Assembly (NCBI GenBank): GCA_963737265.1 | Contig: CAVTRY010000011.1 | Location: 608,001-672,000 of the forward strand | Origin: an uncultured delta proteobacterium | GTDB lineage: Bacteria > Myxococcota_A > Polyangia > Fen-1088 | Length of the DNA stretch: 64,000 nucleotides | Direction: 5' to 3' | In this document: piece after piece, positions 1 to 64,000 of the stretch | Numbering within the stretch: the first letter of the stretch is position 1 | Layout: each line of letters opens with the position of its first letter | Program-made: the position numbers and the translations under genes | The notes under the pieces: generated by a model | What the model saw: only the letters and a program-made list of their open reading frames with translations | What the model was told of the DNA's origin: nothing | Databases searched by the model: none

Positions 1-979
<979 letters not shown>

Positions 980-1178
980 CTATTTGCGGTGCGAAGCACC
1001 TTGTGAAATGCGTGGTGGCAAAAGTCGCCGCGGAATCTAGCACACATCTTGTGCCGGTTGTCGTGCACGTTGCACGCGCTCGCGCGGGAAATTTCCCTGC
1101 GCTTTTCCGACGAATCTTCCGACGAATCTACGACGCGGTAGCCTGGACTTGGCGGCGAGCGTCCAGCGGGCCGCGGCG

Positions 1179-2033
1179 CTAGTCAGCCGCTCGATGGCGT
1201 GCGGAGTCCAGGGTGTTGGCGAGCAGCATGGTGATGGTCATGGGCCCAACGCCGCCCGGAACTGGCGTGATGGCCCCTGCCCGCTCGACCGCGGCGCCGA
1301 ACTCGACGTCGCCCACCAGCTTGCCTGTCGCCAGACGGTTGGTGCCCACATCAATGACCGTGGCACCAGGCTTAATCCAGGCACCGCGAATCATCTCGGG
1401 TCGGCCGATAGCGGCCACCAGGATGTCGGCGGTGCTAATCACGGCCGCCAAGTCCTTGGTCTTGGAATGGCAGATGGTGACCGTGGCGTCCGCGTTGGTC
1501 AGCAGCACCGCCACCGGCTTGCCCACGATGTTGGAACGGCCGGCCACCACGGCGGTGGCGCCGCGCACGGTGGTGCCGGCCTCCTCGATGAGCTTCATGA
1601 TTCCATACGGCGTGCAGGCCGTAAAACGCGGTTCGCCAATCAGCAGACGACCCAGGTTTTCAGGATGAAAACCATCCACGTCCTTGGCCGGATCGATGGC
1701 CAGCAAGACGCGCTTGCTGTCGATGGACTTGGGCAGCGGCAGTTGGACGAGAATCCCATCCACCGCGCGATCCCCGTTCAAGTCCCGGATTAGGCCTAGC
1801 AGCCGGTCTTCGCCGGCGTCGGCGGAAAGGTGGTAGTCGAAACAGGCAAATCCTGCTTCGGCGAGGGCCTTGGTCTTGTTGCGCACGTAGATCTGCGACG
1901 CGGGATCCTCGCCGACCAGAACCACGGCCAAACCCGGTCGGACGCCGTCCGCGGTAAGTTGTTTCGCTTCGTCCGCCATCGCGGCGCGAAGTCTTGCTGC
2001 CAGCGCCTTGCCATCGATGATCTTGGCTGCCAT
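1179..2033 (-). CDS. folD: Bifunctional methylenetetrahydrofolate dehydrogenase/cyclohydrolase
   Basis: KIIDGK start, [32 protein letters not shown] and [11 protein letters not shown] motifs. Confidence 0.97.
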
Positions 2034-2093
2034 GCACCTGGCCCTATCACGCGAGGGCGCGAAAAGGCAACAGTCGGAGATTTTCCGCGCGAC

Positions 2094-5281
<3,188 letters not shown>

Positions 5282-5337
5282 TGAGCCTCGCACCGTACCG
5301 ACGGGCTTCCCCGCTGTCAACGCAGGCGATGGCATTC

Positions 5338-6822
5338 TTACTCGTATCGCAAGCCGTCGACTGGGCGCATGCGGGAGGCCAGCCACGCGGGATACACCGT
5401 CGCCAGAAAACACAAGCCCAAAGCGGAGGCGGCGACGATGCCAATTTCGCTCGCACGCATGACGATCGGCAACTGACTGATGTAATAGACGTCGGTCGGC
5501 AGAGGCAGGCCGTAGCGTTCGATGAGAAGGCAGCCCCCGATCCCGGTCGCCACGCCCACGAGAAGTCCGATGAGGCCGATGTACAGACCTTCGGCCACGA
5601 ACACGCGCCGAACGGCACCGTCGAGAGCTCCCATGGCCTTGAGGATGGCGACCTCGCGTGCCTTCTCGGTGGCCATCATGATGAGGGTCGAAATGATCGA
5701 AAACGACGCGACCAGGGCGATAAAGGTCAGCACCACGAACATGGCGATTTTTTCCAGACGCAGCGCCATGAACAGACCCTTGTTTAGCTCTTCCCAGGAC
5801 TGCGCCTCGTAGCCGTTCCCCAGCGCAGTTTGGATCGCCGCCGAAATTCTAGGCGCGGCGTCGGGATCTTGGGTGCGCACGTCGATGCCGGTAACTTCGC
5901 CGGGCATGCGCAGAAAGGACTGGGCCTCGTGCAGCGACACGTAGGCCAGCTTCGAGTCGAATTCGTACATGCCACTGTAGAAGTGGCCGGCGACGCGAAA
6001 ACCCTTGAGTCCCGGCATGGGACCGTTCGGCCCCATCTTGCACAGGGGACACACCACATCCACCAGGCTGCCCTGAAACACGCGCAAGGTACGCGCGTAG
6101 AGCTCCTCGCCGAGAATGATGGAGGGAGCATCTTTCGCGTTGTCCGGTCCAAGCGGATCGAGAGGCACCCGCTCGGGATGGGCCAAATCGTCGATGCTGC
6201 ATTCGCGTGCTGTGCGTTCGAGGTCGAGAACCGAGGCCGCCGACGCCGGATCGATCCCGCGCAGCACGATTCCAGCTGGCGAGGCTCCGGAGCGAACCAT
6301 CACCTCGGCCTCAAGGTAGGGCGTTGCTGCCGAAACGCCCGGCACGCGCAGGATGGTTGCGCGCACTCCCTGCCAGTCGAGGAAGGGACGATCATCCGGA
6401 ATGGTGACCACGACGTCGGCCTTGGCGCCGCAGATCTTACCCTTCAGATCGGCTTCGAAACCGGACATCACGGAAAGTGCCAGAATCGGGGCTGCGGTGC
6501 CCAGAAATACGCCAAAGATGGAAATCGCCGTGAACACCGTGAACCTGGCCAAGAGGAAACCTAGGAAGGCGATGATTCCGCCGACGATCAATCCGATGAC
6601 TCCGCCGAGTCTCATGCCCTCGAATACTGGATTGGGCCGCGCGGACATGAACCCGTTGGGATCACGCAGCGGCGTGCCGATCAACTTGAGGTAGACCAAA
6701 TCAGCGGCCGCGAGCACGATGATGGCCAGTCCGACCTTGAGCGCGATGGCACGACTAGAGCGCCGCTCGGGATCGCGCAGGTGGCGCCACGCCACGAACC
6801 ATTCGAAGCCAGGGGCCATCAT
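5338..6822 (-). CDS. lolC: Lipoprotein-releasing ABC transporter permease (LolC/E family)
   Basis: [24 protein letters not shown]-like and [11 protein letters not shown] motifs; adjacent to lolD. Confidence 0.88.
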
Positions 6823-6868
6823 CGAGCGCGGCACCGGCGACGGGGACTTGGAACCAGGGGGCCGGATT

Positions 6869-8407
6869 TCATTCCGGCCTCATGAGTGGGAACAGGATGA
6901 CGTCGCGAATGGACGGCTGGTCGGTGAGCAGCATGACCAGGCGATCGACCCCGATGCCCTCGCCCGCCGTGGGCGGCAGGCCGTATTCGAGCGCACGGCA
7001 GTAGTCTTCGTCGTAGTCCATGGTTTCCTCGGCGCCCTTGGCCTTGGCCTCGACCTGGCGCTGAAAGCGCGCGCGCTGATCGGCCGGATCGTTGAGCTCG
7101 GAAAATGCGTTGGCGTGCTCGCGGCCGACGATGAACAGCTCGAATCTGTCGACCTTGCTGGGATCGGCATCGTTGCGGCGTGAAAGCGGCGAGGTCTCGG
7201 CGGGATACTCGACCACGAAGACGGGCTTTTCGGGAGGCAGCGCCAGCTCGCCGCCGTAATCGAACAGCGCGCCCACGCGGTGTCCGTGGGATTCGCACTT
7301 GCGCAACACCGCCGACAGCTCGTCTTTGCGGTCGAGCGCGCCCGAACCGGCGATCCAGCTCGCGAGCGCGGCTTCGTCGTCGAGCATCGGTCGCTCAAGT
7401 CCAGCGGGCAAGAGCCCCTTCCCCGACGCCGTGACGATCGCGTCCTTCATCGGGATGCGTTCAAACGCGCCCAAGTCCACCTTGACGCCGCCGTGGCTGA
7501 TGGTGGTTCCACCGCAGATCTCGCGCGCCAGCTCGGCGAACAGCTCTTGCGTGAGGGTCATCAAGTCTTCGTAGGTTGCGTACGCCTGATAAAACTCAAG
7601 CATGGTGAACTCGGGGTTGTGCTGGCGGGACAGCCCTTCGTTGCGAAAATTGCGGCCGATTTCGTAGACGCGCTCGAAGCCACCCACCACCAGCCGCTTG
7701 AGGTGCAGCTCCGGCGCGATTCTCATGGTGAGATCCATGTCGAGCGCGTTGTGGTGGGTGCGGAACGGCCGCGCCGCCGCGCCACCCAGGATGGTGTGCA
7801 TGGACGGCGTCTCCACCTCGACGAAGTCGCGCGCATCGAGAAAACGCCGCAGGTGTTTGATGATCGCCGTGCGCTTGAGGAAGACGTCGCGCACCGCCGG
7901 ATTGGCCACCAAATCGATGTAGCGCTGGCGATAGCGCGTCTCCATGTCCTGCAGCCCGTGCCACTTCTCGGGCAGGGGCCGCGTGGCTTTGGTCAAAACG
8001 TGCAGCTCTTCGACGAGGATGGTTCGCTCGCCGGTCTTGGTGACCACGGCTGTGCCGACGACGCCGATGAAATCGCCGCGCTCCATCGCGCGCCACAGCC
8101 CGAAGGTCCTTTCGCCGACCAGATCCTGTTTGACCCAGACTTGAATCTCGCCCGACCGATCCCGGAGTTTGGCAAACGCGGCCTTGCCGAAGCTGCGCAC
8201 GGCCACGATGCGGCCCGCCACCGAAAACCGTTCATTCGGAGGACCATCGTAATGCGCCGTGGGCTCGTTACCGGCCTCGAACCAAGCATGCACGTCACGC
8301 GCGGTGTGGCGCGGTGAAAAACCGTTCGCGTACGGGTTTTGACCCGCCTGGCGCAATTCGGCCACCTTGTTCTCGCGCTCCGCAATCAATTCACGTTCAT
8401 CGGACAT
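6869..8407 (-). CDS. lysS: Lysine--tRNA ligase, class II
   Basis: [31 protein letters not shown]...[27 protein letters not shown]. Confidence 0.98.
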
Positions 8408-8497
8408 GGCTAGGCACTTTCTCCACGATTCATCAACAGGAGACCTGCGGACAAGTCATTGGAAACACGACGTATTATCGCTTTTCTCCACAAGGAA

Positions 8498-9653
8498 TCA
8501 CAGATCCTTATCGTCGAGTTCGTCGTCGTTCGACTGTGGGGTAGCTGACGGATCGCCTGCCAAAGTAAGCAGCATGGCCACCATGAACTGATCCAAATCG
8601 CCATCCAGGACTGAGTCTACGTTACCCACTTTCAGCCCCGTGCGATGGTCGGAGACCAATCGGTACGGTGCAAGAACGTAGGACCGAATCTGGTTGCCCC
8701 ACTCGATGGCCTTTTTCTGGGCGTGCAGACCCCCCATTTTCTCGGCCTGCTTCTTCTCTTCAACTTCGAGCAGCTTGGACCGCAGGATACGCATTGCGAC
8801 CGCGCGGTTCTTGTGCTGCGACCGCTCCTGCTGGCAGTGCACGGCGATGCCCGTCGGGATGTGCGTGATGCGCACCGCGGATTCGGTCTTGTTGACGTGC
8901 TGGCCGCCGGCGCCGCCCGAGCGCATGACGTCGATGCGCAGCTCCTTCTCGTCGATGTCGAGCTTGATGGTCTCGTCGATGTCCGGATAGATGAAGACGC
9001 TGGCGAAGGACGTGTGCCGGCGCGCCTGGGAATCGAAAGGCGAAATGCGCACCAGGCGATGCACGCCATTTTCGGCACGCAGGTAACCGTAAGCCCACTC
9101 GCCGGTGATTCCCAGCGTGACGCTCTTGATGCCGGCCTCATCCCCCGGCTGCAAGTCGAGAATTTCGCACTTGTAGCCTCGCCGCACGCACCAGCGCATG
9201 TACATCCGTTGCAGCATCTCGGCCCAATCCTGCGACTCCGTGCCGCCAGCGCCCGCATTGATGGACAGCAGCGCGCCCTGCTGGTCGTAGGGACCGGATA
9301 GCATGCGCGCGAATTCCATCTTGCTAACGGCGTCCTCGGCGGCGGACAACAGGGCCGCAGCCTCGATCGCGGTCGGCTCGTCTTTGGCTTCGTCGGCCAG
9401 ATCGATGAACACACGTGCATCGTCCAACACCTTCATCTGCGCCTCGTAGCCGTCCACGGCGACCTTGAGGCGCGCCTGTTCGCGCAGGGCGGTTTGGGCG
9501 CGTTCATTCACGAGCCAGAAGTCAGGTTGGCTGGCTTCGCCGTCGAGCTCGGCTATGCGGGATTTTTTGCCGCTGATGTCAAAGATGCCCCCGGAGAATT
9601 TCCAGGCGGCCAGCAAGCTTGACAGCGCGTTCGCGGAGAGGTCCGATTTCCAT
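8498..9653 (-). CDS. prfB: Peptide chain release factor 2 with programmed +1 frameshift, join(9582..9653, 8498..9580)
   Basis: ATG 9653 gives MEIGPLRERAVKLAGRLEILRGHL, then CTT-TGA-C; the +1 frame carries the SPF and GGQ motifs. Confidence 0.96.
9578..9593 (-). other. prfB +1 ribosomal frameshift signal
   Basis: Minus strand CGGGGG-CAT-CTT-TGA-C: internal SD-like element followed by the slippery CTT-TGA. Confidence 0.93.
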
Positions 9654-9729
9654 GGCACGCGAAGCTAGCCACGTCCCGGCCGGTCTCGCAAGAACTTCTC
9701 TAGCAGCGTGCCGATTTTGCGGGTTGGGG

Positions 9730-10518
9730 CTAAGTCGACTCGCCCAGCAGCGCGTCCAGGCGAGCACGGTCGAAGCCGAGAAGCAGCCGTCCGCGCACGT
9801 CGAGGATGGGCACGCGATCGGTGGGGATCCCCATCTTGGATGCCTTGGCCTGCAACTCGCGCGCGGCCGCGGGATCGTTCTCGATGTCCTTGTAGGCAAA
9901 CGGAACGTGCTTGGACGCAAGGTATTGCTTGGCGGCCTTGCAGGCACCGCACCAGGGCGTACCGTAAAGAATCACCACCGGCGGCCCGAGCGGACCGGCG
10001 ATCCCGCCGTCTGCTCCTGGCAAAACGTCGTCGTCCAGTGCCGGCCCATGAGGCCCGGCCATCAAGCTCGACTCGCCGGGTGGAAGCTGCGCCAAAGCAC
10101 CGGTTTCGAATGCCTCGCGTGAAAGCGCGTGCGCCTGGGCTTTGCCGGCACTCAGAAGCTCGCCGAGGTCGACGGCGAAGACCTTGGTCGCGTCCCGAGG
10201 GTTGGTTGCGGCCTTTGAGGGATCGACAACACGCACCAGGCGGCGCGCATTCTGGGGAATATCCTCGGCCTTGTCCGTCGTCGCGAAGCTGCCCTTGGGT
10301 TCGACGTAGGTGTAAAGGAGGGAGCTGTCCTTGCTCACCTCTAGCTTGGTTGGCTCGGAAGGCGTAGCTGGCGGAGGCACTGGAGGAGCGCTTTTGCGGC
10401 AGCCCGACGCCACGGCGCCCAAGGCCACTAACAACATTGCCCAATGACGGAAATGCAATTGACACATCATTCCTATCCTAATTTTCCTGCTCGATTTTAT
10501 GTCCAACTTCTTGTCCAC
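9730..10518 (-). CDS. Putative lipoprotein with C-terminal glutaredoxin-like domain
   Basis: Hydrophobic stretch ending VASGC (lipobox-like); WCGAC and VPILDV...GF glutaredoxin motifs; start uncertain. Confidence 0.8.
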   Translation of the reverse strand: MDKKLDIKSSRKIRIGMMCQLHFRHWAMLLVALGAVASGCRKSAPPVPPPATPSEPTKLEVSKDSSLLYTYVEPKGSFATTDKAEDIPQNARRLVRVVDPSKAATNPRDATKVFAVDLGELLSAGKAQAHALSREAFETGALAQLPPGESSLMAGPHGPALDDDVLPGADGGIAGPLGPPVVILYGTPWCGACKAAKQYLASKHVPFAYKDIENDPAAARELQAKASKMGIPTDRVPILDVRGRLLLGFDRARLDALLGEST

Positions 10519-10521
10519 ATC

Positions 10522-11124
10522 CTACTTCTTGCCCTTGCCCCTCTTGGCCTTCGTCGGTTTCTTATCGTCGAGCGAAGCATTGGTCACCTTGGCCACCGCC
10601 GTGCTTACCGCTTGCTTGAGCGCGCTGGCCAGCGCGGTCGTGATAAATCTCTCCTCTTCCTTGTCCTTGAGGCGCTCGGAAAACTCGCCCGTTAACGAGG
10701 CTGCGCCGTCGCCGTTGAAGAGCATCTTGTTGCCCGGAATGGTGTACCCGAAAATGCCCAGCTTCACCTCGATGAACATCTGCTGGTCCCGCCTACCCGG
10801 CGCTGGCGGCTTGATTTCCTCCTTCACGCTCGCGATGCGCAAGGACACCTGGTAGCCCTTCATCCCCTGCTTGCGGATTTCGGCGATCTGGGCGTCCTCG
10901 CTGGTGGCCGCGCCAAGGTCGGTGGTGAACTCCGGGCGACTCTCCACCTCCTTCTTCAGCAGATCTCTGGCGAGGGGAATGAGCTTGGCATCGTGGGCCT
11001 CTATGTCTGTGATCTTAAAGTAATACTTTTGATTTTCCTGGTCCGCGTGGGCGGCGCCAAGCGGTGCCAGCGCCGTCACCAGAAGCACCGTTGTCCCGAG
11101 GACGGAATATCTCGAAATACGCAT
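10522..11124 (-). CDS. Secreted hypothetical protein
   Basis: MRISRYS start with GGAG RBS, signal peptide ending AHA, Lys-rich tail; ends 3 nt before the next gene. Confidence 0.75.
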   Translation of the reverse strand: MRISRYSVLGTTVLLVTALAPLGAAHADQENQKYYFKITDIEAHDAKLIPLARDLLKKEVESRPEFTTDLGAATSEDAQIAEIRKQGMKGYQVSLRIASVKEEIKPPAPGRRDQQMFIEVKLGIFGYTIPGNKMLFNGDGAASLTGEFSERLKDKEEERFITTALASALKQAVSTAVAKVTNASLDDKKPTKAKRGKGKK

Positions 11125-11474
11125 CAAGGGCTCCTTGTCGTTGGCTTGTCTGGTCGGTCCCAATCTTCGAACCGACGCTCCCAGTATTCCACCACGGATA
11201 GCCCGCCGGGGAAAGTGAATGCCTCGCCAGGGGTGCGTTGCACAGGCCCGGGTTTTCCATCCATTCTCTCGGCGGACACACCCATGCGTGGCAGGTCTCG
11301 CGACCTGCTCTTGAGGACGCGCCCTTGGGTTTCCGGTCGCTTCACTCTAAAACCGGGTTCATGCAACGTACCCCCTCGCCAACCTTCTTGCCAATTTGGC
11401 GCCCGTGCCCGAAGATTTCGCAATTCGTCGACGAGCAAGTGGACAAGAAGGTCATTTTTGCTTAGCGTTTGCTC

Positions 11475-13436
11475 ATGGTGAACCTGACCCTGACCGAGAA
11501 AGGTGGAAGCACCAACGAGCTCAGCTTCGACAAGGACGAGGTGACCGTCGGTAGGGTTCGTGGCAATGACATCGTCTTGCCCAAAGGCAATGTCTCGAAA
11601 CACCACTGTCGACTGATCGTTCGCGGCGACGAGATCGCGGTCGAGGACCTGCGCAGCACCAACGGAACCTACGTGAACGGCCGCAAGATCGTCGAGCCCA
11701 CACCGGTGACGACAACCGACAAGCTATTCGTGGGCGACTTCATTATTCGGGTGATTTCGGCAGAACCGTCGCTCGATGGGCTGCGATCGTTACCCCTGCC
11801 GGGTCCGCCCGAGGCTGGTTCGCTCGGTTCCGCACTTCCCCGCCGGCCACCGCCGCCGCCGCCCGGCGCGCGTGGGGGTAGCGGCCTCAGCGAAGGACAT
11901 GGCTCGGCGCCCAAGGTGCCGGGTGTTCGTAGCCCGCTGCCACCGCCCCCGCCTCCGCCCTTTCCCGCCAAGCGGGAGACCAGGGTTGTCCCCGAGGTAT
12001 CCGAGCCCTTTCCCCCACCATCCGGTCCTTCGGACATCAACCTGGACGACGAGGACGACAATCTTGGCACCTCACCTCCAAGGTTCACGGTGCCGCCGCT
12101 CAAACCCGCGGTGCAGCCTCCGGGCTCCTTGACCGACACCGAAGCCCCGCGCGGCCCTTCCTTCACTCTCGAAACACCCGATCCCCTGCGCGAGCCGGCT
12201 CCTGACGCGTACGCGGGAGAGGACGCGGCGCCGCCCGAGCCACCGGCGTCGGCCGACGACGACGTGGTGGAGTCGCAGTTTGGCGCGCCTGCCGAGTCCG
12301 ACGACGACTTTCCCTCGCCCGCAGCCGAGAATGCGCGCCAGGCACCCTCGGCGCCAGAGGCGGCCAAGGCTCGCGAGCCAGCCAAAGCCAAGGCGCCCAT
12401 GCCCAAACGCGCGACGCGCGCGCTCGATCGCGACGTGCCAGAGTGGCTTGCCTACCTGCTTGACGGCGAAGGCGTGACCGCGGCTTTCATCACCGGTACG
12501 GCCCAGGTCGAAGTCCAGCGCCACGGTCGTCGCGAGTCGGCGTCCGTTCCCACGTCCGACCTAGCCGCCCTGGGCGGAGCCATCCGGAAGCTCGCAAGCA
12601 AGGGCTCGCCCAAACCAGCGGCGGAAGCGGCGGCTATCACCACCACCCTTCCCGATGGCATGCAAATCGCCGCCATTTTCCCTCCCGTGGCGGACAGGCT
12701 GTGCGTCGCTATCCGGCGACCTATCCACGTGGGCAAGACCATCGACGACCTGGTCGAGGATCAGGTGATCTCTGGGCAGATGCGGCAGGTCCTGGAGGCC
12801 TGCGTTTCGACTCGGCAGAACATCCTCGTGTCGGGCGACCACGCGGCTTGCGACAACGTCTTGCGCGCCATCCTCTGGTCCGTGGATCGGGTCGCGCGGG
12901 TCGCCCTCATTTCGGATTCCGTCACGCCTCCGGCAAGCGCCACCTCGTGGATCAAGCTGGTGCCCGAACAGCACGTGTTCGATTTGGTGGCGGCGGCGGT
13001 CGCCATGCAGCCAGAGTACTTGATCGTAGACGCCAAGCACGACGCGTTGGCCGGCGAAGTCCTCGGCGAATGCAACCTCGGTCTTCGCGGCGTCATCTTG
13101 TCGGTCGTGGCCCGTTCACCCCACGATGCCCTACGCCGCGTGCAATCGCTCAGCAGTGCGAATGGATCGCCGGACACGCTGGGAGACATGGTGACCGCCG
13201 GCATCGACGTTCTGGTGCACGCGTCGGTATTGCCGGATGGTGCGCTGAAGGTGGTGGAAATCGCCGAACCCAAGACCAGCCTGGACGGACAGGTGACGGC
13301 TCATTCGCTGCTGGCCTGGACCCCGGGAGATGGCGCGTCGGGCGCATTCACCGCCACTGGCGCACATTCCAGTCTTGCCGCGAAACTAGCGGCAGCCGGA
13401 AGCTCGATTCCGCCCGAGATACTTAACCGTCAGTAG
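11475..13436 (+). CDS. FHA domain + Pro-rich linker + degenerate CpaF/TadA-like ATPase domain
   Basis: FHA motifs GR...VSKHH...DLRSTNGTYVNG. The C-terminal region follows the CpaF layout (LPDG..IAAIFPP, IRR, NILVSG, MQPEYLIV, IDVLVH..LPDG..KVVEIAE). Confidence 0.8.
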   Translation: MVNLTLTEKGGSTNELSFDKDEVTVGRVRGNDIVLPKGNVSKHHCRLIVRGDEIAVEDLRSTNGTYVNGRKIVEPTPVTTTDKLFVGDFIIRVISAEPSLDGLRSLPLPGPPEAGSLGSALPRRPPPPPPGARGGSGLSEGHGSAPKVPGVRSPLPPPPPPPFPAKRETRVVPEVSEPFPPPSGPSDINLDDEDDNLGTSPPRFTVPPLKPAVQPPGSLTDTEAPRGPSFTLETPDPLREPAPDAYAGEDAAPPEPPASADDDVVESQFGAPAESDDDFPSPAAENARQAPSAPEAAKAREPAKAKAPMPKRATRALDRDVPEWLAYLLDGEGVTAAFITGTAQVEVQRHGRRESASVPTSDLAALGGAIRKLASKGSPKPAAEAAAITTTLPDGMQIAAIFPPVADRLCVAIRRPIHVGKTIDDLVEDQVISGQMRQVLEACVSTRQNILVSGDHAACDNVLRAILWSVDRVARVALISDSVTPPASATSWIKLVPEQHVFDLVAAAVAMQPEYLIVDAKHDALAGEVLGECNLGLRGVILSVVARSPHDALRRVQSLSSANGSPDTLGDMVTAGIDVLVHASVLPDGALKVVEIAEPKTSLDGQVTAHSLLAWTPGDGASGAFTATGAHSSLAAKLAAAGSSIPPEILNRQ

Positions 13437-13484
13437 ACGAACCCCCTGCCCGTCGCGCGCATTGAGGTGTAAAACGCACCTGTC

Positions 13485-14204
13485 ATGGCACGCATTCTCG
13501 TAGTCGAGGACGAGGAAGATATTCTGCAAATCCTGGCCTACAACCTTGGCCAGGCAGGGCATGAAGTGCTCACCGCGGACAGGGGCGCGGTCGCGCTGGA
13601 TCTGGTGCGGGACGAACATCCGGAACTGGTGCTGCTCGACCTCATGTTGCCGGATATCTCGGGCCTCGAGATCTGCCGTCACCTGAAGAGCGATCCGACT
13701 TCACGCGAAATTCCGGTCATCATGCTGACGGCGCGAAGCGAAGAAATCGACCGCGTGGTGGGGTTCGAGCTCGGCGCCGACGACTACGTGGTCAAGCCGT
13801 TTAGCGTGCGCGAGCTCGCTCTGCGCATTCAGGCCGTTCTCCGTCGCTCGCGCGGCGTGGCCGGCGCGGCCGACGCCGAGTCGGAGACCGAGTTGATTTT
13901 TGGCCGACTGCGGGTCGACCGAAGCGCGCATCGGACCTGGGTGGATGGCGAGGAAATAACCCTCACGCCGCTCGAAATGAAACTGCTGTGGACACTCTAC
14001 CGGCGCCGCGGCCGAGTCCAGACGCGTGGCACCTTGCTCGACGATGTGTGGGAAGCGAGCCCGGAGAACAACACGCGCACGGTCGATACCCACATCAAAC
14101 GGCTGCGAGAAAAGCTGGGGCTGGCCGGGGCGTACGTGGAAACCGTGCGAGGGATCGGTTACCGTTTCGCTGCCACGGCCGAGAAAGCCGAAGACATCCC
14201 ATGA
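13485..14204 (+). CDS. phoB: OmpR-family phosphate response regulator
   Basis: Receiver domain (VEDE, LLDLMLP, GADDYVVKPF) plus wHTH (RTVDTHIKRLREKL, ETVRGIGY); upstream of phoR and pst. Confidence 0.9.
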   Translation: MARILVVEDEEDILQILAYNLGQAGHEVLTADRGAVALDLVRDEHPELVLLDLMLPDISGLEICRHLKSDPTSREIPVIMLTARSEEIDRVVGFELGADDYVVKPFSVRELALRIQAVLRRSRGVAGAADAESETELIFGRLRVDRSAHRTWVDGEEITLTPLEMKLLWTLYRRRGRVQTRGTLLDDVWEASPENNTRTVDTHIKRLREKLGLAGAYVETVRGIGYRFAATAEKAEDIP

Positions 14205-15964
14205 CAGTAGGCGCACGCGGTAAGCTGTTTCTGTTCGCCCTGGCGCTGCTCGTGGTGTCGCTTGCCGCCTCGGAAATCTATCTGCTACCCACGGTCGAAG
14301 ACGATGTCACCCTGCGCATCCGCCAAGACCTGGGCATCCGTCTGCGTCTGGTAGCGGAACGGGCTGCCACGCAATGGCAGTCAAGCAGGGAAACAACCAA
14401 CTGGGACGCCCTGGCGGACAAACTCGGTGAACTTGCGCAGGCCCGCGTGACCTTGATTCAGGCCGATGGGCGCGTGCTCGGCGATTCCGAGGTCTCGAGC
14501 CAGGGTCTCGGTTCTCTCGAGAACCACCGCGAGCGGCCCGAAGTCGCCGCCGCCCTGACGGGATTGACCACCGACAGTATCCGGTTTTCCGCGACCACGC
14601 AGAAGCGCATGCTCTACGCGGCAACACCCGTGCCTGGCGCGTCAGGCATGGTTGCCCGATTGAGCCTTCCTTTGTCCAGGGTGGACCTCGTCAAGTCCCA
14701 CGTGCAAAAACTGTTGCTCGGTGGCGCGGCCGTGGCACTTGTCGTGGCCCTGCTCGTGTCGTCCGCGGCGTCGGTGATCATGTCGCGCGGGCTGCGCGGT
14801 CTCACCACCGTCGCCCGGCGCATGGCCGCTGGCGACCTTGCAGCGCGCAGCAGGATCGAATCGCCCGACGAGATCGGCGAGCTCGGGCGAACGCTGGATC
14901 ACCTGGCCGAAAACCTATCGCGCTCGCTGCGCGAGCTGCGCGACGACCGCGATCTACTTGGACGCATCCTGGAATCCATGCGCGAAGGTGTGCTGGTTAT
15001 GGACGGCGAACACCGCATTTTGCTGGCCAACCCATCCTTGCGCGAGATGCTGCTGCTCAACTCGGATGTGGTGGGACGTTCGACGATCGAAGTCATCCGC
15101 AACGCCGAGCTGCAGTCCATCGTGGAAAAGGCGATGGTCGCGAGCGAACCCATGGTGGGCGAGATTGGGCTTGGCGGCCTCAAACCGCGCCGGCTGTTGG
15201 TGCACGCGTCCCGATTGTCCGGCGAACCCCGCGCCTTGGTTCTGGTGCTTTTCGACGTCACCGAAATGCGGCGGCTTGAAACTATCCGACGCGATTTCGT
15301 GGCCAACGTGTCGCATGAGCTGCGCACTCCCATCGCCTCGGTGAGCTCGGCCGCCGAGACGTTGCGCATGGCCATGGAGCGCGATCCCAAGGCGGCGACC
15401 CAATTCATCGACATCATCGAGCGCAACGGCCGTCGCTTGGGCGATCTCGTCGACGATTTGCTCAACCTGTCGAAGGTCGAGGCCAAGGAGTTCCGGCTAA
15501 AGCCGGAGGCTCTCGACCTCGCGCTTCTGTGCGAGAAGACCGTGGCGCCTTTCGCCGAGCGTGCTTTGTCCCGCCGCATCCGGCTTGCGGTGGACATTCC
15601 GAACGCGTTTCCTCGGGCGTCGGGCGACAAGAGCGCATTCGACCGAATCCTCACCAACCTGGTCGACAACGCCCTCAAGTATTCCCCGGACGGCGCGAGC
15701 GTGACCATCAGCGCACGCGAGGCCGGGCACAAACTGCAGGTCGTCGTGTCCGATACCGGCCCTGGCATCGACCAAAAACATCTGCCGCGTCTGTTCGAAC
15801 GCTTCTACCGGGTGGACCCCGGACGATCGCGCGACATGGGCGGCACGGGCCTCGGTCTCTCCATCGTCAAGCATCTGGTCGAAGCCATGGAGGGCGAGGT
15901 CAGCGTGGAAAGCACGCTCGGCAAAGGGGCCGCCTTCGCCTTCACCCTTCCGCGCTTGGTTTGA
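14201..15964 (+). CDS. phoR: Phosphate sensor histidine kinase (HAMP, PAS, HisKA, HATPase)
   Basis: ATGA overlap with phoB; DFVANVSHELRTP, NLVDNALKY, FERFYRVD, GGTGLGLSIVKH. Confidence 0.92.
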   Translation: MTVGARGKLFLFALALLVVSLAASEIYLLPTVEDDVTLRIRQDLGIRLRLVAERAATQWQSSRETTNWDALADKLGELAQARVTLIQADGRVLGDSEVSSQGLGSLENHRERPEVAAALTGLTTDSIRFSATTQKRMLYAATPVPGASGMVARLSLPLSRVDLVKSHVQKLLLGGAAVALVVALLVSSAASVIMSRGLRGLTTVARRMAAGDLAARSRIESPDEIGELGRTLDHLAENLSRSLRELRDDRDLLGRILESMREGVLVMDGEHRILLANPSLREMLLLNSDVVGRSTIEVIRNAELQSIVEKAMVASEPMVGEIGLGGLKPRRLLVHASRLSGEPRALVLVLFDVTEMRRLETIRRDFVANVSHELRTPIASVSSAAETLRMAMERDPKAATQFIDIIERNGRRLGDLVDDLLNLSKVEAKEFRLKPEALDLALLCEKTVAPFAERALSRRIRLAVDIPNAFPRASGDKSAFDRILTNLVDNALKYSPDGASVTISAREAGHKLQVVVSDTGPGIDQKHLPRLFERFYRVDPGRSRDMGGTGLGLSIVKHLVEAMEGEVSVESTLGKGAAFAFTLPRLV

Positions 15965-16017
15965 ACGGCAAGTTGTCTCTGGCACCCCTCGTCATCGACG
16001 CAAGGAAGTTGCGACTC

Positions 16018-16034
16018 CGTCACGCGACTGTCAC
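16018..16034 (+). promoter_or_regulatory. Pho box upstream of pstS
   Basis: cGTCACgcgacTGTCAC: GTCAC half-sites 11 bp apart, about 60 bp before the pstS ATG. Confidence 0.7.
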
Positions 16035-16095
16035 CGAGCTCGCTTACCCTCGGACCCGTGACCAGGAACAGTATTGGGCTTGAAAGGAAAGACAA

Positions 16096-16923
16096 ATGAA
16101 GACACTCACGCGGCTCGTTCTCGTCGCTGCCACGCTGGCAGCGCCACTGACTGCACAGGCAAGCAGCCTTACCATCAAGGGGTCGGACACGATGGTCCTG
16201 CTCGGCCAGCGCTGGGCGGAACAGTACATGGCAAAGGTACCGAGCACTGCGATCCAAGTTACCGGCGGTGGATCGGGAACGGGGATCAGCGCGCTTATCA
16301 ACGGCACCACCGACATCTGCCAAGCATCGCGACAGATGAGCGAGGCAGAGAAGAGCAACCTGGCCGAACGCTACAAGACGCGTGGCGAAGAGATCCCCGT
16401 GGCGCGCGACGGCCTGTCCGTCTACGTGAATTCCAAAAATCCGGTGAAGGATTTGAGCATGGAGCAGCTGCGACTGATCTTCACCGGCAAGGTCACCAAC
16501 TGGAAAGAGCTCGGCGGCGCCGATGCGAAGATCATCGTCTACTCGCGTGAGAACAGCTCGGGCACTTACGTCTTCTTCAAGGAGCACGTGCTCAAGAACG
16601 CCGACTATACCCAGCGCGCGCAGAGCATGCCCGGTACCGCCGCCGTGGTGAATGCCGTGGCCAAGGAGAAGAACAGCATTGGCTATGGTGGGGCGGCCTA
16701 CGCCAAGGGCATCAAGGTTCTGCCCATCAAGAAGGACGATGCCAGTCCCGCGGTCAGCCCCGACCTCGCTCACGTGCAAGACGGAAGCTACCCGCTTTCC
16801 CGACCGCTCTTCTTCTACATCCGCAACAAAGCCACGGGCGACATAAAAGCATTCATCGACTGGGTGCTCTCGCCTGAGGGCCAAGAGATCGTGACGAAGG
16901 TCGGGTACTTCCCGGTCAAGTAA
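16096..16923 (+). CDS. pstS: Phosphate ABC transporter substrate-binding protein
   Basis: Signal peptide; IKGSDT, GGGSGTG, SRENSSGTY, YPLSRPLFFY; AAAGGA RBS. Confidence 0.94.
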   Translation: MKTLTRLVLVAATLAAPLTAQASSLTIKGSDTMVLLGQRWAEQYMAKVPSTAIQVTGGGSGTGISALINGTTDICQASRQMSEAEKSNLAERYKTRGEEIPVARDGLSVYVNSKNPVKDLSMEQLRLIFTGKVTNWKELGGADAKIIVYSRENSSGTYVFFKEHVLKNADYTQRAQSMPGTAAVVNAVAKEKNSIGYGGAAYAKGIKVLPIKKDDASPAVSPDLAHVQDGSYPLSRPLFFYIRNKATGDIKAFIDWVLSPEGQEIVTKVGYFPVK

Positions 16924-16955
16924 GGGGCCGGGCCGGCCGCTCGGGGCCGGGTCAC

Positions 16956-16992
16956 AAACATCGGGGTGGATCCGCAGGATCCACCCTGTTTT
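16956..16992. terminator. Probable bidirectional intrinsic terminator
   Basis: Perfect 10-bp stem GGGTGGATCC-GCA-GGATCCACCC (16964-16986) flanked by AAACA and TGTTTT, between pstS (+) and a convergent small ORF (-). Confidence 0.75.
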
Positions 16993-17001
16993 CAACTTCT
17001 G

Positions 17002-17196
17002 CTAGGTGCGAAACCACCAGCTGGGCGAGCCGAAATCCGACAGCGGAAGTAAGCGTTCTCGCAATCCGTGCGTGGCCAAGTCGTCGTCGTCGTCGTCGCC
17101 TTCAGCCTCGTCGTCGTCATCGTATTCAGGTGAAGCCAAAATCTTCTTCGAGGCCAAAATCGCCGCCTCGTTTTGCGCGAGAGATGGATTGCTCAT
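17002..17196 (-). CDS. Small acidic protein (64 aa), function unknown
   Basis: Strong RBS (GGAAAGGAGACCTCC-ATG), Asp/Glu tract, C-terminal SPSWWFRT, terminator hairpin just downstream. Confidence 0.7.
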   Translation of the reverse strand: MSNPSLAQNEAAILASKKILASPEYDDDDEAEGDDDDDDLATHGLRERLLPLSDFGSPSWWFRT

Positions 17197-17325
17197 GGAG
17201 GTCTCCTTTCCCTACCCAAAATAGAACACCGAAACTCCGAGCACCGATGCAATTCTGAAACAGCTCTGTTCCAACGAGAACAGCCCACCGGCAATGACTT
17301 CTACGCCGCCACTCGACCCCAACCG

Positions 17326-17342
17326 TGTCACACAATTGTCAC
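17326..17342 (+). promoter_or_regulatory. Pho box upstream of pstC
   Basis: TGTCACacaatTGTCAC: two TGTCAC half-sites 11 bp apart, followed by an AT-rich -10-like TTTATCTTT near 17366. Confidence 0.8.
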
Positions 17343-17389
17343 CTAGGCGAGACCCTCCCGCCACGTTTATCTTTCACGCTTTTCCGCAG

Positions 17390-18499
17390 ATGAATGGAAA
17401 CGAAAGCGGCGCGGAGCCGAAAGACGCCACGTACCCGAGGTCCCTGCCACCCACCGCCATTCCAAACACACCGCTGCCCGTCCGCGTTGCCAAGCCCCCA
17501 GCCGAAGACGAAGTGACGGCCACGGGAGCGCCGACGCCACCCCGCATCCGTCGGCTGAAGACAAGACGCCCTCCCGTTGCGCACCGGCTGACCGAGCTCG
17601 CCATCCACGTCCTGGCCTATTCCGCGGTTGCCGCGATGATTCTGATCTTCATTTTCATTGCCAAGGAGGCGTGGCCCCTGCTGACCAGCGCAACGATTCA
17701 CAAGGAAGTGACGCTGGCAAAGATGTGGTTCATCCAGCAGTGGCCTGGCTACGACGCCCCCGAGCACGTGTGGCAACCCGTGTCGGAGATACCGAAGTTC
17801 GGCGTCTGGCCTCTGGTGGTCGGCACCATCAAGGTGACCGTCATCGCCATGCTCGTCGCCGTGCCCCTCGCGGTCAGCGCCGCAGTCTTCGTTTCGCAAT
17901 ATGCAAGTCGACGGGTGCGCGAGATCGTCAAGCCCGCCATCGAGTTCCTGGCCGGGATCCCTTCGGTGGTCCTCGGTTTCTTTGCCTTGATGGTGATGGC
18001 ATCCTGGTTCCAGGACCTCTTCGGGCTCGAATCTCGCCTGAATGCCATGGTCGCCGGCGTCGCGCTCTCGTTCGCGGTCATTCCGGTCATCTTCACGGTT
18101 TGCGAGGAAGCACTGGGAGCCGTGCCGCCGAGCTATGTCGAAGCCTCTGTTGCGCTCGGCGCGGCCCGCTGGCAGACCATCGTGCGCGTCGTTCTTCCGG
18201 CCGCCGCGCCCGGCATCGCGGCCAGCGTCGCGCTCGGGCTCGGCCGCGCCTTCGGCGAAACCATGATCGTGCTGATGGCGTCCGGCAATGCGGCGATTCT
18301 ATCGGCCAATCCAGCGGATTCCGTGCGAACCCTGTCCGCCACGATCGCCGCCGAGCTGGCCGAGGTGGTTTTTGGCGGCGCGCACTACACGGTGTTATTC
18401 GCCCTCGCCGTGCTGCTCTTCCTCGTCACCTTCGGCATCAACTTCATCGGCGACCAAACCATCACGCGCATGAAGCGCCGCATGGGGGTTTCGTCGTGA
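17390..18499 (+). CDS. pstC: Phosphate ABC transporter permease PstC
   Basis: KPAIEFLAGIPSVVLG, GRAFGETMIVLM; start placed downstream of the Pho box (uncertain). Confidence 0.92.
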   Translation: MNGNESGAEPKDATYPRSLPPTAIPNTPLPVRVAKPPAEDEVTATGAPTPPRIRRLKTRRPPVAHRLTELAIHVLAYSAVAAMILIFIFIAKEAWPLLTSATIHKEVTLAKMWFIQQWPGYDAPEHVWQPVSEIPKFGVWPLVVGTIKVTVIAMLVAVPLAVSAAVFVSQYASRRVREIVKPAIEFLAGIPSVVLGFFALMVMASWFQDLFGLESRLNAMVAGVALSFAVIPVIFTVCEEALGAVPPSYVEASVALGAARWQTIVRVVLPAAAPGIAASVALGLGRAFGETMIVLMASGNAAILSANPADSVRTLSATIAAELAEVVFGGAHYTVLFALAVLLFLVTFGINFIGDQTITRMKRRMGVSS

Positions 18500-19428
18500 G
18501 CCGTCCTTCCCTGCGCTCCTCGGGGCGACCCCGTTTGGGCGACGCGGTCCTCTGGATCGCCACCGGCCTCGCGACGCTCCTCGTTCTCGTCGTCCTGCTC
18601 GTCATTCTCGTCGACGTGATCAAGAACGGTGCTCCCCGACTCACGCTGGGGTTCATCACCAAAGCACCATCCGAGGGCATGACCGCCGGGGGAATCTTCC
18701 CCGCGATCTTCGGCACCGTGGCACTAGTCTTGCTAATGACCATCGCCGCTCTCCCGGCTGGCGTGGCCACGGCGGTCTTCCTGCATGAATACGCCAACCC
18801 AACCGCGCTAGCCACGCGCATTGTGCGTATCGCCGTGAACAACCTCGCCGGGGTCCCATCGATTGTTTTCGGTCTTTTTGGCCTTGGCTTCTTCGTCCAG
18901 TTCGTCGGCGGAGGCATGGACAAGCTCTTCTACGGCGGGGACAAGGTGTTCGGCCAACCCGCGCTGATCTGGGCCGCTCTGACCATGGCCATTCTGACCC
19001 TTCCCGTGGTCATCGTGGCCACCGAGGAAGCCCTGTCGTCGGTTCCCCGCGACATGCGTCTCGCTTCCGCGGCCCTTGGCGCCAGCAAGTTCCAGACCGT
19101 GTTACACGTCGTCTTACCGCAAGCCGTGCCCGGCATCCTGACCGGCGCCATCCTCGCCGTCAGCCGTGGCGCGGGCGAAGTCGCTCCGATTCTCTTCACC
19201 GGTGCCGCTTACTTCCTACCAACCCTGCCCCATTCCCTTCATGATCAGTTCATGCAGCTTGGCTATCACGTCTACGTGCTCGCGACCCAATCGCCCGACG
19301 TGGACGCCACCCGACCTCTCCTCTATGCAACGGTACTGGTTCTCCTCATTCTCACCTTCGCGCTCAACGCGACCGCCATCGTGGTTCGGTCGCGCATGCG
19401 AAGGAAGTTTTCGGGAAGCCGCGCATGA
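18496..19428 (+). CDS. pstA: Phosphate ABC transporter permease PstA
   Basis: GTGA overlap with pstC; [25 protein letters not shown]. Confidence 0.92.
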
Positions 19429-20216
19429 ATACGCAAGCGGCCTTGTCACCCGGCGAAGCGCCCACGGGCAGCCTCTCGGTCAACCAGCTCTTCGTCTACT
19501 ACGGCGACAAGCGCGCCATGGGTCCGGTCAGCATGACCATTCCGGGCAAGCGGGTTACCGCGCTCATCGGCCCTTCCGGCTGCGGTAAGTCGACCTTCCT
19601 GCGCTCGCTCAATCGCATGAACGAAATGATTCTCGGCTGTCGCGTCGAAGGCGAGGTCAAGCTCGACGACGAACCCATCTACGGCCCGGGCGTCGATGCC
19701 GTCGCCGTCCGCCGCCGCATCGGCATGGTTTTTCAGAAATCCAATCCCTTTCCCAAGTCAATCTACGACAACGTCGCCTACGGCCTGCGCATCGGCGGCA
19801 TCACCGACCGCGCCGAGCTGACCGATAAGGTCGAGCACGCGCTCAAGCAGTCTGCCCTGTGGGAAGAGGTCAAGGACCGGCTGCATGAAAGCGCGCTCGG
19901 GCTGTCCGGCGGCCAGCAGCAGCGCCTGTGCATCGCGCGAGCGCTTGCCGTCGAACCCGACGTGCTGCTGATGGACGAGCCCGCGTCGGCCCTCGATCCC
20001 ATCGCGACCGCACATATCGAGGAATTGATTCACGAGTTGGCCCATGATTACACGGTCGTGATCGTGACCCACAACATGCAACAAGCGGCCCGCGTGTCGC
20101 ACCACACGGCCTTCTTCTACATGGGCGATTTGATAGAATTCGATCGCACCCAGGTGATCTTCACCAAACCCAGCCAATCCAAAACCGAGGACTACATCAC
20201 CGGCCGCTTCGGCTAG
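19425..20216 (+). CDS. pstB: Phosphate ABC transporter ATP-binding protein
   Basis: [43 protein letters not shown]. Confidence 0.97.
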
Positions 20217-20238
20217 CCGGCGGCAAGGATAAACGCGC

Positions 20239-20949
20239 ATGCCTGGACTAGAACACACCGACCGAGAATACGAACACGAGCTGCGCCAGTTGCGCGAGCA
20301 GTTGCTCGTGATGGGCAGCCACGTGGAAACTATCATCGGCGACAGCATCCAATCGCTGCTGGAACGAGATGCCAAGCTCGCCGAGCGGACGATCTTGGCG
20401 GACAAGATCGTCAACCGCATGGAAGTCGAGCTTGACAGCCTGTGCCTGCAGATCCTGGCCCGGCGCCAGCCCGTGGCCTCCGACCTGCGCTTCATCACCC
20501 TGGTGCTCAAGGTCGTGACCGACTTGGAACGAATCGCCGACCTCGGCGTGAACATCTGCGAACGCGTGCTCGAGCTCGACGCCGAGCCACAGCTCAAACC
20601 CTACGTCGACATTCCCCACATGGGCCGGGAAGTCCAGTCCATGTTGCGCGAAGTCCTCGACGCCTTCGTGGCCAAGGATGCAGCACGAGCGCGCAAGATC
20701 ATCGAACGCGATCAGGTCGTGGACGCGCTCTACGCCCAGGTCTTCCGCGAGCTTCTGACCTTCATGATGGAGAGCGGACACAACGTCTATCGCGCCACCC
20801 GCCTGCAATCGATCGCCAAGTACCTGGAGCGCATGGCCGACCACACGACCAATCTGGCCGAGATGGTCATCTTCATGGTCGACGGCCAGGACGTCCGCCA
20901 CCTGACCAGCCGCGAAGATCCCGACGACGCCACCCGCGGCCACAACTAG
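20239..20949 (+). CDS. phoU: Phosphate signalling protein PhoU
   Basis: QPVASDLR, DLERIAD, LERMADHTTNLAE repeats. Confidence 0.96.
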   Translation: MPGLEHTDREYEHELRQLREQLLVMGSHVETIIGDSIQSLLERDAKLAERTILADKIVNRMEVELDSLCLQILARRQPVASDLRFITLVLKVVTDLERIADLGVNICERVLELDAEPQLKPYVDIPHMGREVQSMLREVLDAFVAKDAARARKIIERDQVVDALYAQVFRELLTFMMESGHNVYRATRLQSIAKYLERMADHTTNLAEMVIFMVDGQDVRHLTSREDPDDATRGHN

Positions 20950-21137
20950 CCGCCCCAGCCGTGGCGTCGCTTGGCTTATCCGCCACGCCCAAACAAGAGA
21001 CGCTTGAGCTATCCCCAAGGACTTCGCGGCAAACACCGCGCGCCTCGATTGGCTCAATTTCCTCCTTGCCGACGTGCGGACTGGCGTGGGCCCGTTTCTT
21101 GCTGTTTACCTGCGGATTCAGGCCTCGATGTTGGTGC

Positions 21138-22613
21138 TCAGGGAAGCGACATCTCGCCGGTTGCCACGAAGATCCCGGCGTCGTCTTTGCCCCGGACAAA
21201 GGCCGCCAGTTTTCGCGTGCCCGTGGGGATCCCGATCGTTTCCGGTTGGCCCGCGCGCAGGAGTGGCGCCGCGATCTCCTTGCGTGAGCCCGCCGCATCC
21301 TCGGCGAAGACGTGCAGGGGGATACCGACGGCGAGGGAGCCGCGCAGGCCTTCTAGCGTCGCGGTGGCCTCGGCCCCGGTAACGGCGAGCTTGATGCTCG
21401 TGCGTAAAAGGTGGTCGACCAGGCCGGCGGCGTAGGCCTCTATCTCGGGCAGCCATCGGCGCGCGCTGTCGGCATGCACGGCGCGGTCGAGGAAGAAGTG
21501 AACCCGGCGGCCGGTGCACTGATAGGCCAGCACGCGAATCCCGTCGCGCAGCACATAGCGCGTTCGCTGCGAGGGACGTACATCGAGCCCGGCGACCTTG
21601 GGCTCGGGAAACACCAGCGACTGGTTGGCGATGGCCACGGCGTCCGACGGCGTATCGTTGGGAGCGAAGACAAAATCCTGCGGCAGGGTCCCGGGCGAAA
21701 AGAACTGCTGCTGGGTGAGCTGCGCCAGGCCCTTGCCGTCGCCGGCGACGAAGAAGCTTTCGAGGTTGGGCCGTGGCACCGGGGATGCGGCGGCCGGCAA
21801 GGCCACGGCGCCGAAGCTGTCGGCTACGAAGCGCTCGAGCTCGGATCCCGAATCATGCGCCAGAAACTCGCCGCGAAAGTCGTTGCGCACGAAGGCCGGC
21901 TGGCCGAGGTCCTCCAGCACCGACACCACGCCGCCCAAGGCCAGCAGAGAGCGCACGAGCGCGGTCTCGCGCTCCTCGGGTCGTGCGGCAGCCACGGAGC
22001 GCTCGAGGCCCTCGAAGAACCTCGGCAAGCCAAGATCGTTTTGCGGCGCCCACAGCCAGTCGAGGGCGGACATTCCTCCGAGCGCAGGGGCCAGACCGGT
22101 GGCGACATCGCGCACCGTCGCACCATCATCCAAGACCAATCGAACGGCATGAACCGTTCCCGAAAGCCCAGGCCCGTCGTCGAGCCCTTGCCGTTTGTTC
22201 GGCTCGAAAAAATGATGGCGGCCGAGCTCGGGCGGCGTCTTTGCCAGAACCGCACCCGCCTTTACCCAGGCGCCGGCCGTTGCCATGCCGTCGCTGGTCG
22301 GACGATAGCCGTCCGCTGGATCGAGGGCCTCCAGACGATCTTTCAGGCTTCGCATGGTGTCCACGTCGAGCGTGGCTGCATCCAGGCGAAGAGGTTCGAG
22401 CGAGCCCAACGGCCGGCCCAACTGATGGGCGAGCGCGGCGTGAAACTTGGACGCCGCGAGCGCGCGCTCGGTCAGGCCGGCGTGCGTGGTGGCGGGATCC
22501 CAGGCCAGCGCCGGCGAGCTGCCGGCCAGAGCCAATGCCAACGCGCCGAACGCGGCACCGTGCCGGGCAATGGCGAGTAGGCGCTTGAGCGTGGCTTTCG
22601 CGATCGACCTCAT
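21138..22613 (-). CDS. Secreted protein with phospholipase C/nuclease P1-like N-terminus
   Basis: Signal peptide ending ALA followed by WDPATTH; RHHFF; LEDLGQP; ATGA overlap with the upstream gene. Confidence 0.65.
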   Translation of the reverse strand: MRSIAKATLKRLLAIARHGAAFGALALALAGSSPALAWDPATTHAGLTERALAASKFHAALAHQLGRPLGSLEPLRLDAATLDVDTMRSLKDRLEALDPADGYRPTSDGMATAGAWVKAGAVLAKTPPELGRHHFFEPNKRQGLDDGPGLSGTVHAVRLVLDDGATVRDVATGLAPALGGMSALDWLWAPQNDLGLPRFFEGLERSVAAARPEERETALVRSLLALGGVVSVLEDLGQPAFVRNDFRGEFLAHDSGSELERFVADSFGAVALPAAASPVPRPNLESFFVAGDGKGLAQLTQQQFFSPGTLPQDFVFAPNDTPSDAVAIANQSLVFPEPKVAGLDVRPSQRTRYVLRDGIRVLAYQCTGRRVHFFLDRAVHADSARRWLPEIEAYAAGLVDHLLRTSIKLAVTGAEATATLEGLRGSLAVGIPLHVFAEDAAGSRKEIAAPLLRAGQPETIGIPTGTRKLAAFVRGKDDAGIFVATGEMSLP

Positions 22614-23728
22614 GGCTTGACCTTGTCGCCGGTGGTGGACGCGGGCGCTGGATTGTCGCCGGACGATCGCAGCTCGCCCATGTGGCTTTCCACGAGCTTG
22701 GCAAGGCGCAAAATCATCGCGGTTTCGGTGCATTGGGAGGTACCGCAGCTTATTTGCACCACCAGGCCCTTTTCCCGCAGGAGAAAGGCCAGACCCCAAA
22801 CCTCGCCGCCGTGGGCGCGCAGCGACCGGTCGCCGATTTCTTCGGTGGGAACCGCGGCGGGTAGCTCTCCGGTCAACTTCCGGAACTGCGTCTCCGCACC
22901 TGCCGGCCCGAGCGCCCAGACCCGCACGCCCACATCGAACGCCTCGGAAGGCTTGCCCTTGGCCTTGAAATGGCGGCTGTCGTACACGTCGCTGCGCACC
23001 CGATCCATCAGCCGGCCCACCTCGAACTCGCCGGCGAAGCCAGTCACGCCGCGCACCTCCTCTACCGACAGTAGGGGTGAGACGTCGAGCATGCGCGCGG
23101 CCACAATGGCGGCTGTTTCACCGGGAAGCTCGACCACGCGAGGAGCCGCCAAGCCCTCGTACTCGAGACTGGCCGGCTGAACCTCCCAGCCGGCCGCCTT
23201 GGCAATCGCTTGGCCGCCGCCCACAAACGCGAGGTGGCGGCGGTGCTCAAGGGTGTTTTGCCACTTTTCCAGCCGGACCCTGTTGGCGTGCTGGCTGAAA
23301 TCATGGCGGGCCTCGCCGCTCGGAAACTTGAAGTCGCTGCGGTATCCGACGTAGCCGCGGCGGTAGACCACCAGGGTAAAGCGGCGCAGACGCATGGAGC
23401 CACCGCTTGGCAAGTCTTCCGGACCGGGAATCCGATATCTGCCATCCGCCGAGGTCTCGACGCTGAAGTCGCGCGAGCCGGCAGGGCCGCGCAACCCGAT
23501 TCCACGCTCGAAACCCCAGCCCCCAAAGACCGTCGCGCCCGCGATCGGCCGGTCGGTCTCGGCATCGACCACCACGCCGTCGAAGGGACCAAGAAGGTCG
23601 CCCGCCTCGATGGTATCGGGACGCACTGAAAATGGAGCGTTCTCGACAATCGGGCCACACGACGAGAGGGCGATGGTCGCCCCCGCCACCAGGAGAAATA
23701 TCGCGCAGCTGGGTTCTCGCTTGCACAT
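22610..23728 (-). CDS. Putative lipoprotein with carboxypeptidase-regulatory-like (beta-sandwich) domain
   Basis: Lipobox LSSC; GVVVDAETDRPIAGATV...TSADGRYRI...YRRGY pattern. Confidence 0.7.
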   Translation of the reverse strand: MCKREPSCAIFLLVAGATIALSSCGPIVENAPFSVRPDTIEAGDLLGPFDGVVVDAETDRPIAGATVFGGWGFERGIGLRGPAGSRDFSVETSADGRYRIPGPEDLPSGGSMRLRRFTLVVYRRGYVGYRSDFKFPSGEARHDFSQHANRVRLEKWQNTLEHRRHLAFVGGGQAIAKAAGWEVQPASLEYEGLAAPRVVELPGETAAIVAARMLDVSPLLSVEEVRGVTGFAGEFEVGRLMDRVRSDVYDSRHFKAKGKPSEAFDVGVRVWALGPAGAETQFRKLTGELPAAVPTEEIGDRSLRAHGGEVWGLAFLLREKGLVVQISCGTSQCTETAMILRLAKLVESHMGELRSSGDNPAPASTTGDKVKP

Positions 23729-23984
23729 ACAACTGCCCTTGCCGGTCCACGTCGACGATCTCCGTCGCTGAAAATTGACGCTGTCCGGAATCGCTGGTAA
23801 GAATAGAGTCACTGTGAATGGCCGGGCGCCTTAATCCCGGTAGGGCGGTGATGGTGCCGCCAGCCTTCTAGTAGAGGATTGGTCGTCTTGCAATGCTTCT
23901 CAGGTCTCCGCCCAATCTTTCCGCTTCTTGTCTCGTGTGGGACGAGACTAAGATAGCAACCACGACCCCCAAAGCCGACCCAAG

Positions 23985-24890
23985 ATGCTGACCTGTTTTC
24001 AGTGCGGTGGCGTAGTGGCTGACGGTACTGCCTTCTGTCAGCGGTGTGGTGCATCCGTGGGTGGCGCCACCGGCGGGGGATCGGCGCTGATCTGCTCGGG
24101 TTGCGGCAACCGCAATCCCATGGACACCAATTTCTGTTTCGCCTGCGGTCGGCGTCTCGGTCACACCACGCCCATGAGTGCGGACGCGTCGGCGGCGCTG
24201 GCCGCGGCCGTCGTCGCGCGTCCGTCGCTGGCGGCCGCCACGCGAACCACCGGCGCGCACCTGGTTGCAGTACGCCGCGACGGCAGCGACGGCGAGTCGT
24301 ACGCCCTGGTGGGCGAGCAAATCGACATCGGCCGGACCGAGGGCGACCTGCGTTTCGACGATGCCCACCTGGCCGAGCGGCACGCCCGCGTTTCCTTGCG
24401 CGCCGGCCAGTACGTCATCACGCCCCTTGAAACCCGCAACGGCGTCTACATTCGCATCACCGGTCCAGTCGAGCTGCAGGATGGCAGCTGCATCCTTGTC
24501 GGCAAGCAGGTGCTGCGTTTCGAAACGGTTCCGGACGCCGAGAAGACCGTCCGCCCCGCGGTCGAGCACGGCATGATTCTCTTCGGGACGCCGCTCAAGT
24601 CGCCATGGGGCCGACTGCGCCAGCTGACCTCGGCGGGGACCAGCCGGGACGTCTATCACCTCACCCGCAGCGATCTCATTCTTGGGCGCGAGCAGGGCGA
24701 CATCGTGTTCTGCGACGACGAGTTCATGTCGCGACGCCACGCCCTCCTTCAGTTTCGCGGCAACCGGGCGATGATTTCCGACCAAGGTAGTTCCAATGGC
24801 ACCTACGTTCGATTGACCGGACAGCACCCCCTCGACCCAGGCCAAATGATCCGACTCGGCGATGAGCTCTTGCGCTTCGAGCCAGGTTAG
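23985..24890 (+). CDS. Double zinc-ribbon protein with two FHA domains
   Basis: Four CxxC pairs at the N-terminus; FHA motifs IGR...ERHA...RNG and LGR...SRRHA...SSNGTY. Confidence 0.9.
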   Translation: MLTCFQCGGVVADGTAFCQRCGASVGGATGGGSALICSGCGNRNPMDTNFCFACGRRLGHTTPMSADASAALAAAVVARPSLAAATRTTGAHLVAVRRDGSDGESYALVGEQIDIGRTEGDLRFDDAHLAERHARVSLRAGQYVITPLETRNGVYIRITGPVELQDGSCILVGKQVLRFETVPDAEKTVRPAVEHGMILFGTPLKSPWGRLRQLTSAGTSRDVYHLTRSDLILGREQGDIVFCDDEFMSRRHALLQFRGNRAMISDQGSSNGTYVRLTGQHPLDPGQMIRLGDELLRFEPG

Positions 24891-24943
24891 GGCGAAGCTG
24901 TTGTCACACACACCGAACACCACGACAAGTAACAGCTAGCGGG

Positions 24944-26182
24944 ATGGAAAACTCCTCGGACATCAAGATCGCAGTGTTCGGCAAGACCGACGTCGGCCTC
25001 ATTCGCGAGCACAACGAGGACAACTTCCTTGTCGCCGATGTGGACACCGGGCTGCGAACCTCGTCGCTCGACGAGGTTGTGCAATTCACCCTCGGTCCCA
25101 AGGGCGCGCTTTTCCTCGTCTGCGATGGCATGGGCGGCGCTGCCGCAGGCGAGGTCGCCTCCACCATGGCCGTCGACTCCATCTCCAGCGCGATGGAGTC
25201 AGGCGAGGTAACCACGCGCGAGCGCTACGCCAGGTGTCTACGGCGGGCCATCGAGCGCGCCAACGAAAGGATCAATGCGCAGTCGCGCCTCAACCAAAAC
25301 GAACGTGGCATGGGCACCACATGCACCGCAGTCGGGCTGGTGGACCGCACGCTTCTCGTAGGCCAGATCGGGGACTCGCGTTGTTACGTCCTGCGCTCCG
25401 GCCAGCTGGCCCAGATCACCAAGGACCAGTCGCTGGCCTGGCAACTGATCGAAGCCGGAGCCATGACCGCCGAGGAAGCCAAGAGCTTTGAACACGCGAA
25501 CATCATCCTGCAAGCTTTGGGCGTGCAGGATAAGGTGGATGTCGTGCTGTCCCACGTGCCGATTTGCCGTGGCGATGTGGTGCTGGTTTCGTCCGATGGG
25601 CTGCACGGTCCGGTTGCTGACGACGAAATGAGAGACATCCTGATGGCGGAGCCGGACCTCAAGAAGGCCTGCGACGCGCTTATCGCCAAGGCACTCGACC
25701 GCGAGGGCCCCGACAACATCACCGTGGTCTTGGCGCGCTTCAACGGCGAAGGACTTCCCGAGCCGGAGCCGGGGACCGCGGTTGCCTTCGCGTCCTTCGA
25801 TCCGGGACTCGACCCCGACGATCCCGAACCGCCCAGAAGAACGATTCCTCTCACCGGCGACAAGGTTACCGAAGAGGTGCCGATTCGCCCCGATTCCCTG
25901 GACTCCACAAGTCCAGGTGCCATGCCCACCACCTTGGTGAATCCCAGCGCCTCCACACCGAGCACCACGACCGAGACCAAAACCGCGGGCGAGGCGACCT
26001 CGCGCCCCTTCCTGACCTTCGTGCTCGTGACTCTGCTTGCCGCCTTGGGCGGTGCACTGTTCCTGGCATTTCAGGAGACGAATCTGCCCGATCTCCCCTC
26101 GGCCCCCGCGCCGCGCACCAGCCCGTCCCCCGATCCCGCCCCGCCGTCAACCCCATCCCTCAATCGGCCCGATGCCCATTAA
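24944..26182 (+). CDS. PP2C-family Ser/Thr phosphatase with C-terminal TM helix
   Basis: REHNED, VCDGMGG, MGTT, IGDSRCY, SDGLHG, DNITV motifs. Confidence 0.93.
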   Translation: MENSSDIKIAVFGKTDVGLIREHNEDNFLVADVDTGLRTSSLDEVVQFTLGPKGALFLVCDGMGGAAAGEVASTMAVDSISSAMESGEVTTRERYARCLRRAIERANERINAQSRLNQNERGMGTTCTAVGLVDRTLLVGQIGDSRCYVLRSGQLAQITKDQSLAWQLIEAGAMTAEEAKSFEHANIILQALGVQDKVDVVLSHVPICRGDVVLVSSDGLHGPVADDEMRDILMAEPDLKKACDALIAKALDREGPDNITVVLARFNGEGLPEPEPGTAVAFASFDPGLDPDDPEPPRRTIPLTGDKVTEEVPIRPDSLDSTSPGAMPTTLVNPSASTPSTTTETKTAGEATSRPFLTFVLVTLLAALGGALFLAFQETNLPDLPSAPAPRTSPSPDPAPPSTPSLNRPDAH

Positions 26183-26192
26183 CCGATAGCCC

Positions 26193-27449
<1,257 letters not shown>

Positions 27450-27450
27450 C

Positions 27451-27786
27451 GGCACGCACTGTTCGGGCGGATTCAGTTTTGGCGGTGCTGGCGGCAACCC
27501 GGGCAGCTACACGGGCGTACCAGGGGCGGCCGGAGGCATGTACGCGGCGCCGGGCGGATTCAGTTTTGGCGGCGCCGGCGGCTCCGGGGGAATAAGGGGG
27601 ACGGGCGGAACCCTTTACGCCGCGGGCGGATTCAAAGATGCCGGCTCGTCAGGTGGCGGCGGCGCCATCGATTCCGGGTCGGCGGATGTGAGTGAGAGCG
27701 AGTCCGGCGTGAGCGCAGATGCGCCTATTTTCGAGGCAGGTGCTGCCTCGACGGAGGGCTCCCCCGATGGAAAAGCGGATCGGTAG
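27451..27786 (+). pseudogene. 5'-truncated Gly-rich repeat protein, candidate radical SAM substrate
   Basis: Open frame without its own start: CSGGFSFGGAGG..YTGVP..MYAAPGGFSFGGAGG..LYAAGGFKDAG; internal DNA repeat GGGCGGATTCAGTTTTGGCGG present twice. Confidence 0.6.
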
Positions 27787-27845
27787 CCGATGGCTCCCGG
27801 CAATGCAGCAGCTCGGTCCGGTCGTGGGCCCGGAAGCACACGTGC

Positions 27846-28987
27846 ATGATTGAGGTCCTGGAGCAAGTCGGATTCTTCCCTCACACGTGTGTGTGGGAAT
27901 TGACCCTGGGGTGCAATCTGCGGTGCAAGCACTGCGGTTCCATCGCCGGCAGCCAGCGTTCGGCCGAGCTTTCGCTCGATGAGTGCCTCCGCGTGGCCGG
28001 CGAGCTGGTGGCGCTGGGGTGTCAACACATCACCTTGATTGGCGGCGAGGTAATCCTGTACCCAGGCTGGCACGAGGTGGGCAGACGACTGGTCGAGCTG
28101 GGAGCGCAGGTCAACAGGATCTCGAACGGTATGACCTGGTCACCCAAGCATGTCGAGCAAGCCAAGGCCGCCGGCTTCTGCGCGGTGTCTTTCAGTGTGG
28201 ACGGTTTCGAGAAAGAGCATGACGAGGTCCGGTCGCCGGGATCGTTCCAGCGGGTGGTGCGGGCCATCGACATGACCGTGGCGGCTGGCATGCGGACCGC
28301 GGTGAACACGACCATCAACCGGCTTAATTGCGGCCTACTTCCGCGGCTGCGGAAGTTCTTGTGGACCGAGGGGTTTCCGCCTGGCAGGTCCAGCTAGTCA
28401 CCGCGGCGGGGAATATGGGACAGCACCATGAGCTGCTCTTGCCGTCGGAATACCTGTTGTGGCTGGTGCCTCAGATCGCTGAGATGTGCCGGATCCTTTG
28501 CCCAGAGTTCGAGATCTACGTCGGCCACAACATCGGATACTTCGGCAATCCCGAATCGGCACTCCGCGCTGCAGACGTTGCGCTGCCTTTCTGGCTCGGC
28601 TGCCGAGCCGGTTGCCAGGCGATCGGGATCGAAAGCGGCGGGGACGTCAAGGGCTGTCTATCCTTGCCCTCGTCGGCGCACGGCGAGAGCCGGTTCGTCG
28701 AAGGCAACCTGAGAGCGAAGAGCCTGCGCGACATCTGGAATCGCCCGGAGGCTTTCGCCTACAACCGACGCTGGAAAGTAGATCAGCTGGGTGGATTCTG
28801 TCGGGTCTGCCGCTTTCGCGATGTGTGTCGCAGCGGTTGCAGCTGGGGTACCTGGGCTCAGGGAGGAGGCGGAAACGAGCATTGCTTCTACTACCAGGCC
28901 GTCAAGCACAAGCGCTTCGCTCTGCTCGCCGAGGAGCCGACCGCGGCAGAGACCGCCTACTTCGCCGGACATCGTGAGCCCGGTTGA
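27846..28987 (+). pseudogene. Radical SAM/SPASM protein, frameshifted near 28355
   Basis: CNLRCKHC and GGE in the first frame; SPASM cysteines CRAG..GDVKGC..CRVC..C.SGC..C in the second; the frames join at RKF/LVDRG. Confidence 0.88.
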
Positions 28988-29040
28988 GGCGCCATCGTCG
29001 TAGTGATCGCCGTGGCGATCTACTTGCTTGGCCGATAGCG
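28988..29040 (+). repeat. 53-bp direct repeat, copy 2 (overlaps terC 3' end)
   Basis: Starts immediately after the rSAM stop codon; 48/53 identical to 27399-27451. Confidence 0.9.
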
Positions 29041-29946
29041 CGCGACCAGGGACGCAAAGGTGGCGATGGCCAGCACGCCGAGCACCACGATCAGCGACAA
29101 GGCAACCGGGATGGTCAGGAACGGCCCGAGCACGATCTTGACGCCGATGAAGGCCAGCACGGCGGCGATGCCGTCGTTGAGATAGGCAAGTTTCTGAGCC
29201 AGGCCCGCCACCAAGAAATAGAGCGAGCGCAAGCCCAGGATGGCGAACACGTTGGAGGTCAGCACGATGAAGACATCGGTGGTCACGCCGAAGATGGCCG
29301 GAATCGAATCCACCGCGAAGGTCACGTCCACTGCCTCCACCACGACTAGGACGGCAAGGAGCGGTGTCGCCCAAAGCTTGCCATCGCGCCGAATCGTGAA
29401 ATAGGGCCCGGTATCGTCGTCGGCAACGCGCACGAACCGGCGAAACAGGCGCAACACCGGGTTGCGCGCCGGATCGACGTCCGCATCTTTCTGGAGCACG
29501 ATCTTGACCGCGGCGTAAATGAGAAACGCGCCTAAGCCATAGAGAATCCAGTGAAAGCGACTGATAGCGGCGGCACCGACGGCGATGAATGTCCCGCGCG
29601 TGATGACCGCGCCGAGGATGCCCCAAAAAAGAATTCTGTGCTGAAAGGCGGCGGGAACGCGGAAGTAGGAAAAGATCAGCAAGAAGACGAACAGGTTGTC
29701 CGCCGACAGCGCAAGATCGAGCAGGTATCCCTGCGTGAATTCCAGACCCTTCGCCGTGCCAAAGCGATGAAGGACGAACCCGTTGAAGGCGCCCGCCAGG
29801 ACGAACCAGATGCCCACCCACAGACCCGCCTCGCGCATGCCCAACTCTCGCGCCCGGCGGTGAAAAAGTCCGAGATCCGCGACCAGGGCAGCCAGCACGA
29901 CGAGAGAAAAGATCCCCCACGCCATGGGCGTGCCGACTGAAATCAT
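29020..29946 (-). CDS. TerC/Alx family membrane protein
   Basis: LSADNLFVF, QHRILFWGILGA, FAVDSIPAIF, SNVFAILGLRSLYF. Confidence 0.93.
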   Translation of the reverse strand: MISVGTPMAWGIFSLVVLAALVADLGLFHRRARELGMREAGLWVGIWFVLAGAFNGFVLHRFGTAKGLEFTQGYLLDLALSADNLFVFLLIFSYFRVPAAFQHRILFWGILGAVITRGTFIAVGAAAISRFHWILYGLGAFLIYAAVKIVLQKDADVDPARNPVLRLFRRFVRVADDDTGPYFTIRRDGKLWATPLLAVLVVVEAVDVTFAVDSIPAIFGVTTDVFIVLTSNVFAILGLRSLYFLVAGLAQKLAYLNDGIAAVLAFIGVKIVLGPFLTIPVALSLIVVLGVLAIATFASLVARYRPSK

Positions 29947-30200
29947 GGCGGCGCCTTGGCCGGCAGCTCGATACGGGCCTTGAGCGGGCTGTCCGAGCGT
30001 CGCCCGGGGGGCGCGACCTGGAACGCGCTCGACATCCAGCCCGCGATGACCAGGGTCCGTTGCCTCAAATAGATGATCCCGGAGAGCGCGGCGAGCAGAA
30101 CCACCACGCGGTAGAAGGTCCGCTTGGGCATCGAGGCAAGAATGCCCCGACGTGGAATCTCATCATCTTCGCCAAGCGGCCGATCGTCCTTGGGCTCCAT
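29943..30200 (-). CDS. Small membrane protein, hypothetical
   Basis: Single TM helix; tightly packed between recJ and terC (ATGA overlap). Confidence 0.7.
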   Translation of the reverse strand: MEPKDDRPLGEDDEIPRRGILASMPKRTFYRVVVLLAALSGIIYLRQRTLVIAGWMSSAFQVAPPGRRSDSPLKARIELPAKAPP

Positions 30201-30202
30201 GC

Positions 30203-31903
30203 TCAGGATAGACTTCTCATGAAATGGCGCAAGCGCAAGCGAATCCTGCGCTGACCCCGAAACGCATCCACCTCGGCGATGCCGATAACATCGAGCTTCG
30301 CCCCCTGACCGGGATCCCTGTTCCCCATGCCGAAGGCAATGGCCTCGCTGACCGAACCGCCGTGGGTCAGGGTCAGCTGCAAATGCGACGCTCCGACCAC
30401 GCGTGTGCTCATGGCCACCACGCCCGGCACGACGATGAGCGGCTCGTGGTTGGCGCTGCCGAAGGGACCCAAGCGTTCCAGCTCTTCGGCCTGGATCATG
30501 TCCAGCTCCGCGAGGCTCGCAATCGCGTCGACCTCAACCATGCTCTCGCCTGGGGTCGCCGCGAAGAAGTCATGCGCGACAGCTACAAAGGCCGCGCGGA
30601 AGGCGCCGAGATTTTCCACCGGCAGTGACACCCCGGCAGCCATGGGGTGGCCGCCGAAAACCGTAAGGTGTTTCTCGCATTGGGAGAGGGCCCGGTAGAG
30701 ATCAAATCCCCCAAGCGTACGCGCCGAGCCCCTGCCCTGGCCAGCATCGAAACCAATCACGACCGCCGGTTTGCGGAACTTCTCCACCAGCTTGGCGGCC
30801 ACGATGCCGACAACGCCCTGGTGCCAGCCTTCCTGGCCGAGAACCAGAGCTGGATCGGCGCCATGCTGTTCGGCCATCGCCGCTGCTTCCGACCAGATGC
30901 GCTCTTGAATGTGTTGCCGCTCGCGATTCAAGTCGTCGAGCTTCGTCGCCAGCTTGCCCGCCGTGCTGGCGTCGTCCGCCAGCAGCAGCTCAAACGCGCG
31001 CTGCGCATCTCCCAACCGGCCGGCGGCATTGAGCCGCGGTGCCAGGCGGAAGCTCACATCCTTCGTCCCAAGCGGTCCAGCCTCCAGGTTGGCAATCTCG
31101 GCCAGCGCCGCGATGCCGGGCCGCCGCTTGGCCGAAAGCTCGCGCAGGCCGGCGGCGACCAGAATGCGATTCTCATGGGTCAGCGGCACCAAGTCGGCGA
31201 TAGTCCCGAGCGCCACGAGATCGAGCAACGATCGCGGGTCGAGCACGTCGCCTTTCGGATTCCCATCGGCACGCAGACGGGTACGGATGGCCGCGGCCAA
31301 GTAGAACGCCACCCCGCAGGAGGCCAGGCCTTTGAAGGAAAATCCATCGTCGCCACGATGCGGGTTGAGCAAGGCGAAGGCGTGGCTTGCGCCGGTGGGC
31401 ACGTGGTGATGATCGATGACGATCACGTCGACTCCTCGACCGCGGCAGAGAGCTAGCGATTCATCATCGCTGGTGCCGCAATCGCCGGTCAGAACGAGCG
31501 AACAGCCCTGGTCGACAAACTCAGCCGCGGCACCGGGCGAAAAACCGTAGCCAGAAGCACGCTGTGCCATGCGGGCCACGACTTCGAGCCCAAGCGATCG
31601 CAGCGTGAGCACGAGAATAGCCGCGCTGGTGATGCCGTCCACGTCGTAGTCGCCGAAGACGGCGACCTTTTCTTTCCCTGCCATTGCGCGAAAGATTCGA
31701 TCGATGGCCCGATCCAGATCCGCCATTCCCACTGGCGCCCGCAGGTCAGCCAGGCGGGGGGAAAGAAAGCCGGTCGCGCTCTGGGTGGTGGAAAATCCGC
31801 GGGCGGCCAGAATTCTGGCCGTCAGCCCACGCATCCCCAGATCGGCAGCGATGCCCCGCGCACTGACTTCGTCCGCGGGTCTCACGCGCCAAGCGTCGGC
31901 CAT
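30203..31903 (-). CDS. recJ: Single-stranded DNA exonuclease RecJ
   Basis: GDYDVDG, DCG, DHH, LGTIAD, PRLNAAGRL, GSAR, GGH motifs. Confidence 0.96.
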   Translation of the reverse strand: MADAWRVRPADEVSARGIAADLGMRGLTARILAARGFSTTQSATGFLSPRLADLRAPVGMADLDRAIDRIFRAMAGKEKVAVFGDYDVDGITSAAILVLTLRSLGLEVVARMAQRASGYGFSPGAAAEFVDQGCSLVLTGDCGTSDDESLALCRGRGVDVIVIDHHHVPTGASHAFALLNPHRGDDGFSFKGLASCGVAFYLAAAIRTRLRADGNPKGDVLDPRSLLDLVALGTIADLVPLTHENRILVAAGLRELSAKRRPGIAALAEIANLEAGPLGTKDVSFRLAPRLNAAGRLGDAQRAFELLLADDASTAGKLATKLDDLNRERQHIQERIWSEAAAMAEQHGADPALVLGQEGWHQGVVGIVAAKLVEKFRKPAVVIGFDAGQGRGSARTLGGFDLYRALSQCEKHLTVFGGHPMAAGVSLPVENLGAFRAAFVAVAHDFFAATPGESMVEVDAIASLAELDMIQAEELERLGPFGSANHEPLIVVPGVVAMSTRVVGASHLQLTLTHGGSVSEAIAFGMGNRDPGQGAKLDVIGIAEVDAFRGQRRIRLRLRHFMRSLS

Positions 31904-31916
31904 GGCGGGCCCCGAT

Positions 31917-33179
31917 CTAGGTCTCTGCCGCTTCTTCTTCGTCCCGCCGCGCGGGTCGGCGCACGTTCCGTTCGGGCCGCGAAGCCTGGCGCTTCTGCAG
32001 GGCCACGTACTTCTCGTTCAGCCAAATCAGAATCGGGCTGGCGATGAAGATCGACGAGTAGGTGCCGACGATCACGCCGACGTTCATGGCAAAGGCGAAG
32101 TCGCGAATGACGCCGGTTCCGAAGATGTTCATGGCTAAGGTCACGAAAAACACCGTGGCGCTGGTCAGAATGGTGCGCGAAAGCGTCTCATTGATGGCGT
32201 GGTTGACCACGCGATCGAACTTGCGGTCGCGATACTTGGCCGCGTTCTCGCGGATCCGGTCGAAGACGACGATGGTGTCGCTCATCGAGTAACCTATGAT
32301 GGTCAAAAGCGCCGCCAGCGTGGTGAGCGAGAACTCTTTGTACGTCACCGCAAAGGCGCCCACGGTGATGACAGCGTCGTGAAGCAAGGCCACGATGGTG
32401 CCGGGGCCGTAACGGAAGTCGAAGCGGAAGGCGACGTAGATGACGATGAGCAAAATGGCGCCCAAAAGCGCGCGCACACCGTCGACTTGTAGCTGCTTGC
32501 CGGCCTTGGCGCCCACCGACGAGACCTGCGGAATGGCCTTGACGCTGCCCGCGCCCAGCTTGGCGTCGAGCGCCTTGCGAACCTCGCTGTCCATGCCGAT
32601 CAGGGTCACTTCGTAGGTATTGTCCTGCGGTGGCCCGAAGGTCTGAACCTGCGCCGCCTCGGTGCCGGCGGATTTGAGCGCCGCCGCGATAGCGGTTGGC
32701 TCGACATTCTTGTCAAAGCGGAGATAGACCTTGTCGCCGCCCTCCGAGGACTCGAACTTGTGCAGATTGGCGTCGCCCACGCGGGCGATGCCGGCCTCGA
32801 CCTTCTTGGCCTGCTCGGCCGACAGGACGGAAACCGCGCCGAGCCGAATCATGTACGTGCTCGCGCTTTCCTCGCTGCCGACGCTGCCGTACTTCACCAC
32901 ATCGGCGTTATGCAACCCGGCCGCCGACATGGCCTGCCGCACGTCGGAAGCATTCACGGCCTTGTTGAACTCGACCACGAGCTCGGTGCCGCCGCGAAAG
33001 TCGACGCCCCAGTTGAGCATGTGTCCCCGGTCCTTGAGGACGTAGGCGTTGATGGGAAGCATGAGGAAGGTGAGCAGCACGAGAACAATCGACGAGCCGA
33101 TCCAGTATCTCTGCCGGCCGATGAACTCGATATTGGTTCCCGACTTGATGACTTCGAAGAATTTCTGTTGCGCCGACAT
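31917..33179 (-). CDS. secF: Protein translocase subunit SecF
   Basis: GVDFRGGT, LLHD, IGYSMSDTIVVFDRIREN, GTYSSIFIA. Confidence 0.95.
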   Translation of the reverse strand: MSAQQKFFEVIKSGTNIEFIGRQRYWIGSSIVLVLLTFLMLPINAYVLKDRGHMLNWGVDFRGGTELVVEFNKAVNASDVRQAMSAAGLHNADVVKYGSVGSEESASTYMIRLGAVSVLSAEQAKKVEAGIARVGDANLHKFESSEGGDKVYLRFDKNVEPTAIAAALKSAGTEAAQVQTFGPPQDNTYEVTLIGMDSEVRKALDAKLGAGSVKAIPQVSSVGAKAGKQLQVDGVRALLGAILLIVIYVAFRFDFRYGPGTIVALLHDAVITVGAFAVTYKEFSLTTLAALLTIIGYSMSDTIVVFDRIRENAAKYRDRKFDRVVNHAINETLSRTILTSATVFFVTLAMNIFGTGVIRDFAFAMNVGVIVGTYSSIFIASPILIWLNEKYVALQKRQASRPERNVRRPARRDEEEAAET

Positions 33180-33197
33180 CGGTGAGTCTCCTGACTA

Positions 33198-34983
33198 CTA
33201 AATAGAAAGCGTAGCCTTGACCGTCCCGCGGCGGCTGACCAGCACGTCAAACATCCAGCGCGAGATCCACACCGACGTGAGCAAGTTGGTGACGATACCA
33301 ACCAGCAGCGTAACCGCGAATCCTCGAATGGGACCCGAACCGTAGGAATAGAGCACGATGCCGGCGACGAAGTTGGTGACGTGCGCGTCGAACACGGTCC
33401 AGAAGGCACGCTGAAAGCCAGCGTCCACCGCGGTGCGCGGCGACTTGCCGAGACGCAACTCTTCACGAATGCGTTCGTAGATGACGATGTTCGAGTCCAC
33501 CGCCATACCGATGGTCAGCACTAGCCCCGCGATCCCCGGCAAGGTTAGCGACGCTTCGAATGCCGCCAGGATGGCGATCATGAAAAGCATGTTGAGGGCC
33601 ATAGCGATGTTCGCGATGAACCCGGCCACGCGGTAGTAGATGATCATAAAGAGGATGACCGCCAGCGCGCCGATTCCCATCGAGGTTTTGGCCTTGTCGA
33701 TGGAATCCTGGCCCATGGTCGCGCCGACCTGGGTTTCGAACGACTTCTTGAGCGGCGCCGGCAAGGCACCGGAACGCAACACGCCGACGAGATCCTTGAC
33801 CTCTTGCTGAAGCTTGAACGGATCGCCGTAGCCGCCCATGGTGATGCGCCCGCGTTCGCCGATCTTGGACTCGATGACCGGCGCGCTGGTGATCTTCTCG
33901 TCAAGAACGACGGCCATTTTGCGGCCCACGTTCTCGCCGGTCAGCTTCTCCATCATGTTGGCGCCCTGGCGATTCATGGTGAACGCCACTTCCGGGCGGC
34001 CCATCTCGTCCCAGCTTTCGTCGGCGGCGGACAGGTATTCACCCGTGACGCCCGCGCGCTTCTTGAGCAGATACGTCCGGTAGTAACGGTCGGGCGTGCC
34101 CTCGCTGACTTCGCGCGGGCTCATCAGCTCAAGGCTAATCTCGCGATCGTTGGGAACCGCCAGATCGCCCGACAGCCCGGCGACGAACTTGTTGAGCTCT
34201 TCGCGATCTTTTTCCTTCACGCGCAGATAGACGTCCTCGTGCTGGGCGCCCGAGTGTTTCTCCGTCCACGATTCGGGAGCAACCGTGATCGCGCCGCCCT
34301 TAGGCACGGCGGCGGCAACCTTCTTCATGTAGTCCGAGCCGTCGTCCACGATCTTGAACTCGAGCTGGGCGGTGCGGCCGATGATGTTCTTGATGCGCTC
34401 GAAGTCCGCCGCCTTGAGGCCGGGCAGCTCGACCACGATATCTGTGCCCTTCTTGATGATGGTGGGCTCCGACACGCCGAACTTGTCGACGCGGCCGCGG
34501 ATGGTCTCGATGGCCTGGCGCAACGCCAGCTCCTCGACCTCGGCGACTCGGTCGGCGTCGTAGCGCAGCTTCACGATGCCGGTGCTCACGTCGCGGCTAA
34601 CCAGGTCCAGGTCGCGACGGAAAGGCTTCATGAGCTCGTCGTTCGAGCTTGGCGGCTTCGCCGGGAACCTTGAAGGTAAGGGTGATGTCGTCACGCCCAG
34701 ATCGAACCAGTGAGAAATCGGCGCCCTTCTTCTTCAGTGCATCGTCCACGTCGTTGGCCAGCCGGTCGACCTTGCTCGACACCGCCTTCTCGATGTTGAC
34801 CTCGTAAACGAGATGCAGCCCGCCCTGCAAATCCAGGCCGAGCTGAATGCGCTTCTTGAAGTACTTTTGAAAGAAGGCCGGCAGATTCTTGTCCTCGGTG
34901 ACCACGGTGGGTACCAAGTAAAGAGCGGCCAGGACGATTGCGGCCCCATAGAGGGCAGCCTTCCACCACCACGATCGTTCCAT
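33198..34983 (-). CDS. secD: Protein translocase subunit SecD, apparent 1-bp insertion near 34643
   Basis: N-terminal frame MERSWWWK..LGLDLQGG; C-terminal frame RVDKFGVSEP..LTLPGIAG..GMAVDSN..ERIREE; removing one A from CTC-GAAC-GAC restores KLDDELMK. Confidence 0.92.
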
Positions 34984-35002
34984 CGAGTGTTCCTTGCTTC
35001 GG

Positions 35003-35380
35003 CTACGAGGCCTTGGCCTCAGTCTTGGGCCCATCCGACGTCGGCGTCTTCAGTCGCCCGGTGACAGCACTGCGCTGAACCCGTATGCGCACACCTTCTT
35101 GTACCTGCAGCGTGATCTCGTCGTCTTTGATTCCGGAGATGCGTCCGATCATGCCGCCGGTGGTGACCACCTCGTCCCCTTTTTTGAGATCGGAGAGCAT
35201 GCGCTGCGTTTCCTTCGCGCGTTTGGACTGCGGCCGGATGACCAGCAAATACATCACGCCGAAAATGAGCAGCATGGGGACGAGCATGCCCGTGAGGCCA
35301 CTGCCTCCACCGGACGACTGCCCCTGAGACGTGTTAGCTGCCTGAGCCAAGGAGAATAGAATTTGAGTCACGAGGGCCAA
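35003..35380 (-). CDS. yajC: Preprotein translocase subunit YajC
   Basis: YLLVIRPQ, LKKGDEVVTTGGMIG; upstream of secD. Confidence 0.95.
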   Translation of the reverse strand: MALVTQILFSLAQAANTSQGQSSGGGSGLTGMLVPMLLIFGVMYLLVIRPQSKRAKETQRMLSDLKKGDEVVTTGGMIGRISGIKDDEITLQVQEGVRIRVQRSAVTGRLKTPTSDGPKTEAKAS

Positions 35381-35421
35381 CGATTAGCAGAGGGGCGATC
35401 CGGGGTCAAGCAAGGAACCTG

Positions 35422-36411
35422 CTACGCCTCGTCATAAGCGAAGGCCAAGACCTCGCGAATATGTGACGCACCGATGACCAACATGACCAAACGATCGAAG
35501 CCCAAAGCGATGCCGCAGGTGTCCGGCATGTGCGAAAGGGCCTCGATCAGCTTCTCGTCGATTGGGTAGACCGCACCGCCGCGCTGGCGCCGTACGGCCA
35601 CCTCGTGCTCGAAACGGGTGCGCTGCTCGACCGGATCCGTCAGCTCGCCGAACGCGTTCGCTAGCTCCAGCCCGGCCGCGTAAAGCTCGAATCGTTCCGC
35701 GGTCAAGGGATCGTCCGCCTTGCGCCGGGCCAGGGCCGCCATGGGCAACGGCCAGTCGAGAACGACCGTGGGACGCTCGACGCCAAGATGCGACTCGATG
35801 CGGTCGAGAAACACCTGATAAAAGATATCGTCCCAGCCCGCATCCGGTCCGACTCGGCAGCCCGCGCCTTCGGCAAGGTTTCGCAGCTCATCCCTGCCCT
35901 CGTCGCCGCGTAAGGTGAAGCCTGCGTGGCCACGAAACAATTCGCGCACAGTCGTGCGCGCGAAAGGCGAATCCAGAACGAGACGACTGTCCCCGTTCGG
36001 TCCGTGACGATTGGCAGGCACCGGAACCCATGGCCAATGGCCGACGGCACGCGCGGCGACCTCGACGATGGCCTCACAGTCGCGAATCAAGTCGTCGAGC
36101 GAGCCGCCCGCGCGGTACCACTCGACCATGGTGAATTCGGGCTGGTGGTTCGGGCCGGCTTCCTCGGCGCGAAAACAGCGGCAGAACTGCACGACGCGTG
36201 GCAGTCCCGCGGCCAACAGTCGCTTCATGTGATATTCGGGCGAAGTAATCAGATAGCGACCGTCGCTGGCTGGAATTGCATCGATGTGCACCTCCTGCCC
36301 GGGGGAAAAAACGCGTGTGGGCGTTTCGACCTCGAGAAAATCCTGCGCCTGAAAATAGCCGCGCACGGCTCGCATGGTGGCCGCGCGGGCCACCAGTGTC
36401 TCTTTTCGCAT
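35422..36411 (-). CDS. epmA: EF-P lysine aminoacylase EpmA/GenX
   Basis: LysRS catalytic-only paralog: YLITSPEYHMKRLL, HQPEFTMVEWYR, ELANAFGEL, GIALGFDRL; adjacent to efp. Confidence 0.92.
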   Translation of the reverse strand: MRKETLVARAATMRAVRGYFQAQDFLEVETPTRVFSPGQEVHIDAIPASDGRYLITSPEYHMKRLLAAGLPRVVQFCRCFRAEEAGPNHQPEFTMVEWYRAGGSLDDLIRDCEAIVEVAARAVGHWPWVPVPANRHGPNGDSRLVLDSPFARTTVRELFRGHAGFTLRGDEGRDELRNLAEGAGCRVGPDAGWDDIFYQVFLDRIESHLGVERPTVVLDWPLPMAALARRKADDPLTAERFELYAAGLELANAFGELTDPVEQRTRFEHEVAVRRQRGGAVYPIDEKLIEALSHMPDTCGIALGFDRLVMLVIGASHIREVLAFAYDEA

Positions 36412-36448
36412 TGCGATCCGCGATCGCTCGTCCACGATCCTCGCGGGG

Positions 36449-37021
36449 TTACGCGCGGCCGACGCGCTCGAGGTACTCACCCGAGCGGGTGTCGATCTTG
36501 ATGATGTCGCCCTCGTTGATGAACAAGGGAACATTGACCGAGGCGCCGGTGCTGATCTTGGCGGGCTTGGTGACGCCGGTGGCGGTATCGCCGCGAAAGC
36601 CGGGCTCGGTGGCTTGAACCTTTTGCTCGATGAAATTGGGCAAGGTCACGCCGACGGCGCGGTCGTTGAAAAACAGGACTTCGACCACGATTTGCTCGGG
36701 CATGAAGCGCGAGTCGTCGCCGATGGTTTCCTCGGGAATATGGACCTGATCGTAGGTGCTCGTGTCCATGAAGACGAAGGTGTCGCCTTCCTTGTACAGA
36801 TACTGCATCTGCTTGGTCTCGACGTTGGCCGGTTCAAGTTTTTCACCCGAGCGCAAGTTGCGGTCGATGACCCCGCCGGTAAGCAAGTTCTTCAACTTGG
36901 TGCGCGTGAACGCCGCGCCCTTGCCGGGCTTGACGAACTGGAACTCGACCACCGTGAAAGGTGATCCGTCCAACATGACCTTGAGTCCCTTGCGAATATC
37001 GGAAGTGTCGTACGACGCCAT
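36449..37021 (-). CDS. efp: Elongation factor P
   Basis: VKPGKGAAF, PGFRGDT, VPLFINEGD, DTRSGEY. Confidence 0.98.
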   Translation of the reverse strand: MASYDTSDIRKGLKVMLDGSPFTVVEFQFVKPGKGAAFTRTKLKNLLTGGVIDRNLRSGEKLEPANVETKQMQYLYKEGDTFVFMDTSTYDQVHIPEETIGDDSRFMPEQIVVEVLFFNDRAVGVTLPNFIEQKVQATEPGFRGDTATGVTKPAKISTGASVNVPLFINEGDIIKIDTRSGEYLERVGRA

Positions 37022-37062
37022 GGATGGGCGGATTTAGCCTGCCCAGCCCGTAAGGTCAACAG

Positions 37063-38985
37063 TTACATCTCGGGCAAGGCGCACTTCGCGTTATGCGCGC
37101 GTATCCCGCGAAGCCCAGATTTGTTCGGCTGCGCGCCGCGGCCGACGCGTCTGACAGCCTCAAGATAGAGCGCCGCGGTCAGACACGTGTCGCCGTGAAG
37201 TGAAAATGCCTTTTCGAGTCGGTGCGCCGCCAGCTTGAAGTCCCTATCTCTGGTCGCCAGAACGCCAAGCACGTAGGACTCCACCGGGCCACCCTTTTCT
37301 CCACGTTGCTCGAGCGTCAAAAGGTCCGGCTTGGGTGGACCATCGGCTCGTGCCAAGGCGGCAAAGGCGCGGATGTCCCAGTCGATATCCTGGATCCCTG
37401 GGGGCAGTTCCTTAAGCGCGTTGGCCAGAGCCTCCATTCCTCCCCGGGCGTAGGCCAGGCGCAAAAACACGAGATCCCGCTCCGGTCCCGCCGGATGTTC
37501 CGTGAAGGGTGACGGCTGAACCGGCTCGCCGCGACCCAAGCGGACGGCGAGATCCGCCCACTGCAAAGCCATGGCTGACGGATCCGCGAGCTTGCGCGCG
37601 GCCACGAGCGTGTCTTCGGCCACGTCTATCTCGCCGAGCAGAGCCAGCAGCAACGAAGCTTGGCCAAGCAACTGCGGGTCTTCCGATGTCTGCGCCGCTG
37701 CTTTGGCCTTGCGCAAGGCCCCGACGCGGTCGCCTTCGAGGCGCGACTGGAGAGCGGATTCCACCGCGCACGTGGTGCGAATGTTGCGCGAGATCTTGGC
37801 GTCGCCTCGGCACGCGAGCTCGAGATTCTTGACCCAGTCGGTTTCGCCCAAGGCCCGCTCGGCGTCCGCCAGCAGAAGCCGAAGCCGAGAGTTGTCGCTG
37901 TTCTTTTCGAGCGCCGCCGCGAGCGCGCGCCGGGCAGCCACCGGGTCGCCTCCGTCAAGACGAGAAGCCGCCCAATCCGCGACGACAGGAGCGACGTCGG
38001 GTGCCATGCCGAGCGCCCGATCCAGGTCGCGCGCGGCCCCCGCGGCGTCGCCGGACAAGCTGCGCACACGAGCGGACGCAAGAAGGGCCCAGACGGGCGG
38101 GTCCGCTGCGACGGCGGACAGCGCCGCCTCCGCATGCCGTTTGGCGCCCGTCCGATCCCCGTCGGCCAGTGCGAGCAGGGCCCGCGTGGCGGCCGCCAAC
38201 GACGCGCGATCCTTGCTGACCTGTGCCTCCCCGCGCTCGTTCTCGGCCAACTTGAGCGCATCTTCGGCGTCCTTCTTCCCGGCCTCGACGCCGTAGTCCT
38301 GAATCAGGAACGCGTTGACCAGGGCCAGACGCGAGAACGAGTCCGAGTCTGGGGCGCCAGTGGCTAGGGCCATCCGCGCCACGTCGCGCGCGCGCATGAG
38401 CACTTCAAGCGTTCCCGAGGCTAGGGCCTTGTCCAGCTCTTCGCGCGGAGTCTCGCGCGGAGGCTTTGCGCTACCGTGCTGACTGAAAGCCGCGACGGCA
38501 GCCACGGCCGCCACCGCGCACGCAGCGACCGCCAGCACCGCCAGGTCGCGGCGCCGGTTGGGACGGCGAGAAAGGGCCGGACTCGACGGCGCGCGAACCG
38601 GAAATGGCGACTTGGGCAACGGCGTGGGCTCGGGCGCGACGCCGCTCTCGACCACCGACGGTGGCACGACCGACGGCGGAACAGCCCGCAATCCCAATCG
38701 GTGCTGATGGGTTTCCTCATCGGACGGGACGTCGGGAAGGGGCGCGGCTGGCCCGCCAGTCGACGTTCCGTCAAGCTCGTCGGCGTACTCCGCGAGGAAA
38801 TGGGCGCGTCCGCCATCGCCTCGCCGAAGCAGCACTTCGGCAAGCGCGCGGAAAGCCGCGGCGCACTCCGGTTGGCCTTGGCAAACCCTCAGCAGCACCC
38901 GCTGGGCAGTATCAATATGCCCCTGTCCGAGCAGGGTTCGCCCCAACTCGACTTCCTCTGCCATGTCGGTGGTGACTGCGATCAA
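37063..38985 (-). CDS. Membrane-anchored TPR-like helical repeat protein
   Basis: Ala/Leu-rich TPR-like repeats, Pro-rich linker and a single TM segment. Confidence 0.7.
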   Translation of the reverse strand: MIAVTTDMAEEVELGRTLLGQGHIDTAQRVLLRVCQGQPECAAAFRALAEVLLRRGDGGRAHFLAEYADELDGTSTGGPAAPLPDVPSDEETHQHRLGLRAVPPSVVPPSVVESGVAPEPTPLPKSPFPVRAPSSPALSRRPNRRRDLAVLAVAACAVAAVAAVAAFSQHGSAKPPRETPREELDKALASGTLEVLMRARDVARMALATGAPDSDSFSRLALVNAFLIQDYGVEAGKKDAEDALKLAENERGEAQVSKDRASLAAATRALLALADGDRTGAKRHAEAALSAVAADPPVWALLASARVRSLSGDAAGAARDLDRALGMAPDVAPVVADWAASRLDGGDPVAARRALAAALEKNSDNSRLRLLLADAERALGETDWVKNLELACRGDAKISRNIRTTCAVESALQSRLEGDRVGALRKAKAAAQTSEDPQLLGQASLLLALLGEIDVAEDTLVAARKLADPSAMALQWADLAVRLGRGEPVQPSPFTEHPAGPERDLVFLRLAYARGGMEALANALKELPPGIQDIDWDIRAFAALARADGPPKPDLLTLEQRGEKGGPVESYVLGVLATRDRDFKLAAHRLEKAFSLHGDTCLTAALYLEAVRRVGRGAQPNKSGLRGIRAHNAKCALPEM

Positions 38986-39110
38986 GCGCGACCATAGTAC
39001 CTGCTCGACTATCGGCCGTCGACCGCCAACCGTCGGGTCGTCGGGTCAAGGGTAGAAGATGCGCGAAAATGAATGGCTGCGGCACGAGGTCGCCGAGGGC
39101 TCGCGCCGGG

Positions 39111-40282
39111 TCAGTTGCATTTCGGGAACTGCCTGCCCGAGTCCACGTCTTGTCCCTGGGTGTTGCCGACGGTGACGGTGATGATCCTTCCGGCGATGTC
39201 GGTCACCGTGCACGTGCCGCCGTTGATGTTCGGGCCAAAGTGCCAGGCGCCATAGCTCGTGCGCGAGCCCGTCTGACCGGCGCAGGTCACCGACGCAATC
39301 GGGAGGATCTCGTTCTCGATGTACATTTCGTTGTTGTTGCCGTTCTTGAGACGAACCATCACGTTGCCGTTGATTGGACAGGGAATGAACTTCCACTGGT
39401 TCTGATTTCTAAGCGACGGATCGCCCTTGACGCCGCCATTGTTCGCTGCCGACGTGCTGAGATCCAGGTGACCGGTCGGATTGTTCTGGCATGGCGTGTT
39501 TCCGGGAAACGGGCATTCGTCGACGATGGTCACGACGGCGCCGCCGATCTGCACACACGCGCCACAGCGATCGCTGGTGTTGAAGTCGCTCGAGCTGTTC
39601 CCCGGAATGGCCGCGTAGTACGCCGCATTGGCAATGTTGCGGATATTGTTGTCGCTCCCCATGTAGCCACACGCGGTCTGCGGGTTCGGCAAGGTGTATG
39701 TCGTGTAAGTCGCGCCTCCGGGTGTCCAATTGGACGGGAAGGTGCGCACGCCGTCGCTGCCGGGTTTCCGCCGGTTCCCGGCGCGCCACCTGTCGATGTG
39801 GCGCCGCCCAAGCCCGACCTTCCACCGCTGCCGTTGCCACCCGAGACGAAGCTTCCGCCAGAGGCGATTCCTCCCGAGGTGGAGCTTCCGCCGCCGCCCC
39901 TGCCGCCATTTTGCGACGTGCCCCCTCCCCCTCCCAATCCGCCGCCGGTTGCACTGTTGCCGCCTGAGCTACTCCCGGAGCTTCCGCCAGAACCGCCTTG
40001 TGATCCCATTTGGTCGACGGCCGCATCGCCTCGACCACCGCCGTTGCTGTTGGCGCCTCCACCACCCGATCCGACGGCACCGCCCGAGCTGTTCGATGCG
40101 CCACTGCCCCCCGATGCGCCGCTGGTGCGCGCCCCGCCCGCTCCACCGCTCCCGCTCTGCCCCCCGCTTGAAGTCGATTGCCCGCCCGTCGCCGAAACGC
40201 CGGAATCGCTCGCTGGATTGGTGGGCAGCAGGCATCCGGCGGCGACAGTGAGTGTCAAGAAGAGAATCGGAACTTTACGCAT
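39111..40282 (-). CDS. Expansin-like (DPBB + CBM63-like) lipoprotein with Gly-rich linker, frameshift near 39750
   Basis: Lipobox VAAGC and long Gly/Ser linker in frame 1; ACGY, CGACVQ, IVDECP, HLDLS and WKFIPCP in frame 2. Confidence 0.82.
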
Positions 40283-40438
40283 GAAACCCCTCGTCTAATT
40301 CAACAAACGATTAGTGCTTTGCGGGAAGGGATTCCGTCAAGCGGCATTCGGTGTCACCACGAAGAAACGCTTCGCCGAGGAGATCTCCCGCGAAAGCGGA
40401 GTTGACCGGGGCGCGACTTGCAAGGTAGGTCATTTGTC

Positions 40439-40816
40439 ATGAGGAGCTTCGGCCGGGCTTGGTCCCGTCTCTTCCCGCCCCGAAACGAGCGGCCTCGCGT
40501 GGTGGTCGTGCTGGTGTTGGTGGCCCTTTTGTCGTTGAGCTCGGCTCGTTTGGCCGTCGCGGATGTTCCGTCCGCCGCCGCGCCGACGCAGGGGGGCACG
40601 CCAGCGACCTTACAAGTCGCCACGGAGCCGGCCAACCCAGCGCTCGACCTGCGCGCTTCGGCGCCGCGCCAGCCGCAGCCTTCGGTGTTTACTAGATGGT
40701 GGTTTTGGACCGCGGTCGGTGCCGCGGCCGCCGCGACAGTCGCGGTGATCGTGGTTTCAAGTCGAGGCCACGCTCCGCCCGCGACCGACCTCGGCAACCA
40801 GGAGTTCCAGCCGTGA
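40439..40816 (+). CDS. Small exported/membrane protein with WWFW-TM tail
   Basis: Signal-like N-terminus, RWWFWTAVGAAAAA hydrophobic tail; GTGA overlap with the next gene. Confidence 0.65.
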   Translation: MRSFGRAWSRLFPPRNERPRVVVVLVLVALLSLSSARLAVADVPSAAAPTQGGTPATLQVATEPANPALDLRASAPRQPQPSVFTRWWFWTAVGAAAAATVAVIVVSSRGHAPPATDLGNQEFQP

Positions 40817-41874
40817 ACCTACGCCGAACGCTAGTCTGCTTGCTTCCGCTTCTTGGAGCCTGCACGGACGATTCGTACGCCGTGGTGTCCGTGCTGGCCT
40901 CACCGGACCCCATCGATCGAGTGGCGCAGTTTCGCGTTCACGTCGGCGACGGTTCGGCGCAAGACACGCTCTACTATCCCAATCGACCCACGGCGAGGCT
41001 TCAGCTCGACGACACCAATCCGGTCACATTCTCGGTCGAGTTCAGCTCATCGCGTTCCGGCGACGCTTCCTTTGAAGTCGAGGCCCTCGACGCGAGCGGA
41101 AACACGCTTGGCTACGGCGAGACCACCGGAACCATCGTCAAAAACACTGTGGTCAGCGTGACGGTGTCGCTCGTCAAGGGCGCGCTTCGTCCGCAGTACG
41201 AGCCGGACGCTGGCGCGGCCGGAGATGGCGGTGTGCTTTCGTGCGATCCGTATGATCCCGCGCTCGCATGCGGCGTGGGCACAACCTGCGGTCTTTTGTG
41301 CAGCCCGGACCAACCAGCAGTGGGCATGTGCTATGCCGCCGGGGCAGAGAACCCAGGTGTCGCCTGCACGAGCAACAACGATTGCGTCCCGGGCTCGCAG
41401 TGCTTCACCTTCCCGGGCTGTTCGGTCAGAACCTGTCTCAAGTTTTGCGACCACGACGACACAAGCTGCGGCGAGCAGGGGTCGTACTGCAACATTCCCA
41501 TCCCATGCGGCACCACCGCGCAGGTTTTTGCCTGTTCGCGGCCCTGCGATCCCACCGGCAGCGGCACCACTGGATGCGCACCAGGACTGTCTTGTTTCGT
41601 CTACGCCGGCGAAACAACCGACTGCGCTTGCGCCGGACTAGGCACGCTAGGAACAGCGTGTACCCAAAATTCGGGCTGCAACGGCGACGGCAACTGCGCC
41701 GGCTGTCAAGCGGGATTGAGCTGCGTGGTTCCGACGGGGACGACGCCCGACGCTGGCGCTGCGGGCGGCGTTTGCCGAGCGATTTGTAACCTTGGCTCTC
41801 CGGTTTGCCCAGCCGGCACGACCTGCCACGCCTTCGACCAGTCTGTCGGCCGAGTCTTCGGCTTCTGCGAGTAA
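40813..41874 (+). CDS. Cys-rich lipoprotein
   Basis: GTG start, lipobox LLGAC, beta-rich N-domain, DAG linker, many C-terminal cysteines. Confidence 0.8.
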   Translation: MNLRRTLVCLLPLLGACTDDSYAVVSVLASPDPIDRVAQFRVHVGDGSAQDTLYYPNRPTARLQLDDTNPVTFSVEFSSSRSGDASFEVEALDASGNTLGYGETTGTIVKNTVVSVTVSLVKGALRPQYEPDAGAAGDGGVLSCDPYDPALACGVGTTCGLLCSPDQPAVGMCYAAGAENPGVACTSNNDCVPGSQCFTFPGCSVRTCLKFCDHDDTSCGEQGSYCNIPIPCGTTAQVFACSRPCDPTGSGTTGCAPGLSCFVYAGETTDCACAGLGTLGTACTQNSGCNGDGNCAGCQAGLSCVVPTGTTPDAGAAGGVCRAICNLGSPVCPAGTTCHAFDQSVGRVFGFCE

Positions 41875-41881
41875 GCGCTAA

Positions 41882-44210
41882 CTACTTGTCGTTCGCGCCG
41901 TAGAACGCCTCGCTGGGGCTGGCAGGCGAGCCCCACGTGCGCTTCTTCCACAGATTCTCGAAGCCCACCTGGAGCGCGAAGATATCGCGCATCTGGCGCA
42001 AGGCAATGGGGCGCTTGTTTACGAGCTCGGTGTGCTCGCGCGGATCTTCGATTTCGTCGAAGAGCTCGATGCGCCCGGCCCCGGAATGAATCATGCGATA
42101 GCGCCCGGACTTCATTCCGCGCGCCATGGTACCGTTTTGGGTCAAGCTGCTCGAACGGAGCGTGGGCGATTTCGTCGAGCGCGGTGGCCAGCAACGATTG
42201 CCCCTGCATCGAATCGGGCACCGCGACCCCGGCCAGATCGAGCACGGTCGGCGCCAAATCCATCGCTTCGACTTCGGTCTCGACGACCCGACCGCCCGGC
42301 AAGAGCCCGGGCGCGTGGATCATGAACGGTACGTGCACCAGCTCTTGGTGCGGCCCCTGCGCGTGTCCGACGTCGCCGTGATCCCAAAACTCGTCGCCGT
42401 GATCGGAAATCACGATGACAACGGAGCTGTCGTAGAGCCCGGCGGCCTTGAGATCGGCCACGAAGACGCCGAACGCGGTATCGCTTTGGGTGATCTCGGC
42501 GTTGTGCAAGGCTTCGAGATAAGCCTTGTCGGTGTCGTTGACCTTGAGCGTGCCCTGCTTGATCTTTCCCAGCTGAATTCCTGTCAGCACGGGCTTGATC
42601 GGTCCGCCATACGGCTTGTTCCAGTACTTGAGCAAAAATTCCTTCTTCGGGTTGTAGATGACGTGCGGTTCGATCACGGCGAGGTACACGAATTGCGCGT
42701 GGGCCTTTCCGGGCAGGATCCACTTCTTCGCGGTCGCCCAGAGGTACTCCGCGCCGTTGGGAAGATTTTCACGCACGAAATTGCGGTTCTCGTCGAAGCC
42801 GCGCCCGAATCCCCACTTCGATGAAACGTAGCCGTTCGAAGAAAAGAGCGCGGTTCGGAATCCGGCCTTCTTGAGCAGCTCGGGCGCAAACGCCACTTGC
42901 AGGGAGATCTTCGATTCGTGTTCGGTGGCCTTGTGTACATTGGGGTAGACGCCGGTGAGCATAGAGGCTTGCGACGGCAGGGACCAAGTGCCGGGCACCT
43001 GCGCCCAAGCGAAACGGGTGGCGTCGGCCGCGAAGGCATCGTAATTCGGCGTCAGCACATTCGTCTTGGGGTTGTAGACGTGCACCTTGTCGGCGCGAAG
43101 GGTGTCGCACATCCACACGTAAATGTGGTCGAACTTGGGCCGCTGGGATGCTGGTGGCGGCGTGCCAGGAACGAGCAAGCGCGGCTCGGCCCACGAAATC
43201 CCCCCACCGCGCGAAACCAGATCGACGCGCACGGCTTGGCCCACGAAGCCTGCCAGATCCCAGGCGCCGTCGGAGAAATGCTGGGCCGCCGGTCCTTCGA
43301 AAAGAACGACGGGCGCGGCGCCGTCGCGCGCCACGCGCACGAGGGCCGTCACGCCGGGTTGGGTCGACGCATAGGAAAGCGCCAGCGTCGCCTTGGCAGG
43401 TACCTGAAGATAGTAAGAGAGACGAGATGCCTCGGACATCGACAGCGCCCTCTTCTTGATACCCGAGAGCTCGACCTCGGCGGGTTCCGCGAGGCTGCGG
43501 ATGGCCGCGAGCGCGCCACCACCCGCGCCTGCCGGCTTAGGCGCACCGATCTCGATGCTTTCGATGGCTGCCGACGCCCGCTTACCGCCGGTGATAGCGG
43601 CGGCATTGCGGAAGGTCAGGCGAACCCGATTCTCGCCCAGCGTCAACGTGGCAGCGGGCAAGGTGACGTCGTAGGCCGCACGCTCCTTCGTAACATCGAG
43701 AGTCGCGACTGGTTTCTCGTTGGCAAAAATGGACAGCCGCTGATTCGCCGCCACCGATCGCATGACAATCGTCATCTGCAAGTCCGCCAGCGTACGCCCA
43801 GCCGCGCCATCGCCATCGCTGTCCAGAGGAAACCCAAACGACGCGGACACACCGGAAACATAGGCGACGCGGATAGCGCCGTCTTTCTGGCCGAGAATCC
43901 ACGATCCCTTCCAACCTCCGTCGACGAATTTGTAAAAATCGACGCCGCCAGCGGAGAGAATCATTCGCCCGCTCCGGTGCAAGATCGCGTGCACGCGATC
44001 GGCTAGCAAGTCGACGGCCAGCCGCCGGCCTGTCAGGTCGACCTTGCTTGCTGCGGCAGGAGCTGCCTGCGCCGACGAGAAGACGCCGCTCGCGGGGGGT
44101 GCTGTGCCAGCGCCCGACGACTTTCCGCAGGCGGACAGGGCGCCAAGCACAAGCAGAACGGCACATTCGGCGCGAGGAGAAATTGTTTCACAAAATTTGG
44201 TCGACAACAC
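41882..44210 (-). CDS. Sulfatase-fold lipoprotein, frameshift near 42157
   Basis: Lipobox LSAC; CDTLRAD, WSLPSQASMLTG, EPH, SDHGDEF, HVP, MQGQSL; C-terminus continues in ORF 41882..42145. Start uncertain. Confidence 0.82.
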
Positions 44211-44599
44211 GAACCGGAGGTTGCGCAATCGGTCCGCGCCGGTCAAGGGTTGCGTGCAGCCAAAAATGGATCCCTTTTCCGGCGTGCCCTTCACAGCGCG
44301 GGCTTCGCCAGCAAATCAAGGCCGCAGACAGCTGCTTCGTCGACAGCAGCGATCAGCAAAGAGCCAGAGCCCGGAAAGGAACCATTTCGGATCTTAGATC
44401 CAACCCCCTTGTTTCTCCGAAACCTCTGGGTGCTCCGTGACTCTGTGGTGAAACCAGACTGGTGGAATTCCTGGAGCCCATGCGCTTAAGGCCTATGCTG
44501 GAGCCTGGAGCCTCACGACACGACGGAAAAAAATCGCCGCGCCAGCGAAGAATCTCGGAAGTAGTAGATCGGCGCGGGTTACTCTCCAACTCAAAATCG

Positions 44600-46837
44600 A
44601 TGACCGAGAATCATCCTCCGCGTTTTCTTTCCGCCGTTGCATTTTCCACCTTCGCTGGCCTGCTTGGCGCCGGAATCGTCGACGCCGTCGCCGTGACGGT
44701 GCGCGGCCAGAACGCGCGGCTTATCGAAGTGCTGGTGTTGGCCGTCGGCCTCTACGGAACAGCCGGTCTCCTGCTCGGAACCTTGCTGGGTTGGGCGGCC
44801 GCGACGCTGTCGGGGGCTGTGCCCGGCGGCTGGCCCGCGCTGCTCGACGATGAGGCGCTCGATGCACGCGTGTGTGGTCTCTTGCTCGGCACCGTCGCCG
44901 CCAGCGTGGTCCTGGCAATCGGCGCGGGAGCTGGCTACGGATCGTTCGTATCGGCGATGAACAGTCACACACTGGCAACCATTGCCAGCGCCGGGCTCGC
45001 CGCCGCCTTCGTGCTGCCCGCGGCGCTGGCGCTGCTCGCCACTTGGCGGACAGCGGCTCGCCTCGCCAAGCGTTTCTTGCCTCGGCCGGCAAAGGCTGGC
45101 CGTACCGGCATCCTCGTCATCGGGCTCGCCTTGCTCGCTGTTCTGGCCTTCGTCGCCGCGCTTTCCCGCGCCGACTGGCGCGTTCTCGACCTTGGTCCGT
45201 TCTATTCCGCGGGCATCGCCGTCGTCCTGGGGACCGCGCACGGTCTTTTTTGGTACGTGTCGGCGGCTGGGAAGCGCGTGCTGCGCAGACTGCCCACGCG
45301 AATGACCCGACCCGTGATCGCCACGGCAGTCTTTCTGTCGTTGCTGGCGGGCAGCCGGGTTCGTGAGACGTCACCGACGTACGCCGCTATCAGCGACGGT
45401 GGGCTTGGACTCAAGTTTGCCTTGAAAGTCGCACGCAGGGCCACGGATCGCGATGGCGATGGGTACTCGGCGCTCTTCGGCGGCGGCGACTGCGACGACA
45501 CGCGCGCCGATGTTTATCCCGGTGCCGAGGACATTCCCGGCGATGGCGTCGACCAGGATTGCGAAGGTGGCGACGCTCCATTGGTCGCGGCGCCGGCTGA
45601 AGCCGCCGAACCGGGCCTGCCGACCGCAAAAGCCATATTGGGCAAGCCGGGCGCGTTTTCCGGCAACGTGCTCATCATCGCCATCGACGCTACTCGCGCC
45701 GACCGTCTCGGCGTCGCGGGCTACGGGCGCCCGCCCGGGCACTCGCTCACGCCCAACCTGGACGCGCTCGCGAACCGTGGCGCCTATTTCCGCCGCGTGT
45801 GGGCGCAGGCGCCCAATACGCCGCGTTCTTTCCCGTCGTTCGTAACGTCGCTCTACCCTTCCGAGATCGCGTGGCAAAAACGGACGCTCAACTACTCGCC
45901 TCTGCTTCCGTCGAACCACACGATCTTCGAGCCCATCGCGGCGGCGGGGTGGCGGCCCATCGGGATCTTTTCTCATTTCTACTTCACCGCCGATCGCGGG
46001 ATTTCCAAGGGTTTCGCCGAATGGTCGGACGTTGGTGCCAAGAGCATTGCCGATTCGAACCAAGACATAGCGGCCCCTCGCATCGTCCCACGCGTCATCG
46101 AGCGACTGAAAAAGGCGGCCGGCAAGGGTGAGCGTTTTGTCCTGTGGACCCACCTCTTCGAGCCGCATTCAAGTTACATGTCCCATCCGGAGTTCCCCAC
46201 CACGCTTTCGGGCGTGCAGGGTCTGGAGGAAAAGTACGACTACGAGATCGCGTTTGCCGACCTGTGGATCGGCAAGATCCTGAAAACGCTCGACGAGACC
46301 AAGCTAGCCGCCAACACCGCGGTCGTCGTGTTCGGCGATCACGGCGAGGCGTGGGGTGAACACAAAATCTACTTCCACGGCCAGAACCTCACCGAAGAAC
46401 AACTCCGCGTCCCGCTCATCGTCGCCGTACCGGGACGCAAGCCGATCGTGTCCGACGACGAAGCTGGCCTCATCGACGTGGGGCCGACCTTGCTCGACCT
46501 GCTCGGCCTGGCACCGCCCGCCACCATGCACGGCACAAGCTTGCTGCCGGCCATCGACGGCGAACCGCTACCGCCTCATCCCATTTTTTCCGAGCTCCTC
46601 CCGTCTACGGCGACGCCCGATCACGAGGTCTCCGTCGTGGATCGCGGGCAGAAGCTGGTTCACAAGATCTCCCTACGCCGTTTCGAGCTATTCGACCTTC
46701 ACGTCGATCCAAAACAACTAAAGAATCTCGCCGAGGATCCCCTCCACAAGCCGTTGCTGGATGAGCTAAGAGCCAAGCTTGCGGCCTTCGAAGAGCACCG
46801 CCAGGTGCAACCCGCCAGGCAGACTTCAAGCCGCTGA
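44600..46837 (+). CDS. Multi-TM sulfatase-fold protein with Asp-rich DGDG/DCDD putative metal-binding repeat
   Basis: N-terminal TM helices; DRDGDGY..GGDCDD..PGAEDIPGDGVDQDC; IDATRAD, NTPRS, FEPH, GDHGE. Confidence 0.85.
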   Translation: MTENHPPRFLSAVAFSTFAGLLGAGIVDAVAVTVRGQNARLIEVLVLAVGLYGTAGLLLGTLLGWAAATLSGAVPGGWPALLDDEALDARVCGLLLGTVAASVVLAIGAGAGYGSFVSAMNSHTLATIASAGLAAAFVLPAALALLATWRTAARLAKRFLPRPAKAGRTGILVIGLALLAVLAFVAALSRADWRVLDLGPFYSAGIAVVLGTAHGLFWYVSAAGKRVLRRLPTRMTRPVIATAVFLSLLAGSRVRETSPTYAAISDGGLGLKFALKVARRATDRDGDGYSALFGGGDCDDTRADVYPGAEDIPGDGVDQDCEGGDAPLVAAPAEAAEPGLPTAKAILGKPGAFSGNVLIIAIDATRADRLGVAGYGRPPGHSLTPNLDALANRGAYFRRVWAQAPNTPRSFPSFVTSLYPSEIAWQKRTLNYSPLLPSNHTIFEPIAAAGWRPIGIFSHFYFTADRGISKGFAEWSDVGAKSIADSNQDIAAPRIVPRVIERLKKAAGKGERFVLWTHLFEPHSSYMSHPEFPTTLSGVQGLEEKYDYEIAFADLWIGKILKTLDETKLAANTAVVVFGDHGEAWGEHKIYFHGQNLTEEQLRVPLIVAVPGRKPIVSDDEAGLIDVGPTLLDLLGLAPPATMHGTSLLPAIDGEPLPPHPIFSELLPSTATPDHEVSVVDRGQKLVHKISLRRFELFDLHVDPKQLKNLAEDPLHKPLLDELRAKLAAFEEHRQVQPARQTSSR

Positions 46838-47164
46838 CGAATTTCCACGGACGAGAGTGCGGTTGATGAGGCCCTTGAGCTCCTGCCCGGGGGTGAATAC
46901 CACCGTGCACTGCGACGGTATCGGGATGAGGTTCCCGGTCTGAGGATTGCGAACGACGCGCGAGTTGCGCCGGCGCTTGGTGAAGGTACCAAACCCTGGG
47001 TAGTTCAGCCGCGGGGGATTGGCGGCGTTCGGCCGCGCGCGAATGAAATAGTCGCCGACCTCTGTGAACACGGCGTCGACGATGCGGGCATAGGCTTTCT
47101 TTGTCAGTGTGCGGGGAAGATCCTTGCGGGACGCGACCCTTGCAATGAGTTCGGCCTTGGTCAT
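46826..47164 (-). CDS. HU/IHF-family DNA-binding protein
   Basis: MTKAELI, GFGTF, RNPQTG, VVFTPGQELK. Confidence 0.92.
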   Translation of the reverse strand: MTKAELIARVASRKDLPRTLTKKAYARIVDAVFTEVGDYFIRARPNAANPPRLNYPGFGTFTKRRRNSRVVRNPQTGNLIPIPSQCTVVFTPGQELKGLINRTLVRGNSSAA

Positions 47165-47426
47165 CGTTGTGCCTTTGCCAGAGCTAAGAAACAGCGGCCC
47201 AGACTAGGGGTCTCGCCCCGAACCTGTCAATCGACAACCAACGAGCCAGGCCGGTGTGGTGTACTATCGCGATATCCACAAGTCACTTATGCGTTATTGG
47301 GTCCGCCGCACTTATCCGCGTGATCGCGAGCGGTTGTCGCACCATGACCCACACAGACACATGGCTGCGTAAAAGTAGTAGAGATCGGGTTATGTCAGGC
47401 CGTATAGTGCGACGACCTACTTTGAG

Positions 47427-49682
47427 GTGCACGTGCGCAACCCAAGCTTCTTGCTGGTCGCAGCCATAGCTACTGTCGGGACAAGCTCCAGCGCAAGGGG
47501 CGACGCTGACACCACTTCGAAGGCCCCCAGCGCACTGCGTGAACTGTTCCGTTCGCCCCCAGTGGACTGCCGCCCGCTCGTGCGCTGGCGGTGGTTTGGC
47601 GACGCGGTGACGAGCGACGAAATCGCGCGCGAGCTGGTGCAGATGCGCGACGCGGGTTTCGGCGGCGTGGAAATTCAGCCGGTGTATCCGCTCGATGGCG
47701 AGTACGAGGCCGTCCCTGCGCTGCCCTACCTGTCGCGAGGGTTCCTAAGCTCGCTCGCTTTTGCCGCGAGCAAGGCAAGGGATCTCGGCCTCACCGTGGA
47801 CATCGCCCTCGGCAGCGGCTGGCCCATCGGCGATCCGCACGTCACGGCCGACCACGGAGCTCGCACGCAAGAGCGGTTCTTCGCCCAACTACAGGACTGG
47901 AGTCATGTCCACCAGGTAGCGATTCGCGGCCAGCCTTTTGGCACCTCGCCGGCCACGCTGTCGAGCGCGCGATTCGTCGACGTTCCCGAGGGCGAAGGCT
48001 TGCCATGGAATGCTCTAACCGCGAGTCGGTGGGCGTCCTCGGCAGCGCACCTTTTTGCCAAGCCGCTCGCCTCCGCCGCGCTGTGGGCCTCCGCTCCCCT
48101 TCTCGCCTTCCGCGCCTCGCCGCTCGACCTCAAGACCGAGGCCGATCAGTACTTTCTTTCCAGCGTAACGCAAGTTGTCGGCCAAGGCTGGCCCTACTTC
48201 CCCGAACAAACCGGCAACCCGGGCCGGGCGTTGAGCTCGGCCGCGGCCATCAGCCCGCACAACCCGTGGTGGCCGGTCATGCCAGAGCTGACCATGTACT
48301 TACGGCGTACGGCCTTCGCCGTTCGGCAAGGCGATGCGGTCAACGATGTCGCCATCTACCTCCCCACCCATGACGCTTTCGCCGCACTTAAACCGGACGA
48401 CGTCAATCTCAGCCGAGCAGTTGCGGATCGAATCGGCCCGGATCTTGTTCCAACCGTGCTCCGTGCTGGCTATGGTTTTGATTTGGTCGACGACAACGTC
48501 CTGGTCGATCTAGCCAAGGTTTCCGCAGCGAACCTCACGATAGGCCGGCAAGACTACGCCGTGGTCATCCTGGCCAATGTCGAACGCATCCCACTCGCCA
48601 CGATGGAGAAACTGGAAGCCTTCGTGGCGGCCGGTGGCAAGGTGATCGCCACACGCCGTCTGCCGACCCTCTTGCCCGACCGGGCGGAACAGCAAGACCA
48701 GGGCGCCGTCTTGCACGCGAAGGTGGCCAAGCTGTTCGGTGGCAGCAATGCCCCGGCCAAGCTCGTGGGCGACGAAATCGGCGAGCTAGGCGGCCTTTTG
48801 CGCGCGCTTCTGCAACCCGATATGCGGACCGCGACGGTCGCGCCGCAGATCGGCTTCGTCCACCGACGTGCGGTGGATGTCGATTTGTACTTCATCGCGA
48901 ACACCTGGAACGAGCCCTACGCCAGCACCATCGAGCTGCGTGTTCGACCAAGGCCAGCCGAATGGTGGGATGCCATGACTGGGGAGCTCGCGCCGGCGTC
49001 CATAGTGACCTCCTCGCCGACCAGCACGACCGTCCAGCTCTCACTTCCTGCTTATGGCACGCGGATTCTGGTATTTGGTCTACCCGCGCGCGGCCGACCG
49101 GCGAGGACCGCAGCCAGAAAGACGGATGCCGACGAGCCGCCGGTTAGCATGGACATTAGCAACGGCTGGGAGATCACGTTCGAAGGGACCACGATCAAAC
49201 GCCAGAGCGATTGGCTCACGTCGTGGACGGAATCGGCCGACACGCGCACGTTTTCGGGAGAAGGCGTGTATCGCAAGACTGTGACGCTGCTGCAACCCAA
49301 GCTGCTGGCCGCGCGCAAGATCGTTCTCTCCCTGGGCGATGCGAAGCCGCTCCCGCCGGCACCAGGTACGAATGGGAGCGTTGCGGGCGGCCAGGCGAGG
49401 CTCATTCCACCGGTGCGCGAGGCGGCTATCGTGTTCGTCAACGGACGGCGGGTTGGGTCGGTTTGGCAACCGCCTTACAAGCTCGACCTGGGCAAGAGCC
49501 TGGGCGCAGGCAAGAACCACATCGAAATTCACGTTTTCAATCTGGCAGTGAATCAGATGGCGGGCAAACCCCTGGTCGACTACGCGGCGCTGACCGCTAA
49601 GTTCGGCACTCAGTCTCGGGAGGCCTTCCTGCCCGTGCCCGCCGGCCTGTTCGGGCCGATTACCATCACCGGTATGGATTGA
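47427..49682 (+). CDS. GH106 (alpha-L-rhamnosidase-like) homolog, apparently internally deleted and degenerate
   Basis: Signal peptide; RPLVRWRWFG, GFGGVEIQPVY, GSGWP, HNPWWPVM, DLYFIAN, C-terminal beta domain (VFVNG..W.PPY, GLFGP). Confidence 0.7.
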   Translation: MHVRNPSFLLVAAIATVGTSSSARGDADTTSKAPSALRELFRSPPVDCRPLVRWRWFGDAVTSDEIARELVQMRDAGFGGVEIQPVYPLDGEYEAVPALPYLSRGFLSSLAFAASKARDLGLTVDIALGSGWPIGDPHVTADHGARTQERFFAQLQDWSHVHQVAIRGQPFGTSPATLSSARFVDVPEGEGLPWNALTASRWASSAAHLFAKPLASAALWASAPLLAFRASPLDLKTEADQYFLSSVTQVVGQGWPYFPEQTGNPGRALSSAAAISPHNPWWPVMPELTMYLRRTAFAVRQGDAVNDVAIYLPTHDAFAALKPDDVNLSRAVADRIGPDLVPTVLRAGYGFDLVDDNVLVDLAKVSAANLTIGRQDYAVVILANVERIPLATMEKLEAFVAAGGKVIATRRLPTLLPDRAEQQDQGAVLHAKVAKLFGGSNAPAKLVGDEIGELGGLLRALLQPDMRTATVAPQIGFVHRRAVDVDLYFIANTWNEPYASTIELRVRPRPAEWWDAMTGELAPASIVTSSPTSTTVQLSLPAYGTRILVFGLPARGRPARTAARKTDADEPPVSMDISNGWEITFEGTTIKRQSDWLTSWTESADTRTFSGEGVYRKTVTLLQPKLLAARKIVLSLGDAKPLPPAPGTNGSVAGGQARLIPPVREAAIVFVNGRRVGSVWQPPYKLDLGKSLGAGKNHIEIHVFNLAVNQMAGKPLVDYAALTAKFGTQSREAFLPVPAGLFGPITITGMD

Positions 49683-49684
49683 GG

Positions 49685-50740
49685 CTAGATCGCCAGCCGC
49701 AGACCCGCAGCCACGCTGGTGAGCAAGGGCGTATCGCCGGTCACGTTCATCTGCACAAAAATGCGCACCAGCATGGCGTTGATCTGAACCCCGAAAATCT
49801 CGCGCAGCCTGGCAGCGCTGGGATTGACGTGGCTTTGAGCTTTGATGGTCGCGGTTCCAAGAGCCACATTGCCAACCCCAGCCAACTGGGCCGTCATGTT
49901 CAGGTTCATGTCGCTGCCACCGCCAAGCTGCCAATCCATGCCGAGCCCGCCATAGACCGTGACGAGAGAAAGGAGGCGAAGGCTGGTGGTAATCTCCAAG
50001 GGAATGCTCCACGTGGTTTGATCGACGGTGAAGGTCAAGGGCTGACCGGCGAGGCTGGCCACCGTGACCGGCATGCCGGGCGCGATGTTGATCGTTGACC
50101 TGACTTGCGTCTGCGTGCTCAAGGTCAAATGCGAGTAGTCCGCGCCGCTGGTGATGGCGATGCCGCCCCAACGAATCAGCATCTGGGTCGCGGAGCCGCT
50201 GCGCGATGGACCGAGCAGGCGAAACTGGCCGTGCATCCCCCAGTTCTGATAGCTGCCATCAAGTTGTCCTAAACTGGCGCTGCCCTTGAACCAGTTGCCA
50301 AAAACCATCAGCGGATCGAATCCGATCAATCCCAGACCCACGCCGCCCATGAGCGAGAAATTCGCGCCGCCACCGCTGATGGGAGGATCGGCGTAGGAGC
50401 CCGAAGGCTTGTAGGCCTTGTCCACGTTGCTGGCGAAGCTCACCGTCGCGCCTGCTTCGACGAGCGTTGCCTCCGAGGCGTAGTCGACCCCGAGGCCCTT
50501 GGTCGAGAAGCTCTGAGCGTTTTGAAAGCCCCTGAGAAACGACGTTACGTTCGTCACCTGGAACAGGCTGTCCACCTGATTTTGGACCTGACTTACCAGT
50601 TGAGCTGTCGACATTCCCAATCCCGCGGCGTAGGCGTCCGCACCGGCACTCGGCGTAAAAACAACCTGGCCGTACGCCGAACTCGCGCCAGCAGCCAGGG
50701 TCGCGAATACCAAGACCGAGACCAAATTGCTTCGCTTCAT
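49685..50740 (-). CDS. Secreted, probable outer-membrane beta-barrel protein
   Basis: Signal peptide (AYG), alternating amphipathic beta-strands, C-terminal AAGLRLAI strand. Confidence 0.65.
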   Translation of the reverse strand: MKRSNLVSVLVFATLAAGASSAYGQVVFTPSAGADAYAAGLGMSTAQLVSQVQNQVDSLFQVTNVTSFLRGFQNAQSFSTKGLGVDYASEATLVEAGATVSFASNVDKAYKPSGSYADPPISGGGANFSLMGGVGLGLIGFDPLMVFGNWFKGSASLGQLDGSYQNWGMHGQFRLLGPSRSGSATQMLIRWGGIAITSGADYSHLTLSTQTQVRSTINIAPGMPVTVASLAGQPLTFTVDQTTWSIPLEITTSLRLLSLVTVYGGLGMDWQLGGGSDMNLNMTAQLAGVGNVALGTATIKAQSHVNPSAARLREIFGVQINAMLVRIFVQMNVTGDTPLLTSVAAGLRLAI

Positions 50741-50843
50741 GGCCAAACAAGCCTAGCACCAAAGCCACGCATAGTCTCACCGGCCAAAATCACTACAAAT
50801 CACCACTGGGGTTGCCGTGCCCATCCAGCGGTCGCGACGATAG

Positions 50844-51860
50844 CTACTCCAGCCCGACCTGCGCCAGATCTTCCTCCGACATCCCGAAGAAATGGCCGGT
50901 TTCGTGGAGCAAGGTTATGCGGATCTGGTCACGCAAATCCTCGGCATCGAGCGCCATGCGTTCGAGGTTCTTGCGGAACAGCAAAATTTGCGTCACTTGC
51001 GGCGCGCCTCCGAGCGCGGCTGAATCGGAATACGCGACGCCGGCGAACAGCCCGAGCAGGCGTGGATCCAGTCCCTGCTCGACCTCGTCCTGGGCAGGCA
51101 GGTCGACGACCAAGATTGGCACGTTTTCGATGAGCTTGCGCGCACGCTCTGGCAATTCCCTGAGCGCCTGTTCGGCCACCTCGGCCATTTCGGCCTCGCT
51201 CAGGTGCGCCGATTCAAGAGCGGTCGCGGCGTCGGTGGCAAGAACGCGCAGCCAGGCTTGCCGCTTGGCCGGTTCGTCGCCGCGCTCCTCGGCGCAAAGC
51301 CCGAGCCCGTACCATGCCTCTGCCTCCTCGACCTGCGCGTCCGCAAGCGCCCGGAACCTACTCTCGGCCTCCTTGCCGTCGCCCGCTTCGAGAAACAGAT
51401 AGGCCAGGTCGAGCGCAAGCGTGGCGGGCAAATCGACTTCAGTCGCCGACGGCAGCTCAGAGAGTGTCGTCTGCGCGGCCTTGAGCTTGCCAAGCTTTAT
51501 CTCGAGCCCCGCCTTGAGCATCAGAGCATCGAGGAATTCGTCTTCCTCCTCGGCACGGTCGAGTGCGAGTGCGGCGTGCCGGACGGCTTCGGCCGGTCGG
51601 TCCAGATCCTCGGCCAGGATTTCGGCAATCCAAAGTTCGGGGGCGCTCCAGTCGGCGGCGATCGCGGATGCCTTTTCGAGCAGGCTCATCGCCTTGTCAG
51701 GCTCGTCCTCGCCTCGACAGCACGCCGCCAGCAGCAACAGGATCTCGGGACTTTCGGGGTCGCGGCGGTGCTCGCTCTCGGCGATACGCCGCGCGCCGGC
51801 GACGTCGCCTTCGTGCAACGACTCCCAGGCTCGTTCGATGGCCGAATTGGGCTGGCTCAA
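50844..51860 (-). CDS. TPR protein with C-terminal zincin-like metallopeptidase
   Basis: TTG start overlapping the kamA stop, GGAG RBS; TPR repeats; LLGLFAG..ILLFRKNL..TLLHETGHFFG (HExxH). Confidence 0.85.
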   Translation of the reverse strand: MSQPNSAIERAWESLHEGDVAGARRIAESEHRRDPESPEILLLLAACCRGEDEPDKAMSLLEKASAIAADWSAPELWIAEILAEDLDRPAEAVRHAALALDRAEEEDEFLDALMLKAGLEIKLGKLKAAQTTLSELPSATEVDLPATLALDLAYLFLEAGDGKEAESRFRALADAQVEEAEAWYGLGLCAEERGDEPAKRQAWLRVLATDAATALESAHLSEAEMAEVAEQALRELPERARKLIENVPILVVDLPAQDEVEQGLDPRLLGLFAGVAYSDSAALGGAPQVTQILLFRKNLERMALDAEDLRDQIRITLLHETGHFFGMSEEDLAQVGLE

Positions 51861-53254
51861 GTCCTGCTCCGGGCGACTTCCATGGCCTCGGCGATCATCT
51901 TGTCTTGCTCGGCGGGCTTGGCCCAGCGCGCTTGACCTTCCGCGGGCAGCAGATGGATGGGATCGAAGTAGCAGAAGTAATCGCCCGGATGGACCACGGG
52001 CGAGACAAACACGGTAATTCCCGTGACCCGGTCGTAGTGTTCGAACGAATGAACATTGCGCTTGCCGCCGCCCGGTGTGTCCACCACCACCATCGGCATA
52101 TTGAAGCCGGCGACCAACCCACGCAGCTGCTTCTCGATATGCGCGCCAGTCGAAACCGTCGTGCGCAAGTCTTCCACGCCCTTCACCATATCGTGCACGT
52201 AGACGTAATACGGATGGATGTTGATATAGGAAAGCCGCTTGATGAGCATTCCCATGGTGGCGACCGAGTCGTTCACGCCGCGCATGAGCACGGTCTGATT
52301 GCGCACGGTGATGCCGCGTTCGCACAGCTTGTTCGCCGCCGCCTGGGTGATGGCCGTGATCTCGCTCGGGTGGTTGAAGTGGGTGTGAATCATCACGTCC
52401 TTGTGGACCTTGCGCCCTTTTTCCACGATCGCGGTGACCGCATCGATCCACGCGTGGTCGGTCAAAATCTTCTGCGGCATGACCGCCGGGCCCTTGGTGG
52501 CGAAGCGAATGCGACGAACGTGCGGGACGGCCAGAAAAGACTCACCCAGAAAGGTAATCTGGTCCGCGCGCAGGTGCGAAGCGTCGCCGCCCGAAATCAG
52601 CACGTCCTCGACCTCGGGCCGGGATGTCACGTAAGCGATGGCCTGGTGCCAGCGTTCGATGTCGACGCCGAACTGAAGCTTGTGAACCTCCTCGGTGTCG
52701 AGGCCGACGGCATAGCTGCGCGTGCAGAAGCGGCAGTACACGGGACAGGTCGCGATGGGCAAGAACAGGACCTTGTCCGGGTAGCGGTGAGACAGGCCTG
52801 GAACGGGCATGTCCTGCCGCTCGTGCAACGGATCGAGGTCGACCTTGGGATGGTCAGGCAGCCGGCGCGAGAGCAGCGGGATGAACTGGATACGAATGGG
52901 ATCTTCGTAGGGGTTCGACCAGTCGACGAGCGAGAGCAGATAGGGCGACACACGCACCGGCATGGGCGCGTGATGGAAGCCCTCCTCGGCATCACGGACG
53001 AAGGCGGGCGAAACCAGCCCTTCCAGTGTCGCGAGAAGTTTGGGCATATTGGTGATGGAATTCTTGGCCTGCCAATGATGGTCGAGGAACTCGGCCTCGG
53101 ACACGTGGGCGTAGGCGTGGATGCGCTGCCAGAACGGCCCGTCGCGCAGGTCGCGATGGGCGAGGGCTTCCGGCGGTACGGGGCAGCGGTGCGCGGGTGG
53201 AAGGATTGGCGCGTGGGATTGGGTTGCCGCACCGTCGTTGAGGTCAGCTCTCAT
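51857..53254 (-). CDS. KamA-family radical SAM enzyme (lysine 2,3-aminomutase-like)
   Basis: HRYPDKVLF, CPVYCRFCTR, ISGGD, HFNHPSE, NQTVLMRGVND, VDTPGGGKR. Confidence 0.93.
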   Translation of the reverse strand: MRADLNDGAATQSHAPILPPAHRCPVPPEALAHRDLRDGPFWQRIHAYAHVSEAEFLDHHWQAKNSITNMPKLLATLEGLVSPAFVRDAEEGFHHAPMPVRVSPYLLSLVDWSNPYEDPIRIQFIPLLSRRLPDHPKVDLDPLHERQDMPVPGLSHRYPDKVLFLPIATCPVYCRFCTRSYAVGLDTEEVHKLQFGVDIERWHQAIAYVTSRPEVEDVLISGGDASHLRADQITFLGESFLAVPHVRRIRFATKGPAVMPQKILTDHAWIDAVTAIVEKGRKVHKDVMIHTHFNHPSEITAITQAAANKLCERGITVRNQTVLMRGVNDSVATMGMLIKRLSYINIHPYYVYVHDMVKGVEDLRTTVSTGAHIEKQLRGLVAGFNMPMVVVDTPGGGKRNVHSFEHYDRVTGITVFVSPVVHPGDYFCYFDPIHLLPAEGQARWAKPAEQDKMIAEAMEVARSRT

Positions 53255-53410
53255 AGATTCCTCGTGGTTGGGTTGCCCAGTTCTGGCATAAGAACGAAAC
53301 AGAGTCGCCCATTTTCGCACCCCGTGGACCAACCCGGCCGGTATTCCCAATTGGCGGGCGAGTCGGGTTAGTGTCTTGGTGATTTCGTGTTTATTCGAGA
53401 GGATGTCATC

Positions 53411-55774
53411 ATGACCGATCAGCAGACGCTTTCACGGATCGGGACGGTCTATTTTCTCGCGACGATTCTTGTCGCCTGCGCGGGGGCCAAGGTGGGCAGC
53501 GGCGACCAAGGAGGTACGAGCCCGGGTGGAAATGGTGTTGTTGTTGGCGGCGGCGGCACCACTGGAATCTCCATCAACCTCGACGGCGGGCCCTCTATCG
53601 GGGGAGTCGGTACGGGCGGGACAGGCGGCTACCAGCACCCCGCCACCAAGAATTTTCCTGAAGAAGCTACCTGCCAGGGCGCCTCGGGTCAGTGGGGCGA
53701 AGCCCTGCAGAAGGCGCTGTGGTTTCTCAATGTGAACAAGTCCGGGCCGGGTGTGCTGTCGACCTACGTTCAGTGGCGAGGCGATGCGCACCTGATGGAC
53801 CAGCACATCAAGTTGAGTCCAACCGATCCGACTGGCGTGAATATGTCGCAGGCATTCATCGACCAGAATCGCGCCGTGCTCGATCCCAAGGGTACCGGCG
53901 AGGTCGACCTGTCGGGCGGATTCCACGACGCCGGCGACTACATCAAGTTCGGCCTGACGACGGGTTTCACCGCGTCCACCGTGGCGTGGAGCCTCTACGA
54001 ATTTCCCGATTCCTTCCGTATCACGGGACTCGAGGACGAAACGCTCAACCTTCTACGCTGGGCCGACGACTACTTCATGAAGTCGACCTTCCTGGACAAC
54101 AACGGCAATTTCGTGGCCTTTGCCCATCAGGTTGGCGACGCCTCGGATCACACCTGCGGTTGGATGCCGCCCGAGCTGCGACGCGTCGACTTCTGCCCAC
54201 GCAAGGGCTACTTCGCCACCGCCGAGACGCCCGCGGCCGACGTTACGGCGAGCGCGGCCGCGGCGCTGGCGCTGACGTCGCTCGTGATCAAAGCCAAGGA
54301 CGCGGACTACGCGCAAGCCTGTCTCAAGTACGCCACCGCTCTTTACAAATTCGCCGCCCAGCACCCAGACACCGTCGGGAACACAACCGGAGGACTCTAC
54401 ACGTCCGAGTACGCGGCCGACGATCTGGCCTGGGCCGCCATCTGGCTGTATGAGGCGACGGGGACGCAATCCTATCTCGACGACGTCCTCGGCGTTGGCG
54501 GCGCTGGCGGCGGCTGGCTCGACCACTTCCCTGGCTTCAAGACCACCTGTCTGCAAAGCGCGGGAGCCAGCTGTTGGACCGAGTCGCAGACGCACGACTG
54601 GAACTCGGTCAGATCCGGCGTGTTCCTGAAACTCGCGCAGATTTTGCGCGATACCAACAGCCCTCTGGCCAAGGGGATGGCCATCATCGCGCGCGACGAC
54701 TCCATGAAGTGGCCGCAGGGCACTGTGGCCATGACACCGGCAGGGTTCTCCGTGCTCTACGCCTACGGCTCGGCCCGCTATAACTCGGCGGCGCAGTTCG
54801 TCGCCTTGCTCTATGCCAAGCTCTTCGGCGCGAAAGATCCGGACGCCGTTAACGCCATCACCCCCTGGGCCAAGAAGCAGATGGCCTACATCTTGGGCAG
54901 CAACCCGCTTGGTAAGTCGTACATGATGGGGTTCACCGACAACTACTGCAACCAGCCCCACCACGCCGCCGGCCACGCCTCGATCTGGGGCGAGCCCAAC
55001 AACCCGGTGGCCAACCGCCACATCATCTGGGGCGCTCTCATCAACGGTCCCGACGCCGCCGACGGTCACATCGACAACCGCGCCGACTTCGGCAGCAACG
55101 AGGTCACCATCGACTATAACGCCTCGCTCATCGCCGCCCTCGCCGCCCAGTATTCGCTGCAAGGAAATGGGCAGTGTCCCTTGGCGCAGTTCCCGCCGGT
55201 CGAACCCGAGATCGACGAATACTACACGCTTTCCAACCTCAACTCCGGGGGCTCCTGCCGTTCCCAGGTCACGGTCACGCTCATCAACGAGACCATCCAT
55301 CCGCCGCGCTACAACGAGAACCTGAGCGTGAAGTACTTCTTCGACATCAGCGAACTGCAGGCCCAGGGCAAGTCCATCAGCGACGTCACGGCCAGCCTGA
55401 TTTACGACCGCGGCGCCACCGAATTCGGCCAGCCATCCAGCATCGCCTCTCCCAAGCTTTGTCCCAAGAGCTCTTCGACCTACTACGTGGAAATGGGCTT
55501 CGCGGGCTACGACTTCTGGGGCCGCATCGTCCAGCTCAAGGCCCCGCGCACCTTCATGCTCGATATCGGCACCGCGAACGGCGCCGACTGCGTCTGGGAT
55601 CCATCCAACGACTGGAGCTACGCTTCCCTGCAGCCGGCGCCAACCGACGGTAGCGACCCGCCCAAGACGCCCCACATCACGGTGTATAGCAACGGCATCC
55701 TCGCCTGGGGCGAAGAGCCGCCCTGCTTCGACGAAACGGTCACGCCTCAGCCGCCGCCGATCTGGATCCCGTAG
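53411..55774 (+). CDS. GH9 endoglucanase with C-terminal CBM3-like module, lipoprotein
   Basis: Lipobox LVAC; DLSGGFHDAGDYIKF, PHH, D..ADF..NEVTIDYNA catalytic motifs; CBM3 features KYFFDISEL, YYVE, WDPSNDWSY, WGEEP. Confidence 0.93.
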   Translation: MTDQQTLSRIGTVYFLATILVACAGAKVGSGDQGGTSPGGNGVVVGGGGTTGISINLDGGPSIGGVGTGGTGGYQHPATKNFPEEATCQGASGQWGEALQKALWFLNVNKSGPGVLSTYVQWRGDAHLMDQHIKLSPTDPTGVNMSQAFIDQNRAVLDPKGTGEVDLSGGFHDAGDYIKFGLTTGFTASTVAWSLYEFPDSFRITGLEDETLNLLRWADDYFMKSTFLDNNGNFVAFAHQVGDASDHTCGWMPPELRRVDFCPRKGYFATAETPAADVTASAAAALALTSLVIKAKDADYAQACLKYATALYKFAAQHPDTVGNTTGGLYTSEYAADDLAWAAIWLYEATGTQSYLDDVLGVGGAGGGWLDHFPGFKTTCLQSAGASCWTESQTHDWNSVRSGVFLKLAQILRDTNSPLAKGMAIIARDDSMKWPQGTVAMTPAGFSVLYAYGSARYNSAAQFVALLYAKLFGAKDPDAVNAITPWAKKQMAYILGSNPLGKSYMMGFTDNYCNQPHHAAGHASIWGEPNNPVANRHIIWGALINGPDAADGHIDNRADFGSNEVTIDYNASLIAALAAQYSLQGNGQCPLAQFPPVEPEIDEYYTLSNLNSGGSCRSQVTVTLINETIHPPRYNENLSVKYFFDISELQAQGKSISDVTASLIYDRGATEFGQPSSIASPKLCPKSSSTYYVEMGFAGYDFWGRIVQLKAPRTFMLDIGTANGADCVWDPSNDWSYASLQPAPTDGSDPPKTPHITVYSNGILAWGEEPPCFDETVTPQPPPIWIP

Positions 55775-56110
55775 GACAAGCCCGGGCTTCGCCCGCAGTA
55801 GATCAGCGTCGCGGCCGCGGAGCGGGCGGCGTTGCTGTTGCGCCATCCTCGGGCCACCGCGCTGCACGCCCAAGCCCTGGCCCGCACGGCCGCCTGCCTC
55901 GCAACCTGGTGGCGAGCGCGGAGACTGGCTGAACTGACGACACCTCGACCAGGGCGGGATGGAGTAGACTGCCCTGCGTGCTCAACAGAGACCCCGTCAG
56001 GCCCCAGAAACCCGGTCAAGCGCGCTGCGCCAACGTGATCGGGGCCGACCTGATGCGGTCCGGCATGGTTCTCCGACGCTCAAAAAACCCATTCGAAATG
56101 CCTATGGTCA
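55470..56110 (+). repeat. 641-bp direct repeat, copy 1 (GH9 3' end + IS91-like right end)
   Basis: Near-identical to 60251-60893; I found only a 2-bp indel and one substitution. Confidence 0.95.
55830..56110 (+). mobile_element. IS91/ISCR-like remnant A1: decayed transposase C-terminus and oriIS-like end
   Basis: LLLRH/LGPPRCTPKPWPARPP..GDWLN* (stop 55937), then ATGGAGTAGACTGC motif and terminal CCCATTCGAAATGCCTATGG. Confidence 0.65.
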
Positions 56111-56150
56111 TGAGGCGCAGAGGTGTTTTGCAGCGAGGGCAGACGGTGTC

Positions 56151-56319
56151 GGCGACCTTCGCGGGACGCCATGGGGTACACTGCGCCCCGTGTTCGCGAC
56201 ACACCCTCAAACCTCCCCCGCGACAATCCCGCGTTTTGGCACCGGCCCACTCGCAAGCAACTCGGCCCGGCCTCGAAGGGTTCTCGCTCGTCGCAAAAAC
56301 CCTTTCGAAAGGACTAGGA
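56151..56319 (+). mobile_element. IS91/ISCR-like remnant B: diverged right end only
   Basis: ATGGGGTACACTGC at 56171 and AAAAACCCTTTCGAAAGGACTAGG end, with the same 142-bp spacing as A1. Confidence 0.6.
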
Positions 56320-56408
56320 TCCTCAGGCACCGCCTAGGCACCTGCGACTGCTCAGAGTTTCCGAGCTTGTGTTACCATGGCTGAGCGCCCTGAAATCAGG
56401 AGGTTCGG

Positions 56409-57726
56409 ATGCCCGGTCCTGCTCGCACCATTCTAGATAATCTAGGCAAGCAAACCCTGAGACGGCTGTGCGAAGAGCGTGGATTGCAAACCGCCAGAGA
56501 GCTCGATGAAATGCGCGCCCGCCTCGCACATTCCTTCAGGGGTGACACGAAAGAACTCGTAGACCGTCTTTCCCGGAGAGAAATGCAGCAGATTCTCGAT
56601 GTCTGGGAATTTGAAGTTGACGGACACTATGGGGGCTTGGTGGGTGTGTCATATGCGTCGAAGGATGACCTCGCGAAGGCTGTGCTGGTTATCTACGAGG
56701 ATGGCTGGGGCCCAACAAGTCGAAGCCTGAGCCCGGTGGGGAGTGGATCTCGGTTGCGTGTTTCGATCGATGACGAGACAGATTTGGAGGATTGCGCGCA
56801 TAAGCCCGAAGCTGAGGGTGGCCCCCAGACCGAGGAAGAGGCCGCCCAGCCGTTCGACGACGAAGGAGAAAGAAGCTTTCTCGCCGATCTCTGATTCGAA
56901 ACTCGCCGAGCGAGGTCGCACCACCACGTACATTCGCAGGCTGGTGAACGACCTTGGCAGACACCACGCCGAACATCGCCTTCGGTTGAGCGCCGTTCGA
57001 CACGTTGGCCACGTGCTTGTGAGCGCTGGAATGTCTACAGACCCCGATCTGTCGACAATGACCGCAGCACCTGGAATCGACGCCCGCGTTGTCGTCATCC
57101 GGCGCATGGCCTCACCTAGGAGGAGGCACGATTCGGCAATTACGCGCGACGTTATCTCGCGCTCAGATCCACCACCCGGAACGATGAGGATTCGGCCACC
57201 GACAGCACCATCACCGGTACCTTCCGCACAACCTTCCGGATTCGAGATGGCGAACGAGCAACTGAAATTCCTGGTTACTGTCGCCACTTCGATCAGCATT
57301 CTGAACCAAGAAGGGCGAGCGCAGGCCGTCGAGATGGCTTCGGAGGGAATCGAACTTAGCGCGGCGGATCGAATCCGGTTGAAGGCATTCTCCCATCAAT
57401 ATGCCGGTGGCAACTTCGAATTAGGGCGCACTTTGGCCTATCTCCGCGCCGGACTTCCGGAACGCAGGCGGCAGCAGTTGCTCGATTGTCTCCTCGTACT
57501 CGCGCCGACCTGTCAAGCACTAGACGAAGCGCGGGAGGCTCATGCAGTTGAACTAGGGGTACAAGCGCGTATCGAGTCCCCGCCCTCGGCCCCACCTGCG
57601 AATAGCCAACAGACGGTCACTCCCGCCCAATCCACGAAATCCGAGCCAATCGGACAAGGCCAAATCGAGGCTGGCGGGGTACGACAGAACGAAGGACTCG
57701 ACTCAGTCTTTGGAAAGGGGACGTAG
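56409..57726 (+). CDS. Hypothetical multidomain protein with TerB-like C-terminal region; apparent 1-bp insertion near 56892
   Basis: AGGAGG RBS at ATG 56409. ORFs 56409..56894 and 56743..57726 fuse as ERSFLADL-DSKLAERG if one T is removed. Helical C-domain resembles TerB-like folds (by eye). Confidence 0.6.
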
Positions 57727-57728
57727 TC

Positions 57729-59789
57729 ATGGGCAACCAAGGAACGATTGACTCCGACGCCACCCTTGCCCGGGCTGTCTATGGGACGCGTGTTGTTGAC
57801 AAGAGCCTTTCAGGAGAAGAGGCATTTGCACGCCTTCCTCGCTTTGTTACCGAGTATCTCTTCGCAAAATATGTGCGCCCAGGGCGCGAACAGGAAGACT
57901 TGCAGTCCTTGAAGGAGAAGATTCGCGGTCGCATTCCGGAGGCTGACCAGAAAGAAATAATCAAGAACCGGCTCATGCGGGACGGTGAATATGTCGTAAT
58001 CGATCAACTAGAAGCCGAGGTTGATCTCGTCGAGAACTGTCACCGCGCGCGCTTGAACTGCCTGGATTCCGAATCGATTCAAATCGATGCCGATCTCGTA
58101 GATCGTTTTGAGGGCGTCCTGAGTGGCGGACTATGGGGAACCGTGACCCTCAGATACGATTCCTCAGCACCCCCAAAACTGAAGATTGCTGTCAAAGCCT
58201 TCGTTCCATTTCAGCTTGACCGTCCCGACGTCGATGGGTTCAAGAAAGGGCGGAGCCGCTTTGCTCTTGATGAATGGATCCGCCTGCTTCTTCGAAGCGC
58301 GGGGTACGAGCCTGACACAATCCCGAGCGAGCGCCAGAGATGGTTGCTTCTTGCCCGGATGATCCCACTGGTCGAACGAAATTTGAATCTGATCGAGCTT
58401 GGGCCGAGGGGTACGGGCAAGACCTTTCTACTCAGAAATCTCTCTCCGACGGTGTTCACCATCTCGGGAGGTCGACCTTCGCCGGCAACCCTTTTCATTC
58501 ACAAAGTCTCGCAGCGACTCGGCATCATAGGCACGCGCAAGGTGGTTGTATTTGATGAGATTGCCGCAACCACTTTTCCAGACCGGGAAACTGTTGCTAC
58601 TCTCAAGGATTACATGGAGAGCGGGCAGTTCAGTCGGGGCAGGAAGGTTGTCGCGTCCGACGCAAGTCTGGTCCTGACCGGGAATCTTGAGGTTTCCGGC
58701 GATCAGCCCAGCGAGCAATACACCCATTTGTTCCAGGAGCTGCCAGCGCCGTTAGTCGATGCCGCATTCTTGGATCGAATTCATGGGTACTTGCCAGGCT
58801 GGGAGATACCGAAAGTGAGTGAAGCGTCTCTAGCCCAAGGCGTTGGGTTTGTGACTGACTATTTTGGAGAGGTATTGAAATCGCTCCGAGACGATGATGT
58901 CGCGCGGGCACTTGATCCTGTTGATCCTGGCGCCAGCGCAACAATTCGTGACGCAAGGGGCGCGCGCCGAATCGCCTCCGGAATGTTGAAGCTGCTTTTC
59001 CCAGACGGAAGCCATTCAGAAGAAGACGTAAAGCGATGCATGCGGTTTGGGATCGAGCTGCGACAACGCGTCCACAACCAGCTGACCCAGATTGCCCCAG
59101 GAGAGTTCGCGCGAAAAGTCCTCGCATTTCCGGGCATGGAACCACATGAGGCACGCGACCTGGTGGAGTCGAGAAAAGTTCAAGAACGCGACGTGCGCGC
59201 CAATCGTGAGCCGGTAGTTGGACAAGTGACAGGCTTGGTCGTGTTGCAGACGGGTGGTGTGATTACTGGTGGCGATGTCTTCTTCACGGAGGTTTCATTG
59301 TTGCGCGGACGGGGTGGCGCGGGCTTTAGCATCACCGGCTTGAGAGGACCGGTCCTAAATGATTCAGTTAAGACAGCTTTCCAAGTGCTCCAGCAACTAG
59401 GGGGTCAGTGGAAAGGCGTTCCCCCACGCCTCGCAGATTCGACGGTGGCGGTTCACCTGGTGAACATCGCAGATCCTAAGGAGGGACCTTCCGCCGGTGT
59501 CGCGTTCGTTACAGCGATGGTCTCGGCGGCGTTAGGAATCCCTGTGCGGCCAGCCTTGGCCATGACGGGGGAAGTAACTCTTCACGGTTTCATCGGTCAG
59601 GTTGGCGGCATCGTCCACAAACTCAAAGCAGCCGTCCAGCACCAGCGCAAGCTCGTGATTATTCCTGCGCAGAACGCCGGTGATCTTCGCGACGTCCCCG
59701 ACGACATACTAACTGCCGTCGAGATTCGCACGGTAAGTCGGATCGAGGAAGTCCTGGAACTGGCTCTGGAACGTCTGCCCAATGACTAG
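57729..59789 (+). CDS. brxL: BrxL-like Lon-related AAA+ ATPase with S16 protease domain
   Basis: PRFVTEYL N-domain, ELGPRGTGKT Walker A, VVVFDE Walker B, LKDYMESGQFSRG, AFLDRIHGYLPGWEIPK; protease PKEGPSAG with Lys 43 residues downstream. Confidence 0.88.
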   Translation: MGNQGTIDSDATLARAVYGTRVVDKSLSGEEAFARLPRFVTEYLFAKYVRPGREQEDLQSLKEKIRGRIPEADQKEIIKNRLMRDGEYVVIDQLEAEVDLVENCHRARLNCLDSESIQIDADLVDRFEGVLSGGLWGTVTLRYDSSAPPKLKIAVKAFVPFQLDRPDVDGFKKGRSRFALDEWIRLLLRSAGYEPDTIPSERQRWLLLARMIPLVERNLNLIELGPRGTGKTFLLRNLSPTVFTISGGRPSPATLFIHKVSQRLGIIGTRKVVVFDEIAATTFPDRETVATLKDYMESGQFSRGRKVVASDASLVLTGNLEVSGDQPSEQYTHLFQELPAPLVDAAFLDRIHGYLPGWEIPKVSEASLAQGVGFVTDYFGEVLKSLRDDDVARALDPVDPGASATIRDARGARRIASGMLKLLFPDGSHSEEDVKRCMRFGIELRQRVHNQLTQIAPGEFARKVLAFPGMEPHEARDLVESRKVQERDVRANREPVVGQVTGLVVLQTGGVITGGDVFFTEVSLLRGRGGAGFSITGLRGPVLNDSVKTAFQVLQQLGGQWKGVPPRLADSTVAVHLVNIADPKEGPSAGVAFVTAMVSAALGIPVRPALAMTGEVTLHGFIGQVGGIVHKLKAAVQHQRKLVIIPAQNAGDLRDVPDDILTAVEIRTVSRIEEVLELALERLPND

Positions 59790-59811
59790 CTAGCGAGGCG
59801 CGATGCGATGC

Positions 59812-60250
59812 GCATAGGCGAATCGAATGGGGTACTCGGACCACCACACCCTCGCGCGCACCTGGACAGCATGGCGGAGCGGGTTTGGCCGGCGGGATTC
59901 GCGTGGCGAAAGGTCTGTCTTGACCACGAGCGCAGTCTACCCCATGGCGAGCCCGCCTAGGTCGCCTTGATCAGTTCAGCCAGGCGTCGCCGCTACCAGT
60001 CTTGCGGGGCGGCGGACGCGCGGGGCGTAGCTGAGCGACGGGCGCGGCGAAGCCGCGTGGGGGCCTTGCGCTTGTTTGCTGGGCCGGCTGGCGCTGCCCC
60101 AGTGGTAGCAGCCGCGAGCAACCTGGCCAGGAGCGGATCCTTCTCCGCCATGGTCTCGTCGCTGACGACGGTGACCTCGCTGTCGCCCGGCGCGGCGACT
60201 AGGGTGATGACGCTGCGGCGCTGGAGGAAGCGGAGAATGCGCTTGCTGGC
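59812..60250 (-). mobile_element. IS91/ISCR-like remnant C: internally deleted transposase and oriIS-like end
   Basis: Minus strand KRILRFLQRRSVITLVAAPGD..LLARLLAAATTGAAPAGP fused out of frame to RPARPPPRKTGSGDAWLN* (stop 59971), then ATGGGGTAGACTGC and CCCATTCGATTCGCCTATGC. Confidence 0.7.
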
Positions 60251-60893
60251 GCTCTTCGACCTACTACGTGGAAATGGGCTTCGCGGGCTACGACTTCTGG
60301 GGCCGCATCGTCCAGCTCAAGGCCCCGCGCACCTTCATGCTCGATATCGGCACCGCGAACGGCGCCGACTGCGTCTGGGATCCATCCAACGACTGGAGCT
60401 ACGCTTCCCTGCAGCCGGCGCCAACCGACGGTAGCGACCCGCCCAAGACGCCCCACATCACGGTGTATAGCAACGGCATCCTCGCCTGGGGCGAAGAGCC
60501 GCCCTGCTTCGACGAAACGGTCACGCCTCAGCCGCCGCCGATCTGGATCCCGTAGGACAAGCCCGGGCTTCGCCCGCAGTAGATCAGCGTCGCGGCCGCG
60601 GAGCGGGCGGCGTTGCTGTTGCGCCATCCTCGGGCCACCGCGCTGCACGCCCAAGCCCTGGCCCGCACGGCCGCCTGCCTCGCAACCTGGTGGCGAGCGC
60701 GCGGAGACTGGCTGAACTGACGACACCTCGACCAGGGCGGGATGGAGTAGACTGCCCTGCGTGCTCGACAGAGACCCCGTCAGGCCCCAGAAACCCGGTC
60801 AAGCGCGCTGCGCCAACGTGATCGGGGCCGACCTGATGCGGTCCGGCATGGTTCTCCGACGCTCAAAAAACCCATTCGAAATGCCTATGGTCA
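60251..60893 (+). repeat. 643-bp direct repeat, copy 2 (GH9/CBM3 3' fragment + IS91-like end A2)
   Basis: ORF 60268..60555 is identical to the GH9 C-terminus; the match runs to ...ATGCCTATGGTCA. Confidence 0.95.
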
Positions 60894-60894
60894 G

Positions 60895-61356
60895 ATGCGC
60901 TCTCCAGGCAAGAACCTAATCGCGAGGCTTCTGGCGACCAGTTCGCCGTCCGCCGTGGTGCTCATGCGACTGACCGTGGGGGCCGTATTCCTTTCCGAAG
61001 GCATTCAGAAATTCCTATTCCCGGCCGCGCTCGGGGCCGGTCGGTTTGCCAAGATAGGTATCCCTTGGCCGGAGTTCAGCGCGCCCTTCGACGGGGGTTT
61101 TGAGGTCGGTTGCGGTCTTCTGGTCCTTGTCGGCCTTGGAACTCGGCTCGCCACGCTCCCGCTCATCGTCGACATGTTGGTTGCCATCGCGACGACGAAG
61201 ATCCCGATGCTTTTCAAGAGCGGGTTCTGGAGCACGCTGCACGAGGCACGGACCGACTGGTCGATGCTCCTTGGCGCGCTTTTTCTCCTGATCGTTGGGG
61301 GCGGCGCCTGGTCGCTCGATGCGTGGCTCGCTCGACGAGACACCGCGCGTGACTGA
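60895..61356 (+). CDS. DoxX family membrane protein
   Basis: LMRLTVGAVFLSEGIQKF, GLGTRLA, GGGAWSLD. Confidence 0.9.
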   Translation: MRSPGKNLIARLLATSSPSAVVLMRLTVGAVFLSEGIQKFLFPAALGAGRFAKIGIPWPEFSAPFDGGFEVGCGLLVLVGLGTRLATLPLIVDMLVAIATTKIPMLFKSGFWSTLHEARTDWSMLLGALFLLIVGGGAWSLDAWLARRDTARD

Positions 61357-61876
61357 CGGGGCTGCGAGCGAGCCCGACCGGCTGGCGCCAAACCGGCTAC
61401 GGAATATGGCATGGTTCTTTCTGCGCCTGGGATTCACGGCGTTCGGTGGGCCGGCGGCTCATGTTGCGATGATGGAAGAAGAGGTCGTCCGGCGGCGCGG
61501 CTGGCTCAAGCGAGATGAGTTCCTCGATCTCCTCGGCGCGACCAACCTCATCCCCGGCCCGAACTCAACGGAGATGGCGATCTTCATCGGGCACAAGCGA
61601 GCTGGTTGGCCCCGTCTGGTGCTTGGCGGTGCGTGCTTCGTCCTGCCCGCCGCGCTGATAACCCTTGCGTTTGCTTGGGCATACGTCCGATTTGGCTCCA
61701 TCCCACAGGTGGCGGCGCTGCTCTACGGAGTCAACCCGATCATCATCGCGATTGTGGTGCAGGCGCTTTGGGGGTTGGGGCGAACCGCGGTGAAGTCGCG
61801 GATGCTGGCGGCTCTTGCCGTGCTCGCGGCGGTCGCGAGCTTCGCAGGGCTCAACGCGCCCCTGGTTCTGCAATGA
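61349..61876 (+). pseudogene. chrA: Chromate transporter ChrA, N-terminal half only
   Basis: GFTAFGGPAAH, IPGPNSTE, FVLPA; ends abruptly at APLVLQ* with no second domain or partner gene. Confidence 0.8.
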
Positions 61877-62165
61877 CTTCGCACCGATCGATTGCGGCGC
61901 TTGCCATCGGCATCCTGCTCTCGCCCGCGACCGGGTACGCGGGTCCGCCCTACGTGACGGATGACCCCCCAGCCCGTGGAATTCCGCCACTGGGAGTTCT
62001 ATCTGGCAACCCAGCATTCCGTTACCCATGAGGCCGCATCCGGAACCGCTCCGCACATCGAGGTGAACTACGGTGCCTTGCCTGGACTCCAGCTTCACGT
62101 AATCGCCCCGCTGGCGTACGCGCATTCGAGCGATGGTCTCACGTTCTACGGCCTGGGCAACATGT
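61873..62165 (+). pseudogene. Fragment of secreted/outer-membrane protein (GPPYxTDDP N-terminus), frameshifted and truncated
   Basis: Signal peptide + GPPYVTDDP, frameshift in the C-run near 61966-61970, continues QPVEFRHWEFY..EVNYG..LQLH, then breaks off. Confidence 0.65.
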
Positions 62166-62257
62166 GTGCAGGTTTGCACCAAGTTCTACGCAAGAGGAAT
62201 CGTCTCGGCCTTGACGGCATCCAATAGCGCGTCGATGCCGACCAAGGAAAAGCCGCG

Positions 62258-62875
62258 ATGTCGAAACTGACGGTCACGTCCTTTGTGAGCCTGGATGGCG
62301 TCATGCAAGCGCCCGGCGCGCCCAAGGAAGACCCGAGCGGTGGTTTCGCGCACGGCGGTTGGTTGGTGCCCTTCGCCGACGCCGACATGGGCGCCTTCAT
62401 GGTCGGAGTATTCGCGCGCGCCGATGCATTCCTGCTCGGCCGCGGAACGTACCAGATCTTCGCGTCGCACTGGCCACGGGTCTCCGACACGAACGATCCT
62501 ATCGCCCTGGCCTTGAACGGATTGCCCAAATACGTGGCCTCGAAGACCCTGGCCAAGGTCGACTGGAACAACGCCTCGCCGGTGCGGAACATCGTTGAGG
62601 ATCTCGGCGCCATCAAGAGCCGCCACGCCCGCGAGCTGCAAGTGCATGGCAGCCCTGGCCTCATTCAAACCTTGATCCGTCACGAGCTGGTCGACGAATT
62701 CAACCTGCTCACTTTTCCCGTCGTGCTGGGCACGGGAAAGCGCTTGTTTGGCCCAGGCTCCATTCCCGCCGCGCTCAAGCTCGCGAGTTCCCGCACGAGC
62801 AGTACAGGCGTCGTCATTTCCACCTACGCCCGCGCGGGGCGCCCCAGCTACGGCTCGTTCGCGCTCGACGCTTGA
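62258..62875 (+). CDS. Dihydrofolate reductase/RibD C-terminal domain protein
   Basis: FVSLDGVMQAPG, LLGRGTY, KYVAS, VHGS, LVDE, PVVLGTGKRLF. Confidence 0.92.
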   Translation: MSKLTVTSFVSLDGVMQAPGAPKEDPSGGFAHGGWLVPFADADMGAFMVGVFARADAFLLGRGTYQIFASHWPRVSDTNDPIALALNGLPKYVASKTLAKVDWNNASPVRNIVEDLGAIKSRHARELQVHGSPGLIQTLIRHELVDEFNLLTFPVVLGTGKRLFGPGSIPAALKLASSRTSSTGVVISTYARAGRPSYGSFALDA

Positions 62876-63115
62876 GGTGACCAAAGTCGTGCGAAGGAAT
62901 CGACAATCAGTTGTGAGATGAGGGCACCAGTAAACCCGTTTAGTTGGTAGGTTTCTCGGATACCTTCGCCGGTGCCGGGCAGCGGAAGTCGTTTTTGCGG
63001 TATACGTCTTTTCGGTCCCCGAGGGACCTGGCGAGGCTCGAAGGCGAGAAGTAAGGAGTCCCCGTCACGAGCTGGTCGATGCTCGCCGGCTGAGACATGG
63101 TCGTAATACTGGCCA

Positions 63116-63754
63116 TTAGTCCGCTTCGATGCCAACGCGCAATCCGAGGGTAAGAATCGCTTGCCGAAGAGTATCGTCGGCCGAAAGACGACCACTCCGC
63201 CGGGTGCCGCGAAGCGCTGAACCAGCGCGGTCACCGAACAGGACAAGCGCCTTATCCTGGTCGCGCTTGCAGGATATCCAGAGCAGACCGTCCACCTTAT
63301 GATACTGCCGATGCAGAGCTTGTGCCCACAGTGCGGTGTTTAAGTAGTCGGTGGGCGGACTCTCGATCAGCTCGTCCTTCGGGATCTTGAGAAGATGAAG
63401 ACGATCGGTCGTCAAGTCGATGAGCTTCAGGTCACGGTCTGGTATTACCACTCCATGGGACCGATCGCCGAATTCGTCCAAATCTACGAACTTGTCTGGC
63501 GCATCGATTGGTACGTTGTGGAAGATGGTCTCGAAGATAGCTCCCTCAAGCGACGAGCCACCGTAGAGATAGGGCACTGGCTTGCCGGAAGAGTCATGAA
63601 TCGGAGCGAAGCGGGTCGGCTTAGTCGGTGCAGCGGCGAGGTTGAAGCTTTGTGGCTCGAAGTCGGTATGGTGAATCGTGTGGATCTCGGTGCCGGCTGG
63701 CCAGCCATAGACATTGGCAACGAGCGACTTTCCCGGCGGGAGACGGCAGGTCAA
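63116..63754 (-). CDS. RES domain toxin (NAD+ phosphorylase-like)
   Basis: TTG start overlapping the antitoxin stop; RFAP, LYGG, FETIFHNVP, WAQALH, DGLLWIS, LVLFGDR. Confidence 0.85.
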   Translation of the reverse strand: MTCRLPPGKSLVANVYGWPAGTEIHTIHHTDFEPQSFNLAAAPTKPTRFAPIHDSSGKPVPYLYGGSSLEGAIFETIFHNVPIDAPDKFVDLDEFGDRSHGVVIPDRDLKLIDLTTDRLHLLKIPKDELIESPPTDYLNTALWAQALHRQYHKVDGLLWISCKRDQDKALVLFGDRAGSALRGTRRSGRLSADDTLRQAILTLGLRVGIEAD

Positions 63755-64000
63755 GCCGCGCTCCCTCCGGCATCTCGGCGGGCCGCCTCGATCACGTCTT
63801 TGGGCGACGAGGTCAACAAATCCACGGGGCGTGCCTGGTTCGGAAGCCAACCGTTGTTCGACGTGAACCATAGCGCCAACTTCCACGGAGACTTCCGTTC
63901 GCCGAACGCTTCGATGATCTCCCGCACAGCCTTGATCGGGCGGTGGTCCTCGAACTGAAACAGGGGAAAGACCTCGTGTTGTCCCTTCTTGGCATCGCGA
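63751..64000 (-). CDS. Xre/MbcA/ParS-type antitoxin, C-terminal part (5' end outside window)
   Basis: Not in the ORF track. Reads FPLFQF..SPWKLALWFTSNNGWLPNQARPVDLL..VIEAAR*; coupled to the RES gene. Confidence 0.85.
   Translation of the reverse strand, partial: RDAKKGQHEVFPLFQFEDHRPIKAVREIIEAFGERKSPWKLALWFTSNNGWLPNQARPVDLLTSSPKDVIEAARRDAGGSAA

Follow-up and report, generated by a model that had tools for sequence, protein, structure and literature searches.

A 641-nt direct duplication around a BrxL-type operon: a probable footprint of ISCR-like gene capture in an environmental Myxococcota-like genome

The locus described here is probably the footprint of gene capture by an ISCR-like element, that is, a rolling-circle element of the IS91 family, although such a history requires several steps and an unseen donor. 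The analysis covered a window of 64 kb, meaning the whole stretch of 64,000 nt of DNA. In it, two nearly identical copies of one segment, composed of the tail of a GH9 cellulase gene and a decayed IS91-family right end, lie in direct orientation on either side of a foreign two-gene operon and two further right-end relics. Read in this way, the locus shows a known gene-capture route at work in an environmental bacterium and introduces no new mechanism. It has a host gene tail as the anchor and a cargo of the defence type.

Global alignment of the two copies, A1 and A2 (Table 1), leaves one mismatch (A at 55984, G at 60767) and one 2-nt indel, which is an extra GC in copy A2 at 60697-60698. In the repeat search, the same pair appears as two blocks, 55470-55769 with 60251-60550 (300 nt, 100%) and 55916-56110 with 60699-60893 (195 nt, 99%), with spacings of 4781 and 4783. 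Because of this length and an identity of about 99.5%, the repeat cannot have arisen by chance, and the near-identity of the copies points to a recent event. Both edges are sharp, with 0 further matching bases on either side, and inspection of the edges revealed no visible microhomology at either junction. The left edge corresponds to residue ~695 of the 795-aa GH9 ORF, just within the end of the CBM_3 match (619-702), and the palindrome AAGAGCTCTT at 55466-55475 lies over it. An arbitrary left edge within a coding region is as expected for read-through termination. The right edge lies 5 nt past a CCTAT motif in both copies (56101-56105 and 60884-60888). The initial annotation had described a near-identical duplication with its left edge in the CBM3 coding region at this palindrome, its right edge a few bases past an oriIS-like motif, and its second copy against a truncated transposase remnant. 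Each of these points was borne out, including the last, as the minus-strand transposase fragment ends at 60250. Predicted single-strand DNA folds of the IS ends and of the left repeat edge were no better than those of shuffled sequences.

Table 1. Features of the duplicated locus (positions within the window)
Feature	Position	Strand	Evidence
GH9 endoglucanase gene with C-terminal CBM3; last 305 nt within A1	53387-55774	+	Pfam
Repeat copy A1, 641 nt: CBM3 3' end 55470-55774, native 3' flank 55775-55856, IS relic A 55857-56110	55470-56110	+	Repeat search, global alignment
IS relic A: last 25 transposase codons, stop 55935-55937, 173-nt oriIS-side region ending CCTATGGTCA	55857-56110	+	
IS relic B ('L'): diverged right end of ~212 nt, oriented as relic A and directly after it	56111-56322	+	
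Cargo gene 1 (small unnamed family, product ~437 aa); ORFs 56409-56894 and 56893-57726	56409-57726	+	tblastn
Cargo gene 2: BrxL-type Lon-like ATPase/protease, intact	57729-59789	+	Pfam, PADLOC, TIGR02688, PDB 8emc
IS relic C ('R' and remnant C)	59792-60250	-	tblastn; nhmmer 60009-59792, E=1.8e-41
Repeat copy A2, 643 nt: CBM3 gene fragment, native flank, IS relic A	60251-60893	+	
DoxX-family membrane protein gene, right-hand host flank	60895-61356	+	Pfam DoxX 3.7e-15

The repeat therefore joins 305 nt of the CBM3-coding 3' end of the GH9 gene and 82 nt of its native flank to the 254-nt relic A. The product of the GH9 gene matches the Pfam families Glyco_hydro_9 (7e-107) and CBM_3 (1.2e-06). Its orthologues (73-77% amino acid identity) remain aligned as far as residues 782-795, and the part of the gene in A1 is thus its authentic 3' end. 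Similarity to a relative (L002) at the DNA level continues to 55856, i.e., across the flank at 55775-55856. At the other end of the locus, copy A2 stops 1 base before the doxX start codon, the ATG at 60895. A syntenic locus was sought among relatives and none was found, their flanks not being syntenic. Consequently, no empty site was seen, as no relative examined has such a locus.

The assignment of the relics to the IS91/ISCR group, proposed in the initial annotation, rests on transposase fragments and thus goes beyond the terminal motif alone. Relic A matches residues 479-503 of transposase P0005 with 50% identity from position 55857 onwards (tblastn), and its copy of the transposase is more diverged than that of remnant C. 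The latter shows 92% identity to residues 228-289 of ~503-aa transposases with the domains PF14319 (Zn_Tnp_IS91) and PF04986 (Y2_Tnp). On this identity, remnant C is taken to be a true fragment of an IS91-family transposase gene, and it carries an internal deletion and a frameshift. In relic C, codons 228-289 occupy 60250-60065, and beyond the internal deletion the last ~20 codons precede the tnpA stop at 59971-59973; the CCTAT motif is found at 59819-59809. Copy A2 truncates this relic at codon 228. The element model in nhmmer matches relic A with E=1.4e-55 and relic B at 56117-56339 with E=5.7e-50. The ~200-nt right end is present in four copies in the window, all at this locus (E 1e-55 to 2e-41), and the next best match in the window has E=1.7. 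Relics B and C bracket the cargo with their oriIS ends facing inward. No intact IS91-family transposase was found in the 64-kb window, where tblastn with three full-length proteins returned fragments only and Pfam was run on 59 ORFs. The transposase is thus represented by residues 228-289 and ~20 terminal codons in relic C and by 25 codons in relic A. No terIS was found in the window, and all three relics lack their 5' parts.

The ends of the relics are related but not uniform. Relics A, B and C are mutually only about 65-75% alike in alignment, and A and C share a conserved region of ~173 nt after the stop codon that ends at CCTAT+5. The common terminal motif occurs three times in the window vs. 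0.37 expected by chance. In a manual count on the alignment, 19/25 positions of the terminal 25 nt are identical between relics A and C, which makes recognition of both ends by one transposase plausible. The closest plasmid relatives of the transposase are ISCR-type "IS91 family transposases" (36% identity, 97% coverage). On two plasmids with differing downstream DNA, the common ISCR sequence stops 6 nt past CCTAT and about 232 nt after the stop codon; the repeat in the window ends 5 nt past CCTAT and 173 nt after the stop. The boundary used for comparison is thus that of ISCR copies on 2 plasmids. Flanks of A2, L and R show weak similarity over ~19 nt beyond CCTAT+5 (5/25 three-way matches, shuffle p=0.035), and for this reason the true nick site may be located a little beyond the repeat edge, which would then still belong to the interior of the element. 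The 4 bases following the three putative termini are GATG, CTCA and TCGC, with no common tetranucleotide and none of the GTTC/CTTG type reported for IS91 (PMC13181058). No short target duplication was seen at any relic.

The material between the repeat copies had been described as 4.1 kb of cargo. It does contain foreign cargo, but part of the 4.1 kb consists of the two further IS right-end relics, and the operon itself spans only about 56323-59808. The cargo is compositionally foreign, with 52-60% GC and a GC3 of about 0.6, compared to 61-70% GC and a GC3 of about 0.86 in the host. Gene 1 is broken by a 1-nt frameshift at about 56892. In tblastn with the intact homologue P0126, residues 1-161 match 56409-56891 (96%) and residues 162-437 match 56893-57723 in another frame (89%). 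The family is small: a search of 1.84 billion proteins yielded 15 representatives at E<=1e-3. The gene 1 protein had no Pfam family above the cut-off and no PADLOC match, and only weak leads hint at a SAP-like helix pair near the N-terminus and a TerB-like bundle near the C-terminus. Gene 2 begins 2 nt after the stop codon of gene 1. Its product carries the Pfam domains BrxL_N, BrxL_ATPase and Lon_C, with the motifs GPRGTGKT and GPSAG visible. It matches BrxL in PADLOC (1.2e-144) and in PDB 8emc (3.3e-92), as well as TIGR02688 (437 bits vs. a cut-off of 329), and falls below the cut-off of TIGR02653. The protein is a divergent but intact BrxL, and the operon is phage-defence-like. Near-identical cargo proteins occur in other assemblies, namely P0125 (98% identity, on a 277-kb contig, in a cluster of 8 sequences) and the intact P0126.

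BREX loci contain BrxL together with brxA, brxB, brxC, pglX and pglZ in a usual gene order. The cargo protein has the full architecture of type 1 BREX BrxL (BrxL_N, AAA+ ATPase and Lon protease domain) but only 32-34% identity to plasmid-borne BREX BrxL. None of brxA, brxB, brxC, pglX and pglZ lies beside it, and no BREX partner was found among the 59 window ORFs scanned; the upstream gene encodes the unnamed 437-aa protein, the sole neighbor of BrxL in the cassette. The BrxL-plus-partner operon is a candidate for a BREX-independent function of BrxL. A more speculative proposal, with rather a small chance of being correct, is that the ATPase and its ~437-aa partner would by themselves make up an anti-phage module of two genes that needs no other BREX component, and that ISCR-like elements would disperse it among soil Myxococcota. 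The oriIS relics of these elements, devoid of a transposase, would still serve as capture devices that can acquire host gene tails and employ them as homing anchors.

From this arrangement, one-ended rolling-circle mobilisation with the following order of events can be inferred as the most likely origin; it involves initiation at relic A, a transposase acting in trans, a donor replicon and a route of re-entry. The starting state would be a decayed oriIS-side right end located between the GH9-CBM3 gene, just upstream of it, and doxX, which follows it immediately. Rolling-circle replication would be started at the oriIS of relic A by a related transposase acting in trans, and leftward replication past the point expected for a terIS would take along 387 nt of host DNA (cellulase tail and flank), giving a 641-nt mobile unit. 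This unit would then insert at codon 228 of the transposase gene of another ISCR-like copy, whose oriIS end adjoined the foreign operon encoding the 437-aa protein and BrxL. A second round from the same oriIS would copy the unit, the broken transposase gene and the operon, and would also take in a third right-end relic before it stopped at what is now 56111. Finally, the product of ~4.78 kb would re-enter the chromosome, either through homologous recombination between its 641-nt unit and the resident one or through insertion beside the resident oriIS. These two routes are indistinguishable, as homologous recombination and transposase-mediated insertion beside oriIS both give A-B-A, where B is the segment between the copies. 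The steps of ISCR-type capture have in general been inferred from static structures, and the homologous-recombination step of the ISCR1 model is said to come from Toleman et al. in 2006.

The same structure could be reached along other paths. It is doubtful that A-B-A arose without a transposase, from duplication, inversion and deletion as decayed IS copies recombined with one another, homologously or illegitimately, the right edge near the oriIS motif being a by-product of breaks at the relics. Remnant C already bears a frameshift as well as an internal deletion, the terminus of the element has no firm definition, the window holds no transposase, and for IS801 most fragments in genomes are ascribed to probable reorganisations and not to one-ended transposition, the IS mainly providing recombination homology (PMC3189936). 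However, the right edge lies at the same CCTAT offset as the ISCR boundary on plasmids, relics only about 65-75% alike are a poor substrate for homologous recombination, and the junctions show no microhomology. Also unlikely is a local hop, in which cargo and relics B and C already lay between relic A and doxX, and the 641-nt unit (oriIS A with 387 nt upstream) moved in cis to a site about 4.1 kb downstream, where the neighbouring part of transposase C was lost. This path predicts the same edges (an arbitrary one on the left and the oriIS end at the right) and makes an unseen donor replicon unnecessary, and transposition is documented both for short right-end units and for units that have recruited DNA from upstream (PMC3189936). 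Nevertheless, as tblastn detects no transposase codons below 228 to the right of A2, two independent breaks, at 60250/60251 and 60893/60894, would have to coincide. A deletion adjacent to the insertion is an added assumption, and the first arrival of the cargo is left unexplained.

An artefact of assembly is distinctly unlikely. In this case, the chromosome would contain a single A (GH9-A-doxX), while B+A would exist apart from it, as a circle of ~4.78 kb, part of a plasmid or a variant strain that has A in common, and the assembler would have threaded it once through a cycle of the graph. The close GH9 relatives are metagenome-assembled genomes, and the source of the window may be another; at least two probable frameshifts in the window (cargo gene 1 and a split radical-SAM/SPASM gene) hint at indel errors, and the ORF across repeat junction J2 has only partial matches in other assemblies (48% and 24% coverage). 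Against this, the copies are not identical (one mismatch, one 2-nt indel) and were therefore resolved separately, the locus is bordered on either side by unique host DNA, and A-B-A is biologically coherent with known ISCR structures. Direct repeats that contain a gene 3' end and flank foreign DNA also recall a site-specific genomic island integrated in the GH9 3' end with a replacement gene tail, the 641-nt repeats being att sites. Such an island is extremely improbable: domain and PADLOC scans found no integrase or recombinase domain between or beside the repeats, 641 nt far exceeds usual att cores, and the right 254 nt of the repeat are an IS91-family relic.

Capture by an ISCR-like element places the locus closest to ISCR1-linked class 1 integrons, for which anchor duplications are described (PMC3575428). 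These integrons likewise carry an anchor segment twice in direct orientation and have an IS91/ISCR right end immediately after the first anchor with its oriIS side towards a variable foreign region (PMC3575428, PMC6218425). The integrons have no target-site duplication (PMC3575428, PMC6218425). The order A1, relic B (oriIS to the cargo), cargo, relic C and A2 follows the same ISCR1-type anchor duplication, and the transposase family is common to both, as seen from the match to the ISCR-type plasmid protein. Variable regions beside ISCR1 lie on the oriIS side (PMC6218425), as the cargo does with respect to relics B and C. According to PMC6218425, no experiment had demonstrated transposition of an ISCR element as of 2018. 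In contrast to ISCR1 systems, where the anchor is the integron 3'-CS, the anchor here is the GH9-CBM3 cellulase tail with an IS relic. The ISCR copy is intact in complex class 1 integrons, whereas all three copies here are relics in which no usable transposase gene is left; the cargo holds no drug-resistance gene, and the host, judging by the GH9 relatives, is a Myxococcota-like bacterium from the environment. Among the ORFs scanned in the window, none is an integron gene. The locus is therefore an analogue of a complex class 1 integron and not a member of the group.

Likeness to IS801 and IS91 lies in right-end fragments of a few hundred nt, upstream recruitment of a few hundred to about 1400 nt, a transposase that acts in trans, and IS copies that serve as homology for plasmid integration and excision (PMC3189936, PMC13181058). 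For IS801, recruitment of 290-1431 nt of upstream DNA by read-through is reported, as are right-end "miniatures" of 229, 360 and 679 nt, which make up 26% of transposition events (PMC3189936); the relics of 212-254 nt resemble these miniatures. In contrast to IS801 and IS91, transposase C belongs with the longer (~500 aa) ISCR-type proteins, the ends show no tetranucleotides of the IS91/IS801 type, and movement is read from sequence only, not observed.

The locus would represent a fresh (99.5% identical) chromosomal ISCR-type capture in an environmental Myxococcota-like genome. To our knowledge, nearly all documented cases of such capture concern plasmids of clinical Gammaproteobacteria and genes for antibiotic resistance. 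The present case suggests that immune genes of soil bacteria are shuffled along this route as well, and right-end relics without a transposase may stay active while a related transposase is present. The cassette is predicted to be unstable: recombination between the 641-nt direct repeats could amplify it or delete it as a ~4.78-kb circle, leaving GH9-relic-doxX.

The cargo is bracketed by a direct repeat whose copies are almost identical, as the initial annotation had proposed. A global alignment of copy A1 (641 nt) with copy A2 (643 nt) contains one mismatch (A at 55984, G at 60767) and one 2-nt indel, an extra GC at 60697-60698. The repeat search recovers the same pair as two segments, 55470-55769 with 60251-60550 at 100% identity and 55916-56110 with 60699-60893 at 99%, at an offset of 4781/4783 nt. 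Because the bases directly outside both edges differ, the edges are exact. The palindrome AAGAGCTCTT indeed lies at 55466-55475, and the right edge, described earlier as close to an oriIS-like motif, falls 5 nt past CCTAT (CCTAT+5).

The repeat begins at about residue 695 of a GH9 glycoside hydrolase. Orthologues in five related loci (L001-L005) can be aligned as far as residues 780-795, with identities of 73-77% for L001-L003 and 50-53% for L004-L005. Since these alignments reach the end of GH9, A1 carries the genuine 3' end of the gene, and A2 holds a fragment of it. Beyond the GH9 stop codon, similarity to L002 at the DNA level continues for 82 nt, to 55856. From 55857, tblastn detects the C-terminal 25 residues of IS91-family transposases, with a stop at 55935-55937, after which about 173 nt follow, terminating in CCTATGGTCA at 56110.

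Features of the repeat, its cargo and neighbouring genes (window coordinates)
Feature	Position	Details
GH9 glycoside hydrolase with CBM3	53387-55774	Pfam Glyco_hydro_9 7e-107; CBM_3 at residues 619-702
Repeat copies A1 and A2	55470-56110; 60251-60893	each 305 nt CBM3 coding, 82 nt native flank, 254-nt IS relic (relic A)
Relic B (right end L)	56111-56322	
Relic C (right end R and remnant C)	59792-60250 (-)	
Right-end copies, profile search	55896-56123 (+); 56117-56339 (+); 60009-59792 (-); 60677-60893 (+)	
Flanks compared past right ends	56111-56130; 56323-56345; 59785-59808; 60894-60917	
BrxL, intact	within two-gene stretch 56409-59789	2 nt downstream of partner gene
Radical_SAM ORF	27846-28397	
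SPASM ORF	28328-28987	
RES-domain protein	63116-63886 (-)	5.3e-15

The duplication is confirmed, and the locus has a richer anatomy than first described, as it contains three IS relics and a two-gene operon. A profile of the right end, about 200 nt long, has exactly four matches in the 64 kb, and every one lies at this locus (E from 1e-55 to 2e-41; next best match E=1.7). The inner right ends, L and R, flank the cargo with their oriIS ends pointing inward at each other. In relic C, the remnant C segment (60250-60065, minus strand) corresponds to residues 228-289 of ~503-aa proteins with PF14319 and PF04986, at 92% identity. Past an internal deletion and a change of frame, the relic retains the last ~20 codons and a stop at 59971-59973, followed by a region homologous to the repeat tail. 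Of 3148 candidates in a family search with remnant C, 283 proteins reached E<=0.01. Full-length copies of this element family were seen only among metagenome proteins, and on plasmids the closest relatives are ISCR-type "IS91 family transposases" (36% identity, 97% coverage). In the window, tblastn with three full-length proteins gave fragments only, and Pfam scans of 18 + 41 ORFs found no transposase.

Other roles for the ~200-nt elements were also considered. They were rejected as known RNAs by an Rfam search across 55300-61200 (E<=1), in which the only match was a sub-threshold RAGATH-16 within brxL (23.7 bits, gathering score 65.6). They were likewise rejected as promoters (0 sigma-70 sites, 1.2 expected), and terminator-like sites numbered 4, with 5.1 expected. 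Single-stranded DNA folds of three oriIS ends, one ISCR end and both left-edge contexts gave z-scores from -1.6 to +1.0, with no support for conserved hairpins.

The position of the oriIS end is central to the interpretation of the repeat. Two plasmids that differ in their downstream DNA share ISCR sequence up to CCTAT+6, ~232 nt past the stop codon; the repeat stops at CCTAT+5, 173 nt past the transposase stop. This near-agreement with the plasmid boundary is the strongest indication that the repeat's right edge probably lies at or very near an oriIS terminus. Past CCTAT+5, weak similarity extends for another ~19 nt in the flanks of A2, L and R (5/25 three-way matches, p=0.035) but is lacking in the flank of A1, that is, the start of relic B. 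Given this similarity past three right ends, the element itself may in fact extend as much as about 19 nt past CCTAT+5.

IS91-family elements replicate from oriIS to terIS, but in 1-14% of events they run past terIS and take neighbouring DNA with them; they generate no target duplication and can be served by a transposase in trans (PMC13181058, PMC3189936). In IS801, 26% of events give right-end miniatures (229-679 nt), and the element recruits 290-1431 nt of upstream DNA (PMC3189936). ISCR1 carries its variable region on its oriIS side, and 3'-CS segments are duplicated in the integrons linked to it (PMC6218425, PMC3575428). Against this background, a one-ended unit looks just like such a repeat, bounded by an oriIS end on one side and by an arbitrary upstream position on the other. 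In the proposed history, a unit of 641 nt, initiated at relic A, would first have inserted into transposase gene C at codon 228. A further round from the same oriIS would have stopped at 56111 after picking up remnant C, the operon and relic B, and the product would then have re-entered beside or within the resident repeat copy. This three-step history appears to be the most economical one that explains every junction. Homologous recombination and transposase-mediated insertion beside the resident oriIS would give the same product, and the recombination step of the initial annotation is therefore possible. The model of Toleman et al. 2006, the founding ISCR review, reportedly includes such a step. 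Recombination between the repeats should also permit excision or amplification.

Several other origins can be weighed against this history. A rearrangement without transposase is the default reading for most IS801 fragments (PMC3189936), but it leaves the CCTAT+5 edge unexplained and seems rather unlikely here. A local hop of the 641-nt unit requires two break points to coincide and is unlikely. An assembly artefact is improbable: the slight differences between the copies argue for two real copies, although at least two frameshifts are probable in the window. In other assemblies, the ORF spanning the junction at A2 (59967-60431) has two partial matches (48% and 24% coverage), which are uninformative on the junction. 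An integrase-borne island was excluded because there is no recombinase in or beside the cassette, and its likelihood is negligible. ISCR-type capture is the best explanation, with moderate confidence: the IS91-family relics and the edge at or near the oriIS terminus favour it, while the lack of an intact transposase in the window counts against it. The locus is a further example of a known capture route, with an unusual host, anchor and cargo, rather than a new kind of system.

The cargo (~56323-59808) has 52-60% GC and a GC3 of ~0.6, versus 61-70% and ~0.86 in the host. It comprises two genes, not three, as a 1-nt frameshift near 56892 has split a single ~437-aa gene into ORFs 56409-56894 and ~57247-57726. 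Other assemblies encode cargo proteins that are almost identical. One of them, the intact P0126, aligns in both frames, at 96% identity for residues 1-161 and at 89% for residues 162-437; another, P0125 (216 aa, 98% identity, 277-kb contig), is cut at a different point from the window's gene. The break reflects either cassette decay or assembly indel errors. P0126 had no tblastn match in plasmids or phages, and the cargo DNA matched plasmids only over 110 nt of brxL.

The second gene encodes BrxL, which shares 32-34% identity with BREX BrxL proteins from plasmids and has no other BREX gene nearby. The partner gene and brxL are translationally close-coupled, and together they may form a BREX-independent module. 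The partner family is small: a search of 1.84 billion proteins gave 15 representatives at E<=1e-3. The protein received no Pfam, PADLOC or NCBIfam assignment, and six members gave no Pfam match above cut-off. Weak leads are SAP-like at the N-terminus (best atlas score 0.83 to SAP-like clusters; profile E=0.0099) and TerB-like at the C-terminus (E=6.6e-4, below cut-off). A Foldseek search of the PDB with the AF2 model (pLDDT 72.8, pTM 0.41) returned 0 matches at E<=0.001, the top two being TerB-family structures at E about 1. Among the literature matches listed, none appears to concern BrxL capture. The orphan BrxL and its unnamed partner are the most interesting loose end of the locus.

A GH9 scan of genome contigs, in a collection without the source genome, gave 12 loci, including five close relatives; the GH9-CBM3 gene is kept at 50-77% identity in these Myxococcota-type metagenome genomes. 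GH9 alone is common to the five, with no flank gene conserved and hence no empty site seen. The 14 other window proteins and three transposases had 0 matches at GH9 loci, as did the right-end model in 14 loci. As its window neighbours are not conserved beside it, the cellulase gene lies in a variable neighbourhood.

On the right-hand side, within 60883-60897, the IS relic stops one base before the ATG of the DoxX ORF, so any doxX promoter or ribosome-binding site would lie within the relic. This arrangement recalls the outward promoters of the ISCR1 oriIS region (PMC6218425). A consensus promoter scan found none. Elsewhere in the window, the Radical_SAM ORF overlaps the SPASM ORF in a different frame, as if one radical-SAM/SPASM maturase gene (27846-28987) were frameshifted, again hinting at indel errors or pseudogenes in this sequence. 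Near the window end lies a protein with a RES domain, the toxin type of RES-Xre pairs.

What the first reader, a model, noticed from the sequence alone, without database searches (positions are those of the whole stretch)
55830..60893. Four related IS91/ISCR-like right ends (oriIS-like) clustered in 5 kb with no intact transposase
Seen: a shared module ATGG[AG]GTA[GC]ACTGC ... CCC[AT]TTCGA..[CA]CTA[TG] occurs at 55959-56107 (+), 56171-56319 (+), 59945-59812 (-) and 60742-60890 (+). The spacing is 142 bp in the three + copies and 127 bp in the - copy. A1/A2 and C are preceded by a coding remnant ending PARPP...WLN*. B and C point inward at the BrxL cassette. Known: IS91/ISCR rolling-circle elements end in an oriIS resembling TTTGAAxTTCCTAT downstream of the transposase. 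Inference: a family of non-autonomous rolling-circle ends that builds a gene-capture hotspot. The ORF track does not show it.
Basis: partly seen in the sequence, partly recalled or inferred. Interest (0 to 1): 0.82.

Follow-up and report, generated by a model that had tools for sequence, protein, structure and literature searches.

The report
ISCR-like rolling-circle element ends, gene mosaic
The four repeats are the right-hand ends of broken IS91/ISCR-type rolling-circle insertion sequences, a known kind of mobile element, here sitting in a patchwork of imported genes and repeated pieces of a neighbouring cellulase gene.

Summary
Both sequence boxes occur exactly four times in the window, where shuffles expect none.

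The modules are the 3' non-coding, oriIS-type ends of an IS91/ISCR-family element. The same genome holds three intact 1.7-kb copies. Their 501-aa transposase ends in ...DWLN* and carries Zn_Tnp_IS91 and Y2_Tnp domains. It is 37% identical to the ISCR1 transposase over its full length. The 59970-60250 peptide is a remnant of that transposase.

- A1 and C are not independent. They belong to one 641-bp duplicated unit (cellulase 3' end + hrpB tail + 254-bp element remnant).
- A2 and B, not B and C, face the BrxL cassette.

A third cellulase-3' copy lies just beyond the window, next to an intact hrpB. About 9.1 kb therefore sits between two genes that are adjacent in one relative.

Elsewhere in the genome, copies share upstream DNA of variable length at 99.7-100% identity. 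That is the signature of one-ended read-through.

The layout resembles ISCR1-linked class 1 integrons with 3'-CS duplications. Verdict: a new member of a known kind, of moderate interest.

The parts
53387..55774 (+). GH9 cellulase gene. Its 3' end is the segment that is repeated three times.
   Evidence: Pfam Glyco_hydro_9 + CBM_3. Copies of its 3' end lie at 60251-60555 and, beyond the window, at the equivalent of 64449-64905.
55803..55856 (-). 54-nt remnant (last 17 codons plus stop) of the hrpB helicase gene, cut off by the A1 remnant.
   Evidence: Identical to the 3' end of the intact 908-aa HrpB gene at L042:2932-5658(-). Homology stops at 55856|55857.
55857..56110 (+). A1: 254-bp 5'-truncated right end of the family-1 ISCR-like element. 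It holds the last ~26 transposase codons, the stop at 55935-55937 and the 173-nt oriIS-type region.
   Evidence: 90% identical to element positions 1478-1720 of 1721. tblastn matches Tnp residues 473-501.
55470..56110 (+). Direct repeat copy 1 (GH9 3' fragment + hrpB tail + A1).
   Evidence: Equals 60251-60893.
56104..56151 (-). 48-bp inverted fragment of a transposase gene (residues 444-459), abutting the A1 terminus.
   Evidence: blastn 92% to element positions 1371-1418. tblastn match DTVCPRCKTPLRL.
56151..56322 (+). A2: diverged right-end module of a third element lineage. Its terminus faces the cassette.
   Evidence: 77% identical to C15:169282-169452, which follows a transposase C-terminal remnant. 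The conserved terminal core is kept.
56342..59804 (+). Imported cassette: unknown ORFs (56409-56894 and 57247-57726) plus a BrxL-type Lon-like protease gene (57729-59789).
   Evidence: 98.4% identical over 3463 bp to G010:C10:972-4432, where the flanks are unrelated and hold no element ends. Pfam BrxL_N / BrxL_ATPase / Lon_C and PADLOC BrxL.
59813..59945 (-). B: diverged right-end module. Its terminus faces the cassette, and it lacks about 26 nt of the conserved core.
   Evidence: 98% identical to C13:561907-561996. The same type of end follows a longer transposase gene in G010.
59971..60260 (-). Internally deleted transposase remnant belonging to B: C-terminus ...DAWLN* at 59974-60033 and residues 228-292 at 60050-60247.
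60251..60893 (+). Direct repeat copy 2: GH9 3' fragment (60251-60555), hrpB tail (60584-60637) and C, the second copy of the 254-bp remnant (60638-60893).
60894..64000 (.). Second block on the oriIS side (it runs to about 64448, beyond the window). It holds DoxX (60895-61356), a chromate-transporter half (61295-61876), a RibD_C protein (62258-62875), a RES toxin (63116-63886, -) and its upstream partner ORF.
   Evidence: Pfam. The block is followed by the third GH9 3' copy and an intact hrpB.

Best explanation
The four modules are the 3' non-coding, oriIS-type right ends of IS91/ISCR-family rolling-circle insertion sequences.

Identity of each module:
- A1 and C are two copies of a 254-bp, 5'-truncated remnant of a 1721-bp element that has intact copies elsewhere in the genome.
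- A2 and B belong to a diverged sister lineage. No intact copy of it was seen in G000, or at the two G010 loci examined.
- None of them can move by itself. A transposase supplied in trans by the intact copies could nick at the terminus (...CCTAT|GGTC) and replicate leftwards.

How the mosaic arose (inferred):
- The remnant has no terIS, so replication runs into whatever lies to its left. Here that is the hrpB tail and the GH9 3' end, and it stops at variable points.
- Such [GH9'-hrpB'-end] units, carrying foreign DNA next to their oriIS end, re-entered the GH9/hrpB locus. They did so by homologous recombination or by integration at a resident end.
- The result is GH9-h-A1 | A2-BrxL cassette-B | GH9'-h-C | DoxX...RES | GH9'-h-hrpB.

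Shown: the identity of the ends, the nested repeats, the ancestral adjacency of GH9 and hrpB in one relative, the foreign origin of the cassette, and read-through copies elsewhere in the genome.

Inferred: the order of events, and that these particular remnants were the active ends.
For: Family and transposase:
- The A1 module has 31 matches in the genome. Homology stops sharply at its right end and extends leftwards into a transposase gene.
- Three intact 501-aa ORFs end in ...DWLN*.
- The protein hits Pfam Y2_Tnp (1.4e-22) and Zn_Tnp_IS91 (5.7e-15).
- NCBIfam ISCR clade Ia scores 292 bits, against 86.5 bits for transpos_IS91.
- It is 37% identical to the ISCR1 transposase (E 3e-101), with the HUH motif and a single Tyr aligned.

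Ends:
- The terminus TTTGATTCCCCTATGGTC resembles the ISCR1 terminus TTTATACTTCCTATACC.
- None of the 25 longest inverted repeats joins the two ends.
- The flank after CTAT is GGTC or GGCC in 18 of 27 ends.

Signs of one-ended transposition in this genome:
- 17 of 27 right ends are 5'-truncated and 8 are complete.
- 11 of 15 left ends share 29 to more than 988 nt of upstream DNA with another copy, at 98.5-100% identity and with different lengths.

Locus:
- Three GH9 3' copies differ by at most 1 nt where they overlap. hrpB is intact after the third.
- GH9 and hrpB are convergent neighbours, 47 bp apart, in G011.
- The cassette is 98% identical to one in G010 with other flanks. Its homology breakpoints lie 8 nt and about 20 nt from the termini of B and A2.
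Against: - No junction of the mosaic could be checked against reads. The genome has 25 contigs and 7.6% contamination.
- DNA next to an oriIS end is not what leftward replication from that end copies. Placing the cassette and the DoxX block on the oriIS side therefore needs circular intermediates or recombination, which were not observed.
- The third GH9'-hrpB junction lacks the remnant. Simple recombination into a chromosome that already carried the remnant would have left one there.
- The left ends of the repeats begin GCTC (55470) and GAAC (55318). Other read-through copies begin with unrelated letters, so no consistent surrogate termination site emerges.
- About 6 fragments have a left end but no right end, so decay is not purely one-sided.
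- B lacks part of the conserved core.
- GH9/hrpB adjacency was seen in only 1 of 5 relatives' loci examined.
Confidence: 0.85

Rival explanations
1. The ends are dead relics. On this view the mosaic arose by ordinary homologous or illegitimate recombination and segmental duplication among dispersed element fragments in a recombination-tolerant region. These remnants played no rolling-circle role.
For: All four local copies are truncated, and B lacks part of the conserved core. The imported DNA lies on the oriIS side, which leftward replication does not copy. Left-end-only fragments also exist. No consistent termination tetranucleotide was found.
Against: Each repeat unit has a fixed right end at the exact element terminus and a variable left end (55470, 55318). 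The same pattern recurs in 11 of 15 left ends genome-wide at near-identity. Intact transposase genes are present in trans. Short re-duplications sit at the termini.
Confidence: 0.25
2. The nested 0.5-0.64-kb repeats are an assembly artefact. Alleles of the GH9/hrpB locus from co-assembled strains would have been chained together.
For: Contamination is 7.6% and the genome has 25 contigs. The repeats are 99.7-100% identical. No junction could be checked against reads.
Against: The junctions at 60250/60251 and 64448/64449 join unrelated sequence to internal GH9 positions, inside a 1.4-Mb contig. Chaining of alleles would not create these. Comparable variable-length duplicated flanks occur on five other contigs.
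Confidence: 0.08
3. The module is an independent small repeat or non-coding RNA gene (REP/MITE-like) that only happens to lie near transposase remnants.
For: About 150-170 nt with two conserved boxes. Many copies lack a transposase gene.
Against: It always starts at the transposase stop codon, and homology always ends at its 3' end. There is no Rfam match over 54000-62000. Folding z-scores run from -0.3 to +1.3. RNAalifold finds no consensus structure in 13 sequences.
Confidence: 0.02

Closest known systems
ISCR1 (IS91-like 'common region' element) and ISCR1-linked ('complex') class 1 integrons
   Same: - The transposase is 37% identical over its full length, with the HUH motif and one Tyr aligned.
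- Both have a long oriIS-containing region after the stop codon: 173 nt here against 232 nt in ISCR1 (PMC6218425, passages seen).
- Both termini end in ...CCTAT...
- Variable imported genes lie on the oriIS side.
- The element is fused to a truncated upstream 'conserved segment' that is partly duplicated beyond the imported genes. Here the GH9 3' end plays the part of the 3'-CS (PMC3575428, passage seen).
   Different: - The NCBIfam ISCR clade Ia score is 292 bits, against a cut-off of 925, so this is a distant lineage.
- The setting is the chromosome of an environmental bacterium, with no integron and no resistance genes.
- The local copies are 254-bp stubs without a transposase gene, whereas ISCR1 keeps its gene.
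- No sigma-70-like outward promoter was found in the ends.
IS91 / IS801 / IS1294 (classical IS91 family)
   Same: - Zn_Tnp_IS91 and Y2_Tnp domains.
- Two unlike ends and no terminal inverted repeats.
- A conserved tetranucleotide next to oriIS: GGTC/GGCC here, against CTTG, GTTC or GTCC in the classical elements.
- One-ended transposition that carries upstream DNA (PMC13181058, passages seen).
   Different: - NCBIfam transpos_IS91 scores 86.5 bits, below its cut-off of 125, and covers only the N-terminal part.
- There is one Tyr in the motif LCKYILRPP, not two. That IS91 has two is recalled, not tested here.
- There is no orf121.
- Shared upstream flanks occur in 11 of 15 left ends, far above the 1-10% read-through reported for IS91.
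Truncated ISCR2 remnants next to sul2 (the CR2-sul2 unit)
   Same: A 5'-truncated element that keeps its oriIS end and abuts passenger genes.
   Different: This comparison is recalled from the literature. Only the search listing of PMC9376610 was seen, and no sequence comparison was made here.

Membership tests
IS91/ISCR family insertion sequence | HUH-type rolling-circle transposase with an N-terminal zinc-binding domain | tested here: met
   Pfam Zn_Tnp_IS91 (55.5 bits, cut-off 26.3) and Y2_Tnp (81 bits, cut-off 20.9) on the intact copy L031:5347-6849. HFH aligns with the HYH of ISCR1. Inside the finding only remnants exist: residues 228-292, 444-459 and 473-501.
IS91/ISCR family insertion sequence | Two unlike ends (terIS upstream, oriIS downstream of the gene) and no terminal inverted repeats | tested here: met
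   The left end is GCTCAAGCAACTTCCGTG..., 42 nt before the ATG. The right end is ...TTCGA..GCCTATGGTC. None of the 25 longest of 76 inverted pairs joins the two termini.
IS91/ISCR family insertion sequence | A conserved tetranucleotide abutting the oriIS end | tested here: inconclusive
   GGTC follows CTAT in 14 of 27 pattern hits and GGCC in 4 of 27. It co-varies with the sub-lineage, so it may belong to the element rather than to the target. No clean empty site was available.
IS91/ISCR family insertion sequence | No target-site duplication | tested here: inconclusive
   The flanks of the 60251-60893 unit and of A1 show no short direct repeat. No insertion could be compared with its empty site on both sides.
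IS91/ISCR family insertion sequence | One-ended transposition: fixed oriIS end, variable far end that carries upstream DNA | tested here: met
   Copies share 186, 515, 117, 199, 988 and at least 1496 nt of upstream DNA at 91.7-100% identity; only the 117-nt flank falls below 99.6%. The GH9 3' repeats start at 55470 and 55318 and share the same right end.
IS91/ISCR family insertion sequence | Rolling-circle transposition with circular intermediates | not testable with these tools
   Needs experiments or raw long reads.
ISCR subgroup (NCBIfam ISCR clade Ia) | Score over the curated cut-off of the clade model | tested here: not met
   291.8 bits against a cut-off of 925, although the match is full-length (residues 7-472 on profile positions 18-486 of 509). 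It is ISCR-like, not a member of that clade.
NCBIfam transpos_IS91 (equivalog) | Score over the curated cut-off | tested here: not met
   86.5 bits against 125. The best stretch covers residues 35-198 only.
BREX system (for the cassette) | BrxL gene accompanied by pglZ, pglX and brxC | tested here: not met
   The only PglZ match in the genome is at C11:346629-347036, about 319 kb away. The two neighbouring ORFs have no PADLOC, Pfam or NCBIfam match.

The most novel reading that the evidence does not exclude
This genus may host a currently active ISCR-like family in which running past terIS is the usual outcome, not a rare error. In it, a 254-bp oriIS stub fused to a chromosomal gene end (GH9'-hrpB') would act as a portable 'conserved segment + end' module, mobilised in trans. 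That module would dock imported defence, toxin-antitoxin and transport genes back into one chromosomal site. This would be a natural, non-clinical counterpart of complex class 1 integron assembly, and a tractable system for showing ISCR transposition, which was still undemonstrated as of PMC6218425 (2018).
Probability: 0.3. Interest if true: 0.6.

Novelty: new member of a known kind. Interest (0 to 1): 0.38.

Why it matters
ISCR elements are held responsible for assembling multi-resistance regions. Yet one paper seen here states that, as of 2018, no ISCR had been shown experimentally to transpose (PMC6218425).

This environmental genome has three things that make it a useful natural record of how such elements pick up and re-deposit neighbouring DNA:
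- intact and near-identical copies;
- many copies with variable-length carried flanks;
- a locus built like an ISCR1-linked integron, but from a cellulase gene end, a BrxL-type protease cassette and a RES toxin pair.

For genome annotation, the practical point is that these 150-250-bp stubs mark breakpoints of imported DNA that gene callers do not show.

Tried and rejected
- **Rfam.** A permissive search of 54000-62000 gave only three sub-threshold chance hits, none on a module.
- **tRNA/tmRNA.** None in the window, so there is no tRNA-type attachment site.
- **Single-strand DNA folds.** The four modules are no more stable than shuffles (z from -0.32 to +1.34).
- **RNAalifold.** On 13 diverse ends it gave essentially no consensus structure (-0.03). 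I therefore could not show the subterminal palindromes described for IS91.
- **Promoter scan.** 0 sigma-70-like sites in 55700-61000, with 1.0 expected. There is no support for an ISCR1-like outward promoter, although the organism's promoters may differ.
- **Public runs.** The best run holds 25% of the sampled words. Of the 32 contig pieces listed (148 more not shown), none spans 55856/55857, 56110/56111, 60250/60251 or 60893/60894. The exact-match contigs of one run end at 55856. The assembly of the repeats could be neither confirmed nor refuted.
- **Original home of DoxX.** In G001 its neighbour maps to a different G000 contig. Which genome is rearranged cannot be told.
- **Termination tetranucleotide.** The left ends of the repeats and of the read-through copies show no consistent one.
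- **Small cassette ORFs.** PADLOC, Pfam and NCBIfam gave nothing.
- **Unavailable sources.** The Toleman 2006 ISCR review is not held, so the model for complex integron formation is cited from recall and from PMC3575428 and PMC6218425. Supplementary files were not consulted.
- **Integron attC sites and Helitron-like elements.** Considered and dropped. There is no integrase, and the transposase match is decisive.
Full report

Yes. The 5' box ATGGRGTASACTGC occurs at 55959, 56171, 59945(-) and 60742. The 3' box CCCWTTCGANNNSMCTAK occurs at 56088-56105, 56300-56317, 59831-59814(-) and 60871-60888. Each gives four hits, against 0.00 expected in 100 dinucleotide-preserving shuffles. An alignment of the four modules with two ends from intact elements shows both boxes conserved.

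Three details need correction:
- A1 and C are not independent. They lie in one direct repeat, 55470-56110 = 60251-60893, whose copies differ by one substitution and a 2-nt indel.
- A2 is not preceded by a ...WLN* remnant. It is preceded by a 48-bp inverted transposase fragment.
- The two ends that face the BrxL cassette are A2 (+) and B (-). C faces DoxX.

**2. What the module is**

- A 176-nt query around A1 finds 31 places in the window's own 6.55-Mb genome.
- In 22 copies with 2.5-kb flanks, homology always stops at the module's right edge. In many copies it extends leftwards for up to 1.7 kb or more.
- The upstream sequence is a 501-aa ORF ending ...SGGEGGDWLN*. It is intact at C23:543346-544851, C23:1673-168(-) and C8:27681-26176(-).
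- The protein hits Pfam Y2_Tnp and Zn_Tnp_IS91 above their cut-offs.
- Its best NCBIfam model is 'ISCR element clade Ia' (292 bits, full length, below the narrow cut-off of 925). 'transpos_IS91' scores 86.5 bits, below its cut-off of 125.
- tblastn against plasmids returns ISCR1 and ISVsa3 transposases at about 36% identity over about 95% of the protein.
- A direct comparison with an ISCR1 transposase gives 37% identity, E 3e-101. HFHVL aligns with HYHML, and LCKYILRPP with LCRYISRPA.
- The minus-strand remnant next to B matches residues 228-292 at 80% identity, and also the C-terminus.

The module is the stretch from the transposase stop codon to the element's right terminus. In IS91/ISCR terms this is the oriIS-containing region (PMC13181058, PMC13393415 and PMC6218425, passages seen).

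**3. Anatomy of the element**

- Comparing copies puts the left end at GCTCAAGCAACTTCCGTG..., 42 nt before the ATG. The length is 1721 bp.
- The right end reads ...GGGTTCTCCGACGCTCAAAA.CCC.TT(C/T)GA....(C/A)CTATGGTC(C/A).
- The terminal letters resemble the ISCR1 terminus ...TTTATACTTCCTATACC, which lies 232 nt after that gene's stop (PMC6218425).
- After CTAT the next letters are GGTC in 14 of 27 pattern hits and GGCC in 4 of 27. This is close to the GTTC, CTTG and GTCC targets of IS91-family members (PMC13181058). It co-varies with the sub-lineage, so I cannot say whether it belongs to the target or to the element.
- No terminal inverted repeat joins the two ends.
- I found no Rfam family, no unusual fold, no conserved structure and no sigma-70-like promoter in the ends.
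- The genome holds at least three lineages:
  - family 1 (A1 and C);
  - a lineage at 45% transposase identity, with a different terminus ...GTTTCCCTTACGCGTC;
  - the A2/B lineage. Its relatives follow transposase remnants at C15:169045, C12:28911 and in G010, and no intact gene was seen.
- B lacks about 26 nt of the conserved terminal block. This explains its shorter spacing and suggests it is defective.

**4. The locus**

Reading left to right:
- GH9 cellulase gene (53387-55774).
- A 28-nt spacer, then the last 54 nt of hrpB on the minus strand (55803-55856).
- A1, a 254-bp remnant (55857-56110).
- An inverted 48-bp transposase fragment.
- A2 (56151-56322).
- A 3463-bp cassette (56342-59804).
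- B (59945-59813, minus strand) with its internally deleted transposase remnant (to 60260).
- The second copy of [GH9 3' end from 55470 + hrpB tail + remnant] (60251-60893).
- DoxX, whose ATG lies 1 nt after the shared repeat ends at 60893, a half chromate transporter, a RibD_C protein, and a RES toxin with its upstream partner ORF.
- Beyond the window, at the equivalent of 64449-64985, a third GH9 3' copy that starts at 55318. This one continues into an intact 908-aa hrpB gene.

Where the three GH9 copies overlap they differ by at most 1 nt. In relative G011, GH9 and hrpB are convergent neighbours 47 bp apart. In the four other relatives' loci examined, no hrpB lay within the about 1.5 kb that was held. 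So about 9.1 kb has been placed between two formerly adjacent genes, framed by nested partial duplications.

The cassette is foreign. It is 98.4% identical to G010:C10, whereas GH9 orthologues in the genus are 74-77% identical. In G010 it has unrelated flanks and no element ends. Its homology breakpoints lie 8 nt from the B terminus and about 20 nt from the A2 terminus. BrxL stands without other BREX genes: the only PglZ match is about 319 kb away.

**5. Is the family active, and does it carry neighbours?**

- Of 27 family-1 right ends, 8 reach the left end, 2 are cut by contig ends, and 17 are truncated at element positions 247-1609.
- Of 15 left ends, 11 share upstream DNA with at least one other copy. 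The shared lengths differ (29, 43, 117, 186, 199, 515, 988 and at least 1496 nt), at 98.5-100% identity except the 117-nt flank (about 92%). A fixed right end with a variable left end is the signature of one-ended transposition (PMC13181058, PMC3575428).
- Five of 26 family-1 right ends, and at least 3 of 9 ends of the second lineage, carry short tandem re-duplications of their last 9-90 nt. This fits repeated action at the terminus.
- Four of the 31 matches lie within 2.2 kb of a contig end, as expected for a recently amplified repeat.

**6. Most likely mechanism**

Shown: the ends are ISCR/IS91-type. The local copies are non-autonomous. Intact transposase genes exist in trans. The GH9 3' units share an exact right terminus and have different left termini.

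Inferred:
- The 254-bp stub has no terIS. Rolling-circle replication started at its terminus would therefore run into the hrpB tail and GH9, and stop at variable points.
- This would give units [GH9'-h-stub]. Such units landed next to other DNA: an older pile of element fragments beside the BrxL cassette, and the DoxX block.
- The resulting larger units or circles returned to the GH9/hrpB site. They returned either by recombination within the 539-641-bp shared segment or by integration at a resident terminus.
- Two nested single-crossover integrations reproduce the present order exactly.

Weak points:
- The imported DNA lies on the oriIS side.
- The last GH9'-hrpB junction carries no stub. That requires integration into a chromosome that did not yet have the stub.

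**7. Comparison with known systems**

- The layout parallels ISCR1-linked class 1 integrons: a truncated conserved segment, then the element, then a variable region on the oriIS side, then a partial duplication of the conserved segment (PMC3575428, PMC6218425). An example record shows sul1 - ISCR1 - trpF/ble/blaNDM-1.
- The differences are a distant transposase lineage, a chromosomal environmental setting, stubs instead of a complete element, and no resistance genes.
- Membership of the IS91/ISCR family is met on the transposase domains, the asymmetric ends and the read-through signature. The curated NCBIfam cut-offs for ISCR clade Ia and for transpos_IS91 are both not met, so it is a new lineage within the family.

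**8. Caveats and rivals**

- The repeats could not be verified with reads.
- Plain recombination among dead fragments could have built part of the mosaic (about 0.25).
- An assembly artefact is unlikely but not excluded (about 0.08).
- An element-independent repeat or RNA is essentially excluded (about 0.02).

**9. Verdict**

This is a new member of a known kind: a well-preserved natural example of ISCR-type gene shuffling outside the clinical setting. Its interest is moderate, mainly as a candidate system for demonstrating ISCR transposition and as a marker of imported DNA.

Noticed in passing
window 56409-57726, compared with L043:1039-2354: The ORFs upstream of the BrxL-like gene are split differently in the two genomes: 161 + 159 aa in G000 and 216 + 222 aa in G010. 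The G000 frame 56743-57726 reads through the G010 stop. They may be one longer gene hit by different frameshifts, or by sequencing indels. No family match in Pfam, NCBIfam or PADLOC.
   Followed up: partly
window 57729-59789: The BrxL-type Lon-like protease (PADLOC BrxL, 1.2e-144) stands without other BREX genes. The only PglZ match in the genome is about 319 kb away. The cassette is 98% identical in a second genome of the genus.
   Followed up: partly
G000 C14:364190, C14:418420, C14:431216, C12:46247 and C19:10041; also C23:6447, C23:17497 and C13:568994: Short tandem re-duplications of the last 9-90 nt of element right ends occur in two different lineages. They may be footprints of repeated nicking or abortive insertion at the terminus.
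   Followed up: partly
window 60893-60897: The C terminus ends 1 nt before the DoxX start codon. The GGAGG ribosome-binding site seen upstream of DoxX in relative G001 is replaced by element sequence.
   Followed up: partly
window 63116-63886(-) and 63751-64362(-) (the second runs past the window end): A RES-domain ORF with an overlapping upstream 203-aa ORF that has no family match. It looks like a RES-type toxin-antitoxin pair inside the imported block.
   Followed up: no
window 61295-61876: A half-length (193-aa) chromate-transporter ORF overlaps the end of DoxX by 62 nt, and no partner half follows. It is either truncated or a lone short-chain CHR protein.
   Followed up: no
L031:4696-5298 (G000 C23), copied at C14:~451.5k, C14:~446.3k (partial) and C23:~2.3k: A 200-aa ORF of unknown family lies just upstream of the element's left end. 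It has been copied together with the element in the read-through copies, which makes it a passenger gene.
   Followed up: partly
G008:C9:8289-103528: A relative carries at least eight family-1 copies, all in the same orientation, within about 100 kb.
   Followed up: no

Follow-up and report, generated by a model that had tools for sequence, protein, structure and literature searches.

A BrxL with an intact Lon dyad and its TerB-like partner: a candidate stand-alone two-gene defence module

Introduction

In type 1 BREX, the Lon-like domain of BrxL lacks the Ser-Lys dyad and is inactive in the systems studied, according to the portions of two reports drawn on here (PMC12839542, PMC10164562), and the same portion of the first names a helicase as the component reported to replace BrxL in BREX. 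TerB-domain proteins are found in the defence systems Shango and Bunzi, for which the section of the original description used here hypothesises a sensing role for TerB (10.1101/2022.05.11.491447). An earlier note, made from the sequence alone, had proposed that a two-gene unit in the window (the whole stretch of DNA that was analyzed, 64,000 nucleotides long) pairs a BrxL-type protein with a TerB-like protein as a defence system outside BREX. Our literature search, which covered articles without their supplements, found no paper joining BrxL with TerB or TerB with a Lon-like protein, or using the name "BrxL-like".

Layout of the module

The two-gene module shared between loci is discrete and occupies 3.46 kb of the window, positions 56342-59804 on the forward strand. 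Its features are as follows.

56398..56403, forward strand: AGGAGG ribosome-binding site of gene 1, by direct sequence reading
56409..57726, forward strand: gene 1, encoding the partner, with a SAP domain, a winged-helix-like domain, a probable TerB fold and a motif in its C-terminal tail; frame broken at 56891
57729..59789, forward strand: gene 2 (brxL), 686 aa, with BrxL_N, an AAA+ ATPase of the MCM-like type and a Lon protease domain that carries the Ser588-Lys631 dyad

The AGGAGG lies 5 nt ahead of the gene 1 ATG at 56409, and the gene 1 stop (57724-57726) is followed after a 2-nt gap by the brxL start at 57729 on the same strand, just as the earlier note had read this unit. Its remark that the pair looks less GC-biased than the core genes also holds: GC is 0.55-0.59 in the pair against 0.61-0.69 in the flanks, and GC3 is 0.59-0.62 against 0.75-0.83 in neighbouring genes. 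A promoter scan gave 0 sites, and a terminator scan fell below the shuffle mean. Locus L007 is 98.4% identical to the module over 3463 bp and has unrelated flanks, two further loci (L083 and L084) show 92% identity to the window over 56341-59789, and the contigs of run X4 have loose ends at 56352 and 59802, near the module limits.

The BrxL protein and its Lon dyad

The brxL product matches BrxL_N (PF20442, 2.2e-24), BrxL_ATPase (PF13337, 1.6e-106) and Lon_C (PF05362, 5.3e-42) in Pfam, the BrxL model of PADLOC (1.2e-144) and TIGR02688 (437 bits against a cut-off of 329), so that the proposed HMM search recovered both BrxL and Lon_C on gene 2. Walker A (GPRGTGKT) is at residue 225 and Walker B (VVVFDE) at residue 272. 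Ser588 of the Lon domain lies within a GPSAG motif that starts at residue 586, with Lys631 at +43. When the C-terminal domain is aligned with E. coli Lon (chain 1rr9, 120 bits), the two fall on its catalytic pair. The BrxL AAA+ signature and intact Ser-Lys dyad claimed for this protein are therefore both present.

The same features recur in the clade of BrxL proteins to which it belongs. All members (35/35) have the Walker A Lys and the Walker B Asp-Glu, and the Lon Ser and Lys occur in all 31 of the 31 that have a Lon_C domain; four members are without the Lon domain and still keep the partner, which means that proteolysis cannot be essential everywhere. In contrast, BrxLs adjacent to PglZ (n = 6) lack the Lys in 6/6 cases and the Ser in 5/6, and in the solved BREX BrxL chain 8emc both positions are taken by different residues. 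Judged by its sequence, the gene 2 product is a full BrxL that retains the ATPase motifs and the Lon dyad lost by BREX-linked BrxL.

The partner protein

Gene 1 is split in the window by a single extra base at 56891, giving open reading frames at 56409-56894 and 56743-57726 (DNA alignment A1). Intact homologues of 406-439 aa (P0005-P0007) read through the break, and the contigs of all three runs that cover the site (3/3), one of them otherwise identical, are without the extra base; on the evidence of these contigs the frameshift is probably an assembly error. The intact homologues and the other contigs also led us to drop programmed frameshifting in gene 1. Gene 1 of L007 is frameshifted as well, at a different site. 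Estimates of dN/dS are 0.18 and 0.19 for gene 1 in its two frames and 0.07 for brxL, values that indicate purifying selection on both genes.

The window gene 1 product has no match in Pfam, and PADLOC and NCBIfam do not detect TerB on it either; PF05099 (TerB) did not match P0002 or P0003 at E up to 0.1, nor the intact P0005. Homology to TerB appears at the profile level, where A3 scores 95% (E 3.7e-8) against A2 in hhalign across the segment that Pfam assigns to TerB in planctomycete partners, and PF05099 matches 4 of 18 relatives (best E 2.5e-5). Comparison of the partner fold model with VIA gave 2ou3 (Z 9.3, rmsd 3.3 Å, 106 residues) and 2h5n (Z 9.1), with the next match at 7.3; the matched part is a helical bundle scoring below the tool's caution level, and a bundle match near Z 9.3 can reflect a common arrangement. 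Foldseek with the whole model against the PDB returned nothing at E up to 0.001, the A3 profile had no match among PDB sequences at E up to 1, and the ESM Atlas had no usable match for the partner. The TerB-like assignment of the earlier note is supported only through relatives, profile comparison and the fold model, and by no HMM library applied to the window protein itself.

Taken from the 437-aa intact homologues, the profile comparison and the fold model, the partner architecture is predicted to comprise SAP, winged-helix-like and TerB-fold domains with flexible Pro-rich linkers and a conserved C-terminal tail, whose motif R-x-N-x-x-L-D-x-x-F stands at the extreme C terminus of 23/25 and 18/18 partners. 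The SAP and winged-helix-like domains are predicted to bind DNA. In the planctomycete partner the TerB fold is followed by a J-like fold, a domain that the window-type partner does not have. Single sequences compare poorly: hhalign of P0003 alone against A2 is weak (17%), P0004 alone has no match to A2, and BLASTP of P0003 against the Sorangium partner is not significant. The Sorangium protein is the weakest member of the partner set, and its relationship rests on the N-terminal match and alignment A3.

Conserved pairing and independence from BREX

A partner gene lies directly upstream of brxL on the same strand in 36/39 loci of the clade and in 0/25 loci of other BrxL clades, the partner profile having been built from 25 of those 36 matches. 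Two of the three remaining loci are at contig starts; the third, L037, has a BrxL with no adjacent partner. The arrangement extends to metagenomes, where the clade is not rare (599 protein clusters match its BrxL at E up to 1e-100) and the partner is followed by brxL after 3-16 nt in 5/5 loci, with partner identity falling to about 30%; two diverged partner families share the pairing. In a FastTree analysis of a MAFFT alignment made with fast settings, a branch with an SH-like support of 98 sets the clade BrxLs apart from the PglZ-adjacent BrxLs. Plasmid BrxLs all have 34% identity or less, and tblastn of the partner against plasmids and phages gave no match.

The earlier note had seen no pglZ, pglX, brxC, brxA or brxB in the window, and none of these genes lies there. 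A whole-genome family search placed PglX, BrxC, PglZ and BrxHI about 320 kb away and found no match for BrxA or BrxB in the host genome. These distant genes, and a Sorangium locus in which the pair is divergent to BrxE/A/B/C with PglZ at 23 kb, would fit a pair that serves BREX in trans by supplying BrxL function to a system encoded elsewhere. We consider this quite improbable. PglZ has no match in 28 of the 39 clade host genomes and is never adjacent to a clade BrxL; where a genome does have PglZ, its neighbour is another BrxL, with a better score for the Pfam model. The host BREX, moreover, has its own helicase, the reported BrxL replacement in the part of PMC12839542 used here, and the BrxL of the pair is distinct both in its clade and in the state of its active site.

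The closest homologues do not always sit inside full BREX operons, the finding that had been named as telling against the proposal, and the pair recurs across genomes with no PglZ. These comparisons support the view that the clade BrxL would work outside BREX with one fixed partner, and to this extent (36/39 and 5/5 loci, a branch of its own) the redeployment of BrxL that the note had proposed is upheld.

IS91-family remnants around the module

Sequences related to an IS91-family element lie on both sides of the module, within a direct duplication.

53387..55774, forward strand: GH9 cellulase gene with CBM3, given as context (Pfam Glyco_hydro_9 7e-107, CBM_3)
55470..56110, forward strand: left copy of the direct repeat, 641 bp, made up of the final 305 nt of GH9, an intergenic stretch and the E unit
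55867..56110, forward strand: E unit, ~245 bp, non-coding, the terminal region of a multi-copy IS91-family element
56111..56341, forward strand: diverged E-like unit abutting the left end of the module (alignment A5)
59805..60049, reverse strand: inverted E-like unit directly beyond the module on its right (inverted repeats I1, I3, I4; alignment A5)
60050..60247, reverse strand: fragment of an IS91-family transposase gene, 66 aa (residues 228-292 of 436)
60251..60893, forward strand: right copy of the direct repeat, with the GH9 3' end and the E unit

Copies of the ~245-bp unit flank the pair in inverted orientation, as expected from the IS91-like ends noted earlier. The E unit has about 30 additional blastn matches across 9 contigs, and in full copies of the element it adjoins the 3' end of the Y2_Tnp/Zn_Tnp_IS91 gene; elsewhere in the genome the element encodes a Y2 transposase (PF04986, 2.5e-16) with a Zn-binding domain (PF14319, 4.8e-15). 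The opening 41 nt of the diverged unit at 56111-56341 correspond to an inner IS piece with 100% identity to several IS copies. No intact transposase lies beside the module, where we found only the fragment at 60050-60247 (tblastn, 80% identity over 66 aa, E 3e-14). The two repeat copies (55470-56110 and 60251-60893) are 99-100% identical, and the duplicated target, the 3' end of the GH9 gene, occurs three times in the contig. This anatomy suggests that the module was captured between IS91-family remnants in this genome and that a recombination duplicating 641 bp would have placed it downstream of the GH9 gene.

The presence of IS91 remnants on both sides, together with a frameshifted gene 1 in both the window and L007, could also be read as the decay of a BREX operon fragment that IS91 had removed from its original place. 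Such a dead fragment is highly improbable and already largely refuted: brxL is preceded by a gene other than pglZ, the pairing is widely conserved, both genes are under purifying selection, the catalytic motifs are all intact, and the extra base is absent from the contigs of each of the three covering runs.

Genomic context and annotation

Defence genes lie beside the pair in several loci and include a Mrr type IV enzyme, LmuB-like and MkoA-like proteins, TIR-NB-ARC-TPR and BrxE/A/B/C; DrmMI together with a PDC-M60C-like protein is also found among the defence-flanked loci. These loci are a minority, and the neighbours scanned are mostly ordinary (ApbE, GroEL, PilM, RtcB and transporters), so the check proposed earlier, whether the pair recurs inside defence islands, shows defence neighbours in several loci and not in most of them.

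The ordinary neighbours would suit a housekeeping or stress module acting in DNA repair, replication restart or protein quality control, like the Lon-domain helicase RadA, and unrelated to phages. The partner folds are seen in repair proteins (SAP in FAN1 and Ku70, helix-hairpin-helix in XPF and Rad51), the planctomycete partner carries a J-like domain, and the C-terminal domain of BrxL resembles that of RadA in the account given in the consulted part of PMC10164562. We nevertheless judge a housekeeping role to be rather unlikely. The distribution is patchy, with the partner in 60/201 genomes of one planctomycete family. When the A3 profile was run over 401 genomes of the same phylum, 4 of the 400 others matched, in the N-terminal part only and none beside a BrxL, a count that is a lower bound owing to a stricter first-pass filter. 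The identical module also has unrelated flanks in different loci, IS91 remnants accompany it, and in several loci the pair lies beside the defence genes listed above.

No PADLOC model, those of SngA/B/C and Bunzi among them, matches any of 27 partner proteins; the PADLOC part of the check proposed earlier accordingly gave a matched BrxL beside a partner that no model covers. Public records name the clade proteins only "ATP-dependent Lon protease" or "BREX system Lon protease-like protein BrxL", which means that annotation pipelines would report a partial BREX system or nothing. The pair looks like an uncatalogued stand-alone module, and its surroundings in the defence-flanked loci are consistent with a defence role.

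Discussion

On balance we favour the reading of this pair as a self-contained, horizontally moving two-gene module that is independent of BREX and most likely serves as an antiphage or anti-mobile-DNA system. In the mechanism we envisage, BrxL would encircle double-stranded DNA as a ring, like the solved BREX BrxL, and the partner would bind DNA through its SAP and winged-helix-like domains while its tail tethers it to BrxL, at either the N-terminal region or the ATPase, in the manner of an SspB-type adaptor. The TerB domain may gate the system on an infection cue, after which the ring would block replication of the foreign DNA and the protease might degrade the partner or a phage protein. The clade members that have the partner and no Lon domain argue against cleavage as a universal mechanism.

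More tentatively, BrxL may here be an autonomous immune effector, a catalytically competent Lon/MCM-like ring coupled by a short C-terminal docking peptide to a DNA-binding TerB sensor. The two genes would then make up a minimal system that is widespread among planctomycetes of soil and peat and in myxobacteria-like lineages. The ring of this clade possibly resembles BrxL as it was before recruitment to BREX silenced its protease. If the module works as proposed, BrxL would be seen to act outside BREX, in a natural form of two genes that has an intact protease site and a single partner. What BrxL does to DNA could be studied with the other five BREX proteins absent, and BrxL genetics and biochemistry would gain a much simpler system. 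The pair would also be a third TerB-containing module, after Shango and Bunzi, in which to ask what TerB senses.

Among described proteins, BrxL of type 1 BREX (8EMC/8EMH) is similar in its three-part architecture, its identical Walker motifs and a phmmer match of 313 bits over residues 18-664, and differs in that the dyad is present here, the clade is separate, identity is about 30% and linkage to PglZ, PglX or BrxC is absent. Lon protease (S16) shares the Lon_C fold with its Ser-Lys dyad, as aligned to 1rr9, whereas the ATPase here is BrxL/MCM-like with a DNA-binding N terminus and not the Lon unfoldase module. Shango and Bunzi, as far as the consulted part of their description goes (10.1101/2022.05.11.491447), likewise pair a TerB-fold protein with an ATP-driven, DNA-acting partner; here the ATPase is BrxL in place of the Shango ATPase and helicase, and there are two genes in place of three.

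Looser parallels exist for the partner and for the surroundings of the module. SspB-type adaptors dock on AAA+ proteases and, like the partner, join folded domains through a flexible linker to a short conserved C-terminal peptide, and DjlA combines TerB and J domains, as the planctomycete partner does with its TerB and J-like folds. Neither has a sequence relationship to the partner, and docking of the partner is a proposal. In ISCR1-type complex class 1 integrons, cargo and an IS91-family remnant lie within a direct duplication of host sequence; the duplication in the window is likewise that expected of a circle entering by homologous recombination, with the end of a GH9 gene as the duplicated segment and a cargo that is not a resistance gene.

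A compact two-gene module with a frame break in gene 1

The earlier note had described a compact, less GC-biased two-gene unit with an AGGAGG ribosome-binding site and a 2-nt gap between its genes. All of these features are present in the sequence, and the coordinates proposed match the real unit:

56409-57726, plus strand: gene 1 (partner), in two overlapping frames in the assembly, 56409-56894 and 56743-57726
57729-59789, plus strand: brxL (gene 2), 686-aa product

The genes are co-oriented, and AGGAGG lies 5 nt ahead of the gene 1 ATG. GC content is 0.55-0.59 in the pair versus 0.61-0.69 in the flanks, with GC3 of 0.59-0.62 in the pair and 0.75-0.83 in neighbouring genes. The window corresponds to C11:608001-672000 of the 6.55-Mb, 25-contig host genome.

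Neither frame of gene 1 matches Pfam, PADLOC or NCBIfam. A word-indexed search with the first frame returned three intact proteins (437, 439 and 406 aa) spanning the break uninterrupted, and DNA alignment with L007, a second locus carrying the pair, placed one extra base in the window gene at 56891; the same alignment revealed a different 1-nt deletion in L007 gene 1, about 150 nt beyond. The extra base is absent from the public contigs of all three sequencing runs covering the site (run X4 has no coverage there), one of these contigs being otherwise identical. Because these contigs lack the base and the host's distant pglZ is likewise split into two ORFs, we take the break to be an assembly error or strain variant and not decay. 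Between the window and the metagenome locus L083 (92% DNA identity), dN/dS was 0.18 and 0.19 for the gene 1 frames and 0.07 for brxL.

BrxL retains both active sites

The brxL product contains BrxL_N, BrxL_ATPase and Lon_C domains, matches the PADLOC BrxL model (1.2e-144) and scores above the cut-off of TIGR02688 (NCBI). The AAA+ signature and intact Lon dyad read from the sequence beforehand were borne out, with Walker A as GPRGTGKT (residue 225), Walker B as VVVFDE (residue 272) and the dyad as Ser588 (within GPSAG) and Lys631 at +43. The best solved-structure match is the BREX BrxL 8emc (313 bits, residues 18-664), which, in contrast to the window protein, has different residues at both dyad positions; in alignment with 1rr9, the protease domain of E. 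coli Lon, Ser588 and Lys631 fall on the catalytic pair. According to PMC12839542 and PMC10164562, the dyad is missing from BREX BrxL, and BrxL forms a ring around double-stranded DNA. In an alignment of 35 clade BrxLs, every member has the Walker A Lys and Walker B Asp-Glu, and both Lon residues are kept in 31 of 31 members having the domain; the BrxLs of L035, L036, L038 and L039 stop after the ATPase. The Lys is missing from all six PglZ-adjacent BrxLs examined, and the Ser from five of them.

The pairing is conserved outside BREX

A one-genome-per-species scan yielded 64 loci with a BrxL relative, and HMMs of the planctomycete (A2) and window-type (A3) partner alignments were run across every six-frame ORF of these. 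Of the 39 loci whose BrxL shares 46-99% identity with that of the window, 36 have a partner immediately upstream, on the same strand (25 of these hits were used to build A2, leaving 11 independent); the same search found one in none of the other 25 loci. The exceptions are L011 and L028, which begin at a contig end, and L037. The upstream ORF is TerB-positive by Pfam itself in 20 loci. A search of metagenomes with the partner profile yielded five loci, four of them distinct, all with BrxL 3-16 nt downstream (64-96% identical). Wherever both genes were called, they overlap or lie at most 36 nt apart. This comparative evidence supports the proposal that BrxL has been redeployed with a single partner. 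In the Gemmataceae genome with L037, the short BrxL lacks an adjacent partner and a partner gene lies on another contig (G032:C159:8431-9852), the only split case seen.

Alternatively, the pair could be a captured BREX fragment. The Sorangium pair is divergent to BrxE, BrxA, BrxB and BrxC, and 23 kb from it lies the closest PglZ to any partner-linked BrxL, the second copy in that genome (G001). When recurrence outside BREX was checked, a PglZ match was absent from 28 of 39 genomes having this BrxL clade, a count subject to MAG incompleteness; the 28 include one 6.5-Mb single chromosome. In G001, G006, G017 and G019, PglZ sits beside a second BrxL (in G001, adjoining the first of two PglZ copies) that scores 405-445 bits versus PF13337; partner-linked BrxLs score 337-366 bits. 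A FastTree covered 68 BrxLs, labelled by locus and not per row, after removal of four rows (two fragments, a spurious ORF and a duplicate). A branch with SH-like support of 98 has the 40 rows that come from partner-type loci to one side. The other rows are 6 PglZ-adjacent, 11 Bacillota, and 11 Deinococcota and Thermotogota BrxLs, the last forming no single group. We consider a captured fragment largely excluded and favour redeployment with one partner.

About 320 kb from the pair, the host carries a BREX-like locus with PglX, BrxC, PglZ and a BrxHI helicase, a kind of helicase reported in PMC12839542 to replace BrxL. This locus (L006; G000:C11:338000-356000) also has an OLD/HEC-01B-like ATPase; its PglZ is in two ORFs and its BrxC and PglX are apparently truncated, which may reflect further assembly indels. 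Further BrxL contexts were seen. In Bacillota (Sulfobacillus and MAGs; L042, L044-L051, L061, L064), two BrxC/BrxD-type ATPase genes precede one for a BrxL-like protein whose Lon site is degenerate, a setting that is again not classical BREX. In Thermus, Meiothermus and Deinococcus, a short Lon-less BrxL-type ATPase follows a Tubulin_2 protein (about 910 aa) and an unknown protein (about 680-700 aa), and Thermotogaceae loci have DUF6084 instead (L053-L058, L060, L065, L067; also L052 and L059).

The partner is TerB-like

Exhaustive search found partner relatives at 35-44% identity, and their alignment (A3, 18 sequences) has five conserved blocks joined by acidic or Pro-rich linkers. AlphaFold2 prediction (five models) gave a mean pLDDT of 75.9, with folded blocks at 80-97 and linkers below 50. 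Compared by VIA-align with 48,161 chains, residues 277-390 of the model matched the tellurite-resistance protein 2ou3 (Z 9.3, rmsd 3.3 Å, 106 residues) and 2h5n (Z 9.1), the next row scoring 7.3; residues 1-58 matched several SAP domains (FAN1, Z 6.5; PIAS1, 6.2; Ku70, 5.0) and residues 150-235 winged-helix proteins (Z about 5). Since helical bundles below about Z 13 may share merely a common arrangement, the fold by itself is indecisive for TerB. Profile-profile comparison aligned A3 with A2 (95% probability, E 3.7e-8) across the stretch that Pfam places as TerB in planctomycete partners, and PF05099 (TerB) is matched directly by 4 of 18 A3 members (SAP by 2 of 18). The TerB-like assignment of gene 1 is right on profile comparison, relatives' PF05099 matches and the fold model, although it is invisible in the window's own sequence.

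Planctomycete partners differ from the window type in having a long coiled coil that includes a helix-hairpin-helix module (profile hits to PDB at 2e-5 to 3e-3); their predicted TerB fold reaches Z 11.8 to 2ou3. In one model (L014:2735-4438), a J-like fold follows TerB (Z 7.8 to Tim14-Tim16 and HscB), and the alignment consensus has D-P-x-K at the place of the H-P-D that J domains carry. This order recalls DjlA, whose layout is TerB plus J.

Both families share a short C-terminal motif, R-x-N-x-x-L-D-x-x-F, usually followed by G, in 23 of 25 A2 and 18 of 18 A3 partners (that of Sorangium is looser). Partners of the four short, Lon-less BrxLs (L035, L036, L038, L039) also carry it, so if the motif docks on BrxL, its target would not be the protease domain.

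Defence neighbours

In one planctomycete family the A2-type partner is accessory, present in 60 of the 201 genomes sampled, and PADLOC models matched none of 27 partners. As for whether the pair sits inside defence islands, defence genes adjoin it in a minority of loci; most other neighbours are ordinary.

Defence genes flanking the pair
L008: Mrr-type enzyme
L024, L028: LmuB-like
L030, L034: MkoA-like
L016, L023: TIR-NB-ARC-TPR
L031 (Sorangium): BREX genes
L087 (metagenome): DrmMI with PDC-M60C-like protein

In L087 (2-5471), the genes immediately ahead of the pair encode a DISARM-type DrmMI methyltransferase (1212 bits) and a PNP_UDP_1 protein matching the PADLOC candidate PDC-M60C; the arrangement may represent either a larger system or a composite defence island. 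We infer a role for the pair in phage defence, and likewise its mode. A literature search, supplementary files aside, turned up nothing that couples TerB with BrxL or with a Lon-like protease.

Proposed capture and insertion of the module

Exactly 56342-59804 is common to the window and L007 (98.4% identity, flanks unrelated), 56341-59789 is common to the window and L083/L084 (92% identity), and run X4 contigs end at 56352 and 59802. The module lies between repeats:

55470-56110 and 60251-60893: 641-bp repeat, GH9 cellulase gene end plus the ~245-bp IS91-family terminal unit (E)

A third copy of the GH9 end lies just beyond the window, beside hrpB. E recurs at about 30 further places on nine contigs and in full copies sits next to a Y2_Tnp/Zn_Tnp_IS91 gene, at its 3' end (11 transposase matches of at least 300 aa). 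The IS91-like ends noted on both sides correspond to diverged E-like units that adjoin the two module ends in inverted orientation, followed on the right by a 66-aa transposase fragment; L083 and a run X2 contig likewise have an inverted E-like unit after brxL. In one same-genus genome GH9 and hrpB are adjacent with nothing intervening, and four others have different DNA between them.

Between GH9-end copies 2 and 3 lies a second inserted segment (60894-64000, on to about 64448; L004:1-450) carrying DoxX, a chromate transporter, RibD_C and a RES-domain toxin gene (63116-63886, minus strand); this position, downstream of GH9, looks prone to repeated cargo uptake. Elsewhere, at L005 (G000:C14:438000-452000) and C23:540-545 kb, IS91-family copies are arrayed with E units 3.6-4.7 kb apart and other ORFs between them, among which are one for an HTH transposase-like protein and one with a weak MmeI_N match. 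This suggests that cargo of several kinds is moved around this genome by the element.

An IS91-family element may have captured the module, which would then have entered via homologous recombination, a putative route that fits the anatomy. Capture followed by homologous-recombination entry explains complex class 1 integrons with ISCR1, and the same route is proposed for the window module.
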